This document shows positions 1 to 40,176 of a DNA stretch of 40,176 bases, one piece after another. Where the stretch lies: positions 168,021,681 to 168,061,856 of the forward strand of contig NC_068982.1 in the NCBI RefSeq assembly GCF_001194135.2, given 5' to 3'. Position 1 is the first letter of the stretch, and every line of letters begins with the position of its first letter. A program made the position numbers and the translations under genes. The notes under the pieces are model-generated. The model was given only the letters and a program-made list of their open reading frames with translations, searched no databases and had not been told where the DNA came from. Source of the stretch: Octopus bimaculoides. Taxonomy: Eukaryota.

Positions 1-47
<47 letters not shown>
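1..47. repeat. (TG)n microsatellite (runs off window start)
   Basis: Direct reading. Confidence 0.98.
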
Positions 48-52
<5 letters not shown>

Positions 53-199
53 TATAGCATCAATTAAATAACAAATGAAACCTAACACACAGCAGCCATC
101 AACTAGAACATCACTCCTCTCATACAACAGTTCCATACAAAAATTATCCTCGCTGTTACCACTGAACAACAAAATACATAAAACAAGGTATTTGATGAA

Positions 200-880
200 T
201 ACAAACAACAGCCAACCTTCACTTCGACATTCTTGCTAAATATACGTGGCACCAACCCATCACGCAATGCCAAAAATATGAAAAAGGAAGGTTCCATACA
301 TAATAAGTTGGCTAGCTGAAATGGAACAATATATTTTTTCCTGCTAGCGGAAATCCACCTAATCAACACTCACATACATGCCGAGCTGAAAATAAAAATT
401 TTACCATCACCAGTGCAGATCGTAAAGACCGAAATAATGGAGGGTCCGACATTTTCCCCCATGATTCCTTTGCCATGGATGTCAAGGACATATTTCCTAA
501 TGGCTACAGTGAATCCATATCGCTATTCAACAGAGTTAATGACAGAACTATTGCCGGTCTCTTCAGTCCTCTTCAAGCTCCTCTACCCTTTAAAGGGTGT
601 CTCAACAAAATCAAGTCCTTTCTCCAAAAGTGCAGCTGCGTCAACATATTGCTGATGTGCGATTTTATCCACCCTTATGTGAACTGGCCTACAAATACTC
701 TGAAACCAAGTAGCTGCACTTCACTAGACAAAGCCGCAGCAGACTTACTATTTATTATAATTTAATAGATGAATTTCTCCTAACCCAACTTACACTTCAG
801 CAAACAAGGCAAGACAAAACTATCCTGGATCTGATATTAGCGAACCACTTTATCTCCATCCATAATGTTTCTCTTGAAAT
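200..880 (+). mobile_element. Decayed LINE ORF2 N-terminal APE/EEP endonuclease fragment (CR1/L2/Jockey-like), with stops and frameshifts
   Basis: Manual translation across frames: FLLNIRG...LLAEIHL...AELKI..TSADRKDRNNGG...YSESISL...IAGLFSPLQ...ILLMCDFIHPYVNW...YNLIDEFLLTQ..QQTRQDKTILDLILAN..IHNVSLE. This follows the LINE endonuclease motif order (NxRG, LxETHL, RxDR..GGG, GDFNxP, PTR..LDL). Clade not resolvable by eye. Confidence 0.85.
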
Positions 881-1192
881 ATATACTCACATACACATAT
901 ATATGTACACGTGTATGTCTCTCTTATGTATGTATACGTGTCTGTGCGCGCGCGCGCGCGTGTATTTCAAGGAAACATGCCTAGTACTGTATTCTACATG
1001 CAAAGAGTCAATTGTATAGGTTACATTCACCAACACAGAAACGCCTACATTGTGACTCAAAGAACAGAGTATGTCAGATATGCTACTACGGTAATTCAGA
1101 TCAAAAACTCAAATCACCTTAAAATTAACTTGCATTAATTATCATATATGTCTCTCATTAACTTTCTTCTTTTTAATATTCACATATAAAAT

Positions 1193-1426
1193 AAGGCGGG
1201 CGAGCTGGCAGAAACATTAGCACACCGGGCGAAATGCTTAGCAGTATTTCGTCTGCCGCTACGTTCTGAGTTCAAATTCCGCCGAAGTCGACTTTGCTTT
1301 CATCCTTTCGGGGTCGTTAAATTAAGTACTAGTCACGCACTGGGGTCGATGTAAACGACTTAATCCCTTTGTCTCTGCCTGTTTGTCCCCTGTATGTTTA
1401 GCCCCTTGTGGGCAATAAAGAAATAA
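1193..1426 (+). mobile_element. tRNA-derived SINE (octopus OR-like type), full monomer with ...GGCAATAAAGAAATAA tail
   Basis: Head aaggcgg.gagctggcagaaac.ttagcac (A-box-like), B-box GTTCAAATTC, shared core ccgaggtcgactttgc.ttcatcctttcggggtcg; many homologues in this window. Family name from recall only. Confidence 0.9.
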
Positions 1427-1624
1427 GAAACGTTAGCACGCCTGGCGAAATGCTTAGCAGTAATTCGTTTGTCCATACGTTCTGAGTTCAAATTTCGCCG
1501 AGGTCGACTTTGCCTTTTTCCTTTCGGGGTCGATAAATTAAGTACCAGTTACACACTGGGGTAGATCTAATCAACTGACCCTCTTCCCAAAAACTTCGGA
1601 CCTTGTGCCTAGAGTAGAAATGAA
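1427..1624 (+). mobile_element. SINE monomer lacking the first ~18 nt, fused to the preceding monomer (dimer)
   Basis: Begins gaaacgttagcacgcctggcgaaatgcttagc directly after the AAAGAAATAA tail; ends ccttgtgcctagagtagaaa. Confidence 0.88.
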
Positions 1625-1640
1625 TATTCACACATAAAGT

Positions 1641-1850
1641 CAGGCGCGTGCTGACAGAATCATTAGCATACCGGGAAAAATGCTTAGCAGTATTTCGTCC
1701 GTTTTCTTTTTCTGAGATCAAATTCCGCCGAGGTTGACTTTGCTTTTACTCCTTTCGAGGTCGATAAAATAGGTACAAATTGATAATAGGGGTCGATGAA
1801 ATCGACTTAAATCCCGAAATTGCTGGTCTTGTGACAAAATTTGAAACCAT
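1641..1850 (+). mobile_element. tRNA-derived SINE, same superfamily, ...caaaatttgaaacc tail
   Basis: Head caggcgcgtgctgacagaatcattagca, core ccgccgaggttgactttgc, tail cttgtgacaaaatttgaaacc. Confidence 0.88.
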
Positions 1851-2458
1851 TATTCACATATAAATACATGTACGCACACATACACACATATTTACATGCA
1901 TACCACACACACTCATTCTACGCATTTTGTATAATTCTAAGTTCCTTTACTAGAGATGATGTCAGAAACTTACCGTGCTGATGACGGTTAAGGAGTCAGA
2001 ATTACAGGCATGCTTCTTTCTTTTACGATTTATGAACTTTGGAAAGTTATTGAATCTGGAAATTACCCCCCCCACCCCATCTGAAGTGAAGCTGGTCGTA
2101 ATTGTCAATTGGTAATAATGATAGAGAGATATATTTTTAAAAAATCAAGAATTTATGTTGTGTGATATTGGATCTACCTGTACTTTTCTATGTTTTTCAA
2201 GTACATGATACTAGCCCCTCCGAGTTATTTCCCTTAGCTCATTTTTGTTTATACACTTATATGCACACACGCGCGTGATTATATACACACGCACACACAC
2301 ACACGCACACACACAAACACACACATATTACACACAAACACACATACTTCAACGAGCACGATATCGGCTACTACTAGCGCTAATGCAATTGCCGCCGCCA
2401 CCCCCACTACTACCGCTACTGCTACTTCTACTACAACTACTATGGCGACTAGCACTAT

Positions 2459-2461
<3 letters not shown>

Positions 2462-2512
<51 letters not shown>
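2462..2512. repeat. (GA)n microsatellite following CA-rich and CTA/CCG low-complexity tracts
   Basis: Direct reading. Confidence 0.95.
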
Positions 2513-2514
<2 letters not shown>

Positions 2515-3764
2515 CGGAGAATTCCAAGTGAAAATATGGTCCTTCATTTCGCAAGTGGTAACTATCAACTTTGAAGATGGTGGTCACTAAAATTGAATGT
2601 AGTGAGATATGCAGCTGAGTTGCGCATTGAAAGGCAAGGTGTGACTTAGTTGGCATAATTCCCTTTAATTCTTACAATACTGTGCTGACCAATGTCTTTT
2701 GACTTCGCCACGGGAAATCTAATTACACATAGAGCCGATTCGAAAACACTCGGAGAAATTTTATTAAATCTAATTTTCCACTTGACTCCAAATGAAACAA
2801 GAACTGTATCACGTTTTACATATATATTTCAACTGTTTTCATTTTTATCTACAAAAGAAGAAATATGTATATAATTTTTTTCCGATTATTCTTATCTGTT
2901 TTCTAAGCTTATCTACAGTTATGTTACTGAAACTTCTGAAGCACAATTGAAAGAAATGAAATTTCCAAAGTAGCGTTATCAGTGAATTTACAGTGATTAA
3001 TTGGTGAAATGAAATTTTAAATTAAATTATTTAAAAAATAGTTGATGAAGACAGCATGTGTCGTGTTGTAATTATTTTATGAAGGAAACATAGAAGAGAA
3101 TACGGTTTTCTAAGAACGTTTCTGTCATTTGCAAACCAAGCAGAACGAAAGCAAAAAGTTACACACACATACATCACACATACACAACTACATACACATA
3201 CACATGCACATACACAAATACATACACGTAGATGTATGTTCGTGCACTTGAGTATAAATGCATGCTTGCTTAGTTGCACAGTTTTCTCCGAGACTTTTGT
3301 ACTCTCTTCTATCTGTTGAATCACCACATTGTTTGGTCGGATGTTCCGTTAAGTTTGCTGCTACATCAAGCGTTAAACCTGTGTCTTCAAATATCTAATC
3401 ACACCACCTCTCGGACAGTCTAAAACATGGCCCGGGGATTTTTAGAAGTCTTAGCGTAGATCCATTGGTATGTTGTCATTTGATGGACTTCTATTACAAG
3501 GTCCTTATTTCCTCAATTTCTTATTACAACGGTCATGGTTACATTATGTGACGAGCCTTTCTTACACCCGGATCGTAATGATAAATTCAGTATTTTAAGG
3601 ACCACTTTTCTAAGGTGTAAGATGGGAGAATAATGAACAGTCTCCCTCATATTAATTGGTGAAATGTTTGCTTGGGGTATACAGCTGCCAACATGTCCAG
3701 CTGAGATCAGATTTTCTTTTTTTTAAGCATTATATCTCCCTTCGTAGTAAACTATAAATATTGA

Positions 3765-3900
3765 TTTCATATTTTATCGAAACAGGCTATATGAAAAGTA
3801 AAGTTGACATTATCGGAATTTGAACACAGTACGTAGAGGTGAATGAAATGCTGCTAAGCCTTTTGCCCGACGTGTTAGCGTTTCTGCGAGCACACTGTCT
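3765..3900 (-). mobile_element. Diverged, 3'-incomplete SINE
   Basis: Reverse complement reads ctcgcagaaacgctaacacgtcgggcaaaaggcttagcagcatttc...gttcaaattccgataatgtcaacttt, homologous to 1193-1426. Confidence 0.8.
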
Positions 3901-3916
3901 TTAGTAAGCTATAAAT

Positions 3917-4133
3917 ATTCTTTTCTACTCTAGGTACAAGGGCCGAAAGTTTTAAGGAGAGTGCCAGTCGATTATATCGACTCCAGTGCGTAACTGGTAC
4001 TTAATATATCGACCCCGAAAGGATGAAAGGCAAAGTCGATCTCGGCGGAATTCGAACTCAGAACGGAACGTCAGACGTAATACCGCTAAGCATTTCGCCC
4101 GGCGCGCTAATGTTTCTGCCAGGTCGCCGCCTT
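3917..4133 (-). mobile_element. Full-length SINE with TSD gtaag(c/t)tataaatatt
   Basis: Reverse complement head aaggcggcgacctggcagaaacattagc, B-box-like gagttcgaattcc, tail ccttgtacctagagtagaaaag; flanks near 3904-3918 and 4135-4150 match. Confidence 0.9.
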
Positions 4134-4240
4134 GTAAGTTATAAATATTATAATCATTTCAATGTATGCTAGTGGTGTAGTTAGCGCGTCAGGTTAGATG
4201 TTTGATTTGATTTTTCTTTTCAATATTTGTTCTAATTGAG

Positions 4241-4454
4241 AGGCGGTGAGCTGGCAGAATCATTTGCACACCAGGCAAAAAATGCTTAGCGCATTTAGCC
4301 CGCCTTTCGGTTCTGACTTCAAATTCCGCTGTGGTTAACTTTGCTTTTCATCGTTCGAGGTCGATAAAGTAAGTACCACTTGAACACTGGGGTCGATGTA
4401 ATGGACTTATCCCCTTCTCCCGAGATTGCTGACCTTGTGCCAAAATTTGAAACG
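4241..4454 (+). mobile_element. Full-length SINE with TSD aatatttgttc
   Basis: Head aggcggtgagctggcagaatc; aatatttgttc at 4222-4232 and 4455-4465. Confidence 0.9.
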
Positions 4455-4469
4455 AATATTTGTTCCAAC

Positions 4470-4620
4470 GTACTGCGGTTTCAGTTCAGATCTCACTGAC
4501 GTTACTTTTGTCTTTCATTCTTGTGGTGGCGATAAACAAGTACCGTTCAAGTTCTGGGTCGATGACATCAACCAATGCCATCCCAAGTATTTCAGGTCAT
4601 GTACGCATATTGGAAATAAT
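4470..4620 (+). mobile_element. Highly decayed SINE remnant
   Basis: gttcagatctcactgacgttacttttgtctttcattc...gcgataaacaagtacc...ctgggtcgatg aligns loosely to the SINE core. Confidence 0.6.
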
Positions 4621-4764
4621 TGTGATTATTGAGTTATTCGCTCTGAAATTTGTTTATTTTCCCTTTGACTTGCCCTTCAATTTGAACAGCGAGCATGCAT
4701 AATTCTCCATGTAGACACCATATTCATTACCACCACTCTCGCTTACATTCTCTTTCTCCCTCTT

Positions 4765-4767
<3 letters not shown>

Positions 4768-4805
<38 letters not shown>
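4768..4805. repeat. (CT)n microsatellite
   Basis: Direct reading. Confidence 0.95.
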
Positions 4806-4809
<4 letters not shown>

Positions 4810-5480
4810 CTCTGACTCTTTGTCACTTTCTCTCTAACTTTCGCGCGCACCAATCGTTAAGTTAGTCTCTTGGAGAGCAGTACATAACACGATTACACAC
4901 ACACACACACACAAATAGCTATTCTTCTTTTCTTTTTTACATTATTCCTCCCTTTCATAGTTAACTATAAATATTATAATTATAATTAATATTTCCATTC
5001 TGGATAATCTTCATTTTTTTTTCTATTGACTTCCTCATAAGGCTGAAAATTATGTGCAATTCTTTATGTGTTTTCTGTGTTATAGAACTCTCTTTCTCTT
5101 CCTTACTAACTGAATCGCTCTCTCACACACTCATACTCCTCTCTCTCACTCTGCCTCTCTTTCATTCTCCCTATCTCACTCCCCCTCTCTTTCTCAAGCA
5201 TCAGATTTGATTTTACTCGAAAACAAGTCGTAATGGTTTTTTCTTTCTAACATCATTTCTCCCTTCATAATTAACTATAAATATTATAATAATTATTCAT
5301 ATTTCCCACATTAATGTTTCCTTTATTTTGTTAACTGTCTTGCCCCTCATTTAAACCCTTGTGCGATTGGTTATCTAAATCTCTATCTGCTTTATAAACT
5401 CTCTGACCCACTGCCATCATTTTCCCCCTCACGCTCACATATTAGCACACACAAACACAGACATATACATTTCTCTTTCT

Positions 5481-5632
5481 CTCCCTCTCCCTGCATCTCC
5501 CTCTCCCTGCATCTCCCTCTCCCTGCATCTCCCTCTCCCTGCATCTCCCTCTCCCTGCATCTCCCTCTCCCTGCATCTCCCTCTCCCTGCATCTCCCTCT
5601 CCCTGCATCTCCCTCTCCCTGCATCTCCCTCT
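5481..5632. repeat. 16-bp minisatellite (CTCCCTCTCCCTGCAT) x ~9.5, essentially perfect
   Basis: GCAT recurs at exact 16-bp spacing: 5493, 5509, 5525, 5541, 5557, 5573, 5589, 5605, 5621. Confidence 0.97.
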
Positions 5633-6489
5633 TTTCCCGCCTCTCTCTCACTAAACAACACTCGTTAATTGCAAATAGTATTTTATTTTTTGTTATATTG
5701 TTCTTCCCTTCGTAATTAACTATAAATATTATAATTTTCATAATTACCAACTTGAGTATTCTGCATTCTCTTTATTGTCACTCCCCTCGATTTAAAAACC
5801 ATGTGTAATCTATTCCCCCAAAGCATCCACGTCTGCCACCGTCACCATTTTCTGAAAAGTTTATTATGGTGCTGTGTGTCCCGTGACAAACAAAAACATG
5901 GCGTCAGCTTCATTATGAGAGTGCCAATGCTGGAACCCTATGTTCATACACTAATCTCCAGAATGTATTCTTTATTTTCACCATACCTTTATATATACAA
6001 TTCTTGACTGTAGAAGAATAAATAACTATACTATTTTCAGGTTAGTAAATGAGCCGTTTAATTGATAGCATGTAGCTGTAGATTTTAAGATTAACGTGTG
6101 CTCTAAAACTAGCTTCATAATAGCGTACTAACCCTTCAAGTCAATACATTGCTACGGTAAATCTAGTTCATTCTCTAATGTATACATCCTATTTTAACAG
6201 TGAAGGCATGTAGTGACATTCGGTTAGTATTTTAGCAGCTCTAAGAGTAAAGATTGCATGATTAGTGGGAGATGGGTTTCATCGTTGGTTAATCATGCAG
6301 AATAATTATCAAAATCATTTCAACCTTGACCCCACAATTACCTTTTTGTTTATCAGCGACTCCATTATTTAATATGACCTTTTTTAAAAAAGACTTTAGT
6401 GTCTTCGATACGTGTGTGTATGTACACATATACATATATCTATTTATCCGTCTCTCTCTCCCTTTCTCCCTCTCTTTTTTCTCTCTATT

Positions 6490-6498
<9 letters not shown>

Positions 6499-6577
<79 letters not shown>

Positions 6578-6600
6578 NNNNNNNNNNNNNNNNNGTGTGT
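6499..6600. repeat. Compound (TA)n(TG)n microsatellite with assembly gap
   Basis: Direct reading; N run 6578-6594. Confidence 0.95.
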
Positions 6601-6654
6601 AAAGAGAAAGAGAAGAAGAGAGAGGAGAGAAGGAAAGACATAAGACATCGATAT

Positions 6655-6980
6655 ATATTGTGACTTAGTGCTTACGTTTGTCAGTTCAGGATCCTAATGT
6701 TGTAACTTAGATACTCAGCGACGCGTTGTGTCCTTGAACAAGACATTTTATTTCACGTTGCACCAGTCGACACAAATGGCAAAAAATGAGTTGCACTTGT
6801 ATTTCAAAGGGTCAGCACTACCACTTTCTCTGTCACGCCGAATCTCCCCTCAGAACACCGTTAAGGCTATGAGAGTCTGTGGTGGGCTCAGCCACTTGCA
6901 TGTTAATTTTATGAGCAGGCTGTTCCGTTCATCAGGTGAACTGGAACACTCGTTTTTGTAATTGAAGGAGTCCCAGTTAT
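6655..6980 (+). mobile_element. Second SINE type with CORE-like segment (ttgtgtccttgaacaagacatttt) and a distinct 3' half
   Basis: Shares gtgtccttgaacaagaca.tttatttcacgttgc.ccagt...aaatgagttgc with the reverse complement of 16940-17245; resembles the CORE domain (tgtgaccttgggcaagtcactt). Confidence 0.75.
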
Positions 6981-7921
6981 ATATACATAGGAAGGGTTTA
7001 TTTTTCTTAACGAAGTGTGTTAAGAACGGAATTACATCTTACAATTTCGCTTAAGAAATGGACAAAGACATGAATTCGATTCAATACATTTGTACAGGAT
7101 TTCGCTCGTCATTTGCAGACTTGGATCAAGTTCTTCACATAACTTACAGCTATGGATACGTATTTCGTTAAAACGATAAACTGATATAACTTAACAGCGA
7201 TAATCTGAACTCACTGTATACCCTGATTTTTAGCAGACACGTAGTTTCAACATAAGCTTCTTATTGAAGTGAGGATATAGTGTTATGAGTAGTCACCAGT
7301 TGAGCTGGGGTTGGTGTAATGCGATATAACGCACAAACCCTAACAAACCCCAAACGAGTATAGGTTACAAACTATCATTCACCACGAGGTTTACTATTCG
7401 GGATAATGGTAAAATCTGATCCTTATCCAAGTCATGCCAGTATAAGGCATTCACTCACAGCATACTATTCATGCACTGTTTATCTCAATGGCATCACCAG
7501 TTTCGGTACCACCCTACGCACGCTGGACATTTTGCTCCACTACAGCAACACCCTCTTCTCTAAATCAACTTCAGTTTTATTCCACCTTGTAACCGATACT
7601 TGTTGATGGCTGTCTCACTGATTGGTTTATACACCTGTCATTTACTTATTCATTTATTCTTTCATAATTTATCTGTTTATCCAGTAATTATTCATCTCAT
7701 TCATCCTCTTTATTCTATATTCTAACTATTTATTTAATTGATTCCTTTATCTGACTTTATCTTACTTTGTCTTATTTTACCTTGATTCATTTGGGAGTAC
7801 ATATATAAACGCATTGCACGGAATATGCAGAATGGAAGAAAAATTAGAAGACTCCACCGAAAGAATTGACTAATTTACAAATTTACTGAATTATGCTTTT
7901 AGAAGCGTTGAAATGTCTTAG

Positions 7922-8127
7922 AAAGTTAAAGAAGTGATTTTAAATCCTCAAACGCAGGTTAATGCTAATAATATAGCCTGAACAGGATAGGCTACCCCTA
8001 TTTTGCAGAAAAAACTCTCATAGCTGGCCGCCTACACTTTTTTCTGCAAAAAAGTAGTTTATCCTGTTCAGGCTATATTATTAGCATTTTCCTGCGTTTG
8101 AGGATTTAAAATCACTTCTTTAACTTT
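7922..8127. repeat. Long inverted repeat/foldback: ~90-bp arms (7922-8014, 8038-8127) with ~23-nt loop; possible MITE
   Basis: Left arm aaagttaaagaagtgattttaaatcctcaaacgcagg..aatgctaataatatagcctgaacaggata... is the reverse complement of the right arm with few mismatches. Confidence 0.93.
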
Positions 8128-11100
8128 ACTGAATTATATTTTTTTTAACAGTTGTTTGTTGTCTTTCCTTTCTTTTTCTTATCTATGGTCCCAGTAAAAC
8201 AGGTTGCTTCAAACTACGGAAGTCGTCTTCTTAAAATATAACTAACAATGCTCCATTGCAAGATGTGTACTGACCAATCAAGAACCAGGATTCTACCTAT
8301 AATTTTGCCTGTGACCAAATATGATCAAAGAGAAGTACAGGTCAAAAGATCCAGTCATTAAATGCTGATCGCGAGAAACTCAGAGTATCCAGGTTATCCT
8401 CGTTGCTGCCGACCGTACAAATTATTGACACTTTACTTCCTCTACTTCTAGTATTGAATACTTTATCCTGTTAATTACCACTGACTTACACACACGCATA
8501 CATAATCCACTCGAGTTTCAACATCTTGAGACATTAACAATAAACTACCAGGAAATTTAAGCGCTGTAATAGAGCAATGTAATATAGTAAATAGAAATGC
8601 ATCATACACACCCGATATATATACACCTACAAAGTAATAGTGATCACGGGAATGATCTGTTTCTGGTATAGGTCAGTCTTATTTAGCATGGAAGATAATT
8701 TTCCCACCAACGATAACATCTATTCCAGTTAGAGTGTCCATGTGACGTTCACCCGCTCGCTTGTACCAAACATATGGAATAATGAGGGTTTGTTTAATGC
8801 CTTGTATTCTATGCCGTACAAATTCTGTGTATAAGTGTAAGTATTATGGTTTATTCTTTTGCTAAATATCTAAGAAGGGACTTTTAGGGATGTTTTAGCT
8901 GCTAAGAATGTGCCACTTGAGTAAATACTTAACGGATTACCGAGCTGAATATTAAATTAGGGATATAATTGGCCAGTAATACATCGGCTATCTAACTTCT
9001 AATGAGATTGAGAAAAGAGGCTTCCGGAGAACTTTCGCGGAGTTGACGGTTAATGGATTTTTCAAGGGCTCAGCGTACAAATCCACTGACAATGTTGGTA
9101 ACTAGTTCTCTTCAAGAGATTGACGGACCCAAAGGCTAACTAGAATGAAAGATCAAGTGCTAATCTAGCAGGAATGCAAAACCACTTTAAAACATGAATA
9201 ATCGATACATTGAAAATGTGTTTATTTTCCAAAAGGCTTAACGTAATTATTTGAATTCTTCCAACGAGAGAAACGTTATATCTATTTATATATACATACA
9301 TACATACATACATACATACATGTGTGAATGTGCATATGTACGTGTTTGTGTGTATGCATTACATATATATGAGTAGCGTTACGTGTATAGTCATGTATAT
9401 GTATGTATGTACATACGTACTTACATACAAATTCATGTTTCATATCTCAACATATTTAAAAGGAAAAACTGAGATGTTTAATAAGCCGTTTCATTCCTGT
9501 TAGATTATTTTACTTCATACGATATGATAGTAGACAAAGTATAAAAGAAGACTAATCGAGCAATACAAATCTAATATATAAGGATCGAATAATAATGTAA
9601 TTTTATACGAAAGAGAGAGAAGAATATCAAGTATATAGATTTAAATCATGCAGACTTGCAATTTAGTGCATAAACATAAACTTCATTCTCACCATATGTA
9701 ATCTCTCATATTGGAACTATTTGAAATTAGGTCAAATAATACAGACCTCTGTTAGTTGGTATATGGTTAATAATACTTATCTACACTTTCAATAGGTAGG
9801 GTTTCTGGCTCTACAATAAATGCATTCAGTAATATAACCAGCGGAAATGTATTTGTCTTATATCCAAACATTACTTTGAATTCATATAATCACTTCATTA
9901 TGTAAAGTATTTGTAGCTTCAGAAAGTATTATGTTACCATTAGATATAACAATCAAGTATGGAAAGTAGTTCTAGTTTGAAAGTCAAGCAGTTGTTAGCG
10001 TAATTAGGAAAGAATTATGAATTCGAACTGGAGATGCATTCACTTTTAAATCTCAAGAAAACTGTGGTAGTCGTTCATTTCTAACACAAAATAAGTAATG
10101 TAAGTTAATTAAAAAACATTCTACCGAAGAAACGGCAGAAAAGATGATTTATTACAAAATAAGGGTAGATCCAAAGCCGTGTGCAATATAACAACGTACA
10201 AGATTAGTGAAAGAAAGACATTAGAAATATTACAGTGGCATTTTCCCCTGGTGTTAGGTTGTCTATCGGTACAAAATGGTTATTCATAAAATATAAACAT
10301 ATTGTGTATACACTAGTAACCGCTTTAAACTCCCTATATAGCTGTAAATAGGAACAAATAAAGGGTGGCATTTCCTCGATGTAATTAACAATTCCATTCT
10401 AACAATTACTACATGAGTACTGAGAATGAATGTTTGTGGGAATCCAGGAAAATCAAAGCATTGCAACGTTTACAAGAGAAAATGTTGCAACATTTACAAG
10501 ATAAAGACATACCCTGAAAGTGTATATGTAATCACTTACTATGCCAGAAAGAGTGAGCAATTCTTCCTAAAATCAGACCTTAATGTCTTAAAATATGGGC
10601 ATATTGGATGAATGTGCAAAGGCCACGGTTGGAGTCGTTTGGATTATAACACTGCCTGAAAATGTTGATATGAAGCTGTTGCTTTTGTTAAACAGCATAA
10701 AGCAATAGCCACTTTAAGATGTTGATTTCTTTCATTTTGGAAATAAGAATTATCTACTTATATTAACATTCAAATCGCTGAATTCTGGAGATGACTGAAA
10801 AGAACTCACTCGTAAATGTTGCAGAATAAATGTGTATATACACCAACATGTTTGTATGAACCATTATAAATAGAAAGATCTAGAGAGAATGTTATCTGTC
10901 AGTTTATTTTAAAAGGTAGTTCTTTAGGCTTGTAGTTGATTAAATTGGTAAAAGTTATTCACATCTTTAGATTGACTTCTAGTTATAAAAAAAGGGCAGT
11001 CAACTGAAGATTAAATAAACCAATAAAACAAAAGAAAACAACACTCAAAGCAACTGTGAATTAGAAAATAAATATTCTTTTATCAACTTAATCAACATCA

Positions 11101-12719
11101 ATCAACAAACATCCTTGAATATTGAATGAATTAAATATACGCCAACTTAAAAGGTAGTTGCGGCTGGTGGTGGTTAAACATTGCTTGTATTAAAGAAATT
11201 AAATTTTATCTAATTTGTTTTCATCGTTTTATCCGATGAAGAAATGAAATACAAGTTCAATGGAACAATCATTTCGATTTGCACAAGGTTATTTACTCAA
11301 TGAATTTTATTTCTTTTTTTATAAAACTATAATATCAAAAGTATTTCAATATATTTGATAAGTAATAAAGAAGAAAAATAACAAACATCGTGATGTAATT
11401 CAAATTCTTTTTCAAGTAGAGTGGAATGGCTATGCAATATTTTCCTCTTCTAGTTTATAAAGCAGTTATAAAACCTCGCCTTTTTCTCGTTTCAGGAACT
11501 ATGAAGCTTCATTTTTCCAAAATGTGTATTCCAAGTTTTAGTAAAAACCACTCATCCTCATATGAAAAGTAAAACAAAGCTAATTTATTAAACATGTCCT
11601 CGATTTGCTAATTACCACTGAACTCTGTAGATAGGATCTTCAACATTTTGACCTTCCATAACTATCTGCTTCTCTCCTTTTCTCCCACCCTGTGACATCT
11701 CTTTCGATTTCTCCTTATCTTTCTCATTATTTTCTCCTTCTGTCTTTTGTCTCGTTATAGGACTCGCCATCATTTCCTTATTCCATCTCCTATACTAAGC
11801 TTAAACCTTAATTTCTATCACTCTCTAACGTGTCACTCTTAGATATTCTCTCTCTTTGACGATTTTACTACTCTCCTGCTGTGTCTCTTAATTCAAGTTG
11901 CCCCTTCCTTTTATACCATTCTCTGTAGTTTGCTACCCATTCCATTATTGTACCATCTTCCTTATTCTATCTTATTCTTTCGCTTTATCTCATGTTAAGA
12001 TACATTCTTGTATTTGCTGTCGATTTTGCTTATGATATACGTTTTTCAAACGTCCACTTTCTCTTCCTTTCTCTCTTTATCATTTGAAATTTAGAATTAA
12101 ACACTACAAAAACCATTTCCATGTTCTCTGCTGTTTTAAATCTTTAATCTTTTGTTTGTTTGTTTGTTTGTGTGTGTGAGTGAGTGTATGTGTATGTCTG
12201 TGTGTGTGTGTACGTGTACGTGCGTGTGTGTGTGTGTGTGTGTGAGTGAGTGTGTATGTGATAGGGCTTTATAGATATCAAGATGAACACAATGCGCTAA
12301 TTAAAGCCACTAATTAGGAACTAGATCAAACCCAAATATGTTTGACGCATATTACTCAATGATGATCGTGTGTTATGTTAGAGTGAATAAACAAGTATAC
12401 TGACACCTCAATAAGAAAACACCTAATTTTCTTCAGGGCAAGGATGAAACTGGTTGAATTAATCTGCGTACATGACTGGCAAGTTCATTATCGAGATACA
12501 AAAGAGTGGCTTGTATAAAATGTCTTCAATAATAAACACCAAATAGAGAAGAGCTGAATTTAGGTTATTGTCCCAATACCAAGTAGATAGCACGCCGAGT
12601 ACATCGCATCAACAATTTCAGATTGCCATGAGTCCATTTAGTAAATCCTTGAGTATTTTCAGCTTCGTAGTGTTTTAACAAGCTGAATGCTACTTAGACA
12701 TAAATGACCATTGATTGGC

Positions 12720-12924
12720 ACTTGACAATTACGTTTGATACTGTACATTAAAATAATTAATTCTATGTTGGAATTCACAGTATCACGCACATATAGTTGT
12801 GATGCATGTGCCTAGTGTAATCTTATCAGACGGGTAATCATAATAGGTATATTGGGCTTCGTATGTTTGTACCTAGGTGTCACTTTGATGGCATGCTCTG
12901 CTCTCTCAACAACGATAATAATAA
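12720..12924 (+). mobile_element. Probable 3' end of a non-LTR element ending in a short (AAT)n tail
   Basis: Ends ...gtcactttgatggcatgctctgctctctcaacaacgataataataac. I recall this as a common octopus repeat terminus; not verified. Confidence 0.5.
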
Positions 12925-13139
12925 CGGTTTCAAATTCTTTGCACAAAGCAAGTGATACCAGAGGATTTGGCTAGTCGATTACAGCGACCCCTATGATCAA
13001 CCGGTACCTACTTTTTCGACTCCGAAAAGATAAAATGCAAAATTGACTTCGGCGGAATTCGAACTCAGAACGTAAAGACGGACGAAATGCTGCTAAGCAT
13101 TTTACCCGGCGTTCTAACAATTCTGGAGCTCACTGCCTT
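12925..13139 (-). mobile_element. tRNA-derived SINE
   Basis: Reverse complement: aaggcagtgagctccagaattgttagaacgccggg..gttctgagttcgaattccgccgaagtc; tail ttgtgcaaagaatttgaaacc. Confidence 0.88.
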
Positions 13140-13817
13140 TACGGCACATTAAGGATGTTTATATAGATAACAAAGATGATAGAGGACGGCATGGAATCCA
13201 AGCTCTGTTTTCCACTCAAACCTAAGTCAATAGAATTAATATCGAATTGATAGATGCTTCTGGTTATGAAATATAAATAATGACATAATTCCTGCATTTT
13301 AGTTTCACATGTTTGGGAAATGTATAAGAGTAAATAAGATAAATATGAGTGTGTACATTATCTTGACTAGATGTAACTCAAAATAATTCGACACAGTAGC
13401 ATATTTACACAAATACATATACAGAAACAATCAGCCGAAGTCACACGCAACTTAAAGTAAGAAATATGCATACAAACGCACACACAGACACACGTGTGAG
13501 TACGTGCTTAAGATAGACTCTCGTCAAATAACAGAGCAATCTTTACATGGGTTCTTGAAAGATGGGCTCAACGTGTTGCATTTACAGAATCAAGCGTTAA
13601 CAGAGGTTTCTAGTGTTGAAATAGAATAGGTGAAGTGAATAAACATAACCACGCACGATGTTCAGTTTACTCAGAAATGTATTGGAGCAATGCTCGATAA
13701 ACGAGAAAAAGGAAATCATATACTTGGCCGCATTCTTTCCTTTTCCTTCATCGTATTCTTTCCTTTCCATGGAAGATACATATTTACTGAAGCTGCGCAA
13801 GAAAATTGCTCGAGCAG

Positions 13818-13818
<1 letters not shown>

Positions 13819-13859
<41 letters not shown>

Positions 13860-13900
13860 CCCCACTCCCACACGCACGCACACACACACACGCGCATACA
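13819..13900. repeat. (CA)n and CA-rich low complexity
   Basis: Direct reading. Confidence 0.9.
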
Positions 13901-14916
13901 CACTACACGCATATGTATATATAAATATACACAGTCATACAGACGTATGCACATTTACACATGCACGCGCAACACTACACACACTACTTTTATAAATACA
14001 CATATATATGTATGTATGGGCATGTGTGTGAGTGTGCATGGGTATATGTGCATGTATGTTCGTTCGTGTATATGCACACACAGATGCTTATTTCACATAT
14101 TTCACCTGACGTATCCCGAAAATGTTGGTCACCAACTTAACTAGAGAGAGAGAGTGTAGTAAAATGATAGTTCATGAATGCCTGGTTGGTGCATTAAAAA
14201 GGCAAAAAAGCTGTAAAAGTATATTGTAAGCCACAACGAATATTAGTTCTCTATTGAATGGTATAGGAGACAATTTAGATCACACACACACACAAACACA
14301 CACACACACACACACGCACACACAACTATATATATGTACGTATAAATATTGACTAATTTAGACAGTTAATCAAGAATGTTTTTTTCATATTTTTACAACC
14401 TAAATCATTATATTGAAAATTTCATCTCAAGTGCAATTTAACTGATATAAGCGTACATTGACGTAAACGAGAAATAGACGACTAAAAAGTAAATGTTTGT
14501 TCATACGACACTGTTACCTCGTCAAATAATGATGTTATATAATGCTGTGTGTTCGATCTAAAATGCTATGTTACATTTACGCATATCACTAAATATGCTC
14601 GTAGCCCACACACCGTTCCCGTCTTGATGACTTTTCAATATATTTGCTTTAAACTACAGTAATTTCGCCATCAGAAGAGAATATATCCTCTACCTTTCAA
14701 AGAGACGGAGAGAGAAAGAGAGACAGAGTAGGAGGGAGGTGAGAGATATGGTAGAGAGAATAGTAAGAGAAGGAGCAATTTGAAATATTTTGCAAGACAT
14801 GTTAAGTCCCATGAGCGAACATATGGTAGGTATACATCAATCTGAAGATTGTATCCTAATATAATTTACCAATAGCAAGAAAAAATATCCATTCCGTTCC
14901 AATATATATACTTGAC

Positions 14917-15149
14917 AAGGCGGTGAACTGGCAGAATCTTTCGAATGCCAGGCGAAATGCTTAGTGGTATTTCGTCTTCTGTTACGTTCTGAGTTCAAAT
15001 TCTGCCGAGGTCGACTTTGCCTTTCATCTTTTCGGGGTCGATTAAATAAGTGCCAGTTACGCACAGGGGTCGATGTAATCGGCTTAATCTCTTTGTCTGT
15101 CCTTGTTTGTCCCCTCTATGTTTATCCCCCTGTGGGCAATAAAGAAATA
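14917..15149 (+). mobile_element. Full-length SINE monomer (...GGCAATAAAGAAATAA tail) with 16-bp TSD
   Basis: aatatatatacttgac (14901-14916) vs aatatatacactcgac (15150-15165), 2 mismatches. Confidence 0.92.
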
Positions 15150-15765
15150 AATATATACACTCGACAGATGTTTAATTCAGTACTAGATTCTAAGGGAAAA
15201 AAAATGAATCAGATTTATAGAGTATCCGTTTACTACAAAGGGTACCTAGTTGTTCCTAGTTTTTGGCCCCTTTTTAGAGCCTGTTGAACTGGATTATCAG
15301 AAAGTCGAATGCTAGGCTTACAGACAGCAGAAGGAGAACAGTGCCAGTGATGTGAAAGAAACTAATGACGTACTACTCCTTTGGCAATTTCGATATCCAA
15401 CTTTTCTGAGCAACACTATCTTTCTCTTATTATATAAGATTTCTTTTACTTTTGTAAATAGACCTTCAGCTTAGATACCATTATTTGTAATTCATTTAAG
15501 AACAATTTTACTGAACATTCTCCTTTACACGCACACAGAAGCACACACATTCGTGTAGTACATACATATATATCCACTCGGCTCTTCGTGATTTTTGCAT
15601 TTGCATTAGCATTTTGTTCCCTTTATGCAGTAAGAATATTCCAGGAATTTTATTAACATGCTACTTAACTCAGTATCTGTTTGGAAAAATATCCATTAGC
15701 ATTGGAAGTATGTATGTATGCATATAACATTTGGAAACGGGGAAGAAGTAGATGAGAAAAGGAAT

Positions 15766-15935
15766 AGAAAGAAGAAGGAGGAGGAGGAGGAGGAGGAGGA
15801 GGAGGAGAAGAAGAAGAAGAAGAAGAAGAAGAAGAAGAAGAAGAAGAAGAAGAAGAAGAAGAAGGTGATGATGGTGGTGGTGATGATGATGACGAGCATG
15901 ATGATGATGCCGAAAAGGAGGAAGGAGAGGAGACG
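15766..15935. repeat. Compound (GAG)n(AAG)n(GAT/GGT)n trinucleotide repeat
   Basis: Direct reading; 15766-15865 contains purines only. Confidence 0.97.
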
Positions 15936-16939
15936 GAACGACCTATATACCTATAAGATAAACAGAATAAAACACACAACCTCATAGCATTCTGGAGAGA
16001 TTAAAAATGTTATGTAACCAAAAACCTATTGCTTTTTACATACATACTCTACCAATATATANNNNNNNNNNNNNNNNNNNNNNNNNNNNNNNNNNNNNNN
16101 NNNNNNNNNNNNNNNNNNNNNNNNNNNNNNNNNNNNNNNNNNNNNNNNNNNNNNNNNNNNNNNNNNNNNNNNNNNNNNNNNNNNNNNNNNNNNNATATAT
16201 ATATATATACACTTTCCACAGACACACAAACACACAAATATACTACATTGCTCTTCAATGTATTTCAATAAATTGTTAGTCAACAGTGCATATAGAGACA
16301 GATTTAAACATCTTGTATTTATCTTAATACAGAACCTCTCTGGATGGAATAATGAGTTTATAGCATTATTGCTGCAAACAGTTAAATATGTTACTCACTC
16401 ACTGTTGAACTTGCGATTGAGAAATGAATGTAATCCAGCTAAATTAAATACGACGGTCAGTTGTTAACAGTGTTCCATATAATTCTTTATTCGATGTGTA
16501 TGAGTTCAACTTATACAGTGTTTCCTAAAATCTTGGATGTATCCTATGGTGTATTGTAGCAGCAAAATAAACACGGGAAAATATATTAATCAGCACAAGA
16601 GAGCTGAAAGAGAAATAAAAGATGGGGGCTAAATTCGAAATTGTTTGCAGCGTAAATCATACAGAAAAGCTTAATTAACGAAAGGTGAAAAAATATGACA
16701 GAATGAGGAGATAATCTCCTCGACTTTAATCATCCATCTTCTAAACATGTATAAAACGTACCAAATATTGTGCAAGATTCACAAAGACTTTGTTGGTTCG
16801 AACGAGCCTCCTTCATTTGAACTATACTCCAACATCTACAGATCCTAAGGAATCACTTTTGTGTTCTTGTGTTGACTGCTCAGAAAATGGATGACATCAT
16901 TTATTAATAAAAGATTCAAGACTCACTTCAGTTATCAAA

Positions 16940-17245
16940 GACCATGGAATTGCCTCTAGAAATTTCCCCTCTGAGGCACAAGTCTGGGCAAGGTTGCTTG
17001 TGGAAGACAAGCAGTCATCAATACATACCAGCGTCCCCTCTCCATGTCACCGATGTTATCCAAGAGAAAGGCAAAGGCCGATGCAGCCACGCGCCTGTGA
17101 CGTCGCAACTCATTTCTACAGCTGAGTGAACTGGAGCAACGTAAAATAAAGTGTCTTGTTCAAGAACATAACACACAGCCCGGTCCGTGGATCGAAATAG
17201 CTACCTCCTGTTTGAGAGCCCGATGCTCTAAACACTGTGCCATCA
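16940..17245 (-). mobile_element. CORE-like SINE (second type), tRNA head at right
   Basis: Reverse complement has atggcacagtgtttagagcatcgggctctc..ttcgatcc head, then gtgtgttatgttcttgaacaagacactttattttacgttgctccagttcactcagctgtagaaatgagttgcg. Confidence 0.8.
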
Positions 17246-19199
17246 TTTATTAAAATGCAAAATTTATGTGCTTCAGGTAGAAGGCAATTCTAAAATAGTT
17301 TTTAAAATGCTTCCAAGTTTAGTGACACAGTTTATTTTCAAGGATCCACCAAAACGATTATATTTAACTTTTATTTATCTTTATTTCTTACTCCCTTCTT
17401 TTACTTCTTATTTTTCTTATTTTCATTGTTCTCTTCTACATAAGCAATATCATAAACTTTTTCTAGTTTGGTTTTCGCCAATGGGGACGTTTAAATTGAT
17501 TAAACAATTACCAAGTTTTTATTTAATGATTTTTGTTTTCAAGTGCTTATTTTTTAAGGTTGAACTTTTCACGATTTCTCTGATGTTCGAAGGTTTTGAA
17601 ACTGTATTTATTGATAATTTTAATTTTGTAACTTAAAATTTAACAATGTTTATTTTCTTGTATTTCTACATTGATATGTGACGATAAAATAGAAACAATT
17701 ATAAAAAGGAGAAAGAGCGGTTGGTTAGACATTTGTTGTATTTCTGATGAAAAGCTGTCTGTTTGGTACTAGACGTGAACATGCAAAACAGAGTTAACCA
17801 AGCATGAGAGTATCATAAAGCTGGCTGTTCACTACTAAAAACTATGGTGCAAGTTTCCTGATACTTTTAATAGTCATAGAAAAAGTTAGTGTCGATCATA
17901 ATGAAAGACAATTGAACTGAAATAACATATATAATGGAATAAGGAAGATGTTTGGGATAGAAACTAAACCTTTAGGACAACCGGTTTAAAGATGACTTCG
18001 ATGATATGAAAGATGAGTTCTGAAGATGAGTTCTGAAGACTAGTCTTATAACGTTACAAAGCTTTATTGTATGCAATTTTAAAGTAAGATAATGGATTCC
18101 TGCATTAAGTCGCAGTTTGTGAGAAGGTTCAAGAGTATTGAGAGATCCTGTCAGATATTTTGCAGAACCAAATTCACCAACTACACTGTGAAATGACTTT
18201 AAATATCTGGATTGGGATGGGCTGTGATTTCAAGAGGAACTAGCTCAAATCTACTGGTAGCGTTAATATCACTTTTAAGAAATAGGATGGAAAGTTACAA
18301 AGCCACTCATGATTTCTTTTAATTTGTGGGAGGCTAGGATAATTTTCAGTATACAAACAAAATGGTTGAGAAGCCATACAATAAAGGAAGAAATCTAATG
18401 TAATAAATGCACCAGGCACTACAGCAATTAAAATTTATCATGCGAATAAAATGCATGCTTTCTATAGAATTGATTAACGGTGTATAAAAAAAAACTACCC
18501 TCATAAAACAGAATGTATTATACCCAATTGGAAACTAACAGTAATAATATACTCTAAAAGCACTAAAATTGCAACCTTTCTTTTCAGTAACAAGCCATTA
18601 GATTGCACGCGCGCGAACATTCTAGAAATAACCAATGGGCTTTGGAAATTTGATTGCAAATAAAAAAACCTTCCAAATTTTTCTTCCTTAACCGTTCCAC
18701 TGGTCATGCAATTGTAAAACTTTTATCCCGATTCATTATGCACATACAATAAGGAGCAATTGCAGTGCAATACAGCACACATCATAAAGCAAAACTTCAT
18801 CGAAAAACATAGGCAAACAATACGTCCATGTCTTTTCCAATTTTCCACACTAGTACTTCACAGTATTAAAATAGATTCATAGTTAAAATATAATAGTCAC
18901 ACACACATATATAACACTCACTGAGCGCTGAAGGAAAAGGGCTAAAAAGCAAAAACACGAATACAGTTATTGTGTCAACGCTAACGTCAAATATCATCGT
19001 CGTATAAATAGTAACATCAACAACTTCATCCAAAAGGAAAACATATGCAGGAAAGTTTATTGGTTTAAGACGTTCTATTGAAGTCAAAATTGTAAGATAC
19101 GTGGCTTGAACAACTGGTATCCGGACTGTTGTTATATTAACGAAGCTAAAGCACGGAGAGTAAAGCCGCTTGGCACAGATTGACCTTGAATTCTACTGT

Positions 19200-19620
19200 A
19201 CATGTGTACTATGTTTTAACGATCTAGGGCACTTTTACTGTTTACAGCAGTGCTTGGAAGGAAGTTGTGTAGTGTGTGATCGTAGCGTGTCAGAAAGTTT
19301 ACCAGAGAATCAGCATCAAATTTTGCCAAACGTTTGGTTATACTTAGATGCCTAGGCAAAGTTTTCGAAAAGTTTTCATCGTTCTCAATACAATAAAGGA
19401 ATTCTTGTGCAATTGAAACCCGAGTGTCTTTTTGGTCAGCTGAAAGCAATTTTATTTCCAAGCTCGAATGATCCCTAACGATATCCTATAAATATCAATA
19501 ATTTCTTTAGCTACCCATATAATTTCAGCATATCTTTAGCCGCCACACAGAAAACTGTCTCTACCATTCCTTTCTTTGTATCACCATCTTATAGATGATT
19601 GCGTTCTCTCTATCATTATC
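19200..19620 (-). mobile_element. Decayed mariner transposase fragment with internal deletion
   Basis: Minus-strand peptides IRW*YKERNGRDS, EIIDIYRISLGII, KLLSADQKDTRVSIAQEFLYCIENDENF and HTLHNFLPSTAVNSKSALDR resemble mariner RWxxxFxxGRESL, EIAxxLGIS, WVPxxLxxDQKxxRVxxxxE and HxEFLPxGxTVNS. The GDETW region is absent. Confidence 0.65.
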
Positions 19621-19884
19621 GTTTATCGTGTCTTTTTTTCTTATTCCAATATTTCTTTTTTCAGCCTAGAACTTCTTCGCCTACCCAGTTAAACAATCGA
19701 TTGACATATTCGTTTATGTACTAGAAAAGGCATCATTACACCACAACTACTTTACAATTTCACAGTTCCTCCCACAAGGCGAACCTCAAATTGTAGTATT
19801 TAAAACAAAAGTATTTTACTGTCCGACAAAAGTGAAGGCTACAAAACCACAACTTCGAAGTTCATGTTAAACGTTTTCATTTAA

Positions 19885-19888
<4 letters not shown>

Positions 19889-19937
<49 letters not shown>

Positions 19938-19980
19938 ATACACAGACAGACAGACACACACACAAATACACACACAAACA
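19889..19980. repeat. (CA)n microsatellite
   Basis: Direct reading. Confidence 0.93.
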
Positions 19981-21288
19981 CATATATGGAGAGGAAAAGG
20001 CGTCTGACTCTGTTGAGGGAGAGAGCAAGAGAAAATCATATTGGTATCTTATAGTTCAAACCTTTTAACACACAATTGGTCCGAATTTGTGCCGATTACT
20101 GAAGTTATATTTAAGTAAAATTGAAAATTACATTACTCTGAAACAGAAATCCGGTCGTCGATAACATTTACGATGGCGCTCAATACTACAGCCTTTAATT
20201 ATGCAAATATCAAATAAGGGGGATAATTGATTTTAGATATTACTTGGATAATTGATTTTACACATTATGTGGTTTAATGTGTCATTTTTAGTATCTTCTT
20301 CATTAACCTCAGCATCCTTATCCGTTCATCCTACATAAAATTGTCCAGATTTTGTCTAGACTTTCAAATAATAGACATAGAAGCTATCCCGGGAAAATTC
20401 ATGCATTTTAGGCATCATTAATACAGTCATAATTTAGAGATACAATTATTCCTAGCAAATATATATATAGCGAGTGAAATATAGTTATATCAGAATAACA
20501 CTAGTTTGGAAAATGCTTATATAGTCACAACATTAACAAACAGTTTCTTTCCGTATGAGAACATTGTAGAACTATTACATTATCAGGGTTATAGTTACTC
20601 TTATTTTTTTTAATTATGATTTGAGAACTGCATTAAAAGTTGTCATTCTTGAAATAGGAACTATGTACAACTTGGAAGTGTTTAAGTTTAAGTTTAAGAA
20701 AAATGTCCATAGTTGATAAAAGTTTTCGAGATTAACAAAAACGCTTAAGATAACGAGAATGTCTTAATGGAAACCATAAATCAAGGTTTAACAAAGATGT
20801 GCAGGGTTAACAAGAATATTATGTTTTGACAAATTCGTTTTATGCTGGTTAATGAAAAATTTCTAAGTTAATAAACGTCGTGAGAAAATGGAGAGAATTC
20901 TGTAATAACGTTTACAGATCCTGTTGCTATTTTCTCATAGATATTTCGTCAATGTTCATACAGAAATGTTTGTGTCACAAAATCTGGGCCAAATTGCAAA
21001 CTATATAATAAATATAGTCTTTAACTACCATAAAGGCTTTAATTGAACTGCAATGCCGGTGTAATTTTTAAGCTAAAGCGATCGCCACAGTACAACATCA
21101 TGATAATTTATTATTGCCATGGGACAATATATACGATTTGTATATTTCTGTTATAAAGCATAATGTCAAGCCTCCAATGGAATATTTGGTGGTGTATAGT
21201 ATGTTTACATGGTCACTTTTTAAGACAGTTGGACGTTCATATATATGCCAGAGGTGTTTATCATCAAACGGCTAAAATTTAGTTGATA

Positions 21289-21291
<3 letters not shown>

Positions 21292-21340
<49 letters not shown>
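21292..21340. repeat. (TA)n microsatellite
   Basis: Direct reading. Confidence 0.97.
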
Positions 21341-21342
<2 letters not shown>

Positions 21343-22540
21343 CGAGTGAATTACTCTCATAATATCATTCATGCCTTCTTCCAATTGTTACTTGAAATAA
21401 CTGGAAACCATCACAATTTTTTCAGTTAGGAATAGATAATTTTACTCTTTTCCGTCTGCTGTATATACTTTTTGGTTCAGGAAAACCTCCTCTCTTGCAA
21501 TATACTAAGAGAACTATTCGTTCTAATTTTCTCATAAATTCTTCATGGGTAGGTCTGATCTAGTAGGTGGGCTAAATGGGTCCCATATATAATGTTAATG
21601 CTTTTACTTGGCAAACTGTGTGCAAGTACCTTAGCCCTAGTTTTATATCGGTTACTGTTCCTACTTCTTTGAGCTATCGTTTACAATGTCTTATACATTG
21701 TCTTTCTTTCCTTTGTATAGGGTCATTCTCCACTCTTCTACATATGATCAATGTGCTCTCCTTTTATTCCCACACATCCTCGAGGTCTTTTCTCGATATG
21801 TTGTTTCGAGTAGATATGTTTACTTTGAAACATAAGAAAACAACAGTAAGGAATGTATGCAAAGATGAAACATTGAGGTTTGCTACACAACGTGATAGAC
21901 TTCAAATTCTTGAGATATCATTTGATAGGGAAACGACCCAAACTCATACATATGCACAGGATTCAGAAATTTTACGATCTCTCATTACTCTGATAACAAA
22001 TGGCAACAACTACAAAAACAACGAAGACGATGATGATGATGATGATGATAGGGGTGAAGATGATATTGATAATGACGATAATCGTGATTATGTTTTGATG
22101 ATGGTGATGATGCTTGTGTGTTGGTGTGATAGTGGAGCTCATGTCGATGTTGGCGGCAGTAGTGGTGGTGATGATGATGGTGATGATGGGAAGAAGGATG
22201 ACGTGAACAACACACCGAGAACGCTTTAAAATAACTCGCAGCTTGTGAAGCAGTTTATTTCTTTTATTTTCGTCATATTCAGTTTTTTTCCTTTCAATTT
22301 GGAGCGAGAAATTTCACGAAACAGGAAGACGACCTACGCATAATAGCAATGTCGTGTATTTCCAGATTTTAGCGGTTATATAGAGAATTAAATGAACAAT
22401 TCAAGTGCAATACACACTGTATTTGTCACTAAAAGAGTATTGTAACTGGTTGCGGGGATGACGTGGAAGCCTGCAGACCGAAAGCACGAAGGTTACTGTT
22501 TTGTATTCTGGTGCTTACCATCTCACTGGCAATACAGACA

Positions 22541-22722
22541 CGAGGGGTTGCTGAAAAGTTCCTGTCTTTCGGTAAAAGAAAGGATCAGTTAATTGTGATT
22601 TTATTCAACATATTCCTTTCTTAGATTCACACAATTATTGCAGTGGTCCTTCAGTTTTCCTAAGCCTCCAACCAGACCTTAAACGATACCCTTAAAGTCA
22701 GAAACTTTTCAGCACCCCCTCG
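22541..22722. mobile_element. Tc1/mariner-type MITE (182 bp) with ~29-bp TIRs
   Basis: Left cgaggggttgctgaaaagttcctgtcttt vs reverse complement of right end cgagggggtgctgaaaagtttctgacttt; flanked by CA (mutated TA?) and TA; no coding capacity. Confidence 0.85.
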
Positions 22723-23835
22723 TAGAATTAAAGACAAGTCCACCTTGATCATTTTTATGACTTGGTAATATCTTTGTGTTAAGGATAATATAAAATAAGC
22801 ACTAAAATATATTAAATTATTTTGAATCTGGTTTAACAAAAAAATTATTTTCTTTAAATGTGTTCCAAAAAATATAAATATAACTAAACGTTTTGTATAA
22901 AATATGAATTCATGGGATTCTGCGGATATCATAGTATGCTCTTCATACAGACTCCGTTACCTGTCCACGTAGTGTAATGTAAAGTGTCCATGTGAATTAA
23001 AATCCAGAAAATCCGAGCGATAAATTATTCTGTGAGGAGTATATAAGGAATAAGTTTAGGAGGTCAGACAGGTGAAAATAAATTTACTGAACCAAGTGAT
23101 TTTAACCCCGTGATTTAATCAGTAAAATTTAAACAACAGAACAAAAATATACTTGGTGCTTTTCATTATTAAAAAAAATCATCATACCAGCTGATTTGTC
23201 CTCACATCAGTCTCCCGACCTGTGTAACTGCATTGGTAAATATTTTTATGTTATTTCCTTATATTTTTATGCAATTTTATTTTTTACTTATTCTTTTGGT
23301 GCTTCTTGTTATTTTGCTTAAATTAAGGATGGTAAATTCCTTCAGTTTCTCTCAGGCACTTTAATGTAATTGATGTAAGGGCGTTTACATGCGAAAGAAA
23401 TTTTTTCTTTAATGAATAGCATCACAGTATGTCTACAGTTTGTTGTTTACCTTCTACTAACCAAATCAATATAATTTTGTCTAATTCTGGCCCTCCGTAC
23501 ACATTAAATTTAAAGAGACAATTTTGTGTGTATATTTAGAGTTGAAGTGTTGATGTAGCCATGATGTTATGGTGATTTAATGAGTTTGTTTTCTGTATTT
23601 ACATTAATTCGTGAACATACGCTTATATTGTATACTGCATACCTATTAATATAAACATATACGCATAATTTCTTCCAAACTAATGTTAATACTACATACA
23701 GAAGTTTATGAGCCGGGTGTAATACTGTAGAAGTCACGTGATTAAATAAATCTGTATTCAATTTTCATATCTCCAAGATTAATGGATGCTTTACATACGC
23801 ACACACACATATAGATAGATACGTATGTATGTATT

Positions 23836-23838
<3 letters not shown>

Positions 23839-23882
<44 letters not shown>
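23839..23882. repeat. (TA)n microsatellite
   Basis: Direct reading. Confidence 0.96.
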
Positions 23883-23884
<2 letters not shown>

Positions 23885-24184
23885 CTTTTAAATTTGCCTT
23901 TACGTATTTTCTATAGAAATTAGAGCCAGCACTGTAAATTACAAAGTTATATACGTCTATATAAACAATGCGATCGAAGACAGAAAAGCAGTTAATGTGT
24001 GCATAAGTATATTTCGGGAGTTATTGCTTCTTCTTCAGCGTTACATCGAATCCATTAAACATCCATGAAAACATTGCTTAAATAGCCACTAAATTTAGCA
24101 GTGTAACAATTTAATAAACCAATTGTACATATTAAACACATTCTCAGCAACTGGTACGTACATATAAATTGCTGGTAAGGACAC

Positions 24185-24350
24185 CACCAAGTTACAGGAC
24201 GTAAACGCACCAACACCGCTTGTCAAGCGGTGATAGGGGAAAATACCCACCCACGCGCGCACACACACACACATCCACTCACAAGGCTTTGGTCGCCCGA
24301 GGTTATAGTGGAAGACACTTACCAAGGTGAGACTGAACTCACGACCTTTA
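24185..24350 (-). mobile_element. Decayed fragment of a third SINE type with internal (CA)n
   Basis: caccgcttgtcaagcggtgatagggg..(ca)n..atccactcacaaggctttggtcgcccgaggttatagtggaagacacttaccaagg; the right end is a CORE-like ccttggtaagtgtctt on the minus strand. Recalled as a common octopus SINE; not verified. Confidence 0.65.
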
Positions 24351-27300
24351 GCGTCTTTAAATAACTGTCTCAGATCAGCTGTTGAGGGACGGCTTTGATT
24401 CTCAAAAGAAACGTCTGGCAGATTGTAATGTAGTGAAGTCATTCAGTCGACTATATCGCTTCTTTGCTTAAACTAACCTTACTTTGTCCCAGGAACAAGA
24501 ATACATTTACACAGGGTATTATTGAATATGTTCACAGTGTTAAATATTTATTAATTTCTATTTCACTTACACATAAATAAATCAGGGCAGATTAAACAAG
24601 AACAGCTATCTAGATTTTTCCATTTTGCAATTGAAATCAGTACGGATAAGGTTGACATGTGGGATGAATGCAAAGTCAACCTGCAGCCAACATAGAACAT
24701 TGTAGCTACACCGTTCAGGTAATGAAGATGTTCGAACTGAAAACATCAGTTACTGCAAACGGAAGAAAAGACCAAAAGGAAGCGGAGATTGAAAGGGAAA
24801 CAGAAAGTGGCAAAGAGGATATATCTACGAAGGAATATAGAACATATTTGTGAAAATCTTAAGCATGTAGTTGATGTGGACAACAGTGATTAACTTGGGT
24901 AAAGGAACTGGAAATAAATCCATTTTATCAAAACTGTGCGATAAGACAAATAATTAACGTCTCACGATAACAAAAATGTATTCTATTATAATCAAATACG
25001 GAAATATGAATTATATTTATTTCACAAATCTTGGCAGCTGACTTATGGGCTAATTCATAGGTTCGAATCACTCCGTTTACTTATCTGTTGCATATGTTAT
25101 ATATGTTCGCAGCCACACCTAATAAAAATACATTAAACAAAATATTTGTTCATCATTTAATACATTCGAAATATAAGTCTCAGAAATCGATATATTTATT
25201 TATTTAATTACTCACAATGTAATTTGTGTTGTTTTGAGGATACTTCATTATACATAGAATTAACGCGGATACACGCATAACCGAGCGCACGCGCACACGC
25301 GCACATGAGCGCCCGCGGACACAAACACTCACACGCATGTACTTATAAGCATGCATGCGTGCGATTGTTTTGTTGTTTGTGTGTGTGTGAGAGAGAGAGA
25401 GATGCCGAATGAGAGAGGGAATATGTAAATTCATGATATAGTTACGTCGGATCAATCAATCTTAGTGGATGTGAAGCATTGATGTTCAAACATTACAATA
25501 ACAAATGATGGAAATAAAAGCGATACCTGTTCTAAACATTGCACTTATTTTAATGGGTAAAATCGAAGCAAATCTATTCGATATTTCATTCCGGATTTTT
25601 ACTTTTAGATCTCATCAAAGCTGGTTTAAACATTTATTCCTGCAGGGATCAATGAAACAACTGAGCGTGAGAAACCGATATATATATATATATGAATAAA
25701 ATCGTTTCCTAGAATTTCATATATTTTGTGAAAGAAAATCTATGTTGTAAATAAAGGAAGTATCTGAAACTGACAGATTAGATGAACTAATAAAACGACA
25801 ACATATTATCTCAAAGAGAGCCATCTTTACATAGAATCATGATATCCATTTCGCTAGGTAACATAAGTGCATTTGCAGAAGTAGAAATACCAACCACAAA
25901 ACAAGCAAATTTATGTTACTGATATCATATGAACCAGAACGTGGGAGCCAACACACACATTATTTGAACATAGAGCATTGGATACTAAAATCAAATACTC
26001 AATTGTTTCAAAAATACTGGCCAGATGATCTGTATAGAACTGAAGTTTTAAGAAACCCATTTCTAAAGGACATGCATGCATATTAACGACTGATATTAAA
26101 CTGAACAATGAACTAACCGAAAGTTCAAAGGAGCAGTATTTAGCCAGTATGTTTAAAATGCTATAAATATAATATGAATCTCATCGCAAAACGAATTTGA
26201 GGATGTTACAGTTTCAGTTTAAAACCATTCCATATTTCACTCAATTATAGTGGTAATAGTTTTCCTGTCACAGTTATCTCTCCCCTAAAAGTCACTTACA
26301 CTTAAATGGAATCCAATATATTTCACTCTGATTGCAATTCACTTCAGATCCTCTTATATCCCTTTTCTTATGACACGTGAATAGAGTCGACTTTAAAATC
26401 AAAAAGAAATATTTTTATTTTGATGTGCTTCAGACAGGAGGATATAAGTTACTAGCAGGGTAAAACATATTGTGGTCAACCACCATTTTTTAATATGCGT
26501 TCTTGAGTATGCGATAAATGCTACAATTTCACTTTCTCTCACTTATGTCCATAAGACTTTACAATATGTAGTCTTTGTAACATTTACCTCGCCAGTCTAC
26601 CGAATATTCGTGCAAGAATGTGCGGATGTGATTACATATTGTCTGCCTTCGTCAGCCTACCGAGTTTCTGTCAAACACATTAACATTGCCAGCGTTACCG
26701 ATGCATGATCTTAATGGTGAACTGTATATACCTGCAATATTTCCAAGAAGCTACGTGAACGTAATCCTTTACTGTTAAGCGTTTGAGTCACATATCGGGA
26801 ATGTTAAGCACAAATTTCGTGAGATTTTGCGTATGCTTGAGACTCAGCCACCAACAGTACAATATTGGCTTTAGTCAGTCAAAAGTAATCGAAATGGTTG
26901 TTCAGGTATGTTCGTACGGGATGTTATTAATGTTATTCTAATCGCGATCACCTCTCTTAGTCATTTTCTATCAATAAATACAGTATCAATGTGATTCTTT
27001 CGTCATTGTGTTATGTAAATTGATATAGATTTTGGCTGTATTTTTACAGAGGCAATTTGAACGACCTTGTCAAATCTTGTCAAATCGTTTCTGTTGACTG
27101 AAAATATGTTCTCAGTAAGTTTAGTTTCTGATTGTAACCATTTCATTTTCCTTTATACTACAAACGTGTTTGCTAAGGGTATGAAAATCCCTCAAGTACA
27201 GCCCTTTCTATAGACATTGTGACCATGTCAATAATCACTATATGTCAGTATTTCCTTTAAGCTTTCTGCTTCTTCGTAGTATTATAGAGTATTTAATTAA

Positions 27301-27520
27301 AATTCTTGGTTGAATTTCTCTTCAAAATGACAATTTAATCCCAGTGTTTACAACGTAATTCAAAATTCATTGAAAATTGTAATCTTTCTGTTTGAATTCA
27401 TTTCGAATGTAATCACTAATCACAGATGTTTCAACGTATTTTGAATGATCTTTTCTTTATTAGTAATTAAATGCGTAACATAAATCAAGTAAACGTATTA
27501 CCATATCATCATAAACATAA

Positions 27521-27529
27521 GGAGAGAAA

Positions 27530-27561
<32 letters not shown>

Positions 27562-27562
27562 A

Positions 27563-27608
<46 letters not shown>

Positions 27609-27680
27609 AAGAAAAAGAGTGAGTGAGTGAAGGAGAGAGTGTGAGTAAGAGAGAGAGAGATTGAGTGAGAGAAAGACTCA
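27521..27680. repeat. (GA)n and GA-rich low complexity
   Basis: Direct reading. Confidence 0.93.
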
Positions 27681-28410
27681 GACAGACAAAGGGACACTGA
27701 AGGTTAGAGTGTATATGTAATATCGATGTCTGTATGCAACTGAAATAGCAATATCTACGAGGAAAATGACATGTACTTATTCCATAGGGGATTAGTTGAA
27801 ATGTCTTAAGAAAGATCATTCCCTGATTACATAATATAGATTTCTTACAACTTATTGATTTCTTTCAAATATGCCTGCCATCATTTAAAACAGTTGCTTC
27901 TTGACAATAAATTCAAGACAATACAATTCATCCTTTGTGTCTCTTATATCGTGACAGCTTCAAAAGATTATTGCTAGTAATAATTTATTACACGTTCTAT
28001 TGTGAACTTCCTTAGTACATTCGAGTTCGGATTCATGCACCTTCAGTAAAATTTTGAATCTTCAGCAAGCAATACTTTGTACGGCTCTGCATGAATCTTC
28101 GTGCATCGAGAACCACCAGTCTTTTGGGCTTTTTATCCACTTTATACTCTATGACATATAAGGGCAAAACTTAGTGCTATTTCTGTTTGATGTTTGAGTG
28201 TTAAGCTTTTCGATTCGGATTCTCTTTATGTATTAACCTGTATCATTTCTCAGTTCCGAATGCGACTTCATATAATGGAGAGTGTTTCTATTTTTTCCAA
28301 TACTTAAACTCTGAATATTTTTTTATATGTCTGTCATCATAAAGATAAATTCTCCATTTCATTCACGGGGAATTTGTCACCTGTTGGCATTGATCTGTTA
28401 CGATGATTAA

Positions 28411-28449
<39 letters not shown>

Positions 28450-28589
28450 GGTTCAAATTTCGCCGAGGTCGACTTTGCCATTCTTCTTTTCGGGGTCGAT
28501 AAATTAAGTACCAGTTACGTACTGGAGTCGATGTAATCGACTTAATCCCTTCCCCCAAAATTTGAGGCCTTTTGCTTCCAGTAGAAAGG

Positions 28590-28590
<1 letters not shown>
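28450..28590 (+). mobile_element. 5'-truncated SINE between two (ATT)n tracts
   Basis: Starts ggttcaaatttcgccgaggtcgac, ends ccagtagaaagg; (ATT)n at 28412-28448 and 28589-28656. Confidence 0.88.
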
Positions 28591-28657
<67 letters not shown>

Positions 28658-28875
28658 TAAGGCAGCCAGCTGGCAAAATCGTTAGCACACCAGGCGAAAT
28701 GTTTTGTGGTGCTTCGTTTCTCTTCACGTTCTGAGTTCAAGCTCTACCGAGGTCGGCTTTGCCTTTGACCTTTTCGGAGTCGATAAATCAAGTATCAGTT
28801 GAGTACTGAGGTCGATGTAATCGACTATTTCTCTCCCTCAAAATTTCAGGCTTCGTGCCTTTAGCAGAAAGTATT
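28658..28875 (+). mobile_element. Full-length SINE
   Basis: aaggcagccagctggcaaaatcgttagcacaccaggcg...gtgcctttagcagaaag. Confidence 0.88.
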
Positions 28876-28911
28876 AATATCATAATTGCTACTACATAAT
28901 TATATAATTAT

Positions 28912-28972
28912 TTAAGTCGGTGAGTTGGCAGAATCGTTAGCATGCTGGGCAAAATGCTTGGCAGTATTTCTT
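28912..28972 (+). mobile_element. SINE head fragment
   Basis: aagtcggtgagttggcagaatcgttagcatgctgggcaaaatgcttggcagtatttc. Confidence 0.8.
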
Positions 28973-29039
28973 CAAATATTTAGCGCATATCATAATACTC
29001 GAGATTCTTTAAGATATATAATAAAACTGAAGTTTTCTG

Positions 29040-29650
29040 TGTGTGTGTATGTGTGTTTGTGTGTGTGTGTACAAAACTCTAATGTACCTCAGTAACATCT
29101 ACATCTTTGATCCAATTTCTTTAAAATTTTATACACAACTGCCCAGATCCGAACATAGGCTACTTAATTTTTTTTTAATCGATATTGGGACCTCCAGAGT
29201 GATAGGAAACCCACAATAGATGATTCCTATTCATTTGCATTAATCACCTATTTTATAATCCGTAGGGTCTTCCATACATTTTATTCTTTTTATAAAAGTG
29301 AAAGGATTTTGTCTATTTATTTCCACTCTCCACCAACGACGGTGATTGAATTGACAAGGAACACTAAACGCATACATTTCCACAATTCTCAACAGATTTT
29401 CACCAAACTTTACACACACATTACTTATGTCCCACGGATGGTTATGCACTAAACATTTTGCCCAGAGCGTCAGCCTAAAAGTCCCTAAATGGACATAGTT
29501 TTTTGTATGTAGGGTCTTCCGTACATTTTAAATCTTTTTATAAAGTAAAGGGATTTTATCTATTTATTTATTTCGACTGTCCAACTGCCACGGTGATTAA
29601 ATTGACTAGGAACACTGTACGCGATGAATATCCAATATCAAAAATCTTAA
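29040..29650. mobile_element. Putative non-autonomous Helitron/Helentron (DINE-1/Lep1-like) element with internal duplication
   Basis: Microsatellite followed by gatccaatttctttaaaattttatacac..acataggctactt and gattttcaccaaactttacac, motifs typical of DINE-1/Lep1-like cores; 29262-29371 is repeated at 29509-29622. Termini not identified. Confidence 0.5.
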
Positions 29651-31149
29651 TCTCCATATTTAAATTGCATTAAACTTTGCGAAGCTTACCTTTACCTATC
29701 CTGAGTTACTTGAAAGGTGATGTTCCCTTCCCTCTCTTCTCTTTGTTGATACCTTTGTTTACCTACCAATGCGTTGTTTCACTTTAAGGATGCTTATTTA
29801 TCCATCCATTACGATATTTCGACTGTACGCCATTGTTTCAAATACATTTTACAATTGTCGTTCTAGCCTTTTTTAAGCAATCACATATGATTCGTCCGAA
29901 AGAATCAACCTTTAAGTAAGAGTTTTGCTTCCTCTAGCGAAAGCTATACGTATCTTTCAGAAAGGTCCATACCAATTTAACTTTATGCAGCATTCGCTGT
30001 TAGTTTATGCGCAGGTTATGTGGGAAGACAGAATAATGGGTCTTTTGTTAGCTTATCTCTCCGAAAAAATAGCTCCCTTCGCTGTTGAAAAAAATAAACT
30101 CGCAGAGGGGAAGTTTCAACGTCTTCATTCAATTTCATTACACCTTTTATGTGGCTGTTTCTGACAAGAAATTTTGCTTTCATATAAAACAACTATATTT
30201 TGTAGTCATTATCCGTAGTCTACTCTCAAAACACTTCAGTAACTCTACTTTGCATGGCTTGTAAATTTATATATTCTATGATCATTAAAGTCCAACGACC
30301 TCCACAATAACCAGCCTTCAATATGATTTTTCGTCCTAGGTTAATCGGAAACATAGATTGCCGTGCTACTCATAAACCTTCTCGGTAATTCAATTATTTG
30401 ACGAAAACAAAATACCGCCAAAGCAACTTAAACCGTCCAAAGGACGGGTGTGTTTGCTAGTTTAATGATATATTCCTGTCATATGCCTGTCATAAGATCA
30501 GTGCTATATCAGAAATTGCCATTTTACTCCTGCTGATCGAAACATTTTTAATTCTCACTTTTCTCCGACCTCCCTGTGTAAATTGGACATATACACCAAT
30601 TACTGTATCATTCTTGTATCACTAATTACTTGTATCATTCTGAGGCATAAAACTATCCGCTTGTGATGGCTTCAGTTCTGTGTCTGTCTGGATTTTCAAG
30701 AAGTGCATAAATTTTACCATGTCATTTTCGAGAGCTTCTGTTGGTCTATGATCTTACCACATTTCTAGGTACTTACGCAATGTTCACTGTATAAGTGATG
30801 CAATTATGTTATGTCTCAGTTATTTGTATCGTTCTTGAGCCACGTTCTTACACTTTATACATAGTAGTGATACGTCTTCAATATCTATATATTTTCTTAC
30901 TACTTTTGACATCCTTTTTTCATTAAGCAGCCCAGACACCGACTGTTTCTTGATGAAAGTTTCGTGCATTTGATCATCATGATCATCATAATCATCATCA
31001 CCATAACTACTACCATCACCACTATCCTTATACTTCTGCTCCACTTCCTGAGCCTACATCTCCTCTTGATTCTCATTATTTATCTGTTATCATTGTTGTT
31101 GTTATTGTTGTTGTTGATAATATTATAATCGTATCAATATTAGTAAGAT

Positions 31150-31320
31150 TAGGAAAATCGTTAAACCGTTGGACATAATGCTTTGTGGATTTTCTTCCGG
31201 CTATTTACGATCTGAATTGAAATGCCGCAGAAGTCACATGGATTTTCGTCCCTCTAGGATCCATAAGATAATGTACTAGTCAAGAACTATGGACGATGAC
31301 ATCGACTAATTCCATAATTA
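31150..31320 (+). mobile_element. Highly decayed SINE
   Basis: aaaatcgttaaaccgttggacataatgctttgtggattttc...tgaaatgccgcagaagtcac aligns loosely to the SINE consensus. Confidence 0.6.
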
Positions 31321-31409
31321 CTGGCTTTATGTCTAAATTAGAATAAATTAAAAGAAATCATTATTGTTGTTTTGCTAGCGTTCTGCTAAATTAAAAACAA
31401 TTGTTGTTT

Positions 31410-31606
31410 AAAGCCGTGAGCCGACAGAATAGAATATTGGAGAGAATGTGCTATTGAATTCGTTCTTGGTCTTCACGTTCTGATTTCAAATTACCCCCAG
31501 CGATTAAAGGCAAAGTTGACCACGGCCGGATAAAGTGCCAGTCAAGTACTAATGTGGATGGTATATACAAATCGCATTTTGCTGCACTTGTACCTAAATC
31601 AGAGAA

Positions 31607-31607
<1 letters not shown>
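31410..31607 (+). mobile_element. Decayed SINE with internal micro-inversion and (ATT)n tail
   Basis: Head aagccgtgagccgacagaat, cacgttctgatttcaaatt, tail cttgtacctaaatcagagaac(att)n. Confidence 0.75.
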
Positions 31608-31644
<37 letters not shown>

Positions 31645-32200
31645 GATTGTCGAAAATATGTTCTACAGTATTTGTCTCCTTTTGTAAACCTCTTTATTTT
31701 TTTGTGCTTAGACTCTGCTGAAAACAAATCTACCGCCCATCTTCCTGGATTTGAGAAAATAATGTACCTGTCACAATACTTCCATGGATTTCTTTTCTCT
31801 TTTCTTTACTTCTTTAGTTGCAGGAAATTTAATCACAATTACTGTGTTTTCTGCCTTTGTTGCAATCATGACTTCGTGGCAAATAGTGATCGTTTAAGTA
31901 GGCAGAAATTATGCGAGGTTGAGAGAAGTCTGTATGAAGATATATATTCTAATGACGTCACTAAAACCAGGGTGCGAATCTAGAACTATGCCTCGTCGTA
32001 GGAAGGACGGAAAAAATACGAGACTGTTGACGTAGGCAGAAAGCGTAGTTGTTTTCTGTTTGGATTTTGAGAGCTTTTTTTCCTGAAGGAGGTTGAAAGG
32101 TAAAGGAAGAGAAATTGTGGTTGGCAGTAACATAGTAAACAACGCTATGAATATATTTAAAGCACATCTCGTTACATGATTTGCTGCAGTTATGAATAAT

Positions 32201-32413
32201 CCTTTCTACCATAGGCACAAGGCCTGAAATCTGGGGCATGGTACTAATTAATTACATTGAACCCAGTGTTTCAGTGGTAATTAATTTATCGATCCTGAAA
32301 GGATGAAAGGCAAAGTCGACCTCGGCGGAATTTGAAGTTAGAGCGTAGCGACAGGCGAAATGCCTCTAAGTGTTTCGTCCATCGCGCTAACGGTTCTGCC
32401 AGCTCACAGTCTC
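32201..32413 (-). mobile_element. Full-length SINE with perfect 15-bp TSD gcagttatgaataat
   Basis: TSD at 32186-32200 and 32414-32428; core atgaaaggcaaagtcgacctcggcggaatttgaa. Confidence 0.93.
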
Positions 32414-33204
32414 GCAGTTATGAATAATGAAGAACCGAAAGAAATCCCCTCGTTGTGAGTTCCAAATGGCGACCAACAGGAACCCAGCCCTCCAGCAACG
32501 AAGAGGAAATAGATACCGAACAGGGCTGGAATATTGTAAAAAAAGTGCAAAAGTAAATTAAAGGAAAAAAGGACACGGTTAAGTCAGTCGTACTCTAAGA
32601 AATATTGAATAAAATGTTGACAGAGAAGGTCAACTTTTCAGGAAAAAGCGTATTGTTCTTTGCATAGTCAATAGCCGACTGAGGGACTTATATAAGAAAG
32701 CATGAAAGCAAATATTAGAAAGCCTAAAGAAAAATTTGCGGGGATATAAATGTAGAAGACAAAATAAAAACACTTTGAATGCTATGAACGCTAATCACAA
32801 GGACATGCACTGGCAACTCAGAGACTCACAAGGTCTTTCGCATCCGACAGTTTGAAGTATTTGGATGTAGAGTACATGGAAATGGAACGTGAACAGATTT
32901 GTAGGGTGTTCTGATAAAATCCAGATGCTGGCTTTCACCAGTTTGTGGTGGAATTACATTTGATAATACTTCCATTTATTTATTTTCATTTATATATAGA
33001 CAGATTTGTTTTATTTACTGTAATTAATTTATTTCTGTTTATTATCAAGATTTAAAGTATTGATATTTTGTGTAACGGTTTTACTTCCTGCTTCTTTCTG
33101 ATATAAACGTTGTTTTAGAATTCCACATTTCTGGCAGGCCTGTTTCTGTAAAATATTTTTGATTAAAAGAATTGTTCCTTGAGGCAAATAAAGTTCATGA
33201 TATA

Positions 33205-33365
33205 GTGAGCTGCCAGAATCTGTAGCACGCCGGAAAAAATGCTTAGCGGCATTTCTTCTTGCTTTACTCTCTGAGTTCGAATGCTACCGAGATCGACTTT
33301 GCCTTTCCGCCTTTAGATCTCGATATAGCAAAGTGCCAGTTAAGAACTATAATCGATGGAAAATT
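33205..33365 (+). mobile_element. Decayed SINE
   Basis: gtgagctgccagaatctgtagcacgccggaaaaaatgcttagcggcatttc...gagttcgaatgctaccgagatcgactttgcc. Confidence 0.82.
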
Positions 33366-33938
33366 GCAGGTATTGAATCAAGATAGAAAGAGTTATTATT
33401 ATTGGTTGCCAGCTTCAACAGATGTTCTTCTCCCTCCTTTCGATGCCTTTTAGATTACTATGTTTTTCGAAGATTTTCACTTGTTTATGTCGTCAAAGCT
33501 ATTTTACAAGGCAAGCAATTTAATTAATTTTCACAAAAATATTATTTTACCGAAAATTTTCCCGTCCGTTGTTGTTTGAGGTCTTTCGTAATGACTCAAG
33601 TGAACGAAAGAACGCCTACGAAAATAAAATAGAAATCATCTCCATGAACACGAAGCAGAAAACCCCAAACGAGCCTGCTTTGCAATGAAAGACATATGCT
33701 TTGGAAAAAGAAACTGTGTTTTCCGAAAACAATCATTTATTGATTTGTTGAGGAAGCACGCAGCAGATTAATAAGCGACGTTGACTCTCACATGCAGACT
33801 CCAACGTCAACGCGTGTGCAAAAGATATATCAGAGTTGTTTTATGAAAATTGATTCTAACGTGGAATTTTATTATATGGACCGAGTTCAGTTCCACATAG
33901 AGATGTGGAAAAAACAAGGAAAACGTATACACACATAC

Positions 33939-33940
<2 letters not shown>

Positions 33941-33990
<50 letters not shown>
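33941..33990. repeat. (TG)n microsatellite
   Basis: Direct reading. Confidence 0.96.
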
Positions 33991-33993
<3 letters not shown>

Positions 33994-35079
33994 TGTACGT
34001 GAGAGGGAGAGAATAGAGAGAAAACTGTATCCTCTTGTCCAAACAACTGATACAAGAGCGGGTAAATAGGTCGATGTTTTCTCAATCGTTGAAAACTCTA
34101 GTGGACATTTGGGATATCACCTTTTTCATAGCGTCTGTCTGACATTCGTGAGTGAATGTGGAGCCTGTAGGCTGGAATTCTGCTTAAAACGCCCGTTCAT
34201 GCACTTGCATCTCAATATGTGGAACGGTGTTATACAATGTTAGGAATGAGGGGCATAGGGAATGGCTTCTCATTTGTAGTCACCTTTGTAGCATAAATTA
34301 GGCAGGTTATGAATGAACATTTATTGAAAAATAAACCGTTTTTGGTAACATTTAGCATGGTTGTGCAATTCCTTTTGAATTATATCTCTGGAAAACAAGG
34401 CCCTTCCAGAGCTGTACTTTGTTATGTTTGCTGAGTCTTAAGTTATTGTGATTGGCGATGTGGGGAAGAATGTTCAATTGTGTCAATAGCAGAACCAGGA
34501 GACGACGATTATAAACTATTCTCTCTCTCACAGTAACCTGCAACTGACTATTCCATTTTCTTGTGATAGTGTGGAGGAGATGGCGAACGAATAAGACGGG
34601 TAAAACTGTCGATGAAGTATCAGATGTCACAAAATAAAGAACAAACTAAAAACGACAAGTGAATCACAATTGAGGGCGATTAAATAACTGTAGGTCTCTT
34701 TGACTCTCAGAGCAGAATCATAGAGTTCACAGGTGTGCTGTTGAGATGCAAAGTTGGAAAGACCGCGTAAGAGCAAGTTGTTGTTTCGACGGAAAGAGGT
34801 TCTTACAAGACAAGTAACCAGCAGGAGATGACTATAAATATGAAGACGATTAACTATTCGTAAAATGCTCACTACATGAAAAACGTTTGACTGCAGCTCA
34901 AATGAGTTATCATATCTGATACAATTCTAAAGACATCAACAGTTACTATTAGATGCAACAGAGCTCAGTAAACGGAGCTACGGAAGGGCAGAATGGTTTG
35001 ATTCTCTAACGCAATCTAGGTGGTATGAAACAATCTTTTAATTGTATTTTTCTAAATCTTGTATTTGTTACCATGTAAT

Positions 35080-36214
35080 TCTGCATAGCTTTCAAATATT
35101 TAGCTTTTCCAAACATCGATACTGTATAATATCTTTGGAGCTCTTCGTTTTTACATAATTTGTTTCTCCACTCCACATGTTTTTGTAACTCATATGTCTG
35201 TATGTCTTTTAACCATACCTAATTCACCTATCATTAAAAGAATTACTTCTGTCTTCAGAAGTAATCTGAAGATATTCGGAATATCTCTATTTCCAGGTCA
35301 GTGAATTTCAAGAGTTTCTCCGTTTCTTTTGGAGGTACATTGTCATCTGTTGAGACTGATATGTCGATTAGAAGGTATTTCCAATTTTGATGGATCCTAC
35401 AATAATGTCTGGTCTGTTAGCTTTGATCCCTCAGTCAGTTTGTATTGGCATATCTCAGACTAGACTATGCTTGCTTTGTAATTTTCAGACACAATTTCTA
35501 GGGTATGCTTCTACCATCTTTTTCCAGTCGTCATTCCGAAGTGCTGATACAGATTCCAGAGTATTTAAGTCCCAATGTTTGTGGATGTATTCCTTCTTGG
35601 CCAGGACTGGGCAACCAGAGATAACATGATATATTCTGTCTTCCCGCTCACCACATATTCTGTAGTTACTTCATTATGTGTTTTAAGTGGTTTTTGGTGG
35701 GATAGCTTTGATCTTCTGCTGCGATTAAAAGCCCTTCTGTCTCTGCTTTGAGACGTGAACTTCTCAACCAGCATTAGGATTTTATTTTGCGTATTTCTTT
35801 TTTGTTTAGCCTGTCTCGGTATTTGCCGTGTAAGGCCATTTTTGGCATCATTTTATTATGGCATTTTGATAGTTTCGTTTTAATTTAGACCTTAATTGCT
35901 TTACAACTTTTGATGTTTCTTCTTTTTCTTTATGGTTGTAAAATATTGTGAACACTAACGTATGTCTTTCGGTTTCCCTAAAAAGAGAAATCAATTTAGT
36001 TGCTCATGCTTTGTGGTTGTTTCTATCAGTTTTCCTTAGTTCCGAATTAGATGTTTCTGTAGCCATATTGTGGATATTTTATAGCAGTTTTCTAGTTGTA
36101 TAAGGCCTCTACTACCATCTGTTAGTTGTATTTATAAACTGTCTGTATTAGATTTTTGGTAGTGCATTCTGCATTCCGTCATAATTCTTCTTGCTTTGTT
36201 TTGTTTAGGTTGTA
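35080..36214 (-). mobile_element. R4/Dong-clade non-LTR retrotransposon, 5'-truncated decayed copy B (post-RT, zinc knuckle, RLE)
   Basis: Peptides KARRIMTECRMHYQKSNTDSL..GSRGLIQLENCYK, ALHGKY, WLRSSRLKAETEGLLIAAEDQ, HVISGCPVLAKKEY, DMPIQTD*GIKANRPDII, LLIDISVSTDDN..KETEKLLKFTDLEIEI, IGELGMVK; many stops. Confidence 0.88.
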
Positions 36215-36767
36215 TTATTGAATTGATAGTGTATTGCGTAGGATGTGGGTTGTTCCTATCAGGGCTATGTTGTGGATAGTGTGTTGTGTTCTGAATCCAG
36301 GTATGGCGTATACGTTTTTGTTTATATGTTTGTTACCATGCTCAATGTTCCAGTTATTTCTGGTATTGTTTTCCCCTTCATACTCCACATCTTCAATACT
36401 TCAATTTCGAGGTCTTTGTAATTTGACAATATCTCCACTTCTTTTTGGAAAATATTTTGGTCAGAAGCGGCTGCAATTTCTATCAGTAAGCAGGAGTTTT
36501 TTTTCCAATCCTTGATTATTATGTCTGGGAGATTAGCTTTGATTTCTTTGTCATTTTGAACAGGCATATCCCAGATGATTGTGGCCTGGTTGTTGTCTTG
36601 TACTTTGTTTTGAACATGTTTATACCATTTATTGTCAGCTTTTATATTGTAGCTTTGGCATATTGTCCTAGTGGATACAACTACTTACTCGGTCGTGTCT
36701 GTATATATANNNNNNNNNNNNNNNNNNNNNNNNNNNNNNNNNNNNNNNNNNNNNNNNNNNNNNNNNN

Positions 36768-36801
<34 letters not shown>

Positions 36802-37255
36802 CAAATTTGGTTAGAACTGGACAGTCATAGATAATGGGGTCAACTGTCTCATTGTACTGGTTGCACATTCTGCATTTGGTGTTGGGACCTGTTTTCATTA
36901 TTTTGCTTTTATCCGTAATCAGACATTGGTCTTGTGCAGTGAGAATTAGTTGTTCCGTTTCAGCTTTTAGTCCAGAGTTTCGAGTCATTTTTGCTTTTAC
37001 TTAGGCTCACGTTTTCTCATTGGCCAGGGAGTGATTTTTGTCTCCATTTCTTCTTTACTATGTTTTGTAATTGTTTTCATGTTATTTTTTGTCTCTTTGA
37101 CTATTTCTTCTATTTTGTCATCTGAGGTCAGTGTATCAGTGTCGTTTGTTTCTGTCGTCTCTTCGTGTATAGTGAGACGTGTTTTCTTTTTCTCGTGTTG
37201 CTTAATTACATGTAGTAGTCTTCCATTTTTGTTTCTAAGTACTTTTCTAGCCAAA
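36215..37255 (-). mobile_element. R4/Dong-clade non-LTR retrotransposon, 5'-truncated decayed copy A
   Basis: LEKYL..LLHVIKQHE, GLKAETEQLILTAQDQ, CRMCNQYNETVDPIIYDCPVL, RHDRV, MPVQNDKEIKANLPDIIIKD..CLLIEIA, KEVE..YKDLEIEV, ends IALIGTTHILRNTLSIQ* (TAA at 36215-36217). Confidence 0.9.
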
Positions 37256-39844
37256 CACGAAACTGAAGCAGAGTGGTTAAAGATACTCAAAGAGGAGAGT
37301 GGAGAGTATCAGCAAGATGATTTGCGAATAATCGGGTAGATGATTAAAGATCAGTGCAGGAAAATTCCTAACTAGTAAGCATCTGGCCCAAATGAGATTC
37401 AGGGCTTTTGGCTTGAAATCTTGACAGCTCTGCACAAGAGAATTGCAAGACAGCTGGACGAAATACTGAGTAGTAACATCTAAGTACCGGCCTGGATGAC
37501 AAAAGGAAGGGCCCAAGTAATGGGAATGCGGTTAGAAATTTTCGACCAATATCCCTAACCTAACCCTAACCCTAACCCTAACCCTAACCCTAACCCTAAC
37601 CCAAGTAATGGGAATGCGGTTAGAAATTTTCGACCAATATCTAGTTTGATACTGATGTGGAAACTGATGACAGGCATCATATCAAGCAGCATGTATAATT
37701 ACCTCGATGAGAATGATCTACTGCTAGTCTAAGAAAAGTGTGTAGGCGTAAGAGCAGAGGAACGAAGGATCAATTACTAATCGATGAGACAGACTATCGT
37801 GGCTGATTGCAAGAAGAGACAAAAAATTTGGCGATCGCATGAGTAGACTACAGAAAAACATATGACATGGTACCACACTCATGGACTATTGAGTGGACCA
37901 TTGCTTTAAACGGGACTATTGCTTTAAACTGCTTAAGGTCTCATACAATATCCTGAAGTTAATACAAAACTCAATGGCAACGTGGCGAACTGAACTCACA
38001 GCATGGAGAGATAAGCTGGGAGACGTAAATATCGAAAAGGAATCTTTCAACAGAACAGTCTATCGCCTCTCCTATTTGTTGCTTGCATGCTGTCACTAAC
38101 GAACGTTTTAAGAAAGATGTGTGTGGGGTACATGCTACGCTAAGACTGAGAAAGAAATTGAGAGTTTGACTGAAACTGTGCAGAAGATTAGCAAAGATAT
38201 TGGCATGGAATTTCGGGTCGAGAAATTTTGTGTAATGTTTCTCAAAAGGGGGAAATCAGTAAAAGCCATGGGAACAACCTGTAAAGTGGTGAAACTATAA
38301 AGGAAATTGGAGAGGAAGGATATAAGTAGTTGGGTATCATTGACAGAGATAAGATGAATGAACACGAGATGGAAGAAATGTATAGGAAATAGTATTTGAG
38401 AACTCGGCTTGTGCTCCAATCGAAGCTAAACGGTCGCTATAAGATTAGAGCAATTAACACGCGGGATGTTACTTTGATGAGATATGGGCAGGAATAGTAT
38501 CTTGGAAGAATCATGAATTACAAGAGATAGACAGGAGAACACGTAAATTAATGACAATAAACAAGGAACTACACCCCAAGAGTGATGTGTCACGATTTAT
38601 GTAAAGAGGAATGAAGGAGGACGCGGATTAGTGTGTTGTGAAGGTTGTGTAAGGGAAGAGGAGAACAGCCTGGCTTGGTATGTCAAGGGGAGTAAAGAAG
38701 AAATGATTGAATCAGTGAAAATTCAGGTAAACTTAAAAGTGAACGAAGCCGTAGATCCAACACAATCTAAGAAAGACCAGAAAGAGCAGTTGAAGAAAAT
38801 TTGGCAGGACAAGAAAATGCACAGTCAGTTCTTGAAGAATGAAGATGAGATTGATTGGAATAGAACCTGTCAATGGCTAAGAAAAGAGACTTAAAGGAGA
38901 CCACAGAAATATTATTGAGCAGCGCTCAAGAACAAGTTCTGAGATCAAAGTACTCCAAATATCACATTGTTAAAAGCACTGACACGCCACAGCGTAGAAT
39001 GTGCTCTGAAAAGGGAGAAAGTATAAACCATATTGTTTNNNNNNNNNNNNNNNNNNNNNNNNNNNNNNNNNNNNNNNNNNNNNNNNNNNNNNNNNNNNNN
39101 NNNNNNNNNNNNNNNNNNNNNNNNNNNNNNNNNNNNNNNNNNNNNNNNNNNNNNNNNNNNNNNNNNNNNNNNNNNNNNNNNNNNNNNNNNNNNNNNNNNN
39201 NNNNNNNNNNNNNNNNNNNNNNNNNNNNNNNNNNNNNNNNNNNNNNNNNNNNNNNNNNNNNNNNNNNNNNNNNNNNNNNNNNNNNNNNNNNNNNCCACTG
39301 ACTGCTGTGCGGTAAAGCAAACATCGAGAGAGCCGAACAGTGCTATGAACACAAGCCAGAGGGAGTAATGGAAAACGAACATTACAAGATACACTGGGAT
39401 TTTAACATGCAGTGCGACCAATTCATAGAGGCAAGACGACCAGATATCGTGCTCAACCACAAAAATGAAAACGAAGTAAAGATATTAGACGTTGCAATAC
39501 TAGGCGATTCGAGGGTGAAATGTAAGGAAACAGAAAAGATTGAGAAATACCAGCCACTGCGGGTGAGATAGAAAAGTAGTTATGGGGCATGATGAAAGTA
39601 ATGGTAATACCGGTGGTAATTGGAGCATTAGGAGCAGTTTCCAAGGGCTTTGAAAAACATATTAAGAATACTGGAGCTGCTGTCAACTCGCATTCTAAGG
39701 AGAATATTGTCTCTTTGAGTCATAGGAGAAGGCACTACTTGAAAGCTTTGATGATTTTTTGTCGCCTGTTTTCAAGTAAAGAATAACCGGTAATTAAGAA
39801 CTATCTGGGAGTCTTTCATAATAGATGATGGCGATGATGATGAT

Positions 39845-39847
<3 letters not shown>
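37251..39847 (+). mobile_element. R4/Dong-clade non-LTR retrotransposon, 5'-truncated decayed copy C (RT + zinc knuckle + RLE + 3' UTR)
   Basis: HETEAEWL, ASGPNEIQGFW, PAWMTKGR, NFRPIS, RRKSRGTKDQLLID, VDYRKTYDMVPHSW, GGRGLVCCEGCVREE, LKETTEILLSSAQEQ, RMCSEKGESINHIV, HWDFNMQCDQFIEARRPDIV, ILDVAILGD, KIEKYQPL, VIPVVIGALG, TRILRRILSL*; frameshifted and stop-containing. Confidence 0.92.
37553..37602. repeat. Interstitial telomeric-type repeat (CCCTAA)n: 7 hexamers plus one CCTAA variant
   Basis: ccctaa cctaa (ccctaa)6 ccc read directly; flanked by an identical 42-bp direct repeat. Confidence 0.95.

Positions 39848-39925
<78 letters not shown>
39830..39925 (+). repeat. (GAT)n then (AAT)n tail at the 3' end of R4/Dong copy C
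   Basis: Direct reading; Dong-type elements are known to be associated with TAA microsatellites. Confidence 0.9.
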
Positions 39926-40176
39926 TCTTATTATTATTAATTAATTAATTTATTTTTAGCCTGCATGTTTGTTACAATCACTTGCTAATATACACCAAGC
40001 GACCAAAAGCGAGTGAAGGAAAAATTATGTTACAGTATGTCTGACAGCTTGAGAGGGGTGGGGGTGGCAGGGGCAGTAGTGTAATATCTTCATGTAACAC
40101 AACATAAGGATTTTCATTGACACTGTTTTTCTAAGGATGTAGGCTGTTCTTATCTGTACAATCTTTTTGATGTATG

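What the first reader, a model, noticed from the sequence alone, without database searches (positions are those of the whole stretch)
37512..37641. Telomeric (CCCTAA)n tract with a perfect 42-bp target duplication inside an R4/Dong reverse transcriptase region
Seen: cccaagtaatgggaatgcggttagaaattttcgaccaatatc occurs identically at 37512-37553 and 37600-37641. The 46 bp between the copies are pure telomeric-type repeat, with microhomology at both junctions (C left, CCC right). The duplicated target is RT coding sequence ([15 protein letters not shown]) and itself contains an opposite-strand GGTTAG. Both copies are identical while the host element is heavily decayed, so the event looks recent. 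Known: molluscan telomeres are TTAGGG, and short interstitial telomeric sequences with flanking duplications are interpreted in mammals as telomerase-assisted double-strand-break repair. Inference: either telomerase healing of a staggered break in a cephalopod, or retrotransposition of telomeric RNA or a telomere-tailed element by a non-LTR RT with an unusually long TSD.
Basis: partly seen in the sequence, partly recalled or inferred. Interest (0 to 1): 0.8.

Follow-up and report, generated by a model that had tools for sequence, protein, structure and literature searches.

The report
Telomere-repeat patch inside a dead retrotransposon
A 46-bp run of telomere repeats, flanked by an exact 42-bp duplication of the surrounding sequence, really exists in this animal's genome and looks like the scar of a broken chromosome that was patched with telomere repeats, a kind of scar already well described in mammals.

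Summary
An identical 42-mer lies at 37512-37553 and 37600-37641, and the 46 bp between the copies read CCTAA CCTAA (CCCTAA)6. Raw Illumina reads from three animals cross both junctions, and two reads span the whole structure, so it is not an assembly artefact. Junction contigs occur in five further samples from three other studies. It is not a feature of the transposon family: other copies and intact protein relatives are continuous across the site. The host is a 5'-truncated, frameshifted non-LTR element with an RT, a C-terminal restriction-like endonuclease and a (TAA)n tail, which fits R4/Dong. On the G-rich strand the duplicated target ends ...CTTGGG-3', three bases in register with the added TTAGGG repeats. 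That is the signature reported for mammalian short interstitial telomeric sequences made during double-strand-break repair, where 4.5-16% of loci also carry a flanking duplication. The best reading is a one-step germline repair insertion, probably primed by telomerase. Retrotranscription of telomeric RNA by another RT cannot be excluded. "Recent" holds only relative to the host element. An empty allele is suggested in one sample but not proven. This is a new member of a known kind, of modest interest.

The parts
37512..37553 (.). Left copy of the duplicated 42-bp target (RT coding sequence, [14 protein letters not shown]). Its last base, C, is in register with the tract.
   Evidence: Raw reads run from the flank through this copy into the tract. 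Run X1 carries a T>G SNP at 37540 in this copy only.
37554..37599 (-). Inserted telomeric tract. On the - strand it reads (TTAGGG)6 TTAGG TTAGG. The two shortened units lie at the end far from the GGG primer end.
   Evidence: The full 46 nt are read inside two single X15 reads. The (CCCTAA)n words are enormously abundant in this organism's genomic runs, with summed word depth about 1e6-1e7 against about 30 for unique sequence.
37600..37641 (.). Right copy of the duplicated 42-bp target. On the - strand it ends ...ACTTGGG-3' directly before the first TTAGGG, giving 3 nt in register.
   Evidence: Raw reads run from the tract through this copy into the downstream flank in X13, X14 and X15.
37232..39684 (+). 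Host: a 5'-truncated, decayed non-LTR retrotransposon ORF with an RT and a C-terminal CCHC + RPD..D..K restriction-like endonuclease. It matches residues ~364-1106 of ~1130-aa relatives, has about 10 frameshifts and many stops, and is interrupted by an N gap at 39039-39294.
   Evidence: (RVT_1, E=2e-12).
39850..39925 (+). Perfect (TAA)25 array about 165 bp after the end of the host ORF; probably the element's 3' tail or target microsatellite.
   Evidence: 100% matches; position relative to the ORF end. The assignment to the element is an inference.
37507..37511 (.). Scar of a 19-bp deletion relative to the family consensus: ...AAAGGAAG[AACGGTACTATGCCAGAAG]GACCCAAG, with GAAG microhomology. It lies 2-3 bp left of the duplication edge and causes a frameshift.
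   Evidence: Loose-end consensus of 13-22 family contigs per run, and the frame change at 37504-37512. Whether it belongs to the same event is unknown; the chance of such adjacency is about 0.06.

Best explanation
This is a short interstitial telomeric sequence created in one step in the germ line, when a break inside an already dead LINE copy was repaired. The two strands were cut, or nicked and unwound, 42 bp apart. The 3' end of the bottom strand, ...ACTTGGG-3', paired through its GGG with the telomerase RNA template and was extended by about eight TTAGGG units. The extended end was then joined to the other end with a single base of overlap (G/C). Fill-in of the 42-nt single-stranded stretches left the target duplicated on both sides of the tract. 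What is shown: the structure is real, it is specific to this locus, it is younger than its host element, it has 3 nt in register, and it is widespread in the population. What is inferred: the break geometry, the order of the steps, and that the polymerase was telomerase.
For: Real structure: raw reads cross both junctions, and two reads span everything. Junction contigs occur in X1, X5, X8, X9 and X12, from five more samples. One-step local insertion: intact relatives read ...DPxKGNAVxNFRPISCLPLMWKL... without interruption. At 82% stringency family copies give depths of thousands up to 37509, yet the tract bins hold only this locus's contig. No expanding proto-repeat: the target contributes only C and CCC at the two edges. 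In-register GGG at the 3' end of the G-strand side has a chance expectation of 1.6%. In mouse, rat, human, chimpanzee and horse, 33-40% of informative ITS loci show >=3 nt in register, against <=1.56% expected, which was taken as the mark of telomerase priming (PMC2246262; PMC7215372). Flanking duplication is a recognised class of modification at such insertions: 4.6% of rodent, 16% of primate and 4.5% of horse loci, interpreted there as staggered breaks. TTAGGG-type repeats are extremely abundant in this organism's reads, consistent with it being its telomere repeat.
Against: Nothing here identifies the polymerase. No telomerase-RNA-derived sequence accompanies the tract, and that is the strongest telomerase evidence in rodents. 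A 3-nt overlap could equally be an end-joining microhomology at the far end of a cDNA primed from the other strand. Duplication lengths in the mammalian cases were not retrieved, so whether 42 bp is unusually long is unknown. No verified empty allele or orthologous empty locus was obtained; the 'ancestral' state is inferred from family copies and protein relatives. A 19-bp deletion 2-3 bp from the duplication edge hints that the event may have been more complex than a simple staggered cut.
Confidence: 0.6

Rival explanations
1. Retrotranscription of a telomeric-repeat RNA by a retroelement reverse transcriptase (LINE or Penelope-like) at staggered nicks. The RNA could be a TERRA-like UUAGGG transcript, a C-rich telomeric transcript, or the repeat tail of an extremely 5'-truncated element. 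The process resembles target-primed reverse transcription. In one version the top strand end ...CCAATATC-3' primes on UUAGGG RNA, and the GGG overlap at the other end is the usual 5'-junction microhomology.
For: A clean target-site duplication flanking a tail-only insert is the classic outcome of TPRT. The genome is rich in LINEs that use simple-repeat tails: the host has a (TAA)25 tail, and several related fragments lie in the window. The two irregular units (CCTAA CCTAA) sit exactly where such a cDNA would start. The mammalian authors themselves keep retrotranscribed telomeric RNA as an alternative (PMC7215372).
Against: There is no element body at all. Only 1 nt of overlap exists at the putative priming end, against 3 nt at the G-strand end. 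Contigs that abut telomeric repeats genome-wide show no consistent adjoining sequence, with loose-end agreement of 0.4-0.76 and mostly degenerate telomere variants. That is weak evidence against an abundant element with a telomeric tail. Telomere-associated Penelope-like elements carry reverse-complement telomeric repeats together with an element body and ribozyme (PMC8557442), and none is seen here.
Confidence: 0.2
2. A complex repair event without telomerase: either capture of a telomeric DNA fragment, or template switching during polymerase-theta or break-induced repair. It would have copied telomeric DNA and then re-copied the 42 bp, and the same event would have produced the neighbouring 19-bp deletion.
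For: A 19-bp microhomology-flanked (GAAG) deletion lies 2-3 bp from the left edge of the duplication, with a chance adjacency of about 0.06. In horse, 29% of ITS insertions came with complex modifications, including combined deletion, addition and duplication (PMC7215372). Capture of telomeric fragments was one of the original proposals (PMC2246262).
Against: The host copy has about 10 other frameshifting indels, so one lying nearby is not remarkable. The junctions are otherwise clean, with no filler bases. Fragment capture does not predict the in-register GGG.
Confidence: 0.13
3. Assembly artefact. Two contigs overlapping by k-1 = 42 bp were left unmerged in a gapped short-read scaffold, and the gap was wrongly filled with high-copy telomere repeat.
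For: The window is a scaffolded assembly with four N gaps. The number 42 equals k-1 for k=43. Several Logan contigs (X2, X3, X4, X6) join the flank, one 42-mer and the downstream flank without any tract.
Against: Raw 150-nt reads from three animals sequenced in 2026 contain the junctions, and two reads contain the entire 42+46+42 structure. Junction contigs appear in independent studies from 2015, 2022 and 2025. The 'empty' contigs are uninformative. Logan's k of 31 is shorter than the 42-bp repeat, and two runs of the same 2015 sample give different walks (X2 versus X8).
Confidence: 0.01
4. An inherited feature of the transposon family, or two separate events (a tandem duplication first, then a tract landing exactly at its joint).
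For: None specific.
Against: Family copies and protein relatives are continuous across the site. Two independent events coinciding to the base is unparsimonious.
Confidence: 0.02

Closest known systems
Short interstitial telomeric sequences (short ITSs) inserted at double-strand-break sites in primates, rodents and horse (Nergadze et al. 2004/2007, PMC2246262; Santagostino et al. 2020, PMC7215372)
   Same: A few exact telomeric hexamers appear suddenly at an internal site, often inside a repetitive element. The flank modification is of the 'duplication' class. [quoted passage not shown] The tract is a few dozen bp long. Some horse loci are presence/absence polymorphic, as may be the case here.
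   Different: No paper on this mechanism in molluscs turned up. The ancestral state is inferred from family copies rather than from an orthologous empty locus. No telomerase-RNA fragment accompanies the tract. The duplication is 42 bp, and I could not retrieve the published lengths for comparison.
Chromosome healing / de novo telomere addition by telomerase at broken ends
   Same: Priming on a 3' end with 1-5 nt of complementarity to the telomerase template (cited in PMC2246262).
   Different: Here the extended end was rejoined to the other side of the break, so the result is an internal tract rather than a new chromosome end.
Target-primed reverse transcription by non-LTR retrotransposons, including tail-only or severely 5'-truncated insertions and class 1 templated sequence insertions
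   Same: A perfect target-site duplication flanks a simple-repeat insert, with microhomology at the junctions.
   Different: There is no element body and no known element with a TTAGGG tail in this genome. The stronger overlap lies at the G-strand end.
Endonuclease-deficient Penelope-like elements (Athena, Coprina) that attach to telomeric overhangs
   Same: A reverse transcriptase related to telomerase works with short telomeric-repeat stretches (PMC8557442).
   Different: Those are whole elements with ribozyme motifs found at chromosome ends. Here there is only a 46-bp tract at an internal site.

Membership tests
Short ITS inserted during double-strand-break repair | Short run of (near-)exact telomeric hexamers at a non-terminal site, in a single orientation | tested here: met
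   The tract is 46 bp, about 8 units, all in one orientation, and is the only such tract in the 40 kb. Unique flanks lie on both sides within single reads.
Short ITS inserted during double-strand-break repair | Appears in one step relative to the ancestral sequence, not by expansion of pre-existing units | tested here: met
   The ancestral state was taken from the repeat family, as Nergadze et al. did for ITSs inside repeats. Relatives and family copies are continuous across the site and have no telomere-like units there.
Short ITS inserted during double-strand-break repair | An orthologous or allelic empty site exists | tested here: inconclusive
   Contigs of sample S3 (X3, X4) show only the flank, one 42-mer and the downstream flank, and their depths fit a single 42-mer copy. 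However, k=31 cannot diagnose an empty allele. The raw reads (3 animals) showed only filled reads.
Short ITS inserted during double-strand-break repair | End-joining-type modification of the flanks (none, deletion, addition or duplication) | tested here: met
   There is an exact 42-bp direct duplication. This class is documented in 4.5-16% of mammalian loci.
Short ITS inserted during double-strand-break repair | [quoted passage not shown] | tested here: met
   The sequence reads ...CTTGGG-3' followed by TTAGGG, giving 3 nt in register, with a chance expectation of 1.6%. This is a single locus, so it is suggestive only.
Short ITS inserted during double-strand-break repair | Telomerase RNA-derived sequence beside the tract (TERC-ITS subclass) | not testable with these tools
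   The tract abuts the duplicated target directly, so there is no room for extra sequence. The organism's telomerase RNA is not available.
Retrotransposon (TPRT) insertion | Element-derived sequence between the target-site duplications | tested here: not met
   The 46 bp between the duplications are entirely telomeric repeat.
Retrotransposon (TPRT) insertion | Other genomic copies sharing the same 3' tail and body | tested here: inconclusive
   Contigs abutting telomeric repeats show no consistent adjoining sequence (loose ends). Only the best-supported rows were visible, and no genome scan was possible.
R4/Dong-type (restriction-like-endonuclease) non-LTR retrotransposon (host element) | Reverse transcriptase domain | tested here: met
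   RVT_1 matched at E=2e-12 and 47.7 bits against a cut-off of 29.6. The homology search returned 575 homologues.
R4/Dong-type (restriction-like-endonuclease) non-LTR retrotransposon (host element) | C-terminal CCHC motif and PD..D..K-type endonuclease after the RT, with no N-terminal AP endonuclease | tested here: met
   The relatives' consensus reads ...CRMCGxKGExVxHIVSEC...ARRPDIV...IIDIAIPGDxRV..KExEKIEKYQ. The window copy keeps RRMCSEKGESINHIV and ARRPDIVLN...LDVAILGDSRVKCKETEKIEKYQ. The relatives' only Pfam domain is RVT_1, occasionally with zf-RVT. The motifs were read by eye, not scored with a model.
R4/Dong-type (restriction-like-endonuclease) non-LTR retrotransposon (host element) | (TAA)n at the 3' end or target (Dong) | tested here: met
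   A perfect (TAA)25 lies at 39850-39925, downstream of the ORF end at about 39684.
R4/Dong-type (restriction-like-endonuclease) non-LTR retrotransposon (host element) | Phylogenetic placement with reference R4 and Dong RTs | not tested
Assembly artefact (unmerged k-1 overlap with bad gap fill) | No single raw read contains both copies and the tract | tested here: not met
   Two X15 reads contain 42-mer + 46 nt + 42-mer + flank.

The most novel reading that the evidence does not exclude
The tract may be a segregating presence/absence insertion in a non-vertebrate. One sample appears to be homozygous empty, several look heterozygous, and others are filled. It may also have arisen in a single complex repair event that produced the adjacent 19-bp deletion. 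If so, it would be the first population-level, PCR-testable example outside vertebrates of telomerase, or a telomerase-like RT, patching an internal chromosome break. It would also provide a template for a genome-wide survey of this repair pathway in a repeat-rich invertebrate genome.
Probability: 0.3. Interest if true: 0.45.

Novelty: new member of a known kind. Interest (0 to 1): 0.3.

Why it matters
It would extend to an invertebrate the idea that telomerase, or retrotranscribed telomeric RNA, occasionally patches internal chromosome breaks. That idea rests so far on primates, rodents and horse. Because the insertion sits in a repeat whose consensus gives the pre-break sequence, the break geometry can be read directly: a 42-nt stagger with a GGG 3' end. 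If the site is polymorphic, it is a simple PCR marker. By itself, however, a single locus neither proves telomerase involvement nor changes what is known about the mechanism.

Tried and rejected
1. Logan contigs as evidence for an empty allele. Several runs give a flank/42-mer/downstream contig with 0 mismatches. I rejected this as proof for two reasons. Logan's k of 31 is shorter than the 42-bp repeat, so an empty allele has no diagnostic word. Also, two runs of the same 2015 sample give different walks (X2 'empty', X8 flank-42mer-telomere).
2. Census of runs holding junction-specific words. Only 3 words were sampled, one of them pure telomere repeat shared with unrelated organisms, and the second query had too few words. 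This was uninformative.
3. Depth modelling of contigs to call genotypes. It suggests S3 is empty and that X5, X8 and X9 lie between heterozygous and homozygous filled, but mean word depths are too coarse to rely on.
4. Literature search for short-ITS insertion mechanisms in cephalopods or molluscs. It returned only cytogenetic and assembly papers. A search on R4/Dong features failed on a term-length rule and was not repeated.
5. The opposite-strand GGTTAG inside the target as a mechanistic clue. I rejected it, since such a hexamer is expected by chance in about 8% of 42-mers.
6. Naming the organism.
7. Laying all reads on the whole 37300-37900 stretch. The joint and loose-end tables were swamped by telomere contigs. 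I solved this by laying on each junction with only 12-13 nt of tract.

Full report
**1. The observation**

The 42-mer CCCAAGTAATGGGAATGCGGTTAGAAATTTTCGACCAATATC occurs at 37512-37553 and 37600-37641 with no mismatch. It occurs nowhere else in the window even with 3 mismatches allowed, and 100 shuffles gave no match. The 46 bp between the copies read CCTAA CCTAA (CCCTAA)6. This is the only telomeric-type tract in the 40 kb. The last base of the left copy (C) and the first three bases of the right copy (CCC) are in register with the repeat.

On the minus strand the structure reads ...ACTTGGG | (TTAGGG)6 TTAGG TTAGG | GATATTGG....

**2. Is it an assembly artefact?**

This was a serious rival. The window is a gapped scaffold with N runs at 6578-6594, 16062-16194, 36710-36767 and 39039-39294. 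Also, 42 equals k-1 for k=43.

Twelve public genomic runs of the same organism, coded 'organism A', hold the locus, and three further runs from 2026 are kept as raw reads. The raw reads settle the question:
- At the right junction, X13 (3 reads) and X14 (2 reads) run continuously from the tract through the second 42-mer into the unique downstream flank.
- Two X15 reads contain the first 42-mer, all 46 nt of tract, the second 42-mer and the downstream flank.
- At the left junction, one X13 read and the same two X15 reads plus one more run from the left flank or first 42-mer into the tract.

Junction-spanning contigs are also present in X1, X5, X8, X9 and X12. In total the filled form is seen in at least eight samples from four studies dated 2015 to 2026. 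The structure is real.

**3. Is there an empty allele?**

Several runs (X2, X3, X4, X6) yield a contig that joins the left flank, one 42-mer and the downstream flank with no mismatch. I do not accept this as proof. Those contigs come from a k=31 graph, and the repeat is 42 bp, so an empty allele contains no 31-mer that a filled allele lacks. Two runs of the same 2015 sample also give different walks: X2 'empty', and X8 flank-42mer-telomere.

The depth arithmetic gives hints only:
- Sample S3 (X3, X4) fits a single-copy 42-mer.
- X5, X8 and X9 fall between the heterozygous and homozygous-filled expectations.
- No empty-type read appeared among the seven informative right-junction raw reads. That has a probability of 0.008 if all three animals were heterozygous.

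Run X1 carries a T>G change at 37540 in the left copy only, so the two copies have begun to diverge in at least one haplotype. A presence/absence polymorphism is plausible but unproven.

**4. The host element and the pre-insertion sequence**

With the 88 bp removed, the surrounding sequence translates, through stops and frameshifts, into a reverse transcriptase (RVT_1, E=2e-12). Its relatives are single ORFs of about 1130 aa that cover 95-98% of the stitched 729-aa query.

tblastn places residues ~364-1106 of the best relative on 37232-39684, plus strand, with about ten frame changes. The copy is therefore 5'-truncated and long dead.

After the RT, the relatives carry a CCHC motif and an RRPDIV...D...K motif, and the window copy retains both. 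A perfect (TAA)25 follows the ORF at 39850-39925. I made no phylogeny.

Across the insertion site the relatives read ...[38 protein letters not shown]... without interruption. When genomic contigs are laid at 82% identity, family copies give depths in the thousands up to 37509. The tract bins contain only this locus's own contig (12.5, 27.3 and 68.4 in X1, X8 and X9). The tract and the duplication are therefore a local event, not a family feature.

**5. A neighbouring scar**

The family consensus after 37509 is AACGGTACTATGCCAGAAGGACCCAAGTAA (13-22 contigs per run, agreement about 0.9). This copy thus lacks 19 bp (AACGGTACTATGCCAGAAG) between two GAAG motifs, and the deletion ends 2-3 bp from the left edge of the duplication. 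With about ten indels in 2.4 kb, the chance of such adjacency is about 0.06. It may be coincidence, or it may mark a more complex repair event. I cannot tell which.

**6. Age**

Zero differences in 42 bp bound the divergence between the two copies at 6.9% (95% limit). Other family copies differ from this one by 7-13 positions in 80, and the host has many frameshifts. The insertion is therefore clearly younger than the host copy. It is not demonstrably recent in absolute terms, since it is widespread in the population.

**7. Mechanism**

The structure matches, feature for feature, the short interstitial telomeric sequences that Nergadze, Giulotto and colleagues showed to be inserted in one step at double-strand breaks in primates, rodents and horse. 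Their findings include:
- Flank modifications include a 'duplication' class, at 4.6% of rodent, 16% of primate and 4.5% of horse loci. They attribute this class to staggered breaks (PMC2246262; PMC7215372).
[quoted passage not shown] They read this as telomerase priming.

Here the G-strand end of the duplicated target is ...CTTGGG-3', followed by TTAGGG, which is three bases in register. The most likely course has four steps:
1. The two strands are opened 42 bp apart.
2. The ...TTGGG-3' end is extended by telomerase.
3. The extended end is joined to the other side with one base of overlap.
4. Fill-in produces the duplication.

The break geometry and the enzyme are inferred, not shown.

The main rival is reverse transcription of telomeric-repeat RNA by a retroelement RT at staggered nicks. 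It also predicts a clean duplication, and it places the two irregular units at the start of cDNA synthesis. Three points argue against it:
- There is no element body.
- The priming end would have only one base of overlap.
- Contigs adjoining telomeric repeats show no common neighbouring sequence.

A template-switching or fragment-capture event that also made the 19-bp deletion is a third possibility.

**8. Minor points**

The GGTTAG inside the target is expected by chance in about 8% of 42-mers. TTAGGG-type words are enormously abundant in this organism's genomic runs, consistent with TTAGGG being its telomeric repeat. The organism's identity is coded, so 'cephalopod' could not be checked. No paper on this repair pathway in molluscs was found.

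**9. Verdict**

This is a real, locus-specific short interstitial telomeric insertion with a 42-bp target duplication and a GGG in-register end, inside a dead R4/Dong-like LINE. It is a new member of a known kind. The interest is modest: a clean example outside vertebrates, possibly polymorphic, and a good seed for a genome-wide survey.

Noticed in passing
window 37507-37511: This LINE copy lacks 19 bp (AACGGTACTATGCCAGAAG, between two GAAG motifs) that 13-22 other family contigs per run carry. The deletion ends 2-3 bp from the left edge of the 42-bp duplication and shifts the reading frame.
   Followed up: partly
window 37540: In run X1 the left 42-mer copy carries G instead of T, on a contig of depth 12.5 that continues into the tract. 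The T form (depth 18) also leaves the left flank. This is either a heterozygous SNP in a filled allele or a marker separating filled and empty alleles.
   Followed up: partly
window 37895-37929: There is an 18-bp tandem duplication (GGACCATTGCTTTAAAC / GGACTATTGCTTTAAAC, 94% alike) inside the RT coding region of the same host element. It is another small local duplication, with no insert.
   Followed up: no
window 36979-36298, 35833-35398 and 30879-30655 (minus strand): Three further decayed fragments match the C-terminal (endonuclease) part of the same LINE superfamily (27-44% identity to P0001 residues ~880-1100). The region is a pile-up of 5'-truncated copies.
   Followed up: partly
window 39850-39925; also 28412-28449, 28590-28656, 31608-31644: There are perfect (TAA)25 and three perfect (ATT)12-22 arrays. 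The first follows the host element's 3' end, as expected for a TAA-tailed or TAA-targeting LINE. The others have no recognised element beside them.
   Followed up: no
window 5480-5632: A 16-bp unit (TCTCCCTCTCCCTGCA) is repeated 9.6 times with 100% identity. This is an unusually perfect minisatellite for a region that is otherwise full of decayed repeats.
   Followed up: no
window 6578-6594, 16062-16194, 36710-36767, 39039-39294: Four N gaps of different lengths show this to be a scaffolded short-read assembly. The last gap removes part of the host element's zinc-finger/endonuclease region.
   Followed up: yes
window 37475, 37643, 37649: At these positions almost all other family copies carry a different base (A>G, A>T, A>C in more than 95% of the laid depth). 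They are private substitutions of this copy and are useful as locus-specific markers for PCR or read assignment.
   Followed up: no
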